Origin: an uncultured Rikenellaceae bacterium
GTDB taxonomy: Bacteria > Bacteroidota > Bacteroidia > Bacteroidales > VadinHA17
DNA length: 64,000 nt
Reading direction: 5' to 3'
Assembly (NCBI GenBank): GCA_964638955.1
Contig: CAZWZQ010000008.1
Coordinates: 824 to 64,823, forward strand
The notes beneath the pieces were generated by a model that searched no databases, was not told the DNA's origin, and worked only from the letters and a program-made list of their open reading frames with translations. Positions 1 through 64,000 of the stretch are shown in pieces. The position numbers and the translations under genes were made by a program. The first letter of the stretch is position 1, and each line of letters starts with the position of its first letter.

Positions 1-1
1 T

Positions 2-673
2 GATGTAAATATTACTGCAACAGGAAGCACAAGAGCGAATCCCAGGGTAATTGGTATCACAAACTGGGGGAGCAATAATGCTGCACGTTATTATTTCGGT
101 GATGTATATAATTCTTTACAGAATGCATACGATTATCGTATGCAGCTTCAGGCATACTGGGGAATTGAAATAGCCGGCAGTCGGCAGACCACGTCCTCTG
201 CACTCGGATTTGCTCAAGGTCAGGATACCGATCCTTCCTTAAATGTCTATGGCAGATTGACAGGAAATCCAATATTAGTTGTTACCCCACCTGCAAGTCT
301 GACAGCAAATATGCAGGAATGGAGAAACTCAGCAGGAACAGATGCTTTAGCTTCTGTAAGTTCAACGGGGCAAATTTCCACATTCGGCGGAGCAACAATC
401 AATGGTGCTTTTAATTATGGAGTTGATCCTGCAGGTGGAGGTGATTCATATACAATAAATCTTTCTCCGGCTCCGACCGCATACACAGCAGGATTTGTAG
501 TAATCTTTAAAGCAGGAGCCTCAAATTTTGGAGCTTGTACCATGAATGTAAATAGCCTGGGAGCACGCTCAATTCTAACTCCAGATGGTGTAAATCCATC
601 CAATGGGGATATAGTAAGTGGTGGAATTTATATTTTAGTATATGACGGTTCAGATTTTTATTTGATACGTTAA
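2..673 (+). CDS. Phage tail-fibre-like protein, C-terminal part (5' end lies outside the window)
   Basis: Frame 2 is open from nt 2 with no stop before the listed Met at 140, so the gene enters from the left edge. The C-terminus (MNVNSLGARSILTPDG..NGDIVSGGIYILVYDGSDFYLIR) resembles the NVNGLGAK....AG....VYDGT.FQL tip motif I recall from phage tail fibres; this was not searched. Confidence 0.45.
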   Translation, partial: DVNITATGSTRANPRVIGITNWGSNNAARYYFGDVYNSLQNAYDYRMQLQAYWGIEIAGSRQTTSSALGFAQGQDTDPSLNVYGRLTGNPILVVTPPASLTANMQEWRNSAGTDALASVSSTGQISTFGGATINGAFNYGVDPAGGGDSYTINLSPAPTAYTAGFVVIFKAGASNFGACTMNVNSLGARSILTPDGVNPSNGDIVSGGIYILVYDGSDFYLIR

Positions 674-734
674 TCTAATCATAAGTTAATTAATGAATTA
701 ATTATGTTAATATCCTTTTTTAAATTGAAATAAT

Positions 735-1451
735 ATGAAATTATCTAAAACACTTACCTTCATCTTTACTTTTTTATGTTTGGGGTCTATTTCCATTTCG
801 GCCCAGCAGCCTGCTCAGAAACAGGTAACACAACCTGCACAGACTCAGGAATCGGTCAAACTCACAAACGAAGCCGACTCCTCACAGTACATCCTCGGCG
901 CATACCTGGGACAGTACCTCAAAGCAAACGGACTGACGATAACAAATGCCAGCCTTTTCATCAAAGGTATGGACGATGTGCTGGCAAACAAGCCGCTGCT
1001 GGTAACCGCTGACAGCATCCCGAAAAAAATGAATGAGTACCTGGTGAAAATGACCAGGGAACGAAACCAGCTTCTCGAGACACAACTGTTCGAAAAAGTC
1101 AAGGGACAACCGGGCGTTGGCATACTTCCAAACGGGGTATGTTATATTATTTCCAGACCGGCCACCGGACAACGGCCTCAGCTTGCCGATTCCGTGGAGA
1201 TACATATTAAGGGATACCTCCCCACGGGAACAGTCTTTGAGGATACCTACACAAGGAACACTCCTCTTAAAACAACACCGGCAAACCTGATCCCGGGAAT
1301 GAAAGAGGCCCTGCAGATAATGCCTGCCGGCTCGGTATGGCGGATATTCATCCCCTCCTCCCTGGCCTACGGCGAAAAGGGAGTGCAGGGTGTAATACCA
1401 CCATATTCAGCTATAGTATTTGATGTGGAATTGTTAAGTGTATATAAATAA
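735..1451 (+). CDS. FKBP-type peptidyl-prolyl cis-trans isomerase (FkpA/FklB-like), secreted
   Basis: There is a signal peptide and an FKBP_N-like helical region. The C-terminal FKBP domain shows VEIHIKGYLPTGTVFEDTY, IPGMKEALQIMPAGSVWRIFIPSSLAYGEKG and AIVFDVELLSV. Confidence 0.9.
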   Translation: MKLSKTLTFIFTFLCLGSISISAQQPAQKQVTQPAQTQESVKLTNEADSSQYILGAYLGQYLKANGLTITNASLFIKGMDDVLANKPLLVTADSIPKKMNEYLVKMTRERNQLLETQLFEKVKGQPGVGILPNGVCYIISRPATGQRPQLADSVEIHIKGYLPTGTVFEDTYTRNTPLKTTPANLIPGMKEALQIMPAGSVWRIFIPSSLAYGEKGVQGVIPPYSAIVFDVELLSVYK

Positions 1452-1496
1452 AGATAAAAAGTAAATAAAAGACACAAGGCACTCGACGCACGACGC

Positions 1497-1657
1497 AGGG
1501 AAGAAAAAAGGAGAGGGGCTGGGAGTGAGTACATGAAGAAAGAAGAGGGGAGAGCGAGAAGGGGAGACAAGGAGTGAAACGACGCAGTTCCGTGAAACGG
1601 AAAAGGGAGAAGAAGATAGTTTAAAGGTTGAAAAATTGAAGAAGTTGAAGGAGTTTT
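1497..1657 (+). repeat. Polypurine-rich tract (A/G-rich on + strand) in the leader of the T9SS cargo gene
   Basis: Read directly: long runs such as gggaagaaaaaaggagagggg, gaagaaagaagaggggagagcgagaaggggagacaaggag and ggaaaagggagaagaagatag. Pyrimidines are sparse, and several GGAG/AGGAG-like strings are present. Confidence 0.7.
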
Positions 1658-1659
1658 AA

Positions 1660-1686
1660 GATCGCATGATCGCATGATCGCACGAT
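1660..1686. repeat. 8-bp tandem repeat GATCGCAT x3.4 (GATCGCAT GATCGCAT GATCGCAC GAT)
   Basis: Read directly. It contains three GATC sites with 8-bp phasing and lies 37 nt upstream of the ATG at 1723. Confidence 0.9.
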
Positions 1687-1722
1687 AAACAAATATTGTT
1701 AACAAGTAACGTTAAATATAGA

Positions 1723-4700
1723 ATGCAAAAGAATCACAGGACAATAAACGCTTCTGTCAGGAACACAATCATCCTGTGTCTTGCATTTATACTTTTACAC
1801 GGATCTTCTGTCCATGCCCAGGTCCTCAACAACGAAGGCGCTGCAATCTCCCTGACAAACAATGTCTTTATGTCTTCCTGGCATTTCTATAACATCGCCG
1901 GTGGAAATATACTTAATAATGGAACTATAAAGCTCTTCGGAGACTATTTAAGCACTTCATCCACCAGCGGAAACGGCACATTCACCCTTATGGGAAACTG
2001 GACCCACAGTGCCGGACTTTTTACCCCCGGGACAAGCACCGTTCTCTTTAATGGCGCAGATGATCAGCTGATAACCCATCCGGATGAAACATTCTTTAAT
2101 TTATCTGTAAGTAACTCCGGAGCAGCCGCGGCTAAAAGAGTGGCAATCGCTAACAATATTAATGTTCTGGGCACACTGTCAATGTCCCTCGGAAATATTG
2201 ATGCCGGCACCTATGTTTTGTACCTTTCCAATACTGCTGCCGCATCTCTTAATTATACCTCTACAACAGAAAGCCGAATATTAGGTAAATTCGAAAGAGG
2301 TGTGGGCGAAGCAGGCAACTACCTGTTCCCATTGGGGACAGGTTCATTCTATAATCCTGCCAATCTCACGACTAACACCACTCCTTCATCCGGTACAATA
2401 TTGTCGGAGTTCTTTACTATACCACCGACAGGAGGCGGTTTTCCGATACCTGACCCGCCTGTTGAGGTCTCAAGAGCATATACCGACGGCTACTGGAGCC
2501 TGACCGCTAAAAACGGCTTTTCTTCCGGAAATTTCAACGTGAATATCAGGGCTGCCGGATTCAACGATTCCATACATGATAATACACGTGTTATAAAACG
2601 TACCGCCGGAGGCGACTGGATCGTTGACGGTTCACACCAGGATGCGGATACGGTCAACAGTATCATTTACAGGAACAACCTTACCGGTGGAATTTCTTCA
2701 TCAGGTACACAGTTTGCCCTTGGCCGCGCAAGGCCTCTTATCATTGATCATCCTCACGATACAACCGTGTGCGAAGAGACCAATCCGACTTTTACAGTCA
2801 TTGCAACAGGAACACAGGCTTTAAGATATAAGTGGTTTAAAGTATCAACTCCGGCTGATATAGAAATTGTCAACGGTGCTCACTATAGCGGGGCAAGGAC
2901 ATCCACTGTCACCATTACCGGCGCTGTGCTTGCCGATACCGGGTATTATTACTGTATAGTAAGCGACAGGTACAGGAACTCCACAAGAACCGATTCCGCA
3001 CATCTGACTGTTAAGAAGATTCCTCGTGCATCAGTATCGCCGGATGTGCAGGATCATGAATGCTCCAATATAGACTTTGATCCGATAGTCCTTGGACTTA
3101 CATATTACGACGATCCCGGTACTACCTTCCTCTGGACCCGTGACAATCCTGATGGAATTACATCACTTTCCGTACCAATGAGCGGAAGCGCATCCAATAT
3201 CGGAGATGTGCTCAGCGGATCATTTACTAATATCACTGATGCACCGATAAAGGTCACTTTCCTGGTAACACCTGTCGGACCTGATCCTACCTATTGCGCT
3301 GGAAATCCTGTACCTGCAGCTGTCACTGTTAACCCGACACCTCGTGTTATGCCGGTTAATGCTGCACCATCTATTTGTAATGGAGAATCCACGGAAATAA
3401 CACTGACCACGCCGACTACCATGACCAAAGGATCAATAGCCTTTGATTATAGTGTAAGCCTGACGGGAGCCCCGGGTGACCTCACCGGAAGCACCACACC
3501 ACAGACAGATCTTTACCCCGGGTATCAAATAATATTCCCTTACCAGAATTCATCAGATACGATACAATCGGTATTCTATACCATTACACCAAAGAACAAT
3601 GACCTGGTATGTACATACGACAGCATCAGAATTCCGGAAGTGAAAGTACATCCGAGTCCGTTGCAGAGGTTCTACATCTCGACACCATTCACCTGTATGG
3701 GAGGCTCTGACGGAGCTCTCACAGCAGTATTGTCAAGAGGATCAAAACCTGATATTCTGAAATGGTGGAGACCATGGCTGGGAGACACAACTTATACCAC
3801 CACTGCCAACACCGATATTCTTCCTGTACAGTATGATGGTAAATACAGGGTAACAGTAACGGATGAGCATGGTTGTGATTCAATAAGTGGGGAAATATTA
3901 ATAGTAGGAGCGAAGCTTGACCCATATTTATATGTTAAGTATAAGGTAAATAACTGTGGCACAACATGTCCCGAATCAAGCGACGGAGAGCTCTGGGTCA
4001 AGGAGACAAGCGGTTCGACAGGCGTTCCTCCATTTGTTTATTCCCTGATCTATAACAACCATGATACGGTTGTTTATTCAGATACCCTGTATGAAAAAGA
4101 ATCATGGAACTATTATTATAACCTTCCTTCAGGAAATTACAGGATCTCTGAAAAGGATGCAAACGGTTGTATCAATATCAACCGTGATAGTATTGATATC
4201 ATTCCTCCGGATGTTATCACTGTCGGATTTGAAAAATACGAATACCCCGGCGGATATAATGTGTCATGCCTTGGATACAGCGACGGGTCGGTAAGTGTAG
4301 ATACTATCTATGGCGGCAGCGGAGGCTACACATACAAATGGACGAAATATAACGGAACAATAACAGGTCCGGATACTCTTGATCATATCGACAATGTTGA
4401 TGCGGGAAAATATTATCTTACCACAACTGACTGGCTTGGCTGCATTAAGGTCGACAGCGTAATTCTTACAGAGCCTGATGGTATGATCTTGTCCGGAAGC
4501 GAAGTGTCATGGAGCAATGACAGCACTTATAATGTATCATGTAACGGTGGTAATGACGGCTATATTAATCTGACGATCACCGGCGGATCGGGGGATTACC
4601 TTTATTCCTGGAGCGGTCCCGATGGCTTTACAGCAACATCCGGGAATATATCCGGACTGGCTGCCGGAACATACACATGTATTGTTACTGATATAAACGG

Positions 4701-6243
4701 ATGTATATTAACACCTAATCCGGTATTTACGCTTACCGAACCTGCTCCGCTGACTATCGATGCAATACCCTCCACATCGATCGACGGATCACATAATATC
4801 AATTGTTATGGAGGTACAGGTTCAATTGATGTTACAATGGCAGGAGGAAGTGTTGGTAATTACAGCTATTCATGGAGTACAGAAGACGGATCAGGACTGG
4901 TTGACGGGCAGGAGGATCAGACGGGTCTTACAGCAGGCACCTATCACCTGGTTGCTGTTGATTCAAATAATTGTGTATCGACTGCGGATATAACTCTCAT
5001 ACAACCACAGCCTCTTGGTCTGACACTTGTCCCGACAAATATCACGTGTGATCCTCCCGGATTCAGTAATGGTTCTGTTAACCTGACTGTAACAGGCGGC
5101 GCAGGACCATACAGCTATAACTGGTCAAATGGAGCAACAACAGAAGATATTTCAGGTCTTACTAAAGAATACTACAGTGTGACGGTTACTGATATAAACG
5201 GATGCACAATAACTGATTCCACCGGAATTAATCTGCCCCCGCTGCTTCTTTATGATGTGATTCTTTCTGATTTTACCGGATATAATGTAAGCTGTTACGG
5301 ACTGTCAAATGGCACAATAAACATTAATTCTACAAGCGGAACTCCTCCATACGTTTTCAACTGGACCGGTCCTGACGGATATACCTCTTCTGACAGGCAT
5401 ATAACAGGACTCAGAGCAGGAGAATATACCATGGTTCTTACCGATTCAAATTCCTGTACTGCTGTGGAAGTTATTGAGCTGACTCAACCTGGCAGGCTTA
5501 CTGTGGATGCAACATTATCACAAAGTCTGGCAGGCGGGTATAATATTAACTGTACAGGCGACAGCACGGGTACAATTGATGTAATTCCGGTTAACAACGT
5601 CGGAAGTGTAACCTGCCTGTGGTCCGACGGGTCGACTTCAGCTTCGAGGACAGGACTCCCTGCAGGAGATTATGGTCTGATCATTACAGATGAAAACAGC
5701 TGTTATGGCGATACAATAATAACTCTGACACAGCCGGATACACTGAAGATCGCATCAGAAACCACACAGCCCTGGTGCCCTGATACACCCGACGGGGAAA
5801 TAAGACTTACTGTTACAGGCGGTGTGGTTGGAACAGATTACGAATACCGATGGTCCGATAATTCAACTACAAGGTATATCACCGATATTTACAGCGGATT
5901 ATACATAGTGACTATATCTGATCTTAACGGATGTGCGCTTACCGATACTATTGACCTCGAGCCTTTGAATGAGACATGTCTGATAATTCCTAACGCCATT
6001 TCGCCAAACGGCGACCTGATAAATGATGAATGGCATATTGGAATGATGGAGATATATCCGCAGGCTGAAGTTAAGGTCTTCAACAGATGGGGTATTGTTG
6101 TCTGGAGATCAGAAAAAGGATACCCGCAGCCCTGGGATGGCAGAAGCAACGGGAAACTTCTGCCGGTTGATTCATATCATTATATTATTGATCTGAATAA
6201 TGGCTCAAAGCCAATTGTGGGTAACATAACTATAATACGATAG
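1723..6243 (+). CDS. T9SS type-B C-terminal-domain cargo: giant surface adhesin with Ig-like, PKD-like and about 9 SprB-type repeats
   Basis: Signal peptide present. About nine ~75-aa modules follow the pattern GYNVSC.G..DG.I...(T)GG..PY.Y.W....G....I.GL.AG.Y...VTD.NGC. The C-terminus (CLIIPNAISPNGDLINDEW....VKVFNRWG..V......WDG........YHYII) matches the gliding-motility-associated / T9SS type B sorting domain. I take ATG 1723 rather than the track's TTG 1696. Confidence 0.9.
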   Translation: MQKNHRTINASVRNTIILCLAFILLHGSSVHAQVLNNEGAAISLTNNVFMSSWHFYNIAGGNILNNGTIKLFGDYLSTSSTSGNGTFTLMGNWTHSAGLFTPGTSTVLFNGADDQLITHPDETFFNLSVSNSGAAAAKRVAIANNINVLGTLSMSLGNIDAGTYVLYLSNTAAASLNYTSTTESRILGKFERGVGEAGNYLFPLGTGSFYNPANLTTNTTPSSGTILSEFFTIPPTGGGFPIPDPPVEVSRAYTDGYWSLTAKNGFSSGNFNVNIRAAGFNDSIHDNTRVIKRTAGGDWIVDGSHQDADTVNSIIYRNNLTGGISSSGTQFALGRARPLIIDHPHDTTVCEETNPTFTVIATGTQALRYKWFKVSTPADIEIVNGAHYSGARTSTVTITGAVLADTGYYYCIVSDRYRNSTRTDSAHLTVKKIPRASVSPDVQDHECSNIDFDPIVLGLTYYDDPGTTFLWTRDNPDGITSLSVPMSGSASNIGDVLSGSFTNITDAPIKVTFLVTPVGPDPTYCAGNPVPAAVTVNPTPRVMPVNAAPSICNGESTEITLTTPTTMTKGSIAFDYSVSLTGAPGDLTGSTTPQTDLYPGYQIIFPYQNSSDTIQSVFYTITPKNNDLVCTYDSIRIPEVKVHPSPLQRFYISTPFTCMGGSDGALTAVLSRGSKPDILKWWRPWLGDTTYTTTANTDILPVQYDGKYRVTVTDEHGCDSISGEILIVGAKLDPYLYVKYKVNNCGTTCPESSDGELWVKETSGSTGVPPFVYSLIYNNHDTVVYSDTLYEKESWNYYYNLPSGNYRISEKDANGCININRDSIDIIPPDVITVGFEKYEYPGGYNVSCLGYSDGSVSVDTIYGGSGGYTYKWTKYNGTITGPDTLDHIDNVDAGKYYLTTTDWLGCIKVDSVILTEPDGMILSGSEVSWSNDSTYNVSCNGGNDGYINLTITGGSGDYLYSWSGPDGFTATSGNISGLAAGTYTCIVTDINGCILTPNPVFTLTEPAPLTIDAIPSTSIDGSHNINCYGGTGSIDVTMAGGSVGNYSYSWSTEDGSGLVDGQEDQTGLTAGTYHLVAVDSNNCVSTADITLIQPQPLGLTLVPTNITCDPPGFSNGSVNLTVTGGAGPYSYNWSNGATTEDISGLTKEYYSVTVTDINGCTITDSTGINLPPLLLYDVILSDFTGYNVSCYGLSNGTININSTSGTPPYVFNWTGPDGYTSSDRHITGLRAGEYTMVLTDSNSCTAVEVIELTQPGRLTVDATLSQSLAGGYNINCTGDSTGTIDVIPVNNVGSVTCLWSDGSTSASRTGLPAGDYGLIITDENSCYGDTIITLTQPDTLKIASETTQPWCPDTPDGEIRLTVTGGVVGTDYEYRWSDNSTTRYITDIYSGLYIVTISDLNGCALTDTIDLEPLNETCLIIPNAISPNGDLINDEWHIGMMEIYPQAEVKVFNRWGIVVWRSEKGYPQPWDGRSNGKLLPVDSYHYIIDLNNGSKPIVGNITIIR

Positions 6244-6266
6244 AAATGTGATAACTTAAGGAGCTT

Positions 6267-7244
6267 GTGAAACGACTTATATACATATTAATATTTATTA
6301 TGGCCGGCAGCCTGGCAGCCGGGCAGCAGGTACCTGTATACAGCCAGTATCTGTTCAATAAGTTCCTTATTAATCCTGCCGTGGCCGGCAGCGATGGTTA
6401 CTCAAGTGTAAATCTCACAGCCAGAGAACAATGGGTGGGTTATTACGGCGCCCCGCGAACATACTCGTTTAGCTTTCAAACCAGGTTACTTAAGCGCAGT
6501 TATATCCTGAAGCAGGTAAGTTCAAGGAAACGGATTTACCGTCCAAAATACGATGGAAAGGTGGGTCTTGGCGGCTATATTTTCAGTGATAAGAACGGGT
6601 TAATTCATAAAACAGGTTTCCAGGTTTCATATTCCTATCACATGTGGTTGCGAAACACCACCCAGTTGTCAATGGGGCTGGCCTTTACCGGTTATCATTA
6701 TAAAATTAATGAAAAGGAGATTGATTTTGAAGATCCCAATGAACCATGGATGAACAGCAACCTTCGCCGGGGAATGTTTGTCCCGGATGCCTCTTTTGGC
6801 ATATATCTTCTTAATGCAAGATACAGTGCGGGATTTTCAGCAGACCAGCTTTTCGAGGCATCAGCAAAAATAGGGGACGTTGCCTATAAAAATGTAAAAG
6901 TGGACAGACACTACTACCTGTTTGGCTCTTACAGCTTCGCTCTCAATACTTATACTGAACTTGAACCGTCATTTCTTTTCGTGATGTCGGAACAACTCAA
7001 ACCCCAGGTTGATATAGGACTCACATATATTTATGAAGAATCATTCTGGGCTGGTTTGGCCTACAGGACAAGCGGAGCCATAATAGCAACTGCAGGCCTC
7101 AAATATCAGAATATTTTCTTTGGATACTCCTTCGATTTTACCCTTCAGGAAATACAGCGGATAACTTATGGAACACATGAAATTACAATAGCCCTGAAGT
7201 TTGGTGATTCGGCACGAAGATACCGCTGGCTGGACAGGTATTAA
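6267..7244 (+). CDS. PorP/SprF family type IX secretion system membrane protein
   Basis: The N-terminus (GQQVPVYSQYLFNKFLINPAVAGSDGY) is the hallmark of PorP/SprF. Size is about 325 aa, and the gene lies 23 nt downstream of a type-B CTD cargo gene. GTG start. Confidence 0.88.
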   Translation: MKRLIYILIFIMAGSLAAGQQVPVYSQYLFNKFLINPAVAGSDGYSSVNLTAREQWVGYYGAPRTYSFSFQTRLLKRSYILKQVSSRKRIYRPKYDGKVGLGGYIFSDKNGLIHKTGFQVSYSYHMWLRNTTQLSMGLAFTGYHYKINEKEIDFEDPNEPWMNSNLRRGMFVPDASFGIYLLNARYSAGFSADQLFEASAKIGDVAYKNVKVDRHYYLFGSYSFALNTYTELEPSFLFVMSEQLKPQVDIGLTYIYEESFWAGLAYRTSGAIIATAGLKYQNIFFGYSFDFTLQEIQRITYGTHEITIALKFGDSARRYRWLDRY

Positions 7245-7278
7245 ATGGCAAAAAGGTACAACGGGAATATTTTCTTGA

Positions 7279-8166
7279 TTAAGCCTTCAGAATATATATC
7301 AGCGAACTACTTCCTTTCTTATTGAACAGGGCAAGTAATGAAAACCAGAGGCCTTTTATCAGGCCTGAAATGAAAGGTAAATTTGCACCTTTGTATCTTT
7401 CACTGAGAATGGAAATATAAAATACATCCGCCGGGAGTCTCTTTATCCCTTTAACTTTGAATCCGTTATTTTCCGTAAAGATTCTGAAGGAATCAGGAGT
7501 GAAATGCCATAAATGCCTTGGCACATCCCAGGCTGCCCAGAACGGCCTGTAATATTTTGCATCAAAGGAGCTGCAGTTAGGCATGGCAATAACACAAACA
7601 CCTCGCGGTTTAAGAATCCGATGAATATCCTGAAGATATTTACCGGGATAATGAAAGTGTTCGAACACATGCCATAGCGTTATACAGTCGAACAATTCCT
7701 CCCGGAATCCGGCTGTTTCACATTCTTTTAAAACCTCGAGACCAAATTTCCCGATTGCAATATTTCGGGCTCCCTCATCTTTTTCCACTCCTGTAACTCT
7801 CCATTTTCCTTTCTTCATGAATGCAGCAAAATAGCCTGTGCCACATCCTATATCAAGAAGAGTACCTGTTTTTAATCCTGTTGCCCTCCTTATAATGTTT
7901 CTCTTACGGTAAAGCATCAGGTTGCGGGTGAAATGGAAAAGTCTGTTTGTAAATCCTTTTTTTGTATCGCTGTGTGAAATATAATCCCCTGTATCGTAAT
8001 ATTTATCAATGTCAGCCTCTTCAGGAGGATCTGCTGTAAAAGTAAAACTGCAATTTTTGCAGGTATATATATCGAAATTTCCGCTACCGGTAAGATAGTC
8101 CTGGCATCTCAGGATGAAAGCAGTATCGTCACTTTCACAGACAAGACACCTATTCACTTTTGTCAT
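7279..8166 (-). CDS. Class I SAM-dependent methyltransferase with N-terminal Cys4 zinc-ribbon
   Basis: CLVCES...CKNC ribbon, SAM motif I LLDIGCGTGYFA, and ITLWHVFEHF. The start overlaps the stop of the upstream YfhO-like gene by 17 nt. Confidence 0.8.
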   Translation of the reverse strand: MTKVNRCLVCESDDTAFILRCQDYLTGSGNFDIYTCKNCSFTFTADPPEEADIDKYYDTGDYISHSDTKKGFTNRLFHFTRNLMLYRKRNIIRRATGLKTGTLLDIGCGTGYFAAFMKKGKWRVTGVEKDEGARNIAIGKFGLEVLKECETAGFREELFDCITLWHVFEHFHYPGKYLQDIHRILKPRGVCVIAMPNCSSFDAKYYRPFWAAWDVPRHLWHFTPDSFRIFTENNGFKVKGIKRLPADVFYISILSERYKGANLPFISGLIKGLWFSLLALFNKKGSSSLIYILKA

Positions 8167-10666
8167 CAGATCCGGTTATTGTTTCTTTCTTCATGACTAC
8201 CATGTATAAAGATCCGGCGCATAGAAGTATCAGCAATAAAGAGCTTGCAAATGATATCCGCGTGCCGGTACGGTAGGATTCAGGTTCAAATCTGAAGATT
8301 ATCTCATGATCTCCGGCAGGCACCTCCATGGCCCTCAATACATAATTGGCCTTTACATAAGGAACCTCATTTCCATCTATATAGGAATTCCATCCATCAG
8401 GATAATAAATCTCGGAAAATACTGCCAGCCCGTTACTTTCTGAAGAACTATGGTAAATCAGCTCATTTGCCTTATATGAGGTAAGTTCGATTCTTCTTGA
8501 TGAATCAGCAGGGTAATTTTCTTTTGAAAGAAGATGTCTGAAGCTTTTGTCAATTAATGCCTCTCTGGAAGGATCAATACTGTTAATAAGGCTTATCTCC
8601 TCATCAGCATTTTCCACGATTCTGTATGAGTCTACAAACCAGGCATTTCCAAGAGCGTTTTTGTTTTCCAGAGGCAATCCCTGCGGATCAATTATTATAT
8701 ATTTTGTATTGAGCATATTGAGAGAATTTGCCTTTTCAAGGCTGCCTGTCAGCTTCCCGGACAACGAATCAGTGTAACTGTTATTTTGGTAGGTATCAAT
8801 GAAATCATTTATTTCAGGGGTGAGGCAATATTGAATTAATTCACTGTAAATCTGAAGTTTGGCACCATGATAACCTCCGATCGACTTATGCCAGGCAGAT
8901 GTTGAAGCATCATTGAAGGGAGAGACCGTGAGGTTCAGCACTCTGTAGCTTAAAGACTGATCTTCAAGAATTGCCTTGTCGGCAACTGTCATCGGGTAGG
9001 GTTCTGAAGCTGTAGAGGCTTTTGTGAAATTGCTCTCATTCAGAAATCTCCTGCTAACCGGCCACATATCCAGAAGAATAAGCAATGCAAGGAGGCCAAT
9101 GGCATATTTCATATTGATCTTTTTGTAGTAATATGCTAAAAGAGAAGCTGCTGCCAGGATAATAAAAATCAATGATCTGAAAGCGTCTGACCGGAGCATT
9201 TCCTCCCGGTCGGCCGTTAATGCTGATTCGAAGATTCTCTGCACATCGGGAGTCAGCCTCAGATACCGGAAGATTGAAGTATCGTTTGAAGAGATAAAAT
9301 TACCTGCAATACCCGGAGAAACGGAAAACAATAAACATAATCCTCCTGTTATTACGGCAGACCATATAAGTGATCTGTTGAACCTCTTTTTTTCTATCGT
9401 ACCCTGAAAAATATCTTTCAATGCCAGCGAGGCCATGAGGGGTATAGTGAAACCAGCAATTATCAAGATGGTGGAAACAGCCCGGAATTTATTGTATCCG
9501 GGGAAATAATCCAGGAAAAAATTGGTAAGCGGCATGAAATTCCTTCCCCATGATAAAAAAATTGAAAGAATTGTTGCGGCCAGCAGCCACCACTTTTCCC
9601 TTCCCTCAATAAGAAAAATCCCAAGTACAAAAAGAAATATCACAATAGCACCTGCATACACTGATGATGTGCTTGGTTGTTCTCCGCGATAAGCACTGAA
9701 TACAGATGATAATTGGGTTGCGTTATATCTCTGCAATATTTTATATGTTTCTGTCCCCCTTTCAAATCGTATTGAGCTTCCTCCTCCCATATAGTCCGGA
9801 ATAAGGAGAGTAAGAGTTTCATCAATGCCAATGCTCCATCCCGTGATATAATTTTTATCGAGTCCTGATGTATTCTCTTCCCGGCTCAGATTAGAGCCTC
9901 CTCTGGTCGTGTATTTTGTGTAATCCAGAGTGGTTTTGAGGTGTGTAAAATTGGTACCTGAAGCCAGGATTACGGCAACAATAAGCACACCCAGTGATTT
10001 CATTAATCCCGGAACCTTCTTCTCTTTTATTGCATATATAAGTTCGGAAATACCATAAATAATGACTATCAGCAGGGCATAATAAGTGATTTGCAGATGA
10101 TTGGCTATCAACTCAAAAGCGATACAGATGCCTGCCAGCGCCGCTCCGGCCAGCCTGTTTTTTCGTATCGTAAGTACAATTCCTGCTATCATCGGAGCCA
10201 TGTAGGCAAGAGCATAGGCTTTAGTATTATGACCGGCCGCAAGAAGAATGAAATTATATGAACAAAAGGCAAAAGCTATGGATCCGGGAATAGCAAGCCA
10301 GGGATTCACACCGTAAACAATAAGCAGAATATAAAATCCCAGCATCAACAGTATTATGGGTGCAACCGGGGTGCCGAATGCTTTTAGAAAGTTATATACA
10401 GGTTTAATAATATTGCCTGGATATACTGTGGAAATAAGATAGGCCGGCATTCCGCCAAAAAGTGAATTTGTCCATAATGGCTCCTCATGATATTTCTCAC
10501 GGTGTTCAATGATCTCTTTTGCTGTTGCTCTGAAAACATTATTATCGTTGGCAATCAGCTTTTTGCCTTCAAGAACAGGCGAAAAATAAATAAATGAGAG
10601 TGCTGTAAAAATAATGACGGCAATAAGATAGACCCAGTATTCAGGTAATTTGATTTTCTTCTTCAT
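8150..10666 (-). CDS. YfhO-family polytopic membrane protein (GT-C-like extracytoplasmic glycosyltransferase candidate)
   Basis: 838 aa with many TM helices in the N-terminal two thirds and a large C-terminal soluble domain. The N-terminus (SFIYFSPVLEGKKL..ND......A.EI..HREKY.EEPLWTNSLFGGMPAYLIS) is typical of Bacteroidota YfhO proteins as I recall them. Confidence 0.75.
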   Translation of the reverse strand: MKKKIKLPEYWVYLIAVIIFTALSFIYFSPVLEGKKLIANDNNVFRATAKEIIEHREKYHEEPLWTNSLFGGMPAYLISTVYPGNIIKPVYNFLKAFGTPVAPIILLMLGFYILLIVYGVNPWLAIPGSIAFAFCSYNFILLAAGHNTKAYALAYMAPMIAGIVLTIRKNRLAGAALAGICIAFELIANHLQITYYALLIVIIYGISELIYAIKEKKVPGLMKSLGVLIVAVILASGTNFTHLKTTLDYTKYTTRGGSNLSREENTSGLDKNYITGWSIGIDETLTLLIPDYMGGGSSIRFERGTETYKILQRYNATQLSSVFSAYRGEQPSTSSVYAGAIVIFLFVLGIFLIEGREKWWLLAATILSIFLSWGRNFMPLTNFFLDYFPGYNKFRAVSTILIIAGFTIPLMASLALKDIFQGTIEKKRFNRSLIWSAVITGGLCLLFSVSPGIAGNFISSNDTSIFRYLRLTPDVQRIFESALTADREEMLRSDAFRSLIFIILAAASLLAYYYKKINMKYAIGLLALLILLDMWPVSRRFLNESNFTKASTASEPYPMTVADKAILEDQSLSYRVLNLTVSPFNDASTSAWHKSIGGYHGAKLQIYSELIQYCLTPEINDFIDTYQNNSYTDSLSGKLTGSLEKANSLNMLNTKYIIIDPQGLPLENKNALGNAWFVDSYRIVENADEEISLINSIDPSREALIDKSFRHLLSKENYPADSSRRIELTSYKANELIYHSSSESNGLAVFSEIYYPDGWNSYIDGNEVPYVKANYVLRAMEVPAGDHEIIFRFEPESYRTGTRISFASSLLLILLCAGSLYMVVMKKETITGSDDKSE

Positions 10667-10760
10667 TTGTCAGTTAAATCATTACCAGAAAAGTTGAAAC
10701 AAAAGTAGTTATTTTTATATATGTAGCCCCGACAAACAGGGTAAATACGTATATCAGGAA

Positions 10761-10958
10761 TCATTTTAATAGTGAACGGATCCTGCTAATGACCAGTTTT
10801 TTAATATCATCGACATCGCCGGATACTTTCAGAACAACAATAAGGGATCCGAATACAAGTGTCATCAATATACTTCTGACGAAGATATCAAAGATAAAAT
10901 TGGGGAGCTCCGGTATGAGGAGGCTGAAGAAATATGTTAATACCATAATATCAATAGC
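10761..10958 (-). pseudogene. Relic of the 3' end of a second Wzx-like flippase gene (opposite orientation to the intact one)
   Basis: The stop-to-stop frame encodes only 65 aa. The sequence SLLIPELPNFIFDIFVRSILMTLVFGSLIVVLKVSGDVDDIKKLVISRIRS aligns with the C-terminus of the adjacent flippase (SLFIPEMDLITDILIRSIVITIIFIIATLTLKLSDDAQRIWKQIIFMIRRS). Confidence 0.45.
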
Positions 10959-11020
10959 TCAATGGATATTAGTGTATATTTGCATTCATTCAGGAATAAT
11001 TATTTATGTAAATAGCTGAG

Positions 11021-12499
11021 GTGGGAATAATCAGGCAACAAACAATAAAAGGGACTATCTATTCCTATCTGGGAGTGGTTATCGGCTTTGTAAACCTGGC
11101 AATATTATCGCCCATTGTTTTCACCAGCGACCAGATAGGACTAACACAGGTTATAATTGCCATTGCGACCATCCTCGCACAGTTAGGTAGTCTGGGTTTT
11201 AATAATGTAACCAACCGGCTTTTTCCTTATTTCAGGGCAGGCAGCAAAGATCATAACGGATTCCTTTCTCTTGCATTCCTGGTTACTTCTGCCGGCTTCA
11301 TCATATCACTTGTAATCCTGTTCATTTATCTGCCAAGATTCACAGAGATCAACCTGGAAAAATCATCATTACTTTCTATTTACGCTTTTTATATCCCGGT
11401 ACTGTTAGGAGTGGTAATGCTGTTTAACCTTCTTGATAATTATTGCAAAGTACTTTTTAATGCAACGATTGGAATTGTCCTGAAGGAGGTGGTTATCAGG
11501 CTGCTTAATCTGGGATTTATCCTTTTGTTTTTTTTCAGGATGATAGACTTTGACAGCTATATGCTGCTTTTTGTCCTTTCACAGGCATTCCCTGCCCTTA
11601 TTATTATTGTTTATCTGCTGGCAAGAGGCGAATTCAGATTTACAGGTTTCAGGCACATCATTAACAGGGATCTCCTGAAACAAATAATAAGTCTGTGTCT
11701 CTTTGGCATTATTGCCGGTTTAAGCGGAATTGCCCTGACAAATATCGATAAGTACATGGTTAATAGATACAGCGGTCTTAGTGATGCCGGTATTTATTCG
11801 ATAGCTGTCTATTTCGCCACCCTGATACTTATACCGGCCCGTTCGCTGGGGAAAATATCAGTTCCTGTTATTGCCGAAGCCTGGAAAAGGAATGATATGG
11901 AAGAGATCTCGACAATATACAGGAAAAGCAGTATAAATCAATTCCTGATAGGATTGCTGATCTTTGTGGGGATATTCGGAAACATGAATAATATTTTCAG
12001 ATTACTGCCGCATGAATATGCTGCCGGTGAGATGGTCATTATTTTCTATTCCGCTGCAAACATTATTAACATTTCCACAGGTGTAAGCCAGTATATTCTT
12101 GGAACATCTTCCCTTTACAGGTATCAGACATTCCTGATGATTTTGTTGATCGTCCTTATTGTAGTTTCAAACCTGATCCTGATCCCGCTTATGGGTATGA
12201 CCGGTGCTGCCCTTGCCTCTCTTATTTCAATGTTTGTTTATACACTGCTCACATTAATAATACTGAAAGTGAAATTTGATCTGTGGCCTTTCAGTAGTAA
12301 ACATATTACAGCGATGATCCTTTCGGTAATAATATGGGCAATTTCGTTGTTTATACCTGAGATGGATCTTATTACTGATATCCTGATAAGGAGCATAGTC
12401 ATTACCATAATATTCATTATTGCCACCCTGACTCTCAAATTATCAGATGATGCTCAGAGGATATGGAAACAGATTATCTTTATGATAAGAAGAAGTTAA
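11021..12499 (+). CDS. Oligosaccharide/polysaccharide flippase (Wzx/MOP superfamily)
   Basis: 492 aa with about 12-14 TM helices. The overall pattern is that of polysaccharide biosynthesis protein family members. GTG start. Its 3' end converges with, and overlaps by 4 nt, the gene at 12496-13020. Confidence 0.8.
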   Translation: MGIIRQQTIKGTIYSYLGVVIGFVNLAILSPIVFTSDQIGLTQVIIAIATILAQLGSLGFNNVTNRLFPYFRAGSKDHNGFLSLAFLVTSAGFIISLVILFIYLPRFTEINLEKSSLLSIYAFYIPVLLGVVMLFNLLDNYCKVLFNATIGIVLKEVVIRLLNLGFILLFFFRMIDFDSYMLLFVLSQAFPALIIIVYLLARGEFRFTGFRHIINRDLLKQIISLCLFGIIAGLSGIALTNIDKYMVNRYSGLSDAGIYSIAVYFATLILIPARSLGKISVPVIAEAWKRNDMEEISTIYRKSSINQFLIGLLIFVGIFGNMNNIFRLLPHEYAAGEMVIIFYSAANIINISTGVSQYILGTSSLYRYQTFLMILLIVLIVVSNLILIPLMGMTGAALASLISMFVYTLLTLIILKVKFDLWPFSSKHITAMILSVIIWAISLFIPEMDLITDILIRSIVITIIFIIATLTLKLSDDAQRIWKQIIFMIRRS

Positions 12500-13020
12500 A
12501 CTGACCTTACAGCATATACTCCATAGTACCTTGGAGTAAACCTCCGCAGTAAAGATCTTAAGCCTATTGTTCCTGTAGGGCTGACCCATTTTTTCCTTTC
12601 AATGATCTTCCATCCGGCTTTTTCCAGAAGCCAGTCAAACTGCCAGTCTTCAAATTCATGGTAGTGTCTGTCCCACAGATCATTATCATTACGGTATGCT
12701 TTGGCAAACCATAGTTTAAGAGGTACGGTTGCAATCAGCCGGTCTGCCGGAAGGCTTTTTAAAAGCGGGAACGGAGAAACCAGGTGTTCAAGAATCTCAA
12801 ATGCTGTAACGAGGTCGGCTTTGTAATTGCCCACACTCTCAGGTTCAAGATCAAGATCCTGTCCTTCTGTATTTGTTACTTCATATCCGTTATTTGTAAG
12901 CAGGTTTGTGAATTCATTGGGAGTACCCAAATCCAGGATCTGATACTTACCCGGCAGTACCTCCTCAATGAAATTAAGTGTTGTGTGATACCTGTTCCCG
13001 ATAGATGGGTATAATTTCAT
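12496..13020 (-). CDS. Small methyltransferase-like protein (class I SAM-MTase fold, degenerate motif I)
   Basis: ILDLGTPNEF (motif I-like) and AFEILEHLVSPFPLL (post-II/III-like). There is a 4-nt ATGA overlap with the upstream GT4 gene. Confidence 0.5.
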   Translation of the reverse strand: MKLYPSIGNRYHTTLNFIEEVLPGKYQILDLGTPNEFTNLLTNNGYEVTNTEGQDLDLEPESVGNYKADLVTAFEILEHLVSPFPLLKSLPADRLIATVPLKLWFAKAYRNDNDLWDRHYHEFEDWQFDWLLEKAGWKIIERKKWVSPTGTIGLRSLLRRFTPRYYGVYAVRSV

Positions 13021-14195
13021 GACCTGGTATTATTTAGCTTCCGATAAAGTGACAATAGTTTCTTTGCCTCCGGTTCCCAGTTATATTTACCTCTTACTGC
13101 ATTATTTGAATCCGAATATTTTTTCATCTCTGAGGGATCGGTAATAAAAGACCTCATAATTTGTGCAAGACTCCGGAAATCTCCGCTTGGAAAAATAATT
13201 CCCGAGCCCGATTCTTCAAGTATTCTCTTAATTGGATTACAATCAGATGAGATAACAGGGAATCCGTAATACATATAGAAGAAGAGTTTATGAGGGATGG
13301 TATTATCTGTATGGTCAGTCTTGATGTGTGGTATTAACGCAACATCTCCATCAGACAGTTTTTCGAACGCTTCATATTCGGAAAGCCATCCTGTAAAACA
13401 GATGTTTTTTAATCCGTACTGGTCAACCATCCGTTTTAAGCTGGCTACATACCTTCCATCTCCAATGATCTTTACAGAAAACCTTTCAGAAAGATCATTT
13501 ATTAATCGAGCTGCTTCCAGAACGTATTGTAAACCCCTGTGATAGGTGACCCCACCGAGGTAAACAAATACTATTTTACCATCCTGACGTGGCTGTTTTG
13601 TGAATTGAGCATAATTTTCAAATTTGAGGTAATTACTGACAATCTCTATCTTATCAGGGTCAACGCCAAGCTTAATAAGCCTTGTTTTCGCCTCCTCGAT
13701 GACTACTATTATATGATCGACCATGTTTACAAAGGTTCTTTCATAGGCTTTCCATTTCCTGATAGAACAGAGAAGCCTGCCCGGAATGGTCTTGGTATGC
13801 TCGGATATTTCGAGCAGGGCAGGATAATTTTCATGAAGATCGAGAACCAGTTTTAGTCTTTTTTCTTTTGCAATGTCGTAACAGATACTGATAAGCGGAA
13901 GATCATGAACATGAATTACGTCATAATTTTCTGATGCCAGGATCTTTAAAATATGTTTCTTCCAGAAGTTAAAATAAACCGGAAAAGACAATGCAGCCAC
14001 ACTGCTTTTCATTGTGAATTTTGAAATTCCAAGCCGGTATAACTTTATGTTTTTATAATGCTCAACAATCGATTTGCTTGTTGTACTGTAACAAATGATA
14101 CCCACTTCATGACTTTCTGAAATAAGGCTTAAAGCTTCGTTTTCAACTCTTGTATCACCGGTAAAGATCGACTCAAGGATCATCAGGATTTTCAT
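13017..14195 (-). CDS. Glycosyltransferase family 4 (GT-B fold)
   Basis: 392 aa. The N-terminal half has IHVHDLP. The C-terminal half has the GT1/GT4 signature region (ALIPHIKTDHTDNTIPHKLFFYMYYGFPVISSD..PIKRILEESGSGIIF). Confidence 0.8.
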   Translation of the reverse strand: MKILMILESIFTGDTRVENEALSLISESHEVGIICYSTTSKSIVEHYKNIKLYRLGISKFTMKSSVAALSFPVYFNFWKKHILKILASENYDVIHVHDLPLISICYDIAKEKRLKLVLDLHENYPALLEISEHTKTIPGRLLCSIRKWKAYERTFVNMVDHIIVVIEEAKTRLIKLGVDPDKIEIVSNYLKFENYAQFTKQPRQDGKIVFVYLGGVTYHRGLQYVLEAARLINDLSERFSVKIIGDGRYVASLKRMVDQYGLKNICFTGWLSEYEAFEKLSDGDVALIPHIKTDHTDNTIPHKLFFYMYYGFPVISSDCNPIKRILEESGSGIIFPSGDFRSLAQIMRSFITDPSEMKKYSDSNNAVRGKYNWEPEAKKLLSLYRKLNNTRS

Positions 14196-14372
14196 GGCCC
14201 AAAGATAATAAAATCAACAATATGAAGGCATTTACGGAAGGTTGCAGATAATATTCCTGCCCCCATTATTATAATATATAAGATAAAATATTGATATGAT
14301 TTGTTATCTTCGTGTATGACTGTAAATTATTGCTGAGATCCATTTTTTTGTGGATGAAAGATCCGGAAGGAT

Positions 14373-14945
14373 ATGAAAAGGTTCCTGGAAAGATTATACA
14401 GGATTTTAAAGTCAAGGATCTACCTTGATGAATCATTTTACCTGTACAGGTTTAAAAGTGACCCCCGGATTGAATCTATTATTACTCTGGAGGAAGTTAA
14501 AGGTGAAAATATAAAAGATGTTCTTTCTTTTGAAAGCAAATCAACCTTGAAATACCTGGAACATATTATAAAAAAAGGCGAAAAAGGAATACTGGGTTAC
14601 TTGAACGGGGAATGTGTGCACAGGTCATTCTACAAGGACGCACCCGGTAAGGCCCTGGTATTCAAATTTCTGCCAATTATGATAGGAGAAAGTGAAATTT
14701 ATATCCATGATTGTGAAACAGCGGAAAAGGCAAAAGGGAAGAATATCTATCCCTTCGTAATATCATATATTGCAAGGAAATATTTCCCGTCAAAGCAGAT
14801 TTTGATAGCAACCAATGTCAATAATATGGCTTCAAGAAGAGGCATTGAAAAGGGAGGTTTTGAACCATTCAGGATTATGAGGATAAAAGTATTCTTTGGA
14901 TTTAAAAAAAGATCTTCGGAATCTTTACAAATAAATCTTAAATAA
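14373..14945 (+). CDS. GNAT-like acyltransferase
   Basis: A motif-A-like segment (ETAEKAKGKNIYPFVISYIA) and a C-terminal segment (NNMASRRGIEKGGFEP) are typical of GNAT folds. The call is weak and rests on motifs only. Confidence 0.5.
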   Translation: MKRFLERLYRILKSRIYLDESFYLYRFKSDPRIESIITLEEVKGENIKDVLSFESKSTLKYLEHIIKKGEKGILGYLNGECVHRSFYKDAPGKALVFKFLPIMIGESEIYIHDCETAEKAKGKNIYPFVISYIARKYFPSKQILIATNVNNMASRRGIEKGGFEPFRIMRIKVFFGFKKRSSESLQINLK

Positions 14946-15913
14946 TGAACTCAGAAGAAGAGAGAAAAGTATTATTCCGGCAGTTCTGTAATTCCGAAAA
15001 GAACATGCCGGTTTACGCAAATCCGTGGTGGCTTGATGCTGTCTGTGAGCCGTCAAACTGGGATGTACTGATCTTTTCTATAGGAGATGAACCTGTTGCA
15101 TCAATGCCATTTTATTTAACCAGGAGGCTGATGATCAATGTAATAAAAATGCCTGTCTTTACTCAGGCTCTCGGTCCTTATATTAAATACCCTGAAGAAA
15201 TCAGCCCGCAGGATAAGCTTGGCCTGGAAAAGAAGATATTCAGTTTTTTTATTGAGAACCTGCCACATGCAGGAGCACAATTCCATAATTTTCACTATTC
15301 TGTTTCCAACTGGCTGCCATTTTTCTGGAAAGGTTACAGACAATCAACAAGGTATACTTATGTAATAGATGATATATCAAATACTATCCGGGTATTTGAT
15401 AATTTCAGTTATGCCAAGAAGAAAAATATCAGGAAAGCTGAAAAGGAAGTCAAAATAAAGTTTGATATGTCTGCATCGGAATTCTATGAACACCACAGGA
15501 ATACCCTCAGGAAGCAGAACAGAAAGATAGTCTACAGATATGATACTTTCGAAAGATTATACCAGGCTGCATACAACAATCAGGCAGGAAGGATAATTTA
15601 TGCCGTTGATGGATCCTCTGTTATACACAGTGCAATATTTTGTGTATGGGACAGAGTGAGTGGTTATAACCTGATCAGTTCCATTGATAATGACTACAGG
15701 AGCAGTGGTTCCTCCAGCCTGCTTATATGGGAATTGATAAAAATGCTTAGCGGAAAAGTACAAAAATTTGATTTTGAAGGCAGTATGGATGAGCCGGTGG
15801 AAAACTCATTCAGACAGTTTGGAACAACCCAACACCCCTATCTGAGGATTTTCAGAATAGATAATCCAATCCTGAAAATAGCATATAGCTTTATTCCTCG
15901 TTCAACTGTATAA
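14945..15913 (+). CDS. FemAB-like / BioF2-like GNAT-fold acyltransferase (Acetyltransf_6-like)
   Basis: 322 aa. The layout resembles FemAB-family proteins found in polysaccharide loci (…YAKKKNIRKAEKE…, …SSGSSSLLIWELIK…FDFEGS…ENSFRQFG). Its start overlaps the stop of the upstream GNAT gene by 1 nt (TAATG). Confidence 0.5.
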   Translation: MNSEEERKVLFRQFCNSEKNMPVYANPWWLDAVCEPSNWDVLIFSIGDEPVASMPFYLTRRLMINVIKMPVFTQALGPYIKYPEEISPQDKLGLEKKIFSFFIENLPHAGAQFHNFHYSVSNWLPFFWKGYRQSTRYTYVIDDISNTIRVFDNFSYAKKKNIRKAEKEVKIKFDMSASEFYEHHRNTLRKQNRKIVYRYDTFERLYQAAYNNQAGRIIYAVDGSSVIHSAIFCVWDRVSGYNLISSIDNDYRSSGSSSLLIWELIKMLSGKVQKFDFEGSMDEPVENSFRQFGTTQHPYLRIFRIDNPILKIAYSFIPRSTV

Positions 15914-17239
15914 TTTGCAGATGTCATTCCCGGTCCTGAACTCGAATCCTTCCTTATTAAGATACTCAATTATTTCTGTATAAAATTCCCGGTATCCCTT
16001 GTGTTTGTACGGAGAAAAGTAATTATTGTGTAAAAGCAGGGTGAAAACGCCGTTATACTTTTTAACTTCATCAATAATAAGCCTGGCAGTTTGGAAACTT
16101 CCGGGACCTGTTCCGAGATATCCTTTCCTGTCAAGTGTTGTATCCATAACAGCCAGAGGGATCTCAAGTACTTCAGTGGGCCGGTCATTCTTATTATCAT
16201 AAAGGTAAAAAGGAGAACAGATTGAATTCCTGAATCCAATATTCTCGGCAAATCCCAGGGAAGAATCATACTTAATACCCGCAGCCTCAAGTATTCCCGG
16301 TGTAGTATCGTGGTTGAACAACAAAAAATGAAACCTGTTACCCGATACGGACATATCAATTCTGCTGCATTCATCCATAAGGCGTCTGTAATCTGATTCG
16401 GTTCCCGGGGATCCATGAAGGGCTATCTCCGCTCCGCTTTCAGAAAGCTTCATCAGGAGATCTCTGATTGATCCTGATTTAATGTCATAATCCGCACACT
16501 TTATTCCTTTTACTGAACCTTTCTGTGTCATGAAAAAAAATGTGGAAGTGACTCCCTTTTCTGTCTCAAGTATCCTTAGTTCTTTTATCAGCGAAGAATC
16601 ATTTTTATTTCTTAATTGCCTCATAACCAGTCCGGGAATCTTACCGAACTTCCTGTTTCTCATACACCACATTATATCCTCGATCCAGATTGTATTAATA
16701 AGATCCACATCATGTGTCATAAATGCAGAAGGTCTGCTTATCTGTCTTCGGAAATCAATTTCTCTTACCAGCAACATTTCCAGAGCAGTTTTTAATATAT
16801 CGAAATAGTAATTTACTACCGGGATATGGGTAATACCCAAAATAAACTGTATACCTGAATCATACCTGAACCGGCCATACTTATCAGGATCAGGGTGCAG
16901 CCTTTCATGCCACCCGCTGAGAAGATAGAATGAAGCAGAAATTACATCAAAATTTATAATGATGTTCCCCGGCTTTCCGGTAATAATGTTAAGATGGCTC
17001 TCTGCTCCTGAGTTAAAAATAAACGGGATTGATACATTTTTCCAGTCTCTGTACAGGACATTCGGGAAGTTAATTATTTCTTTACCTGAAAGACATCCTT
17101 CAACATTTTGACCCGGTCTGATTATTACTTTTTTAACCTTTTCCCCGGAACCTGAATAAGTAACGTATTTTTCAATATCCTCAAAGTCATAGATATTACA
17201 AAAAGCATCAAGAACATATTTTATCTTATTACCATTCAT
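15902..17239 (-). CDS. Polysaccharide deacetylase-like (NodB/CE4-like) protein with N-terminal extra domain
   Basis: FMTHDVDLI, TSTFFFM and AEIALHGSPG resemble the Asp-Asp / His motifs of the CE4 fold. There is a 4-nt overlap with the upstream glycosyltransferase gene. Confidence 0.5.
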   Translation of the reverse strand: MNGNKIKYVLDAFCNIYDFEDIEKYVTYSGSGEKVKKVIIRPGQNVEGCLSGKEIINFPNVLYRDWKNVSIPFIFNSGAESHLNIITGKPGNIIINFDVISASFYLLSGWHERLHPDPDKYGRFRYDSGIQFILGITHIPVVNYYFDILKTALEMLLVREIDFRRQISRPSAFMTHDVDLINTIWIEDIMWCMRNRKFGKIPGLVMRQLRNKNDSSLIKELRILETEKGVTSTFFFMTQKGSVKGIKCADYDIKSGSIRDLLMKLSESGAEIALHGSPGTESDYRRLMDECSRIDMSVSGNRFHFLLFNHDTTPGILEAAGIKYDSSLGFAENIGFRNSICSPFYLYDNKNDRPTEVLEIPLAVMDTTLDRKGYLGTGPGSFQTARLIIDEVKKYNGVFTLLLHNNYFSPYKHKGYREFYTEIIEYLNKEGFEFRTGNDICKLYS

Positions 17240-18504
17240 GTTTTCAGGTAATTGACAAGCTTCTCAGTAATCCTTTTCCTGTCCCATTCCTCTATCATGA
17301 ATTTCGTGCCGGTGCTTTCTGGTAAAATCCCTAAGAATTCTGACATACAATCAATATCGTAATACCCGAAAGTATGTCCTCTTCCTGACTCATTCAGGAT
17401 CTTTGCTGCATCTCCGTTTGAAGGTCCGAGACAAAGAACAGGATTTCCTGACCTGATATATTCAAACAGTTTCCCTGTAATAATTAATTCGTTCTTTGGA
17501 TGGTCGGGTATTACAAGCAGCAGGATATCTGATTCAAGCATATACCTTATTGATGAGCTATGGTCAGTATATGGAATAAACAACCTGTTCTTTTCTTCAA
17601 GATACTTTAAGATAAGTGATTCCTGGTGTTCGCTGATCTGACCAACGATCCTGAACAGGATATCCCTGCCGTTTATTTTTTTAAGGTCAGAAATAATCCT
17701 GAGAAAGCCTTCAACAGGATAGCTGTCGGAGATTGTGCCGACATAGGTGATAATGAAAAATTTGTCCTTTCTGCCCGGTACAAGTTCTGAAAAATCAGGT
17801 TCATCATACCCATTTGTCAGAATCTTGAATTTGTCGGCAGGAAACCTGATTTTTGTTTTCAGGAGTCGGGAAAGTGATTTGCCTACAGAAATGACAAGAT
17901 CGGCATTATCAATTACTTTTCTTTCATAGTGTTTGTTAAGCATTCTTACCGGAAGTGTCTGACTGAACATTTTGTAATAGTATATATCTGTCCAGGGATC
18001 TCTGAAATCAGCTATCCATGTGATTCCGGGAAATTTTTTCTTTAGCTTTAAACCTATGAGCTGGGTTGAATGAGGCGGGCTGGTTGAAATGATATTAGTG
18101 ATACCCCCATCTGTAATCAGGCCGCAGGCTTTTCGGTATGCAAACCTGTTCCATCCTCTTCTTGGATCGGGAATAAAAAAGTTACCCCTTATAAAACGTG
18201 ATAACTTACCCCTGAACGTGTCGTCTTTATTTTTTGCAAATCCGGCAGATGGAACCTTTGTTTTGTCGTTTCCATATAATTTGTACCAGTCTGTAGCTTT
18301 TGTCCTGTAGATTTTCAGACCCTCAGGTATCTCTTTTTCGAGAGAATCGTCAATGGCCGGATAAGCAGCATATTCAGGATCAACTGTAAGAATAACGGGT
18401 TCCCAGCTGTATTGCGGAAGGTATTTTGCAAATTTCAGCCATCGTTGAACGCCGGCACCACCGCCTGGCGGCCAGTAATATGTTATGATCAATACCTTTT
18501 TCAT
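17236..18504 (-). CDS. Glycosyltransferase (GT-B, GT4-like)
   Basis: The N-terminus (MKKVLIITYYWPPGGGAGVQRWLKFAKYLP) is typical of a conserved Bacteroidota GT family. The C-terminal segment is ITGKLFEYIRSGNPVLCLGP. The ATG lies 1 nt after the glyQS stop codon. Confidence 0.75.
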   Translation of the reverse strand: MKKVLIITYYWPPGGGAGVQRWLKFAKYLPQYSWEPVILTVDPEYAAYPAIDDSLEKEIPEGLKIYRTKATDWYKLYGNDKTKVPSAGFAKNKDDTFRGKLSRFIRGNFFIPDPRRGWNRFAYRKACGLITDGGITNIISTSPPHSTQLIGLKLKKKFPGITWIADFRDPWTDIYYYKMFSQTLPVRMLNKHYERKVIDNADLVISVGKSLSRLLKTKIRFPADKFKILTNGYDEPDFSELVPGRKDKFFIITYVGTISDSYPVEGFLRIISDLKKINGRDILFRIVGQISEHQESLILKYLEEKNRLFIPYTDHSSSIRYMLESDILLLVIPDHPKNELIITGKLFEYIRSGNPVLCLGPSNGDAAKILNESGRGHTFGYYDIDCMSEFLGILPESTGTKFMIEEWDRKRITEKLVNYLKT

Positions 18505-18505
18505 C

Positions 18506-20056
18506 CTAAAGTTTCCTTAGGAGAGTCGTTATATTGACCTTCTCAGCTATTATGTTTTTCAGTGACTTTATAGCTACCCTTTCCTGAAGCATTGAATCGC
18601 GATACCTGATTGTTACCGTTTCGTCCTGAATGGTCTGATGATCAATAGTTATGCAATATGGTGTGCCAATTGCATCCTGTCTTCGGTATCTCCTGCCGAT
18701 GGAATCCTTGTCGTCGTATTGGCAGTTGAAATCGAACTTCAGTTCATCAATGATTTTTTCAGCAATATCGGGCAGTCCGTCTTTTCTTACGAGAGGCATT
18801 ACCGCGAGCTTGACAGGAGCAATGAAGGCAGGGAGTCTCAGCACTACCCGCATATCTGTAGTTCCGTCATCTTTTTTAAGCTCCTCCTCGATGTATGCAC
18901 CTGCAATAGCATGCAGGAAGGTTCTGTCGACACCGATAGACGTCTCTATCACATAAGGGATATAAGATTCTCCTTTCTCAGGATCAAAATACTGCATCTT
19001 CTTACCACTGTATTTCTGATGCTGCTTCAGGTCGAAGTCGGTACGTGAATGAATACCCTCCACCTCCTTGAAGCCAAACGGAAATCTAAATTCTATATCC
19101 GTAGCTGCATTTGCATAATGGGCAAGCTTGGAATGATCATGGAAACGGTAATTATCATCCCCGAAACCGAAAGCTCTGAACCATTTCATCCTCACATCTT
19201 TCCAGTGTCTGAACCATTCAAGCTCGGTGCCGGGTTTAATAAAAAACTGCATCTCCATCTGCTCAAATTCTCTCATCCTGAAGATAAACTGCCGGGCAAC
19301 AATCTCATTCCGGAAGGCCTTTCCAATCTGTGCAATGCCAAAGGGGATCTTCATCCTGCCTGTTTTCTGTACATTAAGGAAATTAACAAAAATACCCTGG
19401 GCTGTCTCGGGACGAAGGTAAACCTTGCTTGCACCATCGAATGTTGAACCCATTTCCGTGGCAAACATCAGGTTAAACTGCCTGACATTCGTCCAGTTAC
19501 GGGTACCTGATATGGGACATACAATCTCATTGTCAATAATTATCTGTTTCAGGCCGGCCAGATCATTCTCATTCATCGCCTTTACAAAACATGCGTCTAT
19601 TTCATCAATCTTTGCCTGGTTTGCCAGTACTCGCGGATTTGTTTCCCTGAATTTTTTCTCATCAAAGGCATCTCCAAATCTTTGTCTGGCTTTTTCAATT
19701 TCCTTGTTTATCTTATCTTCAATCTTTGCCATATGCTCTTCGATCAGCACATCGGCACGGTACCTTTTTTTGGAGTCTTTATTATCTATCAGCGGATCGT
19801 TGAACGCATCAACATGTCCCGAGGCTTTCCAGATTGTGGGATGCATAAATATTGCAGAATCAACACCGACAATATTTTCATTTAGCAGGACCATACTGTC
19901 CCACCAGTATTTTTTAATGTTATTCTTAAGTTCAACACCGTATTGCCCATAGTCATAAACTGCACTTAAACCATCATATATCTCACTTGAGGGGAATACA
20001 TAACCGTATTCCTTGCAATGTGCGATCAGCTTCTTAAATACATCTTCCTGGGCCAT
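18506..20056 (-). CDS. glyQS: Glycine--tRNA ligase (class II, homodimeric GlyQS type)
   Basis: 516 aa. The N-terminus (FKKLIAHCKEYGYVFPSSEIYDGLSAVYDYGQYGVELKNNIKKYWW) and the RPETAQGIF motif are diagnostic. Confidence 0.95.
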   Translation of the reverse strand: MAQEDVFKKLIAHCKEYGYVFPSSEIYDGLSAVYDYGQYGVELKNNIKKYWWDSMVLLNENIVGVDSAIFMHPTIWKASGHVDAFNDPLIDNKDSKKRYRADVLIEEHMAKIEDKINKEIEKARQRFGDAFDEKKFRETNPRVLANQAKIDEIDACFVKAMNENDLAGLKQIIIDNEIVCPISGTRNWTNVRQFNLMFATEMGSTFDGASKVYLRPETAQGIFVNFLNVQKTGRMKIPFGIAQIGKAFRNEIVARQFIFRMREFEQMEMQFFIKPGTELEWFRHWKDVRMKWFRAFGFGDDNYRFHDHSKLAHYANAATDIEFRFPFGFKEVEGIHSRTDFDLKQHQKYSGKKMQYFDPEKGESYIPYVIETSIGVDRTFLHAIAGAYIEEELKKDDGTTDMRVVLRLPAFIAPVKLAVMPLVRKDGLPDIAEKIIDELKFDFNCQYDDKDSIGRRYRRQDAIGTPYCITIDHQTIQDETVTIRYRDSMLQERVAIKSLKNIIAEKVNITTLLRKL

Positions 20057-20195
20057 AATAACTTTTGTTGTTAAGATACGGAAGGCAAAAGTAAATTAAA
20101 AAGTTTGGTTTTACAATTGATGAGTGGATCGAAGCGATGATATTCGAAACACAAATTCTATTTGTATCTTTACACCTTTTACATCGATTAGCGCA

Positions 20196-21770
20196 ATGAA
20201 GAAAAGAACCGATTTTCTTGTTCTTGGTTCAGGGGTAGCCGGATTGACATTTGCCCTTAAAGCTTCAAAGTATGGTAAGGTATCAGTTGTGACAAAGGCA
20301 AATCTCATAGATACAAATACGCGTTATGCCCAGGGCGGAATTGCTGCAGTCTTCAGTGAACCGGATAATTTTGAAAAACATGTTCATGATACGCTTATTG
20401 CGGGTGACGGCTGTTGTGATGAAGAGGTCGTGAGAATGGTTATAAAAGAAGCTCCTGACAGGATAAGAGAACTGATTAATCTGGGGGTGCCATTCGATAA
20501 AAAGAGTGATGGCACATACGATCTTGCAAGAGAGGGAGGCCATACCGAACACAGGATACTGCATTATAAAGACAAAACAGGCGAGGCTATCCAGAAAACA
20601 CTTATGGACAGGATAAAAGAAGATCCAAACATTGATATCTATGAACAGCATTTTGCCATTGAACTTCTTACGCAGCATCACCTCGGGGAAGTTGTAAAGC
20701 GCAATTATCCTGAAATTAAATGTTTTGGCGCGTATGTTGCCGACCTTGTGAACCAGAAGGTCATTGCCTTCCTGTCAAAAATCACAGTTGTGGCAACTGG
20801 AGGAATCGGCAATGTCTATCTTACAACCACAAACCCGGAAATTGCCACTGGAGATGGTATTGCGATGGTATACAGAGCAAAGGGAACAATTGAGAACATG
20901 GAATTTGTACAATTTCATCCGACCTCTCTGTATGATCCCAATACCAGGCCGTCTTTCCTGATAACGGAAGCTCTAAGGGGATTCGGAGCTGTTCTGAAAA
21001 ACATGCAGGGCGAAAAGTTCATGAACAGATATGACAGCAGGGGATCTCTTGCGCCCAGGGACATTGTTGCCCGGGCTATCGATAATGAAATGAAAATATG
21101 GGGTGATGATCATGTATGGCTCGACTGTACACATCTTAATCAGGAAGGTCTTAAAGATCATTTTCCGAATGTTTATGAACACTGTCTTGCAAGGGGTATC
21201 GATATTACAAAAGATATGATCCCGGTGGTACCTGTCCAGCACTATTCATGCGGAGGCATTAAAGTGGATATGGACGGAAGGTGTAATATTGACAGGCTTT
21301 ATGCTATTGGTGAAGCCTCCTCAACAGGACTGCATGGCGCAAACAGACTTGCCTCAAATTCGCTTATGGAAGCTGTTGTATATGCGCACAGGGCAGCAGT
21401 GCACTCCTCAAAAAGGCTGAAAGAGCTGACTTTCGAGGAAAAAATACCTGTATGGGACTATAAGGGCACAACACATCTCGAGGAGATGGTTCTTATCACA
21501 CATAGTATTAAGGAGGTTCAGATGATAATGAGTAATTATGTAGGGATTGTCAGGTCGAACCTGCGTCTTGAAAGGGCCATGACACGTCTTGATATTTTGT
21601 ACCAGGAAACAGAAAGCCTTTATAAACGCTCACTTATCTCAAAAAAAATCTGTGAACTGAGAAATCTGATCAATGTAGGATATATTATAATCAAACATGC
21701 ACAAAACCGGAAGGAGAGCATAGGTCTGCATTATTCAATTGACTTTCCCAAAAAAGCAGCCAATGAATAA
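20196..21770 (+). CDS. nadB: L-aspartate oxidase
   Basis: The FAD motif DFLVLGSGVAGLTFA follows Met-25 of the track ORF. Also present are YAQGGIAAV, HPT and the GLHGANRLASNSLMEAVVY region. I take ATG 20196 because the 24 upstream codons look non-coding. Confidence 0.93.
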   Translation: MKKRTDFLVLGSGVAGLTFALKASKYGKVSVVTKANLIDTNTRYAQGGIAAVFSEPDNFEKHVHDTLIAGDGCCDEEVVRMVIKEAPDRIRELINLGVPFDKKSDGTYDLAREGGHTEHRILHYKDKTGEAIQKTLMDRIKEDPNIDIYEQHFAIELLTQHHLGEVVKRNYPEIKCFGAYVADLVNQKVIAFLSKITVVATGGIGNVYLTTTNPEIATGDGIAMVYRAKGTIENMEFVQFHPTSLYDPNTRPSFLITEALRGFGAVLKNMQGEKFMNRYDSRGSLAPRDIVARAIDNEMKIWGDDHVWLDCTHLNQEGLKDHFPNVYEHCLARGIDITKDMIPVVPVQHYSCGGIKVDMDGRCNIDRLYAIGEASSTGLHGANRLASNSLMEAVVYAHRAAVHSSKRLKELTFEEKIPVWDYKGTTHLEEMVLITHSIKEVQMIMSNYVGIVRSNLRLERAMTRLDILYQETESLYKRSLISKKICELRNLINVGYIIIKHAQNRKESIGLHYSIDFPKKAANE

Positions 21771-21785
21771 TGAACCATATACTAT

Positions 21786-21813
21786 GTACCGGGTACCTTG
21801 CACCTTGTATCAG
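21786..21813. repeat. 7-bp short-period degenerate tandem repeat (GTACCGG GTACCTT GCACCTT GTATCAG)
   Basis: Read directly in the 51-nt nadB/CPBP spacer. Confidence 0.7.
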
Positions 21814-21821
21814 TCTTTTGT

Positions 21822-22721
21822 ATGAATCATCTTGAATCTTCATTTACCGGGAAAAATGCTTTTTGGAGATATCTGATAATGCTGGCAGCTCTTCTCACTG
21901 CTACAAATACTATTGGTGGAATTCCGTTGCTGATTGCAATAGGAGTCAGGGCGTCGGAAAATCCAAACAACCTCACAGTGCTGGGTCTCGACTCAAACCT
22001 TTACCTCTTTACAATGCTTTTCCCGTTTTTCGTTGGGTTAATAACATTTATACTGCTCATTAAGCCTCTCAACCACAGGAATCTTACCTGCACAATTAAC
22101 GGTACAAACGGATTCAGATGGAACAGGTTTTTAATATCGGCATTAGTATGGCTTATAATCTCAGCAATCTATCTCTATGTTTACATCAGGCTTGAGCCAC
22201 TTAACTTTGAAGTAAATAACAGGTCAATAATCACCCTGGTACCTCTTGTACTGATGTCTGTTTTATTTATTCCCTTCCAGGCAGCATTTGAGGAAATCAT
22301 TTTCAGAGGCTACCTGATGCAGGGATTTGCAGTATTGGCAAGGAACAGGTGGATACCTCTGATTATGACATCCATATTATTCGGACTGATGCATATAATG
22401 AATCCTGAAGTCTCGGAATTCGGCTTCGGTACCATGATGCCGCAATATATCCTTTTCGGATTGATATTCGGTTTAATAACCATACTCGATGACGGTATTG
22501 AGGCCGCGATGGGTGCCCATACAGCGAATAACATCTTCCTGTGCATCATGGTCACAAATGAATCATCAGCGCTGCAGACTCCTGCATTATATCAGCAGAT
22601 TGAAATCAATCCCTGGGCCGATCTTATTTCAATGTTATTAATGGGAATACTGGTAATTTTTATCCTTGGAATTATCTTTAAATGGAAAGGATTTTCTGTT
22701 TTGCTGAAAAAGCTTGAATAG
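21822..22721 (+). CDS. CPBP family intramembrane glutamic endopeptidase (CAAX protease-like)
   Basis: Polytopic protein with EEIIFRGYL, FGLMH and HTANN motifs. I take ATG 21822 rather than the TTG at 21798. Confidence 0.85.
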   Translation: MNHLESSFTGKNAFWRYLIMLAALLTATNTIGGIPLLIAIGVRASENPNNLTVLGLDSNLYLFTMLFPFFVGLITFILLIKPLNHRNLTCTINGTNGFRWNRFLISALVWLIISAIYLYVYIRLEPLNFEVNNRSIITLVPLVLMSVLFIPFQAAFEEIIFRGYLMQGFAVLARNRWIPLIMTSILFGLMHIMNPEVSEFGFGTMMPQYILFGLIFGLITILDDGIEAAMGAHTANNIFLCIMVTNESSALQTPALYQQIEINPWADLISMLLMGILVIFILGIIFKWKGFSVLLKKLE

Positions 22722-22735
22722 TCAGAGAGGATTAT

Positions 22736-23749
22736 TTATTTACCATACACAGATGTAATATCACTGGTCCTGTAATCACCCCATTTCTTCCTGATATCTT
22801 CAAGGATGCCTTTTATTTCATTTACATCAAGGCTGGTCAGCAGTTTCAGCCTTGTTTCTTTAAAGTGAGGCAATCCTTTAAAATAGTTTGAAAGATGACG
22901 GCGCATTTCATAAATAGCACGAGGATCCTCCTTGAACTCAAGTGATTTTTCGAGGTGAAACAGGGCAAGATCAGTTTTCTCATCCACAGTGGGTTCGGGA
23001 AGCAGCTCACCTGTATTAAGGTAATGCTTTATATGTGTGAAGATCCATGGCCGGCCTACCGATGCACGGCCTATCATTATCCCGTCAACACCGTAACGAT
23101 CGAACATTTCTTTTGCTCTTTCCGGACCGTCAACATCACCATTGCCGATAACGGGGATCTTCATTCTTGGATTATTCTTTACAGCACCTATAAGCGTCCA
23201 GTCGGCAACTCCTTTATATAGTTGCGCTCTTGTTCTCCCATGAATTGTAATGGCTTGAATACCAGCATCCTGAAGCCTTTCCGCCACCTCCACAATATTC
23301 CTGTTCTCATCATCCCATCCCAGCCGGGTCTTAACGGTAACAGGGAGCTTAACGGCCCTGACAATGGCAGAGGTCATTTCTACCATCATGGGGATATTCC
23401 TGAGCATTCCTGCTCCGGCACCACGGGCTGCTATTTTTTTCACGGGACAGCCAAAATTTATATCAATAAGCTCAGGCTTTGCCTCCCCGGCAATAAGTGC
23501 AGCTTCTACCATGGCAGCTGTCAGGTGACCATACAGCTGTATCCCCATGGGTCTTTCAAAATCATGAATATTAAGTTTCCTGACACTCTTTTCTCCATCT
23601 CTTATGAGTCCGTCGGAAGAGATAAACTCGGTGTACATAAAATCAGATCCATGCATCTTGCACACCATCCTGAATGAGGGATCGGTGATATCCTCCATAG
23701 GTGCGAGAAACAGAGGATTATCAGCCAACGATATGCTGCCTATAGTCAA
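22736..23749 (-). CDS. dusB: tRNA-dihydrouridine synthase
   Basis: LAPMEDITDPSFR, DINFGCPV.K and ITIHGRT motifs are present. Length is 337 aa. Confidence 0.92.
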   Translation of the reverse strand: MTIGSISLADNPLFLAPMEDITDPSFRMVCKMHGSDFMYTEFISSDGLIRDGEKSVRKLNIHDFERPMGIQLYGHLTAAMVEAALIAGEAKPELIDINFGCPVKKIAARGAGAGMLRNIPMMVEMTSAIVRAVKLPVTVKTRLGWDDENRNIVEVAERLQDAGIQAITIHGRTRAQLYKGVADWTLIGAVKNNPRMKIPVIGNGDVDGPERAKEMFDRYGVDGIMIGRASVGRPWIFTHIKHYLNTGELLPEPTVDEKTDLALFHLEKSLEFKEDPRAIYEMRRHLSNYFKGLPHFKETRLKLLTSLDVNEIKGILEDIRKKWGDYRTSDITSVYGK

Positions 23750-23791
23750 ATTTGATGCGTGATTGGTTGATTATATGAGATAAAAATCGTG

Positions 23792-24493
23792 TCAGTGCTG
23801 AATGAAGTTTTCGTTTTTCCTGTAAAAATAAACCAGTCCGTATTCTTCACACTCTTTCTTTCGTACTTCTTCGGGAAGAGAGTTGCAGGTTGCTTCAACC
23901 TCATTCCAGATATTAAGTATTATTTTATCCGCCTCTCTTCTCATATCACCTAACCTCTCAGAGTAATCAAGGGTTTTCTTGGCAAGTATCTTATTATAAT
24001 TACTTGCTTCAATGAAATTTTCAAATCTCACTTTCACAACGGCAATAGTAGGATTAGTAATCGGGCTGCCACCCTTACGCAACCTGTACTCTTCTCCTTC
24101 AATAATTCTCCGGCCCCAGCTAATAAGCTCATTTTCAGAGTTCAGGGATGGGACTGTCGATTCATTGGTAGCCAGTCCATAATATGCTCTTGTTTCTGCA
24201 GGAAGATCACCACGGAAAATTGCCATGTTCATTACCCTGACGAAATGAGTCAGATAGATCCTTGCCTTTTTTGCTACCTCATTATAATCTTTCGATTTCT
24301 TATTCTGTGAGGCAATAGCCTGCCGCTGAAGCTGAATGCTATGCTCAAAAAGAGGGAGGAATTTCTGTAATTTCACTAATAATTTTGCTGAATAGGCCAT
24401 TTTGTTGGGAGGAAGTTCTTTTCCTCTGTCAAGAGCGGTTTTCATGGCTCTGATCCTTGCAGCATCGGTGTTAGGCAATCTCCGGTATGGCAT
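23792..24493 (-). CDS. Conserved hypothetical protein
   Basis: The coding frame is clean from MPYRRLPNTDAARIRAMKTAL onward. I recognise no domain. The start is placed at Met-23 of the track ORF because the preceding 22 codons are AT-rich promoter-like sequence. Confidence 0.6.
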   Translation of the reverse strand: MPYRRLPNTDAARIRAMKTALDRGKELPPNKMAYSAKLLVKLQKFLPLFEHSIQLQRQAIASQNKKSKDYNEVAKKARIYLTHFVRVMNMAIFRGDLPAETRAYYGLATNESTVPSLNSENELISWGRRIIEGEEYRLRKGGSPITNPTIAVVKVRFENFIEASNYNKILAKKTLDYSERLGDMRREADKIILNIWNEVEATCNSLPEEVRKKECEEYGLVYFYRKNENFIQH

Positions 24494-24777
24494 TGTGATA
24501 AAGATGTTAATAAGTTGTTGGCAACTCTTGCGAATATAACATATTTTTGTTAATAACAATCAGTATTCGCATTTAAATTGCGTTGATTATTAAAAAGTTC
24601 AAAAATATCTAATTCAGGCGTGTGTTGTTAATAACACTTCCACATATTGTATTATACGTAAAAACAGCTTCCGATGTTGCAGGAAATAAAACAAATCGAC
24701 CTGTCACGCTGTTTATTGTCTACTTTAAATAATGATATTAATTTAGTTGTTCGAACAAGTTCAGTAAATTTATTAAT

Positions 24778-25461
24778 ATGGGTCGTCTCTTTGCAATAAG
24801 CGATATACATGGATGCTTCAAGCCCTTCTATGAGCTGGTAGTAAAGGAAATTGACCTGAAAAAAGAAGACAGGCTGATTCTCCTTGGCGATTATATTGAC
24901 CGGGGGGGGCAAAGCAAGGAGGTAATAGATTTCATAATCGACCTTAAGAACTCAGGATTCAATATAAAAGTTCTCACCGGAAACCATGAGCAGATGCTTC
25001 TTGATGCCTATCATGACGAGATGAATGAATATCTCTGGTTCATGAACAGCGGAATGACAACCCTGGTAAGCTTTGGGATAGAAGATATACGTGAACTCGA
25101 CAATAAGTATTTAAATTTTTTTTCGGAGCTGGATTATTTTCTGGAATCGGGGAACCACATATTTGTTCATGCCGGCTTCAATGATAATATACCGGATCCG
25201 TTTTCTGACAGGCATACCATGGTATGGGAATGTACTCCTGTTTATGAAAATCCTGTACTCCGGGGAAAAACAATAATACATGGTCATCGTCCGAAAACGA
25301 TAGACCATGTAAAAAGAATCATAAGTAAAAATTCGAAAGTCATCCCGATTGATACCGGATGTGTTTATGACAAAGAACTGGGATACGGATACCTGTCGGC
25401 TCTTGAAATAGGGACGATGAATCTCCTTTCTGTTCCGAATGAATTAACATCAGGTTATTAG
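24778..25461 (+). CDS. Metallophosphoesterase, PPP-family Ser/Thr phosphatase (PrpA/ApaH-like)
   Basis: SDIHGC, GDYIDRG and GNHE motifs are present in the canonical order. Confidence 0.88.
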   Translation: MGRLFAISDIHGCFKPFYELVVKEIDLKKEDRLILLGDYIDRGGQSKEVIDFIIDLKNSGFNIKVLTGNHEQMLLDAYHDEMNEYLWFMNSGMTTLVSFGIEDIRELDNKYLNFFSELDYFLESGNHIFVHAGFNDNIPDPFSDRHTMVWECTPVYENPVLRGKTIIHGHRPKTIDHVKRIISKNSKVIPIDTGCVYDKELGYGYLSALEIGTMNLLSVPNELTSGY

Positions 25462-25489
25462 ATATCTGTTTTATCTGCTAACTGATCAT

Positions 25490-26581
25490 TCAATATTCAG
25501 CAAGTAAGCTGTATGCAAACCATAAGAGGGGCGCCTGCCCATGCAGATCTCCTGTTACTGTTGGACGTGTCAGGTAAAAATTCAGATCTTTGCTTTTGCC
25601 TGTTCCGACACAAACATTCCTGATTTTACCGTCCTCATTGATGTAGCCGGTTAAAGCATTCCAGGCTTTTTGATATGATTCTTTATATTGCTCTCCCTTA
25701 AGAATACCTTTTTTCACACCTACAGTCATTGCATAACCGAACATGGCTGTAGAAGAAGTTTCCTTAAAAGATTCTTTTTTGTCGATAAGCTGATTCCACA
25801 TTCCATCCTCTGACTGATAAATAATTAATGCATCCATCATTTTCTTATATCCTTTAATAATCGACAAGTAATAAGGATTGGATACTGGCAGTTCTGATAA
25901 AAGTTCAGCCATGCCGGCAGCTACCCAGCCATTACCCCTGCCCCAGTAGAAAGGTGAATTCTCTCCGTGAAAAAACAAGCCGTTGGATTGTTGTAGTTTA
26001 TTGATATACGCGTTTGTTTCAAGAGCAGCTCTTTCCAGATATATCTTTTCTCCTGTTATCCTGAATGCCTGTACCTGTAAGGCTCCTATCATCCATATAT
26101 CATCAATCCAGAATCTTGTCTGGTTTGTCAATCCGTCAGGTAATGGATCTTTCCACTGAATATCGGCAAGGTCAAGCCCCTGTTTAAGAAATCGTTGATC
26201 TCCTGTCTGCCGGTATAATTCAAGCGGTAATATCCCGTACACATTCACGTCTACATGATTCGCCGTATTGGTGATGTTTTCATTAATAACTCTTAAATAG
26301 CGGTCGGATAATTTTTGCAACCTGTTTTTATCGTTTAAAAGACCGGCAAAGCGTGATGCTCCAAAGCCTGTACAGGCTTCAGCATAATGAACAGCCTTTA
26401 CCTGTCCGGCATCGTACATCATGAAACTGTCCCTTGAAAGAAGATCATCGGTAACAATTTTCCCGATCAATTCAGGAGATCTGTTTTCTTGCATTGATAC
26501 TTCATTAATTGTCATATTATTTGACCCGGAATAATTTATAAGAAAACATAAGGTGATTGCGAAGAAATGAAATATACTCAT
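25490..26581 (-). CDS. Glycoside hydrolase family 88/105 (unsaturated rhamnogalacturonyl/glucuronyl hydrolase-like), secreted
   Basis: Signal peptide present, with motifs typical of the (alpha/alpha)6 barrel: RFWIDDIWM and WGRGNGWVAAGMAELL. Confidence 0.8.
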   Translation of the reverse strand: MSIFHFFAITLCFLINYSGSNNMTINEVSMQENRSPELIGKIVTDDLLSRDSFMMYDAGQVKAVHYAEACTGFGASRFAGLLNDKNRLQKLSDRYLRVINENITNTANHVDVNVYGILPLELYRQTGDQRFLKQGLDLADIQWKDPLPDGLTNQTRFWIDDIWMIGALQVQAFRITGEKIYLERAALETNAYINKLQQSNGLFFHGENSPFYWGRGNGWVAAGMAELLSELPVSNPYYLSIIKGYKKMMDALIIYQSEDGMWNQLIDKKESFKETSSTAMFGYAMTVGVKKGILKGEQYKESYQKAWNALTGYINEDGKIRNVCVGTGKSKDLNFYLTRPTVTGDLHGQAPLLWFAYSLLAEY

Positions 26582-26713
26582 AATGGATTATTATTAATTA
26601 TTGTTTTAATTTAAAAGCTACTATCATTAAAAGTATTATTTTTATCAGCTTAAATTATTAATTCTGTAAAAATAGTGTATATAAAACAATCATGATTCAA
26701 ATATTGTGGAAAG

Positions 26714-27532
26714 ATGAAAATGACTGTTACTGAGCTTGAAAAAAAAGCAGCGACGCTAAGGCTGGATATCGTTAAAATGGTTGGAGTAGGTCAGAAAGGT
26801 CACCTGGGAGGATCTTGCTCTTTAAGCGAAATAGTATCAGTGCTTTATTTTTATAAAATGAAACACGATCCTAAGAATCCGAAATGGGCTGACCGCGACA
26901 GGTTTATCCTCAGTAAAGGGCATGCTGCTCTTATACAATATGCTGCACTTGCAGAATCGGGATATTTTCCGAAATCGGAAATAGAAAATGTCAAGAAACT
27001 GGGCTCCATATTACAGGGACACCCTGATATGACCTTAACCCCGGGGATAGAAGGGAATACTGGATCATTGGGACAGGGATTGTCGATGGCATGCGGAATG
27101 GCTGCAGGTCTGAAGCTGGATAAAAAAACAAATAAAGTATATTGCATCGTAGGTGACGGTGAAATTGCAGAAGGACAGATTTGGGAAGCCGCGATGGCAG
27201 CCTCTTTTTATAAATTGGATAACCTGGTTGTTTTTGTGGATAAAAATAGATTACAGGCCATGGGCCCTGTAGTCGAAAGGTATGATACCAATCCGGTTGC
27301 CACAAAATGGCAGGCATTTGGCTGGCATGTCACTGAAACGGATGGACATAATATTAAAGAAATAATAGAAGTTCTGGATAAAGTTGATAAAATAACAGGC
27401 AAACCAAAGGTAATCATTGCACATACTGTGAAAGGTAAAGGTATTTCATTCGCGGAAAATGTCGTGGCATTTCATAATGGTGAGCTTACAAAGGAACAGT
27501 TTGAAACTGCATGTTCGGGACTTGAAAATTAA
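26714..27532 (+). CDS. Transketolase, N-terminal (TPP-binding) subunit
   Basis: GHLGGSCS, SKGHAA, GSLGQGL and GDGE..EGQ.WEA are present. At 272 aa it stops where the split form ends. Confidence 0.92.
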   Translation: MKMTVTELEKKAATLRLDIVKMVGVGQKGHLGGSCSLSEIVSVLYFYKMKHDPKNPKWADRDRFILSKGHAALIQYAALAESGYFPKSEIENVKKLGSILQGHPDMTLTPGIEGNTGSLGQGLSMACGMAAGLKLDKKTNKVYCIVGDGEIAEGQIWEAAMAASFYKLDNLVVFVDKNRLQAMGPVVERYDTNPVATKWQAFGWHVTETDGHNIKEIIEVLDKVDKITGKPKVIIAHTVKGKGISFAENVVAFHNGELTKEQFETACSGLEN

Positions 27533-27543
27533 ACAAAATACTT

Positions 27544-28485
27544 ATGAGACTTCAAAATCAAAGGCAGGTATATGGTGAGACATTGCTTGAACTTGGCAGG
27601 AATAATAACAATATTGTTGTTTTGGAGGCAGATCTGGGCAAATCGACAATGACTGTTCTTTTCGAACAGGAATTCCCGGACAGGTTTTTTGAGATGGGTA
27701 TAGGAGAGGCCAATATGACTTCATTTGCAGCCGGTTTATCACTAACCGGGAAAGTGGCTTTTACAAATTCTTTTGCTGTTTTTGCAACAGGCAGGTCTTT
27801 TGACCAGATACGACAAGGTATATGCATATCCGGGCTAAATGTGAAAATCGTGGGATCAAGCGCAGGTCTTTCTGATTTCGGTGACGGCGCTACTCACCAA
27901 TCTGTTGAAGATATTGCCATTATGAGGGCAATACCTAACATGACGGTGCTGGCCCCGGCTGATGGAACTGAAACAATAAAAATGATCCGGAAAATCGCAG
28001 ATTATAACGGTCCTGTTTATATTCGCCTGAACCGGCATGACCTTCCGGATGTGTTCCCTGAAGACCAGGAGTTTGTTATCGGAAAACCTTACATGTTAAG
28101 GGACGGGAAAGACATTGTAGTTTACGGAAATGGTATAATGGTATCAAAAGCTCTCATGGCAGCTGAAGAAATGGAAAAGAAAGGTATTTCAGTCAGAGTT
28201 GTGAATGTCAGCTCATTAAAACCTGTTGATGAAGCAGAGATAAAAAGACTGGCACAAAATATGAAAGGTGTGGTTACTGCCGAAGAACATTCAGTAATTG
28301 GCGGACTGGCAAGCGTGATAACCTTTAGCCTGAGAGGTTCCGGTATCCCGTTCAGACATGTTGCTATCGAGGATCAGTTCGGAATGTCAGCACACAATTA
28401 TGATGAACTCCTCGAAGAGTATAAACTGACCAGTGATAATATAATAAATGCTATAAATTCAATATTATTATATTTTGAGCGGTAG
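27544..28485 (+). CDS. Transketolase, C-terminal (pyrimidine-binding + C-terminal domain) subunit
   Basis: FEMGIGEANM and DGATHQSVEDIAIMRAIPNM are present. Length is 313 aa. It starts 11 nt after the N-terminal subunit stop. Confidence 0.92.
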   Translation: MRLQNQRQVYGETLLELGRNNNNIVVLEADLGKSTMTVLFEQEFPDRFFEMGIGEANMTSFAAGLSLTGKVAFTNSFAVFATGRSFDQIRQGICISGLNVKIVGSSAGLSDFGDGATHQSVEDIAIMRAIPNMTVLAPADGTETIKMIRKIADYNGPVYIRLNRHDLPDVFPEDQEFVIGKPYMLRDGKDIVVYGNGIMVSKALMAAEEMEKKGISVRVVNVSSLKPVDEAEIKRLAQNMKGVVTAEEHSVIGGLASVITFSLRGSGIPFRHVAIEDQFGMSAHNYDELLEEYKLTSDNIINAINSILLYFER

Positions 28486-29827
28486 TAATGCATTATTAAT
28501 AGTTGTACTGGTACTTTGTATCGTTTTCATTGTTCTCTCCTCAACAAAACTAAAACTGCATGCTTTTCTTGCTTTGTTGTTTGCAGCATTGGGGTTTGGG
28601 ATCTTTACAGGCATGCCACTTGATGTGATTGTTGATTCTATTAGCACGGGATTCGGCAACACGTTAGGTTATATCGGGATTGTAATAGTGGCAGGTACAA
28701 TAATAGGGGTATTTCTTGAATCCTCTGGTGGTGCATATTCCCTGGCAGATAAGATACTGAAATTCATTGGCAAGAAACGTGTCCCGTTAGCCATGTCAAT
28801 AATAGGGTGGTTTGTTTCGATACCGGTATTCGCCGATTCAAGTTTTGTTATTCTTTCACCTCTTAACAAAGCCCTGGCAAAAAGAGCAAAGATATCACTG
28901 GCAGGTCCGGCTATTGCTCTAAGTCTGGGGCTTATCACAACTCATTGCCTGGTTCCACCGACTCCCGGGCCTATCGCTGCAGCAGGTTTACTAAATGCGA
29001 ATCTCGGTATAGTGATCCTTATTGGCGTACCGGTTAGCCTGATAGCTATGATGACCGGCTGGTTATTCTCTGTAAAAATTGCTTCGAGAACACAGATTGA
29101 TCCCAATCCTGACATATCTGAACAGGAAATTAATGCCAAAATGAAGGAAGCTCCCTCAGCGTTAAAAACAATAAGTCCTGTCTTCTTACCGATAATCCTT
29201 ATCGTACTTAAGTCAATTTCCGATTTTCCAACTAATCCAATGGGCGAAGGTGCTTTAAAGTCGTTTATCGAATTTGTCGGACAACCGGTTATTGCATTGC
29301 TCATTGGAGTTCTCCTGGCTTTCATGTTACCCAGGAAAAGGCAGGAAGGAATGTTTTCAGAAAAAGGATGGATTGGCAAAGCGATGGTTAGCGCTGCAAC
29401 TATAATCCTGATAACAGGTGCAGGTGGTGCTTTTGGAAAGGTGTTACAGAATTCGGGACTGGCTGATGCTATTGGCAGATATCTTTCAGGAATTAATCTG
29501 GGGATATGGTTGCCGTTTATCATTGCAGCAACAATAAAGACAGCACAGGGTTCATCCACGGTATCACTAATAACTACATCTTCGATCATTATCCCGCTTT
29601 TACCGGCCCTTGGTTATGATACTGAAATAGGCAAAGCAATGGTAGTATTGGCAATTGGTGCCGGTGCGATGGTCATTTCACATGCCAACGACAGTTTTTT
29701 CTGGGTTGTTACCCAGATGTCAAATATGAATATTAAGACAGGTTATAAGATCCAAAGTCTTGGCACCCTGGTTATAGGAACAACTGCAGGATTGACACTT
29801 TGGATACTGAGTCTGTTCCTCGTATGA
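28475..29827 (+). CDS. GntP family (gluconate/acid-sugar:H+) permease
   Basis: 450 aa polytopic protein with GntP-like segments (GNTLGYIGIVIVAGTIIG, IKTAQGSSTVSLITTSSI). The only in-frame start near the expected N-terminus is TTG 28475, which overlaps the preceding gene by 11 nt. Confidence 0.82.
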   Translation: MSGSNALLIVVLVLCIVFIVLSSTKLKLHAFLALLFAALGFGIFTGMPLDVIVDSISTGFGNTLGYIGIVIVAGTIIGVFLESSGGAYSLADKILKFIGKKRVPLAMSIIGWFVSIPVFADSSFVILSPLNKALAKRAKISLAGPAIALSLGLITTHCLVPPTPGPIAAAGLLNANLGIVILIGVPVSLIAMMTGWLFSVKIASRTQIDPNPDISEQEINAKMKEAPSALKTISPVFLPIILIVLKSISDFPTNPMGEGALKSFIEFVGQPVIALLIGVLLAFMLPRKRQEGMFSEKGWIGKAMVSAATIILITGAGGAFGKVLQNSGLADAIGRYLSGINLGIWLPFIIAATIKTAQGSSTVSLITTSSIIIPLLPALGYDTEIGKAMVVLAIGAGAMVISHANDSFFWVVTQMSNMNIKTGYKIQSLGTLVIGTTAGLTLWILSLFLV

Positions 29828-29845
29828 AACTTTTAAAAAAAATCA

Positions 29846-30895
29846 ATGATGGAAAAAATGAAAGCCGTTGTTAAATACGCTGATGCTCCCGGAGCCACGG
29901 AAATTCGCGATGTCCCCATTCCTGAAATCGGAGAGACAGATACCCTTGTCGAAGTGGCTTTTACCGGTGTCTGCGGTACAGATCCGCACTTACATAATAA
30001 TACATCCGCATTCAAATTTGTCCGTCCTTTTATTCTTGGCCATGAATTCGCCGGAACCATTGTAAAGGCCGGATCGAAAGTAACAGGTTTTGCACCAGGA
30101 AACAGGGTGACATCGGAAACTCATGCCGAATATTGCGGAAAATGTACTCTTTGTAAGCAAAATAATTACCATCTCTGCAGTGAAAGAAAGGGATATGGAT
30201 TCCATGTAGATGGTGCATTTACAAGATATGTGAAAGTGCCCGAGAGAATATTGCATCTTGTCCCTGATAATGTGTCATTAAAAGCAGCTTCAATTACAGA
30301 ACCATTTTGCGTGGCATATAAAGCTGTGATTTCCAACAGTAAAATAAATCCGGGCGATACGGTAGTTATTATCGGACCGGGATCTATCGGAATATTATGT
30401 GCAAGACTGGCTCAACTATCCGGGGCAGGTGAAATAGTGGTTGTCGGAACCGAAGGTGATGACAGGAGACTTGAACTATCAAAAGATTTTGGAGCAACAA
30501 AGATCATAAATTCATCACACGAAGATCCGCTGGAAATTATAATGTCACTGGGTGATCATTATGGAGCTGATCTTATACTTGATCTCGCAGGAGGTTCTTC
30601 AACTTTAAAATTATCAATGGAAGCTGTAAGACCTGCCGGCCAGATCACTAAAATAGGATGGGGCCGTCAACCTGTCGGTTTCAGCATTGACCCGATAATT
30701 GCCAAATCAGTAACTTTGAAAGGTCATTTCAGCCATACTTGGGATGTATGGGAAAAATGTCTGACACTTATGGGGAAAGAAATGGTCAATCTTGAAAAAC
30801 TGATAACTCACGAACTGGGTATTGACCAGTGGGAAAAAGCATTTGAAATGAGCCAATCGAAAGAGGCTGTGAAAGTAGTATTAAAACCAATTTAA
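29846..30895 (+). CDS. Zinc-dependent medium-chain alcohol/polyol dehydrogenase (sorbitol/threonine dehydrogenase-like)
   Basis: GVCGTDPH, GHEFAG, the structural-zinc site CGKCTLCKQNNYHLC and the Rossmann motif IIGPGSIG are present. The alternative start is Met-5 (29858). Confidence 0.88.
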   Translation: MMEKMKAVVKYADAPGATEIRDVPIPEIGETDTLVEVAFTGVCGTDPHLHNNTSAFKFVRPFILGHEFAGTIVKAGSKVTGFAPGNRVTSETHAEYCGKCTLCKQNNYHLCSERKGYGFHVDGAFTRYVKVPERILHLVPDNVSLKAASITEPFCVAYKAVISNSKINPGDTVVIIGPGSIGILCARLAQLSGAGEIVVVGTEGDDRRLELSKDFGATKIINSSHEDPLEIIMSLGDHYGADLILDLAGGSSTLKLSMEAVRPAGQITKIGWGRQPVGFSIDPIIAKSVTLKGHFSHTWDVWEKCLTLMGKEMVNLEKLITHELGIDQWEKAFEMSQSKEAVKVVLKPI

Positions 30896-30901
30896 ACAAT
30901 T

Positions 30902-31795
30902 ATGTATAAGATAGGATTTATAGGTTTGGGCATAATGGGAAAACCCATGGCCAGAAATCTGCTGAAGGCAGGTTATTCTTTAGTAGTGTATGACATTAAT
31001 AATGAAGCTGTCGGGGAGCTTGTTAAAGACGGAGCTGTTGAAGCAGAATCTTCCGGTGATGTTGCTTCGCGGAGCGATGTTATAATTACCATGCTTCCTA
31101 ATTCTCCGGAAGTAAAGGAAGTTGTCCTGGGTAAAGATGGAATTATTTATGGTGTTAAATCCGGATCAGTGGTTATTGATATGAGTTCAATTGCACCTTC
31201 CACTTCAAGGGAACTGTCAGAAGAACTTCTTAAGAAAGAAGTTGTAATGCTCGATGCTCCTGTCAGCGGTGGCGAACCAAAGGCAATAGAAGGAACCCTG
31301 GCAATAATGGTCGGCGGTCCTGAAGATACTTTTAACAAAGTGAAGGATATTCTTGGTAAGATGGGAGCTTCTGTTAAGCTTGTAGGCGATATTGGAAGCG
31401 GTAATATTACAAAGCTGGCAAACCAGATTATTGTGGCGCTAAATATTGCTGCAATAGGTGAGGCCATGGTCCTCGCTGCAAAGGCTGGTGCAGATCCTGA
31501 AAAAGTGTACCAGGCAATACGAGGAGGATTGGCCGGCAGCACGGCTCTCGATGCTAAAATGCCTATGATCCTCGATGGCAATTTTAAACCGGGTTTCAGA
31601 ATAGAGCTTCATATCAAGGATCTTAAAAATGCACTGGACACAGCAAAAGAATTAGGGATAGAGAGCGTTTTGACTGAAAAGGTGATGGATATAATGGAAG
31701 CATTGAAAGATGACGGTAAGGGCAAAGATGATCATGGAGGGATAATAAGATTCTATGAGAAATCAGCTAATATAGAAGTCAGGAAAAAGAATTGA
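30902..31795 (+). CDS. Beta-hydroxyacid dehydrogenase (2-hydroxy-3-oxopropionate reductase / GarR-LtnD-like)
   Basis: IGFIGLGIMGKPMARNL, DAPVSGG and the KDL..A region match the 3-hydroxyisobutyrate dehydrogenase family. Confidence 0.88.
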   Translation: MYKIGFIGLGIMGKPMARNLLKAGYSLVVYDINNEAVGELVKDGAVEAESSGDVASRSDVIITMLPNSPEVKEVVLGKDGIIYGVKSGSVVIDMSSIAPSTSRELSEELLKKEVVMLDAPVSGGEPKAIEGTLAIMVGGPEDTFNKVKDILGKMGASVKLVGDIGSGNITKLANQIIVALNIAAIGEAMVLAAKAGADPEKVYQAIRGGLAGSTALDAKMPMILDGNFKPGFRIELHIKDLKNALDTAKELGIESVLTEKVMDIMEALKDDGKGKDDHGGIIRFYEKSANIEVRKKN

Positions 31796-31807
31796 AGGAA
31801 GGACCAT

Positions 31808-32542
31808 CTAAAACGCCTTATAATATTCCCTGTTCATCCTGGCAATATTGGTAAGCTTGATCTGTTTCGGGCACTCAGCTTCGCAGGCTCCTGTATTTGA
31901 ACAGTTTCCAAATCCGAGCACATCCATTTTATCAACCATGGCTCTCACCCTCTCCTTTGCCTCAACACGTCCCTGGGGAAGAAGTGCAAACTGCGAGATC
32001 TTTGCTGATACAAAGAGCATTGCCGAGGCATTTTTACAGGCAGCAACACATGCTCCGCAACCGATACAAATTCCGGAATCGAAGGCATCATCAGAATCTT
32101 TTTTCTTAACCAGGATCGAATTAGCGTCAGGCGCTGCACCGGTATTAACAGAGATAAATCCACCTGCAGTCTGTATCTTATCCAGGGCTGATCTGTCAAC
32201 AATAAGGTCTTTTATTACAGGGAAAGGCTTTGCCCTCCAGGGCTCAACCCGTATTGTGTCGCCGTCGTTGAAATACCTCATTGAAAGATGACAGGTTGTA
32301 ACAGCCGGAACAGGCCCGTGAGGATGTCCGTTAATATACATTCCACACGATCCGCAGATACCTTCACGGCAGTCATGATCAAATGCCACAGGATCCTTAT
32401 CTTCCTCGACCAGCTTCTTGTTCAGAGCATCAAGCATCTCAAGGAATGACATTTCGGGAGAGACATTATCCATTTTATATGTTACAAAAGCGCCTTTAGC
32501 TTCTGCATTTTTTTGCCGCCATATCTTCAATGTTAGCTTCAT
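31808..32542 (-). CDS. sdhB: Succinate dehydrogenase/fumarate reductase iron-sulfur subunit
   Basis: Cluster motifs [22 protein letters not shown] and [12 protein letters not shown] are present. Confidence 0.95.
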
Positions 32543-32612
32543 GATATTTTAGAGTTGTTTATTTGTATTCTATTTAACCACGAGTGTCACGGAGTTTTCA
32601 CAGAGTAATTAT

Positions 32613-32644
32613 GTACCATTATACCGTTATACCGTTGTACCGTT
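32613..32644. repeat. 8-bp tandem repeat x4 (GTACCATT ATACCGTT ATACCGTT GTACCGTT)
   Basis: Read directly. It abuts or overlaps the sdhA stop codon (32643-32645) inside the 100-nt sdhA-sdhB spacer. A further imperfect repeat (TCACGGAG / TCACAGAG) lies at about 32586-32604. Confidence 0.9.
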
Positions 32645-34562
32645 ACTTATAGCTCCTTACCTTCATTTCAACCTCTTCAAATTTCAGCTCTTCCTTATGG
32701 AGTATATGTGGTTTCCCTTCCCCTTTATATTCCCAGGCAGCAACATAAGCAAATTCCGCATCGTTTCTCATTGCCTCGCCATCGGGTGTCTGGTACTCCT
32801 CTCTGAAATGAGCCCCGCATGATTCATTCCTGTTAAGGGCATCAGTGATCAGTAAAATGGCAAGATCAAAGAAGTCGGCAACTCTGCCGGCCTTTTCAAG
32901 TTCCGGGTTCAGCTCATAAATTGTGCCTGGTATGTTCAGATCTCTCCAGAACTCTTCCTTAAGTTCATTAACAAGAGTTATTGCCTTTTCCAGACCTTCC
33001 TTGTTTCTGATCATACCGCAATAGTCCCACATTATTTTTCCAAGCCGTTTATGGAAAGAGGCAGCAGTCTGTTTCCCTTTTATTGAGATCAGTTTATTCA
33101 GCTTTTCAACGACTGATTTTTCAGCTTCTTCGAATTCAGGTTTGTCCGTGGATATTTTCGGGACATGTATCTCATCAGCAAGATAATTACTGATGGTATT
33201 TGGCAGAATAAAAAATCCGTCGGCGGCAATTTGCATGAGAGAACTCGCACCCAGCCGGTTTGCCCCATGATCAGAAAAATTAGCCTCACCTATTGCATAA
33301 AGTCCCTGTATTGTTGTCATAAGTTCATAATCGACCCACAGGCCTCCCATGGTGTAATGACCCGCGGGATAGATTCGCATGGGCTCTTCATAAGGATCCA
33401 TACCGGTGATGGTCTTATACATGTCGAACAGATTTCCGTATTTGTTCTCTATGGCTTTTTTCCCCTGTTTTTTTATTGCATCCATGAAATCGAGATTAAC
33501 AGCAAGACCCGTTTTACCGACTCCATATCCTGCGTCGCATCGTTCCTTGGCTGCCCTGGAAGCGATATCCCGTGGGACCAGATTTCCGAAAGCAGGATAA
33601 CGGCGTTCAAGGTAATAGTCTCTCTCTTCTTCAGGAATCTCATTGGCCGGACGTTTGTCTCCTTTTGTCTTAGGTACCCATATTCTGCCATCATTTCTCA
33701 GGGACTCCGACATAAGGGTCAGTTTTGACTGGAATTCATTAAGCTGGGGAATTGATGTCGGATGGATCTGAACAAAGCTCGGATTTGCAAATAACGCACC
33801 TTTTTTATGAGCTTTCCATGCAGCAGAACCATTGGAGTTTACTGCAAGAGTCGACAGGTAATAGATAGTTCCATAACCGCCAGTAGCAAGCACAACGACA
33901 TGGGCAGCATATTTTTCTATTTTACCTGTAATTAGGTTACGGGCAATAATTCCCCGGGCTTTGCCGTCAATTAAAACAAGATCGAGCATCTCCCTGCGGG
34001 GATACATCGTTACAGTCCCCTTTTTTATCTGCCTGTTAAGAGCAGCATAGGTGCCAAGCAGACACTGCTGCCCGGTCTGCCCTTTGGCATAAAAAGTTCT
34101 TGAAACCTGTACCCCGCCGAATGAACGAGTATTAAGTGTCCCGCCATAATCGCGTGCAAACGGAACCCCCAGAGCCGTGAAATGATCGATTACCTGATTA
34201 CTGACTTCGGCAGCCCTGTACACATTTCCTTCACGTGATCTGAAATCGCCACCTTTTATCATGTCAAGAAACAGACGATAAACACTATCTCCGTCGTTCT
34301 GATAATTCTTGGCTGCATTTACTCCACCCTGCGATGCAACCGAATGTGCTCTCCGCGGAGAATCATTGTAACAGAAAATTTTCACATTGTATCCCAGTTC
34401 TCCGAGCGCTGATGCAGCTCCTGCTCCAGCCACACCTGAGCCAATAACAATTATTTCCAGCTTCTTTTTATTTGCCGGGCTGACAAGCTTAACCGAAGCT
34501 TTATATTTTGTCCATTTCCGGGCGAGAGGACCATCTGGTATCTTTGAATTAAATTTTTCCAT
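32643..34562 (-). CDS. sdhA: Succinate dehydrogenase/fumarate reductase flavoprotein subunit
   Basis: The FAD motif [20 protein letters not shown] (covalent-FAD His region) and [10 protein letters not shown] are present. The start is placed at Met-18 of the track ORF (MEKFNSK…), 13 nt after the sdhC stop. Confidence 0.95.
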
Positions 34563-34575
34563 GATATATTTTTTA

Positions 34576-35220
34576 CTATCTGAAAAGCCAAAGCGTGAGT
34601 GAAATAAAAGCAAAACCCGCAGGTATCAGGATGGCATAGATTAATGCAACAATTTTAACGACCGGGGTCCATATCCTGTGATCCAGTCCAAGCGTATGAA
34701 AAGCCGAAGTGAAAGCGTGAAAAAGATGAAGCCCAAGTAATACGAAACAAATAAGATAAATGTAATTGTATACCGGTATTTTGAATAGTCCATGAGCAAC
34801 TGAATAAAAATCTTCCGGGTCTCCGGGAACCCATCCAAGCCTCATGAAAAAGAAGTTAAAGAAATGAATTACAAGGAAAGTCAACACCGAAGCTCCGGTC
34901 CAAATCATGAACTTTGAAAAAAATGTGGTTTCGGTTTTTATACTGACAGCATAGCGTACAGGACGGGAAAGCCAGTTTTTGATCTGAATATATATGCCAC
35001 ATGAAAAATGTATTACGAGTGCCGCAAAAAGGACAGTCTCAATAATTTTTATTACGGGGAATGTTGCCATAAAATGTGCCGCTTTGTTAAAAGGATCAGG
35101 GTCACTCTTAAGAAGCATCAGGTTGATCATAAGGTGAACAGGCAGGAACATCAGAAGAAAAAGCCCGGCGAGAGCCATAATAAACTTTTTGGAAATTGAT
35201 GAAAATAAAACCTTATTCAT
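34576..35220 (-). CDS. sdhC: Succinate dehydrogenase/fumarate reductase cytochrome b subunit (b558 family)
   Basis: 214 aa with 5 TM helices and conserved His residues. It is the first gene of the sdhCAB-type operon, as in Bacteroides frdCAB. Confidence 0.88.
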
Positions 35221-35350
35221 TGGTTATAAAACATTTACTAAATAATTATTTAATCCGGGTTAGTTGTTTATAAAAATAGACTTAATTAATCAGATTAACA
35301 ATATACAATTATCAGTTAATTAAATATAATTTTACCGGAAACAGGTTATT

Positions 35351-36148
35351 ATGACTGGTTATCTTCAATACGGGAATGGGAAAATACATTATACCGATCA
35401 GGGCATGGGACAGGTAATAATATTATTGCACGGTTACCTGGAAACATCAGAAGTGTGGGATATTTTTTCGCAAAAGCTTGCTGCGAAATACAGGGTTATC
35501 TCACCTGACCTTCCGGGGCATGGGCAATCTGATATTTTTGAGGAGACTCATACCATGGAGCACATGGCAGAGATAATAAAAGAGCTCCTTGAGAGTCTTG
35601 AAATTGGAAAGGCATTTCTCGCCGGTCATTCTCTTGGGGGGTATGTTGCTCTTGCCTTTGCGGAACGCTTCCCGGACAAACTGTCGGGTTACTGCCTGTT
35701 ACATTCACATCCCCTTGCCGACTCTCCTGAGGCATTGGAGAAGAGGACGAGAGAAATTAACCTGGTAATGGCAGGTAAAAAGGACCTGATGTATCCCGAA
35801 AATGTTGCAAAAATGTTTGCTACATCAAATCTTAAAAAATTCAACGCATCACTTGAAAGAGCAAAACAGATAGCCTCTTCAATAAAGGGAGAAGGAATAA
35901 TTGCTGTCCTGAAAGGTATGATGGCAAGACCATCCAGGCTGGCAATTATGGAAGAGGGCAAAGTCCCGTGTCTCTGGATACTGGGAGCAATGGATAATTA
36001 TATTGATTGTGAACAGGCACAAAAAAAAGTAAAACTGCCGCAAAATGCCGAATTGGCAATTTTGAAGAACTCCGGTCACATGGGATTTATTGAGGAACAG
36101 GAAAAGTCGTTGGAGATATTGATGGAATTTGTTGATAAATGTAAATAA
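35351..36148 (+). CDS. Alpha/beta hydrolase fold protein
   Basis: LLHGYLE, PGHGQSD and the nucleophile elbow GHSLGG are present. Confidence 0.85.
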   Translation: MTGYLQYGNGKIHYTDQGMGQVIILLHGYLETSEVWDIFSQKLAAKYRVISPDLPGHGQSDIFEETHTMEHMAEIIKELLESLEIGKAFLAGHSLGGYVALAFAERFPDKLSGYCLLHSHPLADSPEALEKRTREINLVMAGKKDLMYPENVAKMFATSNLKKFNASLERAKQIASSIKGEGIIAVLKGMMARPSRLAIMEEGKVPCLWILGAMDNYIDCEQAQKKVKLPQNAELAILKNSGHMGFIEEQEKSLEILMEFVDKCK

Positions 36149-36150
36149 AG

Positions 36151-37749
36151 TTATTCCCCTAAATACTCAATCGCATACTTCAGCGTAGTATCAATATCTT
36201 CCCAGATAGGATAAAATCCTTTGTTATCCAGGATATTACGTGCGATATAAGCCTTTATCTGTGTATAAATTATTTTTTCTGAGATCTTCAGTCCTTCGGG
36301 TTCAGGTTCAATTCCTTTTTTTGAAACGAAATCAGTGAACTGATCCATCAGGTTCTGCTTTTCGAGGTGCTTTTCAAGCTCTCCGGATTCAGTGTATTTC
36401 TTAAGATTTTCACGATGGTTCTCAGTATATTTTAGTGAGAACTCATAAATAAATGGCCTGACCTTAAGAAAATAGGTTGAAATACCTGAAGTATCAACAG
36501 GGACAAACAAATCAGGCATAATGCCTCCACCTCCATACACTGTTCTGCCGCCTGAGGTTGTATATTTCAGTGAATCAGTAAATTGTATGCTGTCCGAAGC
36601 TTCAAACTCACCTCTTCCGTATCTTATATTCAGATCTGCAAAATATTCATCAAATCCGTTGTTATATGGTTTCTGTATTGATCTGCCGGTGGGAGTGTAA
36701 TATCTTGCTATTGTGAGTCTCATACCTGATCCGTCGGGGAAAACCACGGGTTCCTGTACCAATCCCTTGCCAAAGGAACGCCTTCCTATAATTGTACCGC
36801 GATCATTATCCTGTATGGCCCCCGCAAGTATTTCACTGGCCGAGGCACTCCATTCATCGATGAGGATCACAAGATCCCCGGTATCAAATTCCCCTTTTCC
36901 TGTTGCCCTTGCTTCATTACGCGGCTGTTTTCGACCTTGTGTATATACTATCAGCTGTCCCTCATTAAGAAATTCGTTTGCAATCTGAATGGCAGCTTCC
37001 ATAATACCTCCGGAGTTATTGCGCAGATCAACGATAAGCTTTTCCATACCCTTCTGCTTAAGTTCCCGCAGACCTTTCATGAACTCGTCATAGGTTGTGA
37101 GGGCAAAATTGTTTATCCGGATATACCCTGTAATATCATTTGTCATATAGGCGACATCGACACTATAAATCGGAATCTTGTCACGGGTAATGTTAAAGGT
37201 AAGTAAATCCTTGTGTCCTTTGCGAAGGATCTTTACCCTAACCTCTGTGCCTCTGGGTCCTTTGAGCATCCTCATTACCTTTTCATCGCTTATTCCCTTT
37301 CCTGCAACCAATGAATCATTTACATACAGGATCTTATCTCCCGCCTGAAGTCCTGTTTTTTCTGAAGGGCCGCCCGGGATAGTGCTGATAACAAGAATGG
37401 TATCAGTAAGCATGTTGAATGAAATGCCTATTCCTTCAAAATTACCCTGAAGCGGTTCATTGGCCCTTGCAAGATCTTTGGCGGGAATGTAAACCGAATG
37501 CGGATCAAGTTTTTTGAGGATTGCCGGGATAGCTGCTTCTACCATTTCCTCACGGTTCACCGAATCGACATAACTGGATTCTATGATGTCGAGAATGCTT
37601 TGTATTTTATTGCTCCTGAGCCTTATATTTACATTAGGCAAACCCTCATCCTTATGGGGAAGATAAATGCCTGTTAAGATGCCGGCGATAAGAGTTACTG
37701 CCAGGATCAGAGGAAGAAATATATTCCTTTTTGAATTACTGTTGCTCAT
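36151..37749 (-). CDS. S41 family C-terminal processing peptidase (Ctp/Tsp-like)
   Basis: N-terminal membrane anchor, a PDZ region (GIGISF…GGPSEKTGLQAGDKI) and a catalytic region (DLRNNSGG, IDEWSASASEI, FGKGLVQ). Confidence 0.92.
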   Translation of the reverse strand: MSNSNSKRNIFLPLILAVTLIAGILTGIYLPHKDEGLPNVNIRLRSNKIQSILDIIESSYVDSVNREEMVEAAIPAILKKLDPHSVYIPAKDLARANEPLQGNFEGIGISFNMLTDTILVISTIPGGPSEKTGLQAGDKILYVNDSLVAGKGISDEKVMRMLKGPRGTEVRVKILRKGHKDLLTFNITRDKIPIYSVDVAYMTNDITGYIRINNFALTTYDEFMKGLRELKQKGMEKLIVDLRNNSGGIMEAAIQIANEFLNEGQLIVYTQGRKQPRNEARATGKGEFDTGDLVILIDEWSASASEILAGAIQDNDRGTIIGRRSFGKGLVQEPVVFPDGSGMRLTIARYYTPTGRSIQKPYNNGFDEYFADLNIRYGRGEFEASDSIQFTDSLKYTTSGGRTVYGGGGIMPDLFVPVDTSGISTYFLKVRPFIYEFSLKYTENHRENLKKYTESGELEKHLEKQNLMDQFTDFVSKKGIEPEPEGLKISEKIIYTQIKAYIARNILDNKGFYPIWEDIDTTLKYAIEYLGE

Positions 37750-38206
37750 AAATATCTTTTTCCAGATCTATATATACCAGGTCAATTCCCGCACGTCTGA
37801 GAAGATCTAATCCGTCAGCTAAGCGGTATTTGTCACAGTACACAACTCTTTTTATTCCCGACTGGATAATAAGCTTTGCACACTCCATGCATGGAGAGGA
37901 TGTAACATATAAAGTTGATCCCTCACTTGAATTGTTTGATTTGGCAACTTTAGTAATTGCATTTGCCTCAGCATGAAGAACATATGGCTTCGTAACATCA
38001 TTTTCATCTTCACATACATTTTCGAAACCAGCTGGAGTCCCGTTATATCCGTCAGAAATTATCATTTTTCCTTTTACAATTAAAGCCCCGACCTGACGTC
38101 TTTTACAGTATGAATTTTTTGCCCAGATAAGTGCCATTTCAAGGTATCTCTTATCAAAAGCCATCTGCTTTTCGCCATAGGGTTTTATTAAGTCATTGCC
38201 CGTCAT
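37736..38206 (-). CDS. Deoxycytidylate (dCMP) deaminase
   Basis: The zinc motifs HAEANAI and SPCMECAKLI are present. Length is 156 aa. Confidence 0.92.
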   Translation of the reverse strand: MTGNDLIKPYGEKQMAFDKRYLEMALIWAKNSYCKRRQVGALIVKGKMIISDGYNGTPAGFENVCEDENDVTKPYVLHAEANAITKVAKSNNSSEGSTLYVTSSPCMECAKLIIQSGIKRVVYCDKYRLADGLDLLRRAGIDLVYIDLEKDIYEQQ

Positions 38207-38415
38207 GGTGGTGAATTCCTGTTTTTAAAGCGCCCAAAGTTACACATTTATAACATGTATTCATGGGAAGACTTGTTAAAAATTAAAAAACAGGGTTAAT
38301 AACATTTTTGTTTTTCAAACGTTATTGTTATTAGTAAAGATTAATTTTGCTGATTATTTTGCATAGTACATAATACTTGTGAAATAATATATTATTGTGG
38401 TATTTAAACAGAAAG

Positions 38416-38997
38416 ATGATGAAAAGAACGATATTGATCCTGATAATTGCACTAACATATCTTAACCTTGCAGCGCAAGATAAATTCACTGATCCACGTG
38501 ACGGTAATTCATACAGGACAATTACGATAAATGGCGTTACATGGATGGCTGAAAACCTGAAATTCATCGTTCCCGGAGAAGATGCTTATTTCTTTGATAA
38601 CAATCCCAATAATGTTCCTTCATGCGGGGTGTTATATGATTGGAAGACCGCAATGGAAGCCTGTCCCGACGGATGGCGTCTGCCGTCAGGGTCGGAATTT
38701 TACGCTCTGGTGAATCATTTTGAACCGGAAGAATTACTGGAAAACACAAGATCGGGTCCGGACTCTTTTGATATACAGCTTGGCGGAATGCAAAATTATG
38801 AGGGTACATTCACGGAGATGGACGAAAGTGCATATTTCTGGACCTCAACTGAATATAATGAAAATGAGGCAGAATATTTCAGCTACCTTGTTTTAAATAA
38901 CCAGGCTGTGGTAGACATCTCACGACAGGCAGATATACAGGATATTCATGGTTCTGAAAAGGTTAGTAAATATTCTGTACGTTGCGTGAAGGAATAA
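38416..38997 (+). CDS. FISUMP (Fibrobacter succinogenes major paralogous) domain protein, secreted
   Basis: FTDPRDGNSYRTITINGVTWMAENL, YDWKTAMEACPDGWRLPS and FWTSTE are present. I take the ATG at 38416 (MMKRTILIL…) rather than GTG 38395. Confidence 0.85.
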   Translation: MMKRTILILIIALTYLNLAAQDKFTDPRDGNSYRTITINGVTWMAENLKFIVPGEDAYFFDNNPNNVPSCGVLYDWKTAMEACPDGWRLPSGSEFYALVNHFEPEELLENTRSGPDSFDIQLGGMQNYEGTFTEMDESAYFWTSTEYNENEAEYFSYLVLNNQAVVDISRQADIQDIHGSEKVSKYSVRCVKE

Positions 38998-39143
38998 TCC
39001 TGAATTCCAGGAACCAATTGCTGCACATAGATCAAAACAATATTATATCGACCTGTATATCAAAAAACTTAATAATCTGTAGTCGGAAATCTGAGAATCA
39101 GCATTAAATTAGAAATTAGAAATATTTGGATTTTTATATAATA

Positions 39144-39163
39144 AATTCGTATATTTACGAAAT
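39144..39163. promoter_or_regulatory. Operator-like palindrome AATTCGTA-N4-TACGAAAT upstream of arsR-1
   Basis: An 8-N4-8 inverted repeat with one arm mismatch lies 49 nt upstream of ATG 39212. The same architecture and the same right arm (TACGAAAT) recur upstream of arsR-2 at 42909-42928. Confidence 0.55.
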
Positions 39164-39211
39164 ACGCGGTTTAGCCTAAAAATGGGCTTAACAAGCTTTA
39201 ATTGAGTGATT

Positions 39212-39544
39212 ATGGCTTCTCCGAAAAAAGAACAATTCGCAAAGGAAGACATAAGGCTCGCAAAATATGCGAGGGCTCTTGCTCATCCGGCAAGAATAGC
39301 AATACTTCGTCACCTGGCATCACTGGATACGTGCTGTTTTACTGATATCTCAAAAGAGATACCACTTGCAGATTCAACGGTTTCACAACACCTGAATGAG
39401 CTTAAAGAAGCAGGGCTGATACAGGGAAGCTTTGACCCGCCAAGAATAAAATATAGTATAAATTCTGAAAACTGGAAGCTGGCTCGTAAATATTTCAGGG
39501 AATTTACAAAAATCAGATCAGCTAAAGAAGAGAAAAACAAATAA
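39212..39544 (+). CDS. arsR: ArsR/SmtB family metalloregulatory transcriptional repressor (copy 1)
   Basis: The winged HTH has ALAHPARIAILRHL, the Cys pair LDTCCF at the alpha3 metal(loid) site position, and STVSQHLNELKEAGLI. Confidence 0.88.
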   Translation: MASPKKEQFAKEDIRLAKYARALAHPARIAILRHLASLDTCCFTDISKEIPLADSTVSQHLNELKEAGLIQGSFDPPRIKYSINSENWKLARKYFREFTKIRSAKEEKNK

Positions 39545-39660
39545 ACACTACCGGGGTGAAAACAGATTTTTCTAATAAGAGTTTCTTTTCTCACGGTGTA
39601 ATGAATTTGACCCAAAAAGAAGGGGAGATGGGGAGAAACAGAATAGTTATTGGAGAGTAA

Positions 39661-41004
39661 TTAAAATATTGAACCATATATCAAACCTGTGATTGTAGCC
39701 ATTATAACCACAAGACATACATAGACTGCTGTTTTTTGAGTACCTATAACATCTCTTATAACCAACATATTAGGCAATGATAAGGAAGGTCCGGCAAGCA
39801 GCAAAGCAAGAGCAGGTCCTTTACCCATACCGGAGGCAATCAATCCCTGCAGTATAGGTACCTCAGTGAGGGTTGCGAAATACATGAAAGCACCCACAAC
39901 AGATGCAAAAAAATTGGAAAATATAGAATTACCTCCGACAAGCGCTGATATCCATTCGTTTGGTATTACTCCTGCAATTGCTTTGCCGTCGTGTGTTGAA
40001 CCTAAAAGGAACCCGGCAGTGATAACTCCGATTGCCAGTAAAGGAAGAATCTGTTTTGCAAAGTCCCACGTTGCCAGCGTCCATCCCCGGTTCTCTTCAT
40101 CATTCCTATCCAGAAGGGTGATGACACTTAATGCAATAATTCCAACGAGCATCGGAACAAGCGGTCTGAGTTTGTCATTCTCGATAAATCCATTTGCCAG
40201 GAAAATAGAAATAATAGTGATGGTGGCTGCACTAAGCACCCATTGCCACTTGATCTTCAGGATATTAATCAGTGAATATCCCAGTACCAGGCTGAAAAAT
40301 CCTGTTAAATACCACTTATAATTCCATAGGTAAAACCATGTGCTTGAAGTATCTCCCTCAGCATGTTTCCCCCAGTTTGCAAAAATAAGAATCAGTACAA
40401 GCGTAAAGAAATGCAGGGATGTCTGCCACATTGGCCTCTTCTCGGGCGGCGGAACAATATTCATTTGTTCTTCTCTCTTTGACTTTTCTTCATTGCGATA
40501 TATAAATGACATTACCAGGCCTATTATTATGCTGAAAGAAACAGCACCGATAATTCTTGCAGCTCCCATCTCGAATCCTAAAATACGTGCTGTCAGTATG
40601 ATTGCCAGTATGTTTATTGCAGGTCCTGAATAAAGAAATGCTATCGCGGGACCAAGTCCTGCACCACGTTTGTGAATACTTGAAAATAAAGGAAGTATAG
40701 TACAGGAACATACTGCCAGAATTGTACCTGAAACTGAAGCAACAGAATACGCCACCCATTTTTTTGCCTGTGCACCGAAATATTTAAGCACTGATGCCTG
40801 GCTTACAAATACTGAGATTACACCTGCGATAAAGAATGCAGGTAATAGACATAAAACAACATGTTCACGAGCATACCATTTTACAAGGTCGAGAGCTGCA
40901 GCAATTGCCGTATTGAAGCGGGTGCTTTCAATCGGCAGAAAGAATGCAAAAGCAAAAACTGCAACTATCCAGGCAAGTATTTTGAATTCTTTTTTGAGTT
41001 CCAT
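39661..41004 (-). CDS. ArsP-like permease (COG0701 / UPF0718-DUF318 family)
   Basis: 447 aa polytopic protein with a vicinal Cys motif in a TM helix (AVCSCTILPLF). It is the last gene of an arsR-thioredoxin operon, the usual context for this family. Confidence 0.7.
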   Translation of the reverse strand: MELKKEFKILAWIVAVFAFAFFLPIESTRFNTAIAAALDLVKWYAREHVVLCLLPAFFIAGVISVFVSQASVLKYFGAQAKKWVAYSVASVSGTILAVCSCTILPLFSSIHKRGAGLGPAIAFLYSGPAINILAIILTARILGFEMGAARIIGAVSFSIIIGLVMSFIYRNEEKSKREEQMNIVPPPEKRPMWQTSLHFFTLVLILIFANWGKHAEGDTSSTWFYLWNYKWYLTGFFSLVLGYSLINILKIKWQWVLSAATITIISIFLANGFIENDKLRPLVPMLVGIIALSVITLLDRNDEENRGWTLATWDFAKQILPLLAIGVITAGFLLGSTHDGKAIAGVIPNEWISALVGGNSIFSNFFASVVGAFMYFATLTEVPILQGLIASGMGKGPALALLLAGPSLSLPNMLVIRDVIGTQKTAVYVCLVVIMATITGLIYGSIF

Positions 41005-41058
41005 TTAATTAGTTTGATAATTTGGGGATAGGTATTTCTTAAGATTATGAAATCCACA

Positions 41059-41074
41059 TCCCGCAATGGCGGGA
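41059..41074 (-). terminator. GC-rich hairpin TCCCGC-(4 nt)-GCGGGA between the ArsG-like and ArsP-like genes (attenuator/processing or weak terminator)
   Basis: Perfect 6-bp stem and 4-nt loop, read directly. It sits in the only sizeable (100-nt) gap of the operon. There is no strong U-tract, so its function is uncertain. Confidence 0.3.
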
Positions 41075-41104
41075 CAAACAATAATAAAAATATTTAATAA
41101 AAAA

Positions 41105-41803
41105 TTACATATAAACCCTGAATATGCAGTAAATACCAACTGCTATGAATAAGACTGCAATGACTCGTCTGAACCATAGCTCGAAGGTTTTCAGCTTACT
41201 ATACACTCCTGCGATACCCGAGATTGTATAGGCAATAAGCCACGCAAAAGCAATAACCGGAATCCCTGTAGCAATTGCAAAGACAACAGGAAGGTACAGT
41301 CCTGATGCACTCGTAATGGTCAGAGGAACAAGCATCCCGAAATAGAGTACGCCGCTGTATGGACAAAATGCAAGTGCAAATACAAGTCCAAGTAAAACAG
41401 CATCAAGATACCCCCATTTCTTTTTATCCTGCATCCGGGAAGTGAGCATGTTAAATCCGGGAAATTTAATTTTGATAATATCGAGCATGAATAAACCAAT
41501 AATTATCAGGAGCGGCCCGACAATCTTTTCTCCGTACCGCTGAAAAAAACCTGAGAATTTCAATTGATCAGCACCCAGGAAGATTATTAATGCAATGAAA
41601 GTATAGGTGATTGCTCTGCCCAGGGTGTAAAGCAAACCGTTAATAAACACACGATTACGATTTTCTATATCCCGGCTTATAAATCCCACAGCAGTAATAT
41701 TTGTTGCCAGCGGGCATGGACTTATGGCAGTCATAAAACCAAGCAGCAATGCCGTAAGCCACGGCATTGTGCTGTTCTCGAGAAGATTGGTCAGAAATTC
41801 CAT
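41105..41803 (-). CDS. CcdA/DsbD-transmembrane-domain-like protein (ArsG-family transporter-like)
   Basis: 232 aa with about 6 TM helices. It has the DsbD_2/CcdA-type N-terminal motif LLLGFMTAISPCPLATNI and a second Cys-Pro (FCPYSG). As I recall, this family is named the ArsG family in automated annotation; not verified here. Confidence 0.6.
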   Translation of the reverse strand: MEFLTNLLENSTMPWLTALLLGFMTAISPCPLATNITAVGFISRDIENRNRVFINGLLYTLGRAITYTFIALIIFLGADQLKFSGFFQRYGEKIVGPLLIIIGLFMLDIIKIKFPGFNMLTSRMQDKKKWGYLDAVLLGLVFALAFCPYSGVLYFGMLVPLTITSASGLYLPVVFAIATGIPVIAFAWLIAYTISGIAGVYSKLKTFELWFRRVIAVLFIAVGIYCIFRVYM

Positions 41804-41807
41804 GCAG

Positions 41808-42236
41808 TTATCTGGTCAGCAAACCATCAACCTTTTCGTTTATGATCTCCTTGAATTTTTCAGGTTTGACTACAGCGTACATAAAACACTCATTAGTCAG
41901 GTTGATCTTCTGATCTCCTTTTACAATAAGGAGTGTCTGACCTGATACTCCTAGTTTTTCAGCAAGAGGTTTATTTGCCGGCTCCTCAATGTTTACCGAT
42001 TGAAATGTCATTAATCCTTGCTTGAACTGGTTTGGGTATAATGTTTCAAGGTTTTCTTTGGCTCTGGCTTCAATAGTCCTGCAAGTCATACAACGCGCGG
42101 TAAAGTGAAAATAATAAGTTTCAATTTTATCGGAATAATTATCAGATGTTTTACCCTCTTTCTTTTCAGGTTGGGCATTACATGATATAAAGGGAATGAC
42201 TAAAACAATTGTAAAGAATAAACTTAAAGCTTTCAT
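41808..42236 (-). CDS. Thioredoxin-like CxxC lipoprotein (ArsF-family-like)
   Basis: The lipobox FISC is present. YYFHFTARCMTCRTIEA with a CxxC, followed by …GQTLLIVKGDQ…PEKFKE…, resembles the small ArsF-family proteins as I recall them. There is a 4-nt overlap with the upstream thioredoxin gene. Confidence 0.55.
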   Translation of the reverse strand: MKALSLFFTIVLVIPFISCNAQPEKKEGKTSDNYSDKIETYYFHFTARCMTCRTIEARAKENLETLYPNQFKQGLMTFQSVNIEEPANKPLAEKLGVSGQTLLIVKGDQKINLTNECFMYAVVKPEKFKEIINEKVDGLLTR

Positions 42237-42487
42237 AATAAAGTAATATATTGATTATTAGTAAGTATTTCTTTAATTTCTTTTGAAGTTGGAACACGTC
42301 CGCTTAATACAACCTTACCATTAATAACAAGTCCGGGGGTATGCATGATCCCATAATTCATGATTCTGATTATATCTTCTTCTTTAGTGATATCTGCATC
42401 TATCTCCATTTCACTCAAACCTTCACTGGTGATTTTTTCCAGTGCTTTACACTTTTGACATCCCGGACCTAAAATCTTAATTTCCAT
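42233..42487 (-). CDS. Thioredoxin family protein (redox-active disulfide protein 2 type)
   Basis: MEIKILGPGCQKCKALE…IMNYGIMHTPGLVINGKVVLSGRVPTSKEIKEIL matches the short Thioredoxin_3 family that commonly accompanies DUF318 permeases. Confidence 0.88.
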   Translation of the reverse strand: MEIKILGPGCQKCKALEKITSEGLSEMEIDADITKEEDIIRIMNYGIMHTPGLVINGKVVLSGRVPTSKEIKEILTNNQYITLL

Positions 42488-42530
42488 TGTTTGTATTTTA
42501 TTAATCTAAAATTTAATTGACTATAAGGAA

Positions 42531-42884
42531 TTATTCATGAATAAGAGATTCTGTCTTTTCACAGGAAATATTTACTGACTTATTATTGTTCAGGAAATCA
42601 TCCAGCAACTTCTTTGCCTTTTCCCAATTTTTCCTGTTGATACAGTATTTTATATAAGGAGGATTAATCTCTCCCTGGATCAATCCTGCATATTTCAGCT
42701 CTTTTAAATGCTGCGAGAGCGTCGAGCGCCCTACAGGAAGCTCTTCTACCAGGTTTCCGCTGTAGCAGCATGAATCCATTTTGGAAAGTTTCTGCAGAAT
42801 ATATACTCTTACAGGATGACTTAAAGCCTTTGCTGTTTCAGCAATCTGCAGAACCTCCGGCGAAAATTTTATTCTGTCTGACAT
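42531..42884 (-). CDS. arsR: ArsR/SmtB family metalloregulatory transcriptional repressor (copy 2)
   Basis: ALSHPVRVYILQKL, the Cys pair MDSCCY and STLSQHLKELKYAGLI mark it as a paralogue of 39212-39544. The start is placed at Met-69 of the track ORF, because the upstream 68 codons translate an intergenic palindromic element. Confidence 0.85.
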   Translation of the reverse strand: MSDRIKFSPEVLQIAETAKALSHPVRVYILQKLSKMDSCCYSGNLVEELPVGRSTLSQHLKELKYAGLIQGEINPPYIKYCINRKNWEKAKKLLDDFLNNNKSVNISCEKTESLIHE

Positions 42885-42908
42885 ATTTTCTGATGATTTT
42901 ATTTCTAT

Positions 42909-42928
42909 ATTTCGCAAAATTACGAAAT
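42909..42928. promoter_or_regulatory. Operator-like palindrome ATTTCGCA-N4-TACGAAAT upstream of arsR-2
   Basis: An 8-N4-8 inverted repeat with one arm mismatch lies 25 nt upstream of ATG 42884. It has the same design as 39144-39163. Confidence 0.55.
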
Positions 42929-42982
42929 GTTTTTGTAAATTCACAAAGAAAATACAACGATTTATAATGTATGTTATATATT

Positions 42983-43074
42983 CCGGGCTAAAGCCCTGTT
43001 TACCAGGGGCATGACTAACCCGGGACTTAAGTCCCGGGTTAGTGGGTATGCGACACTTAAGGACTTTAGTCCGG
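42983..43074. repeat. GC-rich triple-hairpin intergenic element including a perfect 28-bp palindrome (43015-43042)
   Basis: Read directly: GGGC-TAAA-GCCC (42985-42996), the perfect palindrome CTAACCCGGGACTTAAGTCCCGGGTTAG (43015-43042), and GGAC-TTTA-GTCC (43061-43072). All three are variants of one GG(G)(A)C-T/A-rich-G(T)CC(C) theme, set in otherwise AT-rich spacer. Confidence 0.75.
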
Positions 43075-43113
43075 AACACTTCAGCCACATTTTTTTAGTA
43101 ATTAAATAGAAAT

Positions 43114-43482
43114 ATGAGCAGGCAAAAAACGCATTTAAAGATCCTTATAATCTGTACCGGCAATAGCTGCCGGAGCCAGATGGCACAAGGCTTTCTGCAG
43201 TTTTTCGACCCGAATATTGAGATTCGTTCAGCAGGGACACATCCAGCTGCTGAGGTCAACAAGAAGGCTGTTAAGGTAATGACAGAAGCAGGAATCGATA
43301 TCAGTCACCATAAACCCTCTGCAGGCAGCAATGATTTTGAACTTGCCATAGCAGTAGCCGTTTCAGTATTCGGGATCAATTCTCAGGCAGCATTTGCCAC
43401 GGTTATAGGCCCGCTTGTTGAAGTGCCTGTGCTGATAATGCTGGTAAATGTTGCACTCTATTTTAAAAGGAGACTATTTTGA
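43114..43482 (+). pseudogene. In-frame chimera: N-terminal half of LMW-PTP-type arsenate reductase ArsC fused to the last ~53 residues of an ACR3 arsenite carrier
   Basis: Residues 8-68 ([25 protein letters not shown]…[11 protein letters not shown]) are ArsC-like. From about nt 43321 the sequence ([53 protein letters not shown]) is the hallmark ACR3 C-terminus. The distal ArsC cysteines and most of ACR3 are absent. Confidence 0.7.
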
Positions 43483-43569
43483 TTACCAGGCTGACAATTA
43501 TTCATTTTATTCAGACATACTTTCCTTAAATATTTTAATTTTGACAGGAAAACTCTTAAATCCTGTCTT

Positions 43570-44475
43570 ATGAAAAACTTATTCCTGAATTTGTCAAAGC
43601 TGATTGTCTTAATCAGTATTATTATTCTTACTGTATCATGCAAAAAGAAAGAAAAACCGGAGAAATTCTCCTTTGCTTTTATTACAGACATTCATCTCCA
43701 GCCTGAAAACAATGCCGTTGAAGGATTTCTTAAAGCTGTCGATACACTTAACGATCTGAAACCTGATTTCGTTATCACCGGCGGAGATTTGATAATGGAC
43801 GCTCTGGCACAGAGATATAGCAGGGCTGACTCGCTATACACTCTTTATATCGAGACTGTAAAAGCATTGAAAATGCCGGTTTATAATGCAATGGGGAACC
43901 ATGAAATATATGGTATCTACAGCCGGAGCGGAGCAGATCCTGAACATCCTGATTATGGCGAGAAAATGTTTGAGAACCGTATCGGAAAATCATATTATAG
44001 TTTTGAACACAAGGGTTGGAAATTTATGATATTAAATTCCATAGAAGATACAGGAAGAGACAGTTATATCGGTCTGATCGACAATGACCAGATAGAATGG
44101 ATAAAAGATGAACTTCAAAAAACTGATCCCTCAATACCCGTGGCAATTATCACACATATTCCTTTCATTACGGCAAACACCCAGAAATATCAGGGTACCA
44201 CTTTACCCAACGATTCATCACTGGTGATTAGCAACGGCAAGGAAGTACTTGATCTTTTCGAAGGACATAACCTTAAACTGGTTTTGCAGGGGCATCTGCA
44301 TTTAGTTGAGGATATTTTTATTGACGACATCCACTTCATAACCGGGGGAGCAATATGTGCAGCATGGTGGAGAGGCCCCTATCGCGGTGATGAAGAGGGC
44401 TTTGTGCTGGTAAGGGTAAAAGGCAGTGAATTCGACTGGGAATTTGTGGATTATAAATGGGAGGTAAAGCAATAA
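43570..44475 (+). CDS. Calcineurin-like metallophosphoesterase, lipoprotein
   Basis: The lipobox TVSC and the motifs DIHL, GGDLI, GNHE and GHLH are present in canonical order. Confidence 0.85.
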   Translation: MKNLFLNLSKLIVLISIIILTVSCKKKEKPEKFSFAFITDIHLQPENNAVEGFLKAVDTLNDLKPDFVITGGDLIMDALAQRYSRADSLYTLYIETVKALKMPVYNAMGNHEIYGIYSRSGADPEHPDYGEKMFENRIGKSYYSFEHKGWKFMILNSIEDTGRDSYIGLIDNDQIEWIKDELQKTDPSIPVAIITHIPFITANTQKYQGTTLPNDSSLVISNGKEVLDLFEGHNLKLVLQGHLHLVEDIFIDDIHFITGGAICAAWWRGPYRGDEEGFVLVRVKGSEFDWEFVDYKWEVKQ

Positions 44476-44512
44476 GATATAAGCCCGGAAGAGAATAGAA
44501 TAAATAATAAGA

Positions 44513-45280
44513 ATGACCGGAGAAGCCATGCAAGTATATTTGAGATCTGTTCATAATTTCAGGGATATAGGCGGTGTTACAACTGTTGACGGTAAACATA
44601 TTAAAGAAAAGATGCTATTCAGATCAGCAAGTCCCGATAACATAACCGGCAGGGATATCAGAAAGATGCATGAGCTGAATATCAAGACAATAGTTGATCT
44701 TCGGGCTCCTGGTGAAACCGGCAGAAAGAATAAAAAGTTCGAAGGTATTCAGACAGTATCACTTCCTCTTGATTTTGAACGGACCACAAGAGAGAGACTG
44801 ATACCGCTGATAAAACAAAAAAATGCTTATAACTTAATAGACGATTTAATAGGTTCTCTTTACCTTGAAATTCTTGATGGTTCTGTCAGCGTCTTCAGGG
44901 ATATTGTTGATCTGCTTCTGGAACCTTCCCGATGTCCAATGCTGATTCATTGTCATGCCGGCAAGGACAGAACAGGGATTATTTCTGCTTTGATACAGAT
45001 GGCTCTGGGTGCTGATCAGCAATCAATAATTGAAGGCTATATGGCTTCCAATGAAGCCCTGCTTCCATCCTATAAAAGAAGGCTGATAATCAGTAAAATT
45101 CTTTACCTCGGATTCTTACCGGCAAATAATATCTTATACGCAATTACTGTAAGGAGTAACAATATTGAATCGGTCATAGAAAGGGTGATCACCTTCTATG
45201 GAGGTATTGAAGGGTATTTAAAATCTTCGGGTCCGGGCATGTCAGATTTTAAAGAGTTAAGAGAACGGTTTGTCATATAA
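44513..45280 (+). CDS. Protein-tyrosine phosphatase family protein (Y_phosphatase3-like)
   Basis: NFRDIGG and the P-loop HCHAGKDRTG are present. The alternative start is Met-6 (44528). Confidence 0.85.
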   Translation: MTGEAMQVYLRSVHNFRDIGGVTTVDGKHIKEKMLFRSASPDNITGRDIRKMHELNIKTIVDLRAPGETGRKNKKFEGIQTVSLPLDFERTTRERLIPLIKQKNAYNLIDDLIGSLYLEILDGSVSVFRDIVDLLLEPSRCPMLIHCHAGKDRTGIISALIQMALGADQQSIIEGYMASNEALLPSYKRRLIISKILYLGFLPANNILYAITVRSNNIESVIERVITFYGGIEGYLKSSGPGMSDFKELRERFVI

Positions 45281-45301
45281 CCTTATTTGCCGGGTAAAAA
45301 A

Positions 45302-45318
45302 CAACCGCATACCGGTTG
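45302..45318 (+). terminator. Weak candidate intrinsic terminator (CAACCG-5 nt-CGGTTG) after the tyrosine phosphatase gene
   Basis: A 6-bp stem is flanked by an upstream A-run (aaaaaa) and a downstream T-rich stretch (catccttttg), 22 nt after the stop codon. The stem is short, so confidence is low. Confidence 0.3.
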
Positions 45319-45353
45319 CATCCTTTTGAGATCTTAGATTAAAAATTTATACA

Positions 45354-45755
45354 ATGAAAGCTTCGGATAAAAATGAAATGAATCAGTTCACCCGCAAAGG
45401 ATTAGCAGGCAGCTTCAGGAATGCTTTCTCCGGGATAAAGGTCCTGGTCATATCAGAAAATAATGCAAGGATCCATTTTGTTATTCTGATTCTGGTGGTA
45501 ATTGCGGGTATTGTATTAAAGCTCTCACCGGCTCACTGGATTGCCATTGTTCTGGCTTCAGGACTGGTCATTGCAAGCGAATGCTTTAATACAGCCGTTG
45601 AATATTTAGCTGATGCCATAACGCCTGAGTATAATTCAGTCATAAAAAAAGCCAAGAACCTTGCTGCGGCAGGAGTGTTGATTTCAGCTGTTGTATCGGT
45701 AATAACAGGCCTGATAATATTCATTCCTGCAATTTTCAGATTTTTCGACGCGTAA
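45354..45755 (+). CDS. dgkA: Diacylglycerol kinase family (DgkA/undecaprenol kinase-like) membrane protein
   Basis: 133 aa with 3 TM helices. The segments ASECFNTAVEYLADAI and KNLAAAGVLISA match DgkA signature regions. Confidence 0.85.
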   Translation: MKASDKNEMNQFTRKGLAGSFRNAFSGIKVLVISENNARIHFVILILVVIAGIVLKLSPAHWIAIVLASGLVIASECFNTAVEYLADAITPEYNSVIKKAKNLAAAGVLISAVVSVITGLIIFIPAIFRFFDA

Positions 45756-45820
45756 GATTCCCGGAGATGTTTCCGAAACAACAGAATTCTTAACTTTGGA
45801 TTGTATCAATCCTGGAAAAT

Positions 45821-46264
45821 ATGCTGTTAAAGATGTCACTTCTCGCTCTCTTTGGAATAGCCATGGCTCATTTCGAAGGGGTGGTTGTCGTTTACCTCAG
45901 GAAAGCCTTGGGGATGCTTGATTCGGAATCAAATAAAGCATCTGTTGATAAGATACCAAAACGCTTTCTCTACATCGAGATGACCAGGGAAGCAGCAACA
46001 ATTATTATGCTGGTGGTGATAGCATACCTGGCCGGAACAACATGGGTAGAGCGAGGAGTATTCTTCCTGTGGACATTCGCATTCTGGGATCTTTTTTATT
46101 ATTTATCACTCTATATTGTTATCAAATGGCCACCATCGCTCAACGCAATTGATGTACTTTTCCTGATACCGGTTCCCTGGATAGCTCCTGTCTGGTTCCC
46201 GATAGGAGTATCATCACTGACAATAATTGTGATTTTCCTTTTATTTCTGTTTGGTGTTATATAG
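45821..46264 (+). CDS. Hypothetical integral membrane protein
   Basis: About 4 predicted TM helices. I recognise no family. The coding call rests on ORF length and hydrophobic periodicity only. Confidence 0.5.
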   Translation: MLLKMSLLALFGIAMAHFEGVVVVYLRKALGMLDSESNKASVDKIPKRFLYIEMTREAATIIMLVVIAYLAGTTWVERGVFFLWTFAFWDLFYYLSLYIVIKWPPSLNAIDVLFLIPVPWIAPVWFPIGVSSLTIIVIFLLFLFGVI

Positions 46265-46368
46265 TAAGTCTATAAGAATGGTTCTGCAACCTTTCGTATG
46301 ATTTTTTGTGTCTTATTCTTTAATAATCCTTTTTTATTAAGACAATAATAACACATAACAGGTTTGAT

Positions 46369-46815
46369 ATGAAAACACTAAGATTCCTTTTAATTTTATT
46401 AATAGTTGTAGCAATTTCCGGATGTGAAAAAGAAAATAAAGAAAACAATAATAACATCAGTTTTGAAAATATGATCATTGATCATAACTGTACCGATCTT
46501 GTCGCTATACCTGCTGCCTGGATCGACTCTGCAAAGCTGAAACTTCATATTGCTTATGGCCATACCTCGCACGGCAGTCAGCTTACAACAGGAATGACCG
46601 GCCTTATTGATTTTAAGGGAATTGAATATGCGTGGAATAACGGAGGTACAAACGGTGCTCTTGACCTTCATGATTATGCAATGTCGGGTGATCTGGGAAA
46701 TCCCGACAGGACATCATGGGCCGACAGGACAAGAACCTATCTTGATGCAAATCAGAAAGCATATGCAGCCTGGTGGTTATGGGCAGGGTTGGCTGGATGG
46801 GGTGGTAATAAATAA
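46369..46815 (+). CDS. Hypothetical lipoprotein (possibly 3'-truncated)
   Basis: The lipobox ISGC is present, with a conserved-looking core (HIAYGHTSHGSQLTTGM). The last ~20 aa (AYAAWWLWAGLAGWGGNK) look degenerate or low-complexity. Confidence 0.5.
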   Translation: MKTLRFLLILLIVVAISGCEKENKENNNNISFENMIIDHNCTDLVAIPAAWIDSAKLKLHIAYGHTSHGSQLTTGMTGLIDFKGIEYAWNNGGTNGALDLHDYAMSGDLGNPDRTSWADRTRTYLDANQKAYAAWWLWAGLAGWGGNK

Positions 46816-46863
46816 ATTCTGTTATTTTTGGGATAAATAATTGATCAATTATTATTTGTCCCA

Positions 46864-49527
46864 ATGATAAAATTAAATAAGAAAAATAAGTTATCAGCGA
46901 TCTTTCTGATCCCGGCAATTACAGGTTTTTTTTCAGCGGCAGCGCAAGATAATCATAACCAGGATACAGTACTAGTACAATACTCTTCACTGAAACAGCC
47001 TGTTTATACTACTTCCCGGCTCGTTACTGACAGGCCTGTGATTGACGGTAAACTTGATGATGAATGCTGGAAATATGGAACATGGGCAGGCGATTATCAT
47101 CAGTGGATACCTGATGAGGGGGCTAAACCCACATGGCCGACAAAATTTAATATCCAGTACGATGATAAGAACCTTTATGTTGCTTTCAGGGGATTTGATG
47201 GAGAACCTGATAAAATTAATCGTATGTCTGGTGTTCGGGATGCGCAGGTAGGAGATATGATGGGAGTAACTTTTGACAGTTACCGTGATTACAGGACAGG
47301 TTTTGAATTTACACTAACAGCCTGGGGCCAGAAATCGGATCTTGTTTTGTTCAATCCCATGGACTGGGATTTCAACTGGAATCCTGTATGGAAAGGTAAA
47401 ACAGGCCTTGAAGATTCTGCGTGGGTGGCTGAAATGGAAATACCTTTAAGCCAGTTGCGCTACAGTAACGAAGACGAACAGGTATGGGGTATGCATACCT
47501 GGCGATGGATCTCCAGACTGCAGGAGGAAAGTAACTGGGAAATACAGTCAAAGACAGGGCCGGGAATGCTATATAATTTCGGGGAATTAAGAGGTATAAG
47601 TGGACTAAAAAAATCAAGGAGGCTTGAAATAATGCCCTTCATTCTCGGTGACCTTAAAACCATGAAGGAGGAGCCGGGTAATCCATTCACTGAAAATGGC
47701 AGGATATGGGGCGGTAATATGGGACTTGATGCAAAGATCGGAGTATCGAGCAACTTCACCATTGATCTGACAGTAAATCCGGATTTCGGACAGGTGGAAT
47801 CAGATCCTTCGGTGATGAATCTTACAGCATTTGAAACTTTTTATGAAGAGAAACGTCCCTTTTTCCTTGAAGGATTGACGATATTCGATTACAATTTTGA
47901 AGACAAGGATCTTTTCTACTCACGCCGCATAGGCCACTCACCATCCAGAACAGTAAGGCCCAATGATACTCTTTTTATAAATTCACCTGACCAGACTACT
48001 ATACTGAGTGCTGTAAAATTCAGCGGGACAACCTCTAAAAGCCTGTCTGTGGGACTTATACAAAGTCTTACTGCAAGTGAATATGCAAAAATCACCGATC
48101 AGTATGGGAATGAACAAACAACCATGGTTGAACCTATGACAAATTATGTTGTGGCACGAGTCCAGAAGGGCTATAAGGCAGGTAATACAGTAATAGGAGG
48201 GATGCTGACCTCGACAAGCCGCTTCATTGAAGACGCAAACCTTGAATTTCTACCCGACAAAGCCTACACTGGGGGCCTTGATATAAGACACCACTGGAAT
48301 GATAAGGAATTTTACCTGGATGCGAAATTACTTGGCAGTTATGTTGATGGCAGCAAAGAAGCTATTACCATTTTGCAGGAATCATCAGCCCGCTATTATC
48401 AAAGGCCGGGCGCCGACTACCTTGATTATGATACCACAAAAACCAGCTTAACGGGATATGGCGGTAAATTCACAATCGGTAAAGGTTCAAAGGGACTATG
48501 GAAATATTCGGCAGGAGTCTCATGGCTATCTCCTGGCCTTGAACTCAACGATCTTGGATATATGAATTCTGCTGACAGAATAGACCAGAAAAATGCAGTT
48601 ACATATTTTGTAAATAAACCGGTTTCAATTTTTCATTCATATGAAATTAATCTGGAACAGACTAATTCATGGAACTTCAATGGAACATGGCTTGGCTCAT
48701 GGGGTAAATTCTCTTTTACATCAATATTCAGGAATAACTGGAAATTTGGTGCAAATCTTAGCTTTTATCCTTCAGCGACAGAACCGGGAAGACTTCGTGG
48801 AGGCCCGGATTTTTTGATGCCAAATGCAATAATAACTTCTGGCAAGGCAATGACCGATCCCTCAAAGAAGATAGTCGCATTGATGAATTACCAGTATAAT
48901 AAATTCGGGAACCACTCAGGAACAAAATTTTCACTTGCTCCGGGTATATCATTGCGCCCACTCAGTTCATTGAAGGTCAGTGTCAATGCAAATTATTCTG
49001 AGAATCGCGATGATATACAATATATTGCTGAGTGCAATTATCTTGACGAAAAAAGATATATCCTTGGTACCATTGACCAGACAACCCTTGGACTTACCTT
49101 CAGGGCAGACCTGAACCTGACTCCTGAATTCTCTATTCAATATTATGGAAGTCCGTTCATTTCAAGGGGAACTTATTCCCGGTTTAAACGTGTCACAGAT
49201 CCTGAGGCTGATGATTATGAGAGCAGGTTCATTATTTTCAATAGTCCTGTAATAAACGATGGCACTTATAGTCTGGATGAGACCGGTGATATGATACCCG
49301 ATTATTTCATAGGCAATCCTGATTTCAATTTCCACCAGTTCCGTTCCAACCTTGTTGCCAGATGGGAATACAGGTTAGGATCATTTATTTACCTGGTCTG
49401 GTCAAGTGAACGTACAGGCCAAAGCAGTCTTTCAAAAGCCTCAATTGGCGATTCATACGGTCAGTTAAGAGATGTGTTCCCTAATAATATTTTCCTGATT
49501 AAACTGAATTACTGGTTCTCCTTATAA
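46864..49527 (+). CDS. CBM9-like + DUF5916 domain protein (outer-membrane/secreted, carbohydrate-binding family 9-like)
   Basis: Signal peptide present. The N-terminal segment (IDGKLDDECW…W….D.…YDDKNLYVAFRGFD) is typical of CBM9-like modules. The long beta-rich C-terminal region ends in aromatic-rich LIKLNYWFSL. Confidence 0.7.
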   Translation: MIKLNKKNKLSAIFLIPAITGFFSAAAQDNHNQDTVLVQYSSLKQPVYTTSRLVTDRPVIDGKLDDECWKYGTWAGDYHQWIPDEGAKPTWPTKFNIQYDDKNLYVAFRGFDGEPDKINRMSGVRDAQVGDMMGVTFDSYRDYRTGFEFTLTAWGQKSDLVLFNPMDWDFNWNPVWKGKTGLEDSAWVAEMEIPLSQLRYSNEDEQVWGMHTWRWISRLQEESNWEIQSKTGPGMLYNFGELRGISGLKKSRRLEIMPFILGDLKTMKEEPGNPFTENGRIWGGNMGLDAKIGVSSNFTIDLTVNPDFGQVESDPSVMNLTAFETFYEEKRPFFLEGLTIFDYNFEDKDLFYSRRIGHSPSRTVRPNDTLFINSPDQTTILSAVKFSGTTSKSLSVGLIQSLTASEYAKITDQYGNEQTTMVEPMTNYVVARVQKGYKAGNTVIGGMLTSTSRFIEDANLEFLPDKAYTGGLDIRHHWNDKEFYLDAKLLGSYVDGSKEAITILQESSARYYQRPGADYLDYDTTKTSLTGYGGKFTIGKGSKGLWKYSAGVSWLSPGLELNDLGYMNSADRIDQKNAVTYFVNKPVSIFHSYEINLEQTNSWNFNGTWLGSWGKFSFTSIFRNNWKFGANLSFYPSATEPGRLRGGPDFLMPNAIITSGKAMTDPSKKIVALMNYQYNKFGNHSGTKFSLAPGISLRPLSSLKVSVNANYSENRDDIQYIAECNYLDEKRYILGTIDQTTLGLTFRADLNLTPEFSIQYYGSPFISRGTYSRFKRVTDPEADDYESRFIIFNSPVINDGTYSLDETGDMIPDYFIGNPDFNFHQFRSNLVARWEYRLGSFIYLVWSSERTGQSSLSKASIGDSYGQLRDVFPNNIFLIKLNYWFSL

Positions 49528-49528
49528 G

Positions 49529-49717
49529 GTGGTTTATATTGAAATGAGTATTGATTCTGCCAGGGACATAGGATACACCCAACTATATCTTGAATCACTG
49601 CCTGAGCTTGGGAAGGCAATCAGCCTTTATGAGAAGCAGGGATTCAGATTTATTGACCATAAGATGGGCGATGATGGACACTTCGGCTGTACAATATGGA
49701 TGCTGAAAGATCTATAG
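49529..49717 (+). pseudogene. 3'-terminal fragment of a GNAT N-acetyltransferase gene
   Basis: Only 62 codons remain. ARDIGYTQLYLESLPELGKAISLYEKQGFRFIDHKMGDDGHFGCTIWMLKDL corresponds to the last beta-alpha-beta portion of GNAT proteins. The acetyl-CoA-binding motif A is missing. The fragment starts 1 nt after the preceding gene's stop. Confidence 0.6.
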
Positions 49718-49720
49718 CCT

Positions 49721-50440
49721 TCAATCAAGCTTTACTAATTTTCCTTCACCTTTTTTCTCAACAATTTCTATTACGGGATTTCCGTGATAATAGATATTTC
49801 CCGGTCCTCTTATAAAGGCCCTTATATGATCAGAAGCATTTACATTAACCGGTCCGGGGGACTCAGTATAGATGTCTGCATACTTACAGAAAAGAGAGTC
49901 GGCAAACATGCCGGAACCGTACCTGTTCCAGAACAGGCAGTATTCGGCCCTGCCTGCAAAATGAAAGAAACCTAATGTATTGGCTGAATTTGAGACTATC
50001 AGCTGATCGCAATCAATAACCAGCCTTGCTTCAGTGATCTCACCTATCCCATCATATTTGAACCGGTCAGCTTTTAATGTATCTGTGTTGGAAATATTTA
50101 CCGGATCGCTCGTTTCCAGGTAACTCAGATTGCTGAAATGGAGTACGAGACTGTTCTTATCATGATTGAATGAGAAATTTTTATGGTTATCGATAATCAG
50201 AGTGTCATTTTTTACAACAGCATCTATAGAACCAATGTCGTTGTTTCCTTTGATGACAAGGCGATTTGTTGAATCCTGGACAAGAATGATATTATATATC
50301 CCAAAGATCTTTACAGAAGTGAAATCCTCAAGGATGATCTCGCGTGTCTTTATATCATCATCAAAAAGAATTTTTTGGCATGAAGAAATAGAAAGTGAGA
50401 ACAGGATAATATATTTAATTGCGCTTTTCATAACTCTCAT
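49721..50440 (-). CDS. DUF2807 / head GIN-domain (putative auto-transporter adhesin head-like) lipoprotein
   Basis: The lipobox ISSC is present, with repeated beta-helix-like pattern and a terminal GPGNIYYHGNP motif. The start is placed at Met-17 of the track ORF to avoid overlapping the upstream gene. Confidence 0.65.
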   Translation of the reverse strand: MRVMKSAIKYIILFSLSISSCQKILFDDDIKTREIILEDFTSVKIFGIYNIILVQDSTNRLVIKGNNDIGSIDAVVKNDTLIIDNHKNFSFNHDKNSLVLHFSNLSYLETSDPVNISNTDTLKADRFKYDGIGEITEARLVIDCDQLIVSNSANTLGFFHFAGRAEYCLFWNRYGSGMFADSLFCKYADIYTESPGPVNVNASDHIRAFIRGPGNIYYHGNPVIEIVEKKGEGKLVKLD

Positions 50441-50454
50441 TATACTTTTTTTTA

Positions 50455-51558
50455 TTACCAGTAATATCCCATTCCTATCTCCATACAATCAGCCTTTCCA
50501 AAGTGCGATCTTAAAGTTAATCCTGCGGACAGGTGTTCTGAAAGCATGTATTGTACAGATAATCTGGTATATAATTTTGTGAGAACTGTGTATTTGGAAT
50601 AAAAATAATGCCCAGCGTGAATACCCATGATCACCTGCTTATATCTGGCTGCATAAGAAACATGCAACCCTGCCCTGATAAGGTTCCTGAACTCATCTTC
50701 CTGATTGCCTTCTTCGACAGCAAGAGCTTCATTGATGGAACCATCATAGAACAGATCGGCTCCCAGACCGATCCTTCTCCTGTGATTTAATATCCTTTCA
50801 AGATTATATGAAAATGAAGAGGTGAAATATTTATAGTCCAGCAGATTATCATAGACTTTTACACCTGCCGAATAAAAAAGAGACTGCTCATAAAGTTTCA
50901 CTGTCTCAGGAATTTCCGGTTCCTGTATAATAGCAGGGTAATTTCCAATAAGATAATTGAAGCCAATTGAGAGAGTTCCGGAATTGAGACCATAATTGGG
51001 TGATTTAATTTTCCCGTTCGAGAAATGAGTTCCGCCCGCTTCAATAACAAATTCACTGCGGGGATTATACTTAATTTTAGCGTCGACACCAAATCGGAAA
51101 AATATATTGGCATGGGAGCTGACAGCGCGGTTAATATGATTTTCGGATATATCGAATCTCTTTGTGAGATAAGCTCCACCTATCGAGATCTGATAATTCA
51201 ATGAGAATTTATCAGAACGTTTAGTTATTGGTATATTGATATATCCGTATAATGCATGAGCTTTACCGAAAACATCATTATTGCCTAGTGTCCAGAATGA
51301 ATATCCTGCCCCGGGCCGCGGATAATTATATAGCTTCTCCCAGAAATCTTTTCCATAAGCAGGAAAATTCACTGTAACATCGAATGCATATACATCATCT
51401 TCAATAAGATATGAAAGTGCTTCATAAAGGGGAAAAACCATTCCGGTGTGCACTTTTGTCTCGATAATGACCGGATTAACTGGTGATTGAGCCCTGCCTG
51501 TAAAACATATAAAAAACAGTGTAGTAATAATAAGAATGTTTTTCACGGTGTGAGGCAT
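50455..51558 (-). CDS. Acyloxyacyl hydrolase (PagL lipid A deacylase-like) outer-membrane protein
   Basis: Signal peptide, beta-strand-rich sequence, an H-x-S-N-G motif (GGTHFSNGKIKSPNYGLNS) and a terminal aromatic (…GMGYYW) are present. Confidence 0.55.
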   Translation of the reverse strand: MPHTVKNILIITTLFFICFTGRAQSPVNPVIIETKVHTGMVFPLYEALSYLIEDDVYAFDVTVNFPAYGKDFWEKLYNYPRPGAGYSFWTLGNNDVFGKAHALYGYINIPITKRSDKFSLNYQISIGGAYLTKRFDISENHINRAVSSHANIFFRFGVDAKIKYNPRSEFVIEAGGTHFSNGKIKSPNYGLNSGTLSIGFNYLIGNYPAIIQEPEIPETVKLYEQSLFYSAGVKVYDNLLDYKYFTSSFSYNLERILNHRRRIGLGADLFYDGSINEALAVEEGNQEDEFRNLIRAGLHVSYAARYKQVIMGIHAGHYFYSKYTVLTKLYTRLSVQYMLSEHLSAGLTLRSHFGKADCMEIGMGYYW

Positions 51559-51611
51559 GTGAAAAACAAAGATAAGGTTTTATAGTTGAGAAGGGACCCG
51601 CTGTAAATTCG

Positions 51612-51695
51612 TACCCGGAGTGGGACTTGAACCCACACAGCATTGCTGCTACTGGTGTTTGAGACCAGCGCGTCTACCAATTCCGCCATCCGGGC
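51612..51695 (-). tRNA. tRNA-Leu (anticodon CAA), 84 nt, long variable arm, no encoded CCA
   Basis: The reverse complement (GCCCGGATGGCGGAATTGGTAGACGCGCTGGTCTCAAACACCAGTAGCAGCAATGCTGTGTGGGTTCAAGTCCCACTCCGGGTA) folds as a cloverleaf. The acceptor stem is GCCCGGA/TCCGGGT, the anticodon stem CTGGT/ACCAG with loop CTCAAAC, and the T-arm GTGGG-TTCAAGT-CCCAC. Confidence 0.95.
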
Positions 51696-51732
51696 AAAAA
51701 AAAGAACTCGGCCCTGCCATCCGGGCTTAAGA

Positions 51733-51756
51733 GATCGTGCAATTATGCGATCGTGC
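51733..51756. repeat. 8-bp phased repeat (GATCGTGC AATTATGC GATCGTGC) related to the 1660-1686 motif
   Basis: Read directly. It contains ATGCGATC (51745-51752), the exact reverse complement of the GATCGCAT unit at 1660-1686. Confidence 0.7.
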
Positions 51757-51843
51757 TATCATATATGGTTGAAATGGCTTCGCAAATTTATAATAAATAA
51801 TCCTTAAACGAAACTATATGGAAAATTACGTATTAGCCCCCCT

Positions 51844-53757
51844 TTAGAGGGGTGGGGGGCTTTTCTTCATCATTTCCCTGATGCTCCTTTCAATCCCCTC
51901 CTTGTCATACCCGCACTCATTGTAAAGCTCCTGCTGGCTTCCCTGTTCCACGAAATAATCGGGAATTCCAAGACGCTTAACATCAGCACTATAGAGGTTA
52001 TCGCACATAAATTCAATAACTGCACTGCCAAATCCTCCCTTAAGTACACCATCTTCAACAGTGATTATTCTTTTGAATTTCTTAAAGACATAGTGAAGCA
52101 CCTCCTTATCAAGGGGAGCCGCAAATCTCATATCCCAGTGGGCGACAGAAATGAACTCCCTGTCAAGTTTCTTAACTACCGTAGCAACATCATTACCCGG
52201 CTGCCCGATGCTTAATACCGCAATATCTTCTCCTTCACTCAGTTTTCTTCCCTTTCCGATTTCAATCTCTTCGAATGGTCTTTGCCAGTCAGAGATCAGG
52301 CTGCGGCCCCGTGGGTAACGAATAGAAAACGGAAAGGAATTCTTTTCAAGCTGGGCCGTATACATGATATTTCTCAGCTCAACAGCATCCATAGGCGCAC
52401 TTACCACCATGTTCGGTATGGTGCGCATAAAAGCGATATCGAAAAAACCATGGTGTGTTGCACCATCTGAACCGACAAGTCCTCCGCGGTCAATACAAAA
52501 TACCACATGTAAATTCTGAAGAGCAACATCGTGGATTACCTGATCGTAAGCTCTTTGTATAAAAGACGAATAAATACTGCAGTAGGGGATGAGTCCCTGT
52601 GTGGCAAGTCCGGCAGAAAAAGTTACAGCATGCTGCTCCGCGATCCCGACATCGAAGGTTCGTTCGGGCATCTCCTTCATCATGATGCATAATGAACTGC
52701 CGGTAGGCATAGCAGGGGTTATGCCTGTAATCTTTTCATTCATGCGCGCAAGTTCAAGGATGGTCTTTCCGAAAACCTCCTGGTATGGCGGTAAGGAATG
52801 TATATCAGGAACCTCAATTATCTCACCTGTTTCTTTATCAAATTTACCCGGAGCATGAAAAGCTGTCTGGTTCTTCTCGGCTTGAATAAAACCTTTGCCT
52901 TTGACTGTGAGACAATGAAGAAGTTTTGGTCCCGGAATCCTTTTCATATCTTCGAGGATCCTTGTAAGGTGCAGTACATCATGTCCGTCAATAGGACCAA
53001 AATACCTGAAATTCATTCCCTCAAAAAGGTTGCTCCTGTCGAGAATAGTACTTTTTAATCCTGCCTCGATCTGTGCAGCCAGGGTACGTGTTTTAGGTCC
53101 GAATTTGCCGAATATGCCAAGCATATTCCATACTTTATCTTTAAACCTGTTATATGTTTTGCTGGTTGTGATATCGAGGAGATATTCCTTCAGAGCTCCT
53201 ACATTCGGATCAATGGCAATGTTATTATCGTTTAATATGACAAGCAGATCAGAATTAGCGGATCCGGCATTATTAAGTCCCTCGAAGGCTTCTCCTGCTG
53301 TCATTGCACCATCGCCTATTACTGCGACAACATGCCTTTTTTCTCCTTTTCTTTTTGAAGCAACTGCCATCCCAAGGGCTGCAGATATGGATGTTGATGA
53401 ATGTCCTGTTCCGAATGCATCATACTCGCTTTCAGCCATTTTAGGGAAACCGCTGATGCCTTTATATTTCCTGTTTGTTGAAAATTTATCACGCCGGCCA
53501 GTCAGTATCTTATGCCCGTATGCCTGATGACCGACATCCCAGATAATTTTATCGTATGGGGTGTTAAAAACATAATGCAGAGCCACAGTAAGTTCTACAA
53601 CACCCAGACTTGCACCAAAATGACCCGGGTTAGTACTGACAGAATCAATAATAAATTGTCTCAGTTCAGCACTGACTTTTACCAGGTTGGCCGGATCAAG
53701 CTTTCTGAGGTCCTCAGGTGATGATATTTTATGCAGTAAGCTTTCTTCCGTAGTCAT
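51844..53757 (-). CDS. dxs: 1-deoxy-D-xylulose-5-phosphate synthase
   Basis: GHFGASLGVVELTVALH, WDVGHQAY.HK, GDGAMTAGEAFEGLN and IAEQHAVTF are present. The start is placed at Met-11 of the track ORF (MTTEESLL…). Confidence 0.95.
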   Translation of the reverse strand: MTTEESLLHKISSPEDLRKLDPANLVKVSAELRQFIIDSVSTNPGHFGASLGVVELTVALHYVFNTPYDKIIWDVGHQAYGHKILTGRRDKFSTNRKYKGISGFPKMAESEYDAFGTGHSSTSISAALGMAVASKRKGEKRHVVAVIGDGAMTAGEAFEGLNNAGSANSDLLVILNDNNIAIDPNVGALKEYLLDITTSKTYNRFKDKVWNMLGIFGKFGPKTRTLAAQIEAGLKSTILDRSNLFEGMNFRYFGPIDGHDVLHLTRILEDMKRIPGPKLLHCLTVKGKGFIQAEKNQTAFHAPGKFDKETGEIIEVPDIHSLPPYQEVFGKTILELARMNEKITGITPAMPTGSSLCIMMKEMPERTFDVGIAEQHAVTFSAGLATQGLIPYCSIYSSFIQRAYDQVIHDVALQNLHVVFCIDRGGLVGSDGATHHGFFDIAFMRTIPNMVVSAPMDAVELRNIMYTAQLEKNSFPFSIRYPRGRSLISDWQRPFEEIEIGKGRKLSEGEDIAVLSIGQPGNDVATVVKKLDREFISVAHWDMRFAAPLDKEVLHYVFKKFKRIITVEDGVLKGGFGSAVIEFMCDNLYSADVKRLGIPDYFVEQGSQQELYNECGYDKEGIERSIREMMKKSPPPL

Positions 53758-53908
53758 TAATCGATAAATTATCAGCAAATATAACAATTATTATTCCCGG
53801 GTGTTTGCCGGAGCATAGCGGGGATTTTCTTAATTTTACCACGTCATGCTATGTTCAAAAAACAATAATTGAACGGTAAAGTTGTTTTATAGAAAATATT
53901 TTATAAAC

Positions 53909-54922
53909 ATGAAAAGAACACTATTTTGTATATCTGCGGTACTTTTAACGGTATTATTACCAATATCATGTATCCCCGGCAAAAAGTTTAAAAGCCTGCA
54001 GGATACAAGCAGGCACTATATGAATGAGCGGGATGAATACAAGGCCGAAAACATAGGTCTTGAGATGGCAAACAGGGAACTTGAGGCAAAGATCTCACAG
54101 TTTGAAAAAGAAATAAGCACAGTTCAGGAGGAAATTGAATCTGTAAAAGCCCAAAGAGATAAGGCTTTGGAGGATTTCAGCAATATATCGGCCAGGTACA
54201 ACGAACTGCAAATAGCGCAGGAGGATCTGATCCGGGGCAATGTTAAGGAGACACAAAAGCTTCTTGCTGAGCTTCAGGCTGCACAGGCCAGTCTTCAGGA
54301 TAAGGAGAATCTGCTCCGCCAGCTCGAAGAGACACTTGATACAAAAAAAGCCTCTCTTGATGAGCTTACCTTCGAACTCGAAAAAAGAAACGCCAGGATG
54401 CTTGAACTTGAAAAGATCCTGGATGCACAGAAACAGATCGTCCAGGATCTTAAAAACAAGGTCTCCGAAGCTCTGCTTGGATTTGAAAATAACGGGCTGA
54501 CAGTTACCATGAAAAACGGGAAGGTATATGTCTCTCTTGAAGAAGAATTGTTATTCAAATCAGCCAGCTGGGAGATTGATGCCAACGGGAAAAATGCTCT
54601 CAAAAAACTTGCCGGCGTTCTTGCAAGAAATCCGGATATTCAGATCACAATAGAGGGACATACAGATAATGTACCATATAATCCCGGTGGCGGTCAACTA
54701 AAGGATAACTGGGACCTTAGTGTTAAAAGAGCAACAACTGTGGTACGAACCCTGCTTGATGGTTCAGGGATTGATCCCAAACGTCTGACAGCCTCAGGGC
54801 GAAGCGAATATGTTCCTGTTGATGCTCGCAATACATCTGATGCCCGGCAGAAGAACAGGAGAACAGAAGTTATTCTGACACCAGACCTCACTCCTTTGTA
54901 TGAACTGATAAATAAATATTGA
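53909..54922 (+). CDS. OmpA-family lipoprotein with long coiled-coil spacer
   Basis: The lipobox PISC is present, followed by a ~170-aa heptad-rich E/K/L/Q region. The C-terminal OmpA-like domain shows IEGHTDN, NWDLSVKRA and NRRTEVIL. I take ATG 53909 rather than TTG 53882. Confidence 0.88.
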   Translation: MKRTLFCISAVLLTVLLPISCIPGKKFKSLQDTSRHYMNERDEYKAENIGLEMANRELEAKISQFEKEISTVQEEIESVKAQRDKALEDFSNISARYNELQIAQEDLIRGNVKETQKLLAELQAAQASLQDKENLLRQLEETLDTKKASLDELTFELEKRNARMLELEKILDAQKQIVQDLKNKVSEALLGFENNGLTVTMKNGKVYVSLEEELLFKSASWEIDANGKNALKKLAGVLARNPDIQITIEGHTDNVPYNPGGGQLKDNWDLSVKRATTVVRTLLDGSGIDPKRLTASGRSEYVPVDARNTSDARQKNRRTEVILTPDLTPLYELINKY

Positions 54923-54994
54923 AAACTGATTGAAGAACAAATATTAATGATTTAAGAAGTTGATCGTAAATCAAAAATCCTCATTCCTTGTTCG

Positions 54995-56557
54995 TTATTC
55001 AACAGGTTCCTCTGAAAATTCCTGCAATTTTACATTCATATTTTTAAGTGCCTTCAGAAGATTATCTTCCGGTTTAAGAAAATCCTGGTTTCCCCAGAAA
55101 TCCTGATCGTAATTCTTTATGGTTTTTGAAAAGACCGAATGTACCGGAGCAAGCTCCTCTCTTTCAAATCTGGCGACATTCACGGTATTCACACTAGTGA
55201 TAGCAAGCTCCAGAAAGACTTTGAATTGACTGTTGAACAGCTTCTTCTTTTGTTTTGAAACGAAAACAAGGTCTCCTCTGACATGGTTAAGGAAATACCT
55301 GTTGTTGATTTTGCGGTAGCTTACACTGTATTTTACTGAAACAGGCCATGTTGTATATCTACGTGATGAGCTTAATATAAAAGAGTCTTTCAGTTTCTGA
55401 AGATATTTGGGATGTAACTCAAAATCAGCATTAAGTATTGCAAAATCATCAGTATTAATAAAAATACTTCCCCTGAATAATGGTTTGTCAATCTCTTTTC
55501 TTTGTTCAAAATCTATTACCCAGACCGCCTCATCATCATATGTTACAATGTCAGTGATCCGGTAGCTGTATTCTGCCATAGATGATTTTTCCATGAATTC
55601 GAAAGAATTTTTTACAAGGTCAAGCTCGAGGCATGTTTTTAATCCTGCTTTTAGTCTCAATGCAAGGGTGTCATCGAGTCCCAGGTTTTCGATTTTCCTG
55701 CTTTTATAAACCTTTATCTGGTCACCCAGGATTGTCCCTGAATATGAGCTTTTAAAAATTTGTAATAAAGCTTCGGAATAAACCTGGAGATCATTCTTTT
55801 TCATAACTCCTTCCCTGTAAAAACCTGTAAGCATAGCTGGAGAATTGCCATAATTATCTGAAATTGCAGAAATGGTTTTATAGATGATCTCCTGTGGTAC
55901 CTGAGTCCTGATAATAATTTCAGGTATGGGTATGAACTCCCGGCTCATTTTTACGCTTAAATTCTTGCCTTGAAATTGGTTAACAGGTATCTCTTTTCCC
56001 AGAAAACCAAGATATGAGAAAGAAAGTGTATCATTAAAGGAGTCGGGTGTGATTTTTAATCCGAATTCTCCATTACTGTTTGTAATGGTTCCTCTTCCAC
56101 TGTTTTTTAATCCTATGGTGGCAAAAGGCAGGGGATCACCGGTAGTCTTGTCAACAATAATTCCTGAGATGTATATTATATCAGGTTCCTGAAGAGTATC
56201 TGTTTGCTGTTCAGGTATGGGGACAGCTTTAGCAATAATGATATATTTATCAATAACCGAGAATACGAGTGAATCATTCTGCAGTATGCTGTCGAGGATA
56301 ACATTAAGCTTTATGCCGGTGAATGTCAGTTCTGTATTTCTTTCGGGGTCTATTAAACGGCTGTCATACGTGAAGTTATAACCGGTCTCTCTACTAATTA
56401 TATTGAGTGCATTTATGGTTGTTATCTGGCCGGTACTGAAGGTAAAAGCAGAATCAAGTATACTCTCCTGGCATTTGGCTGTCTGCCGGCTGGCCAATAT
56501 TATAAATAATACAATGGCCAGTATTTTTTTTAATATTAAGCCATTGAATGACAACAT
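54995..56557 (-). CDS. STN-domain + carboxypeptidase-regulatory-like domain protein lacking plug/beta-barrel (non-canonical cell-surface-signalling partner)
   Basis: Signal peptide present. The STN module is TINALNIISRETGYNFTYDSRLIDPERNTELTFTGIKLNVILDSIL…VIDKYIII. The CarboxypepD_reg module is ISGIIVDKTTGDPLPFATIGLKNSGRGTITNSNGEFGLKI. A ~300-aa domain paralogous to that of 58105-59418 follows. Total length is only 520 aa. Confidence 0.75.
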   Translation of the reverse strand: MLSFNGLILKKILAIVLFIILASRQTAKCQESILDSAFTFSTGQITTINALNIISRETGYNFTYDSRLIDPERNTELTFTGIKLNVILDSILQNDSLVFSVIDKYIIIAKAVPIPEQQTDTLQEPDIIYISGIIVDKTTGDPLPFATIGLKNSGRGTITNSNGEFGLKITPDSFNDTLSFSYLGFLGKEIPVNQFQGKNLSVKMSREFIPIPEIIIRTQVPQEIIYKTISAISDNYGNSPAMLTGFYREGVMKKNDLQVYSEALLQIFKSSYSGTILGDQIKVYKSRKIENLGLDDTLALRLKAGLKTCLELDLVKNSFEFMEKSSMAEYSYRITDIVTYDDEAVWVIDFEQRKEIDKPLFRGSIFINTDDFAILNADFELHPKYLQKLKDSFILSSSRRYTTWPVSVKYSVSYRKINNRYFLNHVRGDLVFVSKQKKKLFNSQFKVFLELAITSVNTVNVARFEREELAPVHSVFSKTIKNYDQDFWGNQDFLKPEDNLLKALKNMNVKLQEFSEEPVE

Positions 56558-56571
56558 ATTATAATTACGCG

Positions 56572-57567
56572 TTATTCTTTTGAAAGATGGTAAACATTGC
56601 CATCCTGTGTATAACGCAAGTTAAAACTAGCACAAATTAATCGAATAATTGTGTCCTGTGACTTGTTATCAACGGATGAGGTCCATGTTTCATCAAGAAT
56701 TGCCGGATCATCTGCAATGATGTTCATATCATACACCCGTTTAAGATCTTTAAATACAATTTCAAGTCTCTGACGGTCGAAGACAAGCTTGCCTGTCAAC
56801 CAAGATATATAATTGGGATTATCATTAAGTGTCTTTCCGGAGAGCTTTGTATCAATCGTTCCTACATATCCCGGATCAAGTACAATATTCTGGGTTCCTG
56901 TATTATCTGAGAGCAAAACCTTACCTGTTTCGACATAAACCTCAACTGCAGAATCAGGATTATTGGTTATTATATTGAAGGATGTTCCTAAAACTTCTAT
57001 ACTGGCTTTCCCGGCATCGACAGTGAATGGTTTTGAGGGATCGGGACTGATCTCAAAGAATGCTTCCCCTGAAAGAACCACATGCCTTCCTGATTTTCCA
57101 AAATTTGCACTATAAATAAGTTCCGTATTACGGTTCAGGAATATATCGCTGCCGTCAGGTAAGCTTGCCTTCAGATTTTTCTGATCATTGGCTGTGGTCA
57201 CGACAATTTGCTTATTCATAGTGGCAAAATAAAGGGTAACAGTGCCAAGACTCAGAAGGATCAGGGCTGCAGCTGCAATTTTCAAAAAAGTGTTCCTCAT
57301 GCCGATAATTCCGGACGGAGTTTTTTCTGTTATATGCCCTGATTCATTAATCCTGGAATAGACTTTATCCCATGCTTTGTCAACATTTATTTTCTTTTCA
57401 TCGTTCATTTTTCCCAGTTTTTCCCATATTTCTTGCGTAATATTTCCCTCTTCAGCCAGAAAACGGTTAAGAAGTTCTGACTTACCCTCTTTTTCGCCCG
57501 ACAGTGCTGAAGCAAGTTCTTCCCAGTCCCTGTCGGTAAATTTATCTGTATTCATTTTCTCTTTCAT
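56572..57567 (-). CDS. FecR family anti-sigma factor / transmembrane sensor
   Basis: N-terminal cytoplasmic anti-sigma region, a single TM helix (FLKIAAAALILLSLGTV), a FecR domain (LPDGS.IFLN.N..L…..R.V.L.GEAFF…) and a C-terminal DUF4974-like region. There is a 4-nt overlap with the sigma gene. Confidence 0.88.
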   Translation of the reverse strand: MKEKMNTDKFTDRDWEELASALSGEKEGKSELLNRFLAEEGNITQEIWEKLGKMNDEKKINVDKAWDKVYSRINESGHITEKTPSGIIGMRNTFLKIAAAALILLSLGTVTLYFATMNKQIVVTTANDQKNLKASLPDGSDIFLNRNTELIYSANFGKSGRHVVLSGEAFFEISPDPSKPFTVDAGKASIEVLGTSFNIITNNPDSAVEVYVETGKVLLSDNTGTQNIVLDPGYVGTIDTKLSGKTLNDNPNYISWLTGKLVFDRQRLEIVFKDLKRVYDMNIIADDPAILDETWTSSVDNKSQDTIIRLICASFNLRYTQDGNVYHLSKE

Positions 57568-58100
57568 TGTTCTGTTAATGCTCTTCGGAATTCTTTAAGT
57601 GCTCTTCCCATGTTGGCTTCCACTGTTTTAACCGACACCGAGAGTTTTTTGGCAATTTCTGTATATTTCAATCCTTCAAACCTGTTCATGCAGAATATCC
57701 TTCCGCATCTTTCAGGCAGGCGTTCAATTATCTTTGTTATTTTTAACTGAAGTTCGTTATACTGAATTATATCCGAAGGATTATCAGTATTCTCAGTTAA
57801 TTTATATGTCATCTCCCTGGCATGTTTCATAACAACACGGTTATGATTAATCCAATGTATACACCGGTTATGTATTGCCCTGAAAAGATAACCGTTCAAA
57901 GAACTTTCAATTTTTATTTTTTCCCTGTCCTGCCATAGCCTGAAGAAAAAGTCCTGGACAATTTCCTCTGCCGTATCGTGGTCTCTGACAAGACTCTTGG
58001 CATAACGAACCAGGGAAACATAGGAGGCTCTGAAAAGTGATTCAAACTGTCCTTCATCACCCTGTCGGATCCTCCTTATGATTTCAGTCTCCCTGGTCAT
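57564..58100 (-). CDS. RNA polymerase ECF sigma-70 factor (Bacteroides expansion family)
   Basis: Region 2 (FESLFRASYVSLVRYAKSLVRDHDTAEEIVQDFF.RLW) and region 4 (RIFCMNRFEGLKYTEIAKKLSVSVKTVEANMGRAL) are present. Confidence 0.92.
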   Translation of the reverse strand: MTRETEIIRRIRQGDEGQFESLFRASYVSLVRYAKSLVRDHDTAEEIVQDFFFRLWQDREKIKIESSLNGYLFRAIHNRCIHWINHNRVVMKHAREMTYKLTENTDNPSDIIQYNELQLKITKIIERLPERCGRIFCMNRFEGLKYTEIAKKLSVSVKTVEANMGRALKEFRRALTEQ

Positions 58101-58104
58101 TATC

Positions 58105-59418
58105 TTACTTTTCGGCCAAATCTTCCCTGTCGCTGAATTTTAATTTTCGGTTAAGCCTGCGTATAGCTGATTCTATACTCTGGTCAGGTTCTATCACATT
58201 ATAATCTCCCCAGAAATCAGGATCGACAAATGCACTGACTTCTTCGGTAAATATATCCGTATATTTCATTCTCTCCTTACCTGCAAATTTAATAACTTCT
58301 TCATCAGTACGATCAGTAACCGCTATTTCCGACATTGTTGTATAGAATGTATTGAATAACCTTTTCTTCCAGTCAACCTTGAATTTAACTTCAGCTCTGG
58401 AGTATGCAAAATACCATTTACCGTTCTGTTCGCGGTATTTGGTGCGGTATGTTGCAACTTCAGGAGTGACTTTAACACCAAACGGTTTTTTCCTGATAAA
58501 TATCGAGGAAGCAGCTTCTTTATCTGACAGGTTAAATCCGAATTCGGCTTCTGTAATGGCATATGAATCCATTTCAATATAAAGACTACCCATGAATAAC
58601 GGTTCCTCGACTGTGGATTTCTGTACGAAATCTATAATATAATGAGGTTTGCCGTCGATTTCAATGACACTAGACAGGGAATAATTATAATATTTCAATG
58701 CTTCAGATGTAAGTATTGCTTCGGTATTCTTGGCAATATCCAGTTGCAGTACACTTGTTGTTCCGCCCTGCAGTTTAAATAAAAGAGTATCAACTTTCTC
58801 AATATCCGTATTTTTTCTTCCTTTATACATACGTGTAGCATCAAAGCGGAGATTACTATTATATGGCGCTTTGAATATTTCCACAACTGCCTCACCTATT
58901 GAAACATACGAACGGCCTTTACGAATTGTCTCTCTGTAAAATGCTGTCATCATATTGGGAACCGTTTCATAATTCTTATTGATATTGGCGATTGCTTTTG
59001 TAATTATGGCATTCGGATCCAGGGGCTTGACAATTATCTCCTTGATTGGTATTGGAGCGGATTCCATCTCAATTACGTTTTTGTGACCATTGTCACGCAG
59101 GGAGCTTATGGGCACGACTTTGTTCTTGTAACCCAGATACGTTATTTCAAGGTCATTGGAAAGCAAAGATTCCACGATTTTCAATGTGAATTCCCCGTCA
59201 ATATTTGTAACGACTGCAACATTGGATTCTGTAACAGTTACTGTTGCAAATACAAGGGGAGAGCCTGTTTCGGCATCTGTAATTTTCCCTTTTAATGTAA
59301 GGTAGGCCTGCTGGTCACCTTTCTTCCTTTCAGTCGTATTAACTCCTGACAGAGTCTGAAATGTAAAAGCCAGCAGAATAACTACTGCATAGAAAGAGAT
59401 TTTTTTCAGTGTTTTCAT
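58105..59418 (-). CDS. Carboxypeptidase-regulatory-like domain protein, paralogue of 54995-56557 without STN domain
   Basis: Signal peptide and CarboxypepD_reg (LKGKITDAETGSPLVFATVTVTESNVAVVTNIDGEFTLKI) are present. The C-domain is collinear with the other protein (FYRETI/FYREGV, PLFMGSLYI/PLFRGSIFI, DPDFWGDYNV/DQDFWGNQDF). Confidence 0.75.
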   Translation of the reverse strand: MKTLKKISFYAVVILLAFTFQTLSGVNTTERKKGDQQAYLTLKGKITDAETGSPLVFATVTVTESNVAVVTNIDGEFTLKIVESLLSNDLEITYLGYKNKVVPISSLRDNGHKNVIEMESAPIPIKEIIVKPLDPNAIITKAIANINKNYETVPNMMTAFYRETIRKGRSYVSIGEAVVEIFKAPYNSNLRFDATRMYKGRKNTDIEKVDTLLFKLQGGTTSVLQLDIAKNTEAILTSEALKYYNYSLSSVIEIDGKPHYIIDFVQKSTVEEPLFMGSLYIEMDSYAITEAEFGFNLSDKEAASSIFIRKKPFGVKVTPEVATYRTKYREQNGKWYFAYSRAEVKFKVDWKKRLFNTFYTTMSEIAVTDRTDEEVIKFAGKERMKYTDIFTEEVSAFVDPDFWGDYNVIEPDQSIESAIRRLNRKLKFSDREDLAEK

Positions 59419-59566
59419 GGCGTTTTTAATTTAGTTATACAATAATTTTCTAAATCCTGTTGTTTGGAGTGTTTCTTCAATCTTAAGACCTTAACAATGC
59501 TTATATACCCTATGCATCCGGACAGATTTTTTTTCATTATCTTACTTTTTCTTTAATAAATATTTT

Positions 59567-60541
59567 ATGATGCGTCCGGGTGTCAGATCTGTTAATACAT
59601 TAATCGCAGGTTTTGCATACGTGAAAAGTACAATCAGAAGCACTGCTGTTGTTAGCGGTATGCCTGTTTCTGTAGGTACAGAATTGACAAATCATTGTAA
59701 CCTGAATTGCCCCGAATGTCATTCCGGTGCCGGGTTGATGACAAGGAAGCGCGGCTTTATGGATATAAAACTGTTTGATAAAATCATATCTGAACTTGAG
59801 CCATATCTTTATTACCTGATCCTTTACTTTCAGGGAGAACCAATGATGCACCCCCGGTTTTTCTCATTCCTCGAGAGATCACAGCACATAAATACCATCG
59901 TTTCGACAAACGGTCATTTCCTCTCAGCGGAAAATGCCGAAAAAATAGTCAGATCAGGTTTAAGTAAACTGATTATCTCCGTCGACGGTATTGACCAGGA
60001 GACCTATTCATCATACAGGATCAATGGAGATCTGACAAAGGTAATGGATGGATTAAAAAACCTGTCTGAAGCAAGGGGGAAAATATCATCGCCGTTAAAG
60101 CTTGAAATTCAATTTCTTGTAAACAGGAAGAATGAACAACAAATACCTTCTGTAAAACGTTTTGCCCGAAAGATGAATGCTTCCCTGAAACTGAAATCAA
60201 TGCAGATAATCAATCAGGAAGCTGTCGGGACCTGGCTCCCTTCAAAACAAAAATTTGTGAGATACAAAAAGAAGGAAGGAATATATACAATAAAAAAACG
60301 GCTTCCAAACAGGTGTGCCAGGTTGTGGTTCAATCCGGTCATAACATGGGATGGGAAAGTGATACCCTGTTGTTTTGATAAAAATGCCTGTCATATTATG
60401 GGAGACCTGAATGAGAAATCCTTCAGGGATATCTGGGAAGGCCCGGAATACAGAACCTTCAGGGAAAAAATCCTCTCAGATCGTAATGCCATAGAAATCT
60501 GCAGAAACTGTACATCAGGACTTAAAGGTGTCAGATATTGA
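59567..60541 (+). CDS. Radical SAM enzyme with C-terminal SPASM/twitch-like Cys cluster
   Basis: The CxxxCxxC is embedded in ELTNHCNLNCPECHSG. The C-terminal cysteines are C..(14)..CC….C…(…)C..C (CARLW…IPCCFDKNACH…ICRNCTSG). Confidence 0.82.
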   Translation: MMRPGVRSVNTLIAGFAYVKSTIRSTAVVSGMPVSVGTELTNHCNLNCPECHSGAGLMTRKRGFMDIKLFDKIISELEPYLYYLILYFQGEPMMHPRFFSFLERSQHINTIVSTNGHFLSAENAEKIVRSGLSKLIISVDGIDQETYSSYRINGDLTKVMDGLKNLSEARGKISSPLKLEIQFLVNRKNEQQIPSVKRFARKMNASLKLKSMQIINQEAVGTWLPSKQKFVRYKKKEGIYTIKKRLPNRCARLWFNPVITWDGKVIPCCFDKNACHIMGDLNEKSFRDIWEGPEYRTFREKILSDRNAIEICRNCTSGLKGVRY

Positions 60542-60586
60542 TAATTCTGTTAAAGTTGTATATTAGTATTATAAAACTCCTTTGAT

Positions 60587-62980
60587 ATGAAAATATTTAA
60601 AACAATCCTTTATTCACTGGTAACTCTTATAGTACTGGCAGTTATAATTGGTTTAATCCTCCTGCGTGGTATTAAAAGGGGAGCCCTTCCCGAATATGAT
60701 GGCGAACTTACTCTTTCAGGACTTACTGATGAGGTTACTGTTTATACGGATAACAGAGGTATGCCTCATCTTTATGCCGGAAATGAACATGATCTCTATT
60801 TAGCCACAGGTTATATTATGGCACGGGAAAGACTGTGGCAGATGGATCTTATCCGGAGGGCAACAACGGGTAAGCTTTCTGAAATCTTCGGTAAAGACTA
60901 TATACAGACAGATCTCTTCCTGCGAAGCCTTGAAATGACAGCCAAATCCAAAATGGTGTTGAGCAGCGAGGAGCCTGCCATATTGGATTGTATGCAGGCT
61001 TATGCTGATGGTGTAAATGCTTATATTTCAGCAGCAGGGAAAAAACTTCCGCCCGAATTCAGAATTCTCGGCTATAAGCCTGATCCATGGAGGCTGGAAG
61101 ACATGGCCAATATAATAGGTTACATGGGATGGGACCTGGCCTCAGATAATCTGTCATCAGATATTTTTTATTACAGACTTGCTAAAAAATTTGGGCAGGA
61201 GAAAGCAGCGGAACTTATCCCCGACTGGAAAGCAGTTAATTCATTTGTTTTTCCGGGATTCACATTAAGTGACGAAGTACTTAAAAGTGCTCTTGAATTT
61301 ATCTCCTCAATGGATAAGCTTAAAGCACTGGGTATTGTATCTTTCTCGGGAAGCAATAACTGGGCGGTGACAGGAACGAGGACCGAAACAGGCAAACCGA
61401 TGCTTTCGAACGACATGCACCTGAGCTTCGGATCACCCGGAATATGGTTCCAGATGCACCAGGTAGTGCCCGGGAAAGTTAACGTAACCGGTGTTATTGT
61501 GCCCGGACAACCTTTTGTTGTGGCGGGCCATAACGAAAAAATTGCATGGGGAATGACAAATCTGATGGTCGATGATATTGATCTATTTGCAGAAAAAATA
61601 AATCCTGAAAAAGAAAACCAGTATTTCTTCAATGATGAATGGAAGAACATGGTGGTTAAAGATGAAATAATAAGGATAAAGGGAGGGGATACTGATACAC
61701 TCCAGCTTAAATTTACCCATCGCGGACCCATTGTTTCAGGATTCAGAGATGTAAAGGATGTGTCCCTTACAATGAGATGGGCCGGATATGATTATAGCAA
61801 TGAGATAAAAGCCGTATACCTGCTTAACAGGGCAGCAAACTGGGATGAATTCAGAACAGCCATCAGCAGTTTCAGGTCTATAAGCCAGAACTTTGTTTAT
61901 GCAGATGTGGACGGTAACATAGGATTAAATACAGGCGGCGGCATTGCAATAAGAAAAGGCACAGGGACATCTGTGCGCAACGGCGAAACAGACGAATATG
62001 ACTGGAAAGGATATGTCCCTTTTGAACAACTTCCTTCGAGCTTCAATCCCGAGATTGGTTATGTTTCTTCAGCCAATAACAGGACAGTATCTGATGATTA
62101 TCCTTATTACATAGGTGCCGGATTTGCGTTGCCATACAGGATAAACAGGATACGTCAGATGCTGGATCAGAAAGATATTTTCAATATTGAGGATTTTAAA
62201 AAAATGATAACGGATCAACATTCCGACTATGCTGCCCTGATGACTCCCTTTATTCTCAGGCTGAATGACAGGAAAGATGAGCTTACCGGTTCTGAAGCTG
62301 AGGCTCTGACGAGTCTGGCAGAATGGGATTATGATATGAATGCCGGCCTTGTAGCTCCTTCAGTATTCGAATATTTCAGAATCAGCTTCAACAAAAACCT
62401 GCTGTCTGATGAATTATCAGAGTTGTTTGACCAGCTGTTTTATCTGGCTAAGGATTACTACATATACCGAATACTTAGTACCGAACCTGACTCCTGGGTA
62501 GATGATATTTCTACACCTGAGACGGAGACACTTGATGATATAATCCTGAGAAGCTTCAAGGATTGCGTGGCATCTATGACAGCTGAACTTGGAGAGGATC
62601 AGGCAAAATGGACATGGGGTAATGTTCATAAGATAGTTATTGCACATCCTCTTGGATCAGCAGTACCACTTCTGGATAAAATATTCAACTTTAATTCAGA
62701 TGAGTACCCAGTTGGCGGTAGCAACCACACAGTTAGCCCCTATTCATTTGACCCCGGATTCATTATTGATCATGGAGCTTCTGAAAGGCATATCTTCAAC
62801 ACAGCTAATTGGGATGAATCACTGACAGTTATTCCTACAGGTGCATCAGGGATACCTGCAGACGAATTTTACCTGTCGCAGACAGAAACTTATATAAATA
62901 AGGAGTTTTATAAAGATGCATTTAGTGAAGAGGCTGTTAAGGCGGCAGCGAAGTATATATTAAGGCTTAAACCGTCATAA
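60587..62980 (+). CDS. Penicillin acylase family Ntn-hydrolase (penicillin amidase / acyl-homoserine-lactone acylase-like)
   Basis: 797 aa with an N-terminal anchor or signal. RD..GMPHLYA, ARERLWQMD and the autoproteolytic nucleophile site FSGSNNWAV are present. Confidence 0.88.
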   Translation: MKIFKTILYSLVTLIVLAVIIGLILLRGIKRGALPEYDGELTLSGLTDEVTVYTDNRGMPHLYAGNEHDLYLATGYIMARERLWQMDLIRRATTGKLSEIFGKDYIQTDLFLRSLEMTAKSKMVLSSEEPAILDCMQAYADGVNAYISAAGKKLPPEFRILGYKPDPWRLEDMANIIGYMGWDLASDNLSSDIFYYRLAKKFGQEKAAELIPDWKAVNSFVFPGFTLSDEVLKSALEFISSMDKLKALGIVSFSGSNNWAVTGTRTETGKPMLSNDMHLSFGSPGIWFQMHQVVPGKVNVTGVIVPGQPFVVAGHNEKIAWGMTNLMVDDIDLFAEKINPEKENQYFFNDEWKNMVVKDEIIRIKGGDTDTLQLKFTHRGPIVSGFRDVKDVSLTMRWAGYDYSNEIKAVYLLNRAANWDEFRTAISSFRSISQNFVYADVDGNIGLNTGGGIAIRKGTGTSVRNGETDEYDWKGYVPFEQLPSSFNPEIGYVSSANNRTVSDDYPYYIGAGFALPYRINRIRQMLDQKDIFNIEDFKKMITDQHSDYAALMTPFILRLNDRKDELTGSEAEALTSLAEWDYDMNAGLVAPSVFEYFRISFNKNLLSDELSELFDQLFYLAKDYYIYRILSTEPDSWVDDISTPETETLDDIILRSFKDCVASMTAELGEDQAKWTWGNVHKIVIAHPLGSAVPLLDKIFNFNSDEYPVGGSNHTVSPYSFDPGFIIDHGASERHIFNTANWDESLTVIPTGASGIPADEFYLSQTETYINKEFYKDAFSEEAVKAAAKYILRLKPS

Positions 62981-63530
62981 CCTCTTCTTCTTTAAGGTCC
63001 ATCACCTTGTCGACTTTGCTGTTATATTCTGAAGTAAGATCCTGAACCTTTGTTTCAGCGTCCTTTTCAGTATCTTCGGGAAGGCCATCTTTGAGAAGCT
63101 GTTTTAATTCATCATTTGCCCATTTCCTGGCATTACGGATACTTATTTTGGCAGTTTCTCCCTCATTTCTGACCTGTTTTACAAGCTGATGCCGCCGCTC
63201 CTCTGTAAGCGGGGGGATATTTATCCGTAATACTTCGCCGTTGTTGACCGGAGTTAGTCCTATGTTTGCTGCCATTATAGCCTTTTCTATGGTTCCCAGC
63301 ATAGATTTTTCCCATGGCTGGACCAGGATAGTTTTCGGGTCGGGAGTGTTTATATTCGAAACCTGGTTTAATGGTGTGTTAACTCCGTAATAGTCGACTG
63401 TGATCCCATCCAGAAGGGCAGGGTTTGACCTTCCTGCACGAAGCCTGGCGAGTTCATGTTCAAGGTGACCAAGAGCCTTTTCCATCCTGTCCCTTGTCTC
63501 CTCAGTTATCAGTTCAACTTCTTCATTCAT
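62967..63530 (-). CDS. frr: Ribosome recycling factor
   Basis: 187 aa. LRAGRSNPALLDGITVDYYG, IPPLTEERR and IRNARK are diagnostic. Confidence 0.95.
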   Translation of the reverse strand: MNEEVELITEETRDRMEKALGHLEHELARLRAGRSNPALLDGITVDYYGVNTPLNQVSNINTPDPKTILVQPWEKSMLGTIEKAIMAANIGLTPVNNGEVLRINIPPLTEERRHQLVKQVRNEGETAKISIRNARKWANDELKQLLKDGLPEDTEKDAETKVQDLTSEYNSKVDKVMDLKEEEVMTV

Positions 63531-63633
63531 ATTAATCAGGTTGTCTGGATTAAATTTCTTGTTTCCTGTTATTTGCCTTAAAAATGTTACCGAAATAACA
63601 AAAATAATAAATTAGGCGGAAATGCAATTCCTT

Positions 63634-64000
63634 TCAATTATAAATAAGAGTTCCTGTTTTTGAGCCTGTAACAACTTTCATAAGATTACCGGGCCTGTTC
63701 ATATCAAAAACTATGACCGGCATGTTATTCTCCCGGCACATGGTAAATGCAGTAGAATCCATAATCTTAAGCCTGAGGGCTATTGCTTCTTCAAATGTAA
63801 TCTTGTCGAATTTTCTGGCTTTTCTGTCTTTTTCAGGATCAGATGTATATACTCCGTCAACCCTGGTGCCTTTAAGCAGTACATGAGCACCTGTTTCAAC
63901 TGCTCTGAGGGCTGAAGCCGTATCAGTTGTAAAGAAGGGATTCCCGGTTCCTCCTGATAATATACAGACAGTTCCTTTTTGCATCTCTTCAATTACTTTA
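63634..64000 (-). CDS. pyrH: UMP kinase, C-terminal part (5' end beyond the right window edge)
   Basis: GGTGNPFFTTDTASALRAVE and GVYTSDPEKD are present. The frame is open to the window end beyond the listed internal Met. Confidence 0.93.
   Translation of the reverse strand, partial: KVIEEMQKGTVCILSGGTGNPFFTTDTASALRAVETGAHVLLKGTRVDGVYTSDPEKDRKARKFDKITFEEAIALRLKIMDSTAFTMCRENNMPVIVFDMNRPGNLMKVVTGSKTGTLIYN

Follow-up and report, generated by a model that had tools for sequence, protein, structure and literature searches.

The arsenic island of an uncultured Rikenellaceae lineage holds a short ORF that begins as an arsenate reductase gene (arsC) and ends as an arsenite efflux carrier gene (acr3). 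This raises the question of whether the ORF encodes a protein with a role of its own or is the scar of a loss of DNA, and, if so, what was lost. The ORF lies at 43114..43482 on the forward strand of the stretch of DNA analysed here (64 kb, referred to as the window) and comprises 122 codons plus TGA, with an ATG start. It was taken from the ORF list and gave two non-overlapping family matches. A preliminary description had read it as arsC and acr3 remnants fused in frame by deletion of the DNA between them, and the ORF, its halves and their junction proved to be correct to the nucleotide.

Codons 1–69 (43114..43320, forward strand) are derived from a thioredoxin-type arsenate reductase of the LMW-PTP fold, with matches to both LMWPc and TIGR02691. 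Residues 10–69 corresponded to positions 1–68 of 144 in Pfam LMWPc (E 4.4e-13) and residues 10–74 to positions 1–65 of 129 in TIGR02691 (arsC_pI258_fam), for which the score of 58.6 bits was below the cut-off of 174.3. Alignment with the solved structures of B. subtilis and S. aureus pI258 ArsC (1jl3 and 1ljl) covered chain residues 6–66/71 only. The CX5R(S/T) P-loop is kept as C14-T-G-N-S-C-R20-S and was aligned to the P-loops of 1jl3 and 1ljl. Cys14 and Cys19 are the only cysteines in the chimera, the equivalents of Cys82 and Cys89 (pI258 numbering) being missing, and both downstream cysteines are present in the intact 147-aa ArsC of a sister (P0002; ...ITVCDNARETCPVF... (...VCDNARETCP...)). 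The last 53 codons and the stop (43321..43482, forward strand) are derived from an ACR3 arsenite efflux carrier and match TIGR00832. Residues 70–114 corresponded to positions 283–327 of 327 in this model (E 3.7e-20), or 45 of its 327 positions, with a score of 72.5 bits that was below the cut-off of 282.8; a full-length relative from locus L033 scored 425 bits. Residues 291–344 of the L033 ACR3 (346 aa) aligned by tblastn to 43318–43479 at 83% identity, and the segment was 82–84% identical in nucleotides and 83–94% in amino acids to the acr3 3' ends of L033, L014, L018 and L023. The matches of both halves are far beyond chance (E 4e-13 and 4e-20, rounded), and the halves align to ArsC and ACR3, respectively. 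With both scores below the family cut-offs and the relay cysteines missing, each half is also too incomplete to work, as had been proposed.

The junction lies between 43320 and 43321 on the forward strand (TCT|GCA) and was located from the point at which alignment to the sister loci L001–L003 breaks and from comparison with the arsC and acr3 genes of relatives. The arsC' segment is 96.1% identical in nucleotides and 94% in amino acids to the intact sister arsC of L001–L003, and this homology ends exactly past 43320 (...CATAAACCCTCT|GCAGGCAGC...). The junction sequence, ...AAA CCC TCT|GCA GGC AGC AAT..., allows a microhomology of 0–2 nt. Thirty-five blocks of the collection contain the exact 122-aa protein, and it was read on 24 independently assembled contigs; the ten contigs listed for it each came from a different sample, assembled by JGI or Logan. 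The chimera has seven other variants, which differ from this protein by 1–4 residues, and the ORF is intact in all eight. The identical junction was also present in diverged variants (97–99% identity) that carry other flanking deletions. Recurrence of the junction in many independent assemblies, from JGI and Logan alike, excludes misassembly for practical purposes, so that an assembly chimera or a collapsed assembly has a negligible chance of being the explanation.

The retained parts can be compared with what the two families need. ArsC of the pI258 type requires Cys10, Cys82 and Cys89 together with an intact LMW-PTP fold, and ACR3 requires its full helix bundle. The chimera is like the pI258/B. 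subtilis-type ArsC in its homologous N-terminal 69 residues and CX5R P-loop. Unlike this enzyme, it lacks the relay cysteines and over half of the fold, and the general-acid Asp of the ArsC family lies in the missing part. It is like ACR3 (about 346 aa in relatives) in its C-terminal 53 residues, after which the native spacer and the next gene are still in place; unlike the complete carrier (330–350 aa, 10 TM helices), it lacks TM1–TM8. A Cys in TM4 and a Glu in TM9 have reportedly been found essential for transport by mutagenesis of Acr3 (C. glutamicum/A. metalliredigens). The TM9 Glu is present in the chimera (E76 in NDFELAI), and the TM4 region is missing along with everything else before residue ~291. 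The retained ACR3 piece, which by the topology of ACR3 would be the second half of TM9 plus TM10, would form a hairpin and not the single TM helix first described; no solved ACR3 structure onto which TM9 and TM10 could be mapped was detectable by sequence. AlphaFold2, given the chimera as a single sequence, returned a mean pLDDT of 45, too low for the model to be informative. As only 69 of ~140 ArsC residues and ~1.5 ACR3 TM helices are left, an inactive relic is the best-supported reading, and the chimera product is probably without activity. If made, it would combine an unfoldable third of the ArsC fold with a hydrophobic TM9b–TM10 hairpin, giving a misfolded membrane-associated peptide that would be unable to complete the Cys10-Cys82-Cys89 redox relay or to carry arsenite.

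The extent of the loss was estimated from gene order in relatives, which were mostly Rikenellaceae MAGs, with the rest from Bacteroidales or Bacteroidetes. A divergent arsR followed by the full arsC-arsM-acr3 order was found in L033, L023 and L024. A metallophosphoesterase gene lies directly after acr3 in L033 and L023 and ~3.4 kb further on in L024, and a Y_phosphatase3 gene was present further downstream in L023 and L024. Parts of this arrangement were seen in L018 (arsM-acr3-metallophosphoesterase), L014 (acr3 directly followed by the metallophosphoesterase gene) and L016 (arsC-arsM at the contig end). The middle gene is an arsenite methyltransferase gene, arsM (NF008823, 338 and 333 bits with a cut-off of 263). 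The window retains the same downstream order on the forward strand. The native spacer between acr3 and the metallophosphoesterase gene (43483..43569), defined by blastn against L018, L033, L014, L001 and L017, shares its last ~50 nt with all relatives, in which this stretch likewise precedes the metallophosphoesterase gene. It is followed by the metallophosphoesterase gene itself (43570–44475; assigned with Pfam, and placed after acr3 in L023, L018, L033 and L014) and by the Y_phosphatase3 gene (44513–45280; assigned with Pfam, and downstream of acr3 in intact relatives). None of the missing gene parts, which a translocation or inversion would have left behind, was found elsewhere in the 64-kb window. 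When the breakpoints of the window were placed on L033 and L023, the gap was 1,960 and 1,970 bp, respectively, with arsM inside.

This order and the size of the equivalent gap indicate a loss of about 2 kb and not ~1 kb, and the deleted DNA probably included arsM. The ancestral operon would have had the arrangement arsR<- ->arsC-arsM-acr3-metallophosphoesterase, and a loss of ~2 kb that began at arsC codon 70 and ended near acr3 codon 293 would have removed the arsC 3' half, ~290 codons at the start of acr3 and, probably, the whole of arsM. We consider it very probable that the chimera is a non-functional remnant of an arsC-arsM-acr3 operon that lost about 2 kb in this way. The preliminary description had instead placed arsC directly next to acr3 and proposed a single deletion of roughly 1 kb (~1.1 kb), with arsM never having been there. 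Adjacent arsC and acr3 genes are common in bacteria generally, the chimeras P0003, P0005 and P0076 of other lineages probably arose from such pairs, and the direct ancestor is not among the recovered genomes. However, arsC abutting acr3 was found in none of the relatives recovered, three of which have the full arsC-arsM-acr3 order and two a partial order at a contig end, and this earlier version is unlikely. The relatives nearest to the window by flanks (L061 and L001) are without arsM-acr3, and the immediate pre-deletion state was not found in the genomes recovered. Because these closest relatives lack the two genes, we infer the presence of arsM in the direct ancestor from more distant relatives, with 52–85% amino acid identity in the metallophosphoesterase.

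Deletion of about 2 kb leaves the question of whether the two ends of the scar share one history. Identity of the arsC' segment was 95.9% with L001 and 86.2% with L061, and for the metallophosphoesterase gene the ranking was the reverse, at 94.9% with L061 and 88.6% with L001. Synonymous divergence from L001 was 0.09 in arsC' versus 0.34 in four flanking genes, with four synonymous differences observed in arsC' versus 15 expected (P=0.0008). The discordance of the arsC' allele with its flanks indicates that an arsR-arsC' segment was exchanged between lineages. Recombination with another lineage was thus involved, and a plain internal deletion is only one of the possible routes to the chimera. 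A variant of the main explanation, with the same outcome, is that the junction is itself the illegitimate end of this inter-lineage recombination (homology-facilitated illegitimate recombination, HFIR): the left end of an L001-like arsR-arsC fragment would have been joined by homologous recombination and its right end, without homology, within the resident acr3, with everything between replaced. The opposite affinities of arsC' and the metallophosphoesterase gene, the low synonymous divergence in arsC', the end of the low-divergence tract at or before the junction and the microhomology of only 0–2 nt are all in keeping with it. However, the same picture would result, with an equally good fit, if the allele had first been replaced by ordinary homologous recombination and an unrelated deletion had come later. 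Moreover, L001 is without the hairpin element found upstream of arsC' in the window, so that the donor was not simply L001-like, and the L061 arsC, a pseudogene in its own right, may have evolved at a higher rate. Weighing these points, we hold a one-step recombinational origin of the junction to be possible and rather doubtful, and retain loss of about 2 kb from the ancestral operon, by whichever route, as the preferred reading.

The region upstream of the chimera bears on its expression. The divergent arsR (42531..42884, reverse strand) matches Pfam HTH_5 and encodes 117 aa, the same length as the gene call in L004–L013. Between arsR and the chimera, a block at 42907..42934 is invariant in five aligned, diverged arsR-arsC loci and contains the inverted repeat ATTTCG-N8-CGAAAT (42909–42928), which is presumably the ArsR operator. 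A consensus scan gave a sigma-70-like site at 42940–42968, a result of little weight as Bacteroidota promoters are not covered by the scan, and no convincing terminator between this site and the chimera ORF was found by consensus scan. As the acr3 reading frame was by chance preserved across the join, the ORF would remain under the old arsR-controlled promoter, and it may still be transcribed from the arsR side.

A strongly palindromic element of ~96 nt (42981–43076) was also noted between the operator-promoter region and the start codon of the chimera. Its ends are GGGCTAAAGCCC...GGACTTTAGTCCGGAA, its centre is a perfect 24-nt palindrome (AACCCGGGACTTAAGTCCCGGGTT) and its predicted RNA fold has an energy of -55 kcal/mol (z=-6.7). 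The element occurs in the same place in L016 and is missing in the sisters L001–L003 and in L061. It gave no Rfam match above threshold, and the 64-kb window contains one copy. A pattern scan of metagenomes returned nine loci, of which eight were without arsR or arsC; the only one adjoining arsR/arsC was on the variant-strain contig L048. Compensatory changes were present in five pairs of the central stem. The element looks like a dispersed hairpin element of the MITE or REP type.

The remainder of the island lies beyond arsR on the reverse strand. It consists of genes for an arsE-like thioredoxin (42233–42487; TIGR00412, 106.7 bits with a cut-off of 62), arsF (41808–42236; NF040494, 109 with a cut-off of 60), arsG (41105–41803; NF040495, 307.9 with a cut-off of 200) and an ArsP_1-type permease (39661–41004; Pfam ArsP_1, E 1e-71). 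This four-gene module (39661..42487), a complete arsE/arsF/arsG set plus permease, is intact in the window, as first described. However, this did not extend to strains ~99% identical to the window (L048–L051; variants P0122 and P0124), in which the same junction was accompanied by three more deletions. The first (39926–41678) fuses the ArsP-type permease gene to arsG; the second (42750–42926, 177 bp) removes the arsR N-terminus and the operator-like inverted repeat; and the third (41853–41907, 55 bp) lies in arsF between 10-nt direct repeats. The permease/arsE/F/G module is thereby partly deleted in L048–L050. A loss of classical arsenate reduction and arsenite efflux had likewise been proposed; this loss, and with it that of arsenite methylation, stands for the locus and the 64-kb window only, as the rest of the genome may hold other ars genes.

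Further losses were found in sister lineages. L061 (JGI 3300009149) is the closest relative by flanks, with identities of 94.9% in the metallophosphoesterase and 96.7% in arsR; it lacks arsM, acr3 and arsEFG, and the metallophosphoesterase gene directly follows its arsC. Loci L001–L003, which include the nearest intact ArsC (P0002), have arsC directly followed by the metallophosphoesterase gene without acr3, and homology to the window resumes only ~50 nt upstream of the latter gene. The loss of arsM-acr3 is clean in L001 and L021, in which arsC lies directly before the metallophosphoesterase gene. In L001, the spacer between the two (705–866) contained no arsM or acr3 remnants and shared only its last ~50 nt. 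The stretches fetched upstream of the metallophosphoesterase gene in L020, L022 and L031 contained an arsR-like gene only, with no arsC, arsM or acr3. The chimera arose in one of a number of deletions by which the arsenic island of this Rikenellaceae population is being eroded, and we infer that selection for arsenic resistance at the locus has lapsed.

Two side observations concern nearby sequence. The arsC of L061 (3979–4330) is a pseudogene with an out-of-frame internal deletion from ~residue 66 to ~residue 113. The join permits an ACCGG microhomology, and its left end is ~10 nt from the junction of the window. The proximity of the two breaks is either a coincidence or the mark of a fragile spot near ...GATATCAGTCACC... 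Downstream of the island, a 148-aa ORF (46369–46815) differed from L049/L051 at 64 of 444 nt (pN/pS 0.42), in strains that are otherwise ~97–99% identical. In the adjoining 5' part of a DUF5916 gene (46864–47890), pS was ~0.2. The divergence points to a further recombination tract or a hypervariable gene just downstream of the island.

Whether the chimera has nevertheless been put to use can be judged from the variation within it. The polymorphisms among chimera variants (H43Y, K54N, T57A and S69P) are all in the ArsC' half. Relative to L049, this half has three nonsynonymous changes and one synonymous change, and pN/pS in the non-ars neighbours is 0.03–0.18. The pooled nonsynonymous to synonymous ratio was 4:1 in ArsC' versus 14:70 in the non-ars neighbours (Fisher p=0.005). 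The ArsC' half of the chimera differs from the intact sister at four amino acids, including the derived states F30 and I37; at position 30, S is found in 104 of the 108 intact homologues, and at position 37, V is found in 106, and the intact sister is without either change. Constraint on the ArsC' half is relaxed, as for a dead fragment. In the ACR3-derived half, there were no nonsynonymous changes and one synonymous change among few sites, and the probability of zero under neutrality was 0.03–0.24, depending on the assumed synonymous rate; this half may be under some constraint.

Searches by an exhaustive HMMER pass over 1.84 billion representatives and by a word-indexed search gave full-length matches to the chimera only in the cluster of eight near-identical variants (at least 90% identity), in agreement with the earlier statement that the 122-aa architecture is not widely conserved. 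Other in-frame ArsC'-'ACR3 proteins were recovered from unrelated lineages (P0003, P0005, P0076, P0133, P0137, P0153, P0194 and P0226; loci L041–L047). The junction was different in each, with ~25 to 125 ArsC residues and 27 to 100 ACR3 residues kept. The three chimera loci that were fetched sit in ars-like neighbourhoods, with no acr3 within ~7 kb on each side where the contig allows, and P0076 has a frameshift in the P-loop region. The differing junctions indicate sporadic scars and no conserved family. A conserved 115-aa family was considered from the P0137, P0185, P0205 and P0168 hits and was rejected, as these are mostly frameshifted or truncated ArsC and the P0137 junction differs. Four of nine junctions, that of the window included, fell within a few residues of ...T(L/V)(A/G)FTA(A/G)SN..., where the retained ACR3 piece begins; the search query and clustering at 50% identity bias which fusions are visible, so no junction hotspot is claimed.

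These data also bear on a third possibility, that selection maintains the chimera, or just its hairpin, as a small membrane protein, which might, for example, bind oxyanions at the membrane or act as a transporter-modulating micro-protein. The frame is kept in eight of eight variants, the ACR3-derived half is free of amino acid changes, at least nine unrelated lineages have in-frame fusions of this kind, and functional ArsC fusions exist, such as Acr3-ArsC of M. tuberculosis and AqpS-ArsC (PMC6205960). However, the junction differs in every lineage and the architecture is not conserved, the ArsC' half gains nonsynonymous changes at near-invariant positions, only 69 of the ~140 residues of the fold are left, and both the operator and the adjoining arsR are lost in sibling strains. 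Furthermore, a random deletion keeps the frame in one case out of three, and only such cases are visible to protein searches. A selected small protein is therefore very improbable, and a non-functional remnant of the deleted operon is preferred.

The chimera can finally be set against known systems. Known genuine ArsC fusions, for example AqpS-ArsC, ArsR-ArsC and the Acr3-ArsC of M. tuberculosis (498 aa), have complete domains (PMC6205960), and long ACR3-ArsC proteins of 456–611 aa were also among the matches of the exhaustive search. Like the M. tuberculosis protein, the window ORF has ACR3- and ArsC-derived sequence in one polypeptide (PMC6205960); in that protein, the carrier comes first and both domains are complete, whereas the window ORF has the ArsC part first and only a fragment of each. 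The ORF belongs neither to ArsC nor to ACR3 nor to this fusion class. The resemblance is closer to chimeric pseudogenes made by deletion, in which two same-strand genes are joined, constraint is relaxed and siblings or sisters carry more lesions, and nothing essential differs from these. The particular features of the present case are the in-frame join, the likely link to a recombination tract and the fixation across many samples. The chimera adds one more case to a familiar class, the chimeric pseudogenes that arise by deletion in a decaying resistance island.

The finding leaves known arsenic biochemistry unchanged and has a practical consequence for annotation. The ORF would be annotated as 'LMWPc protein' or 'arsenate reductase', and surveys might take it for a marker of arsC or acr3. 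As it is neither, metagenomic inventories of arsenic genes that use partial hits would overcount. For the organism, the locus provides a compact snapshot of the erosion of a resistance island in an uncultured sediment Rikenellaceae lineage, in which a scar fixed in many samples, sibling deletions, independent clean arsM-acr3 losses in sisters and a recombinant arsC allele are seen together.
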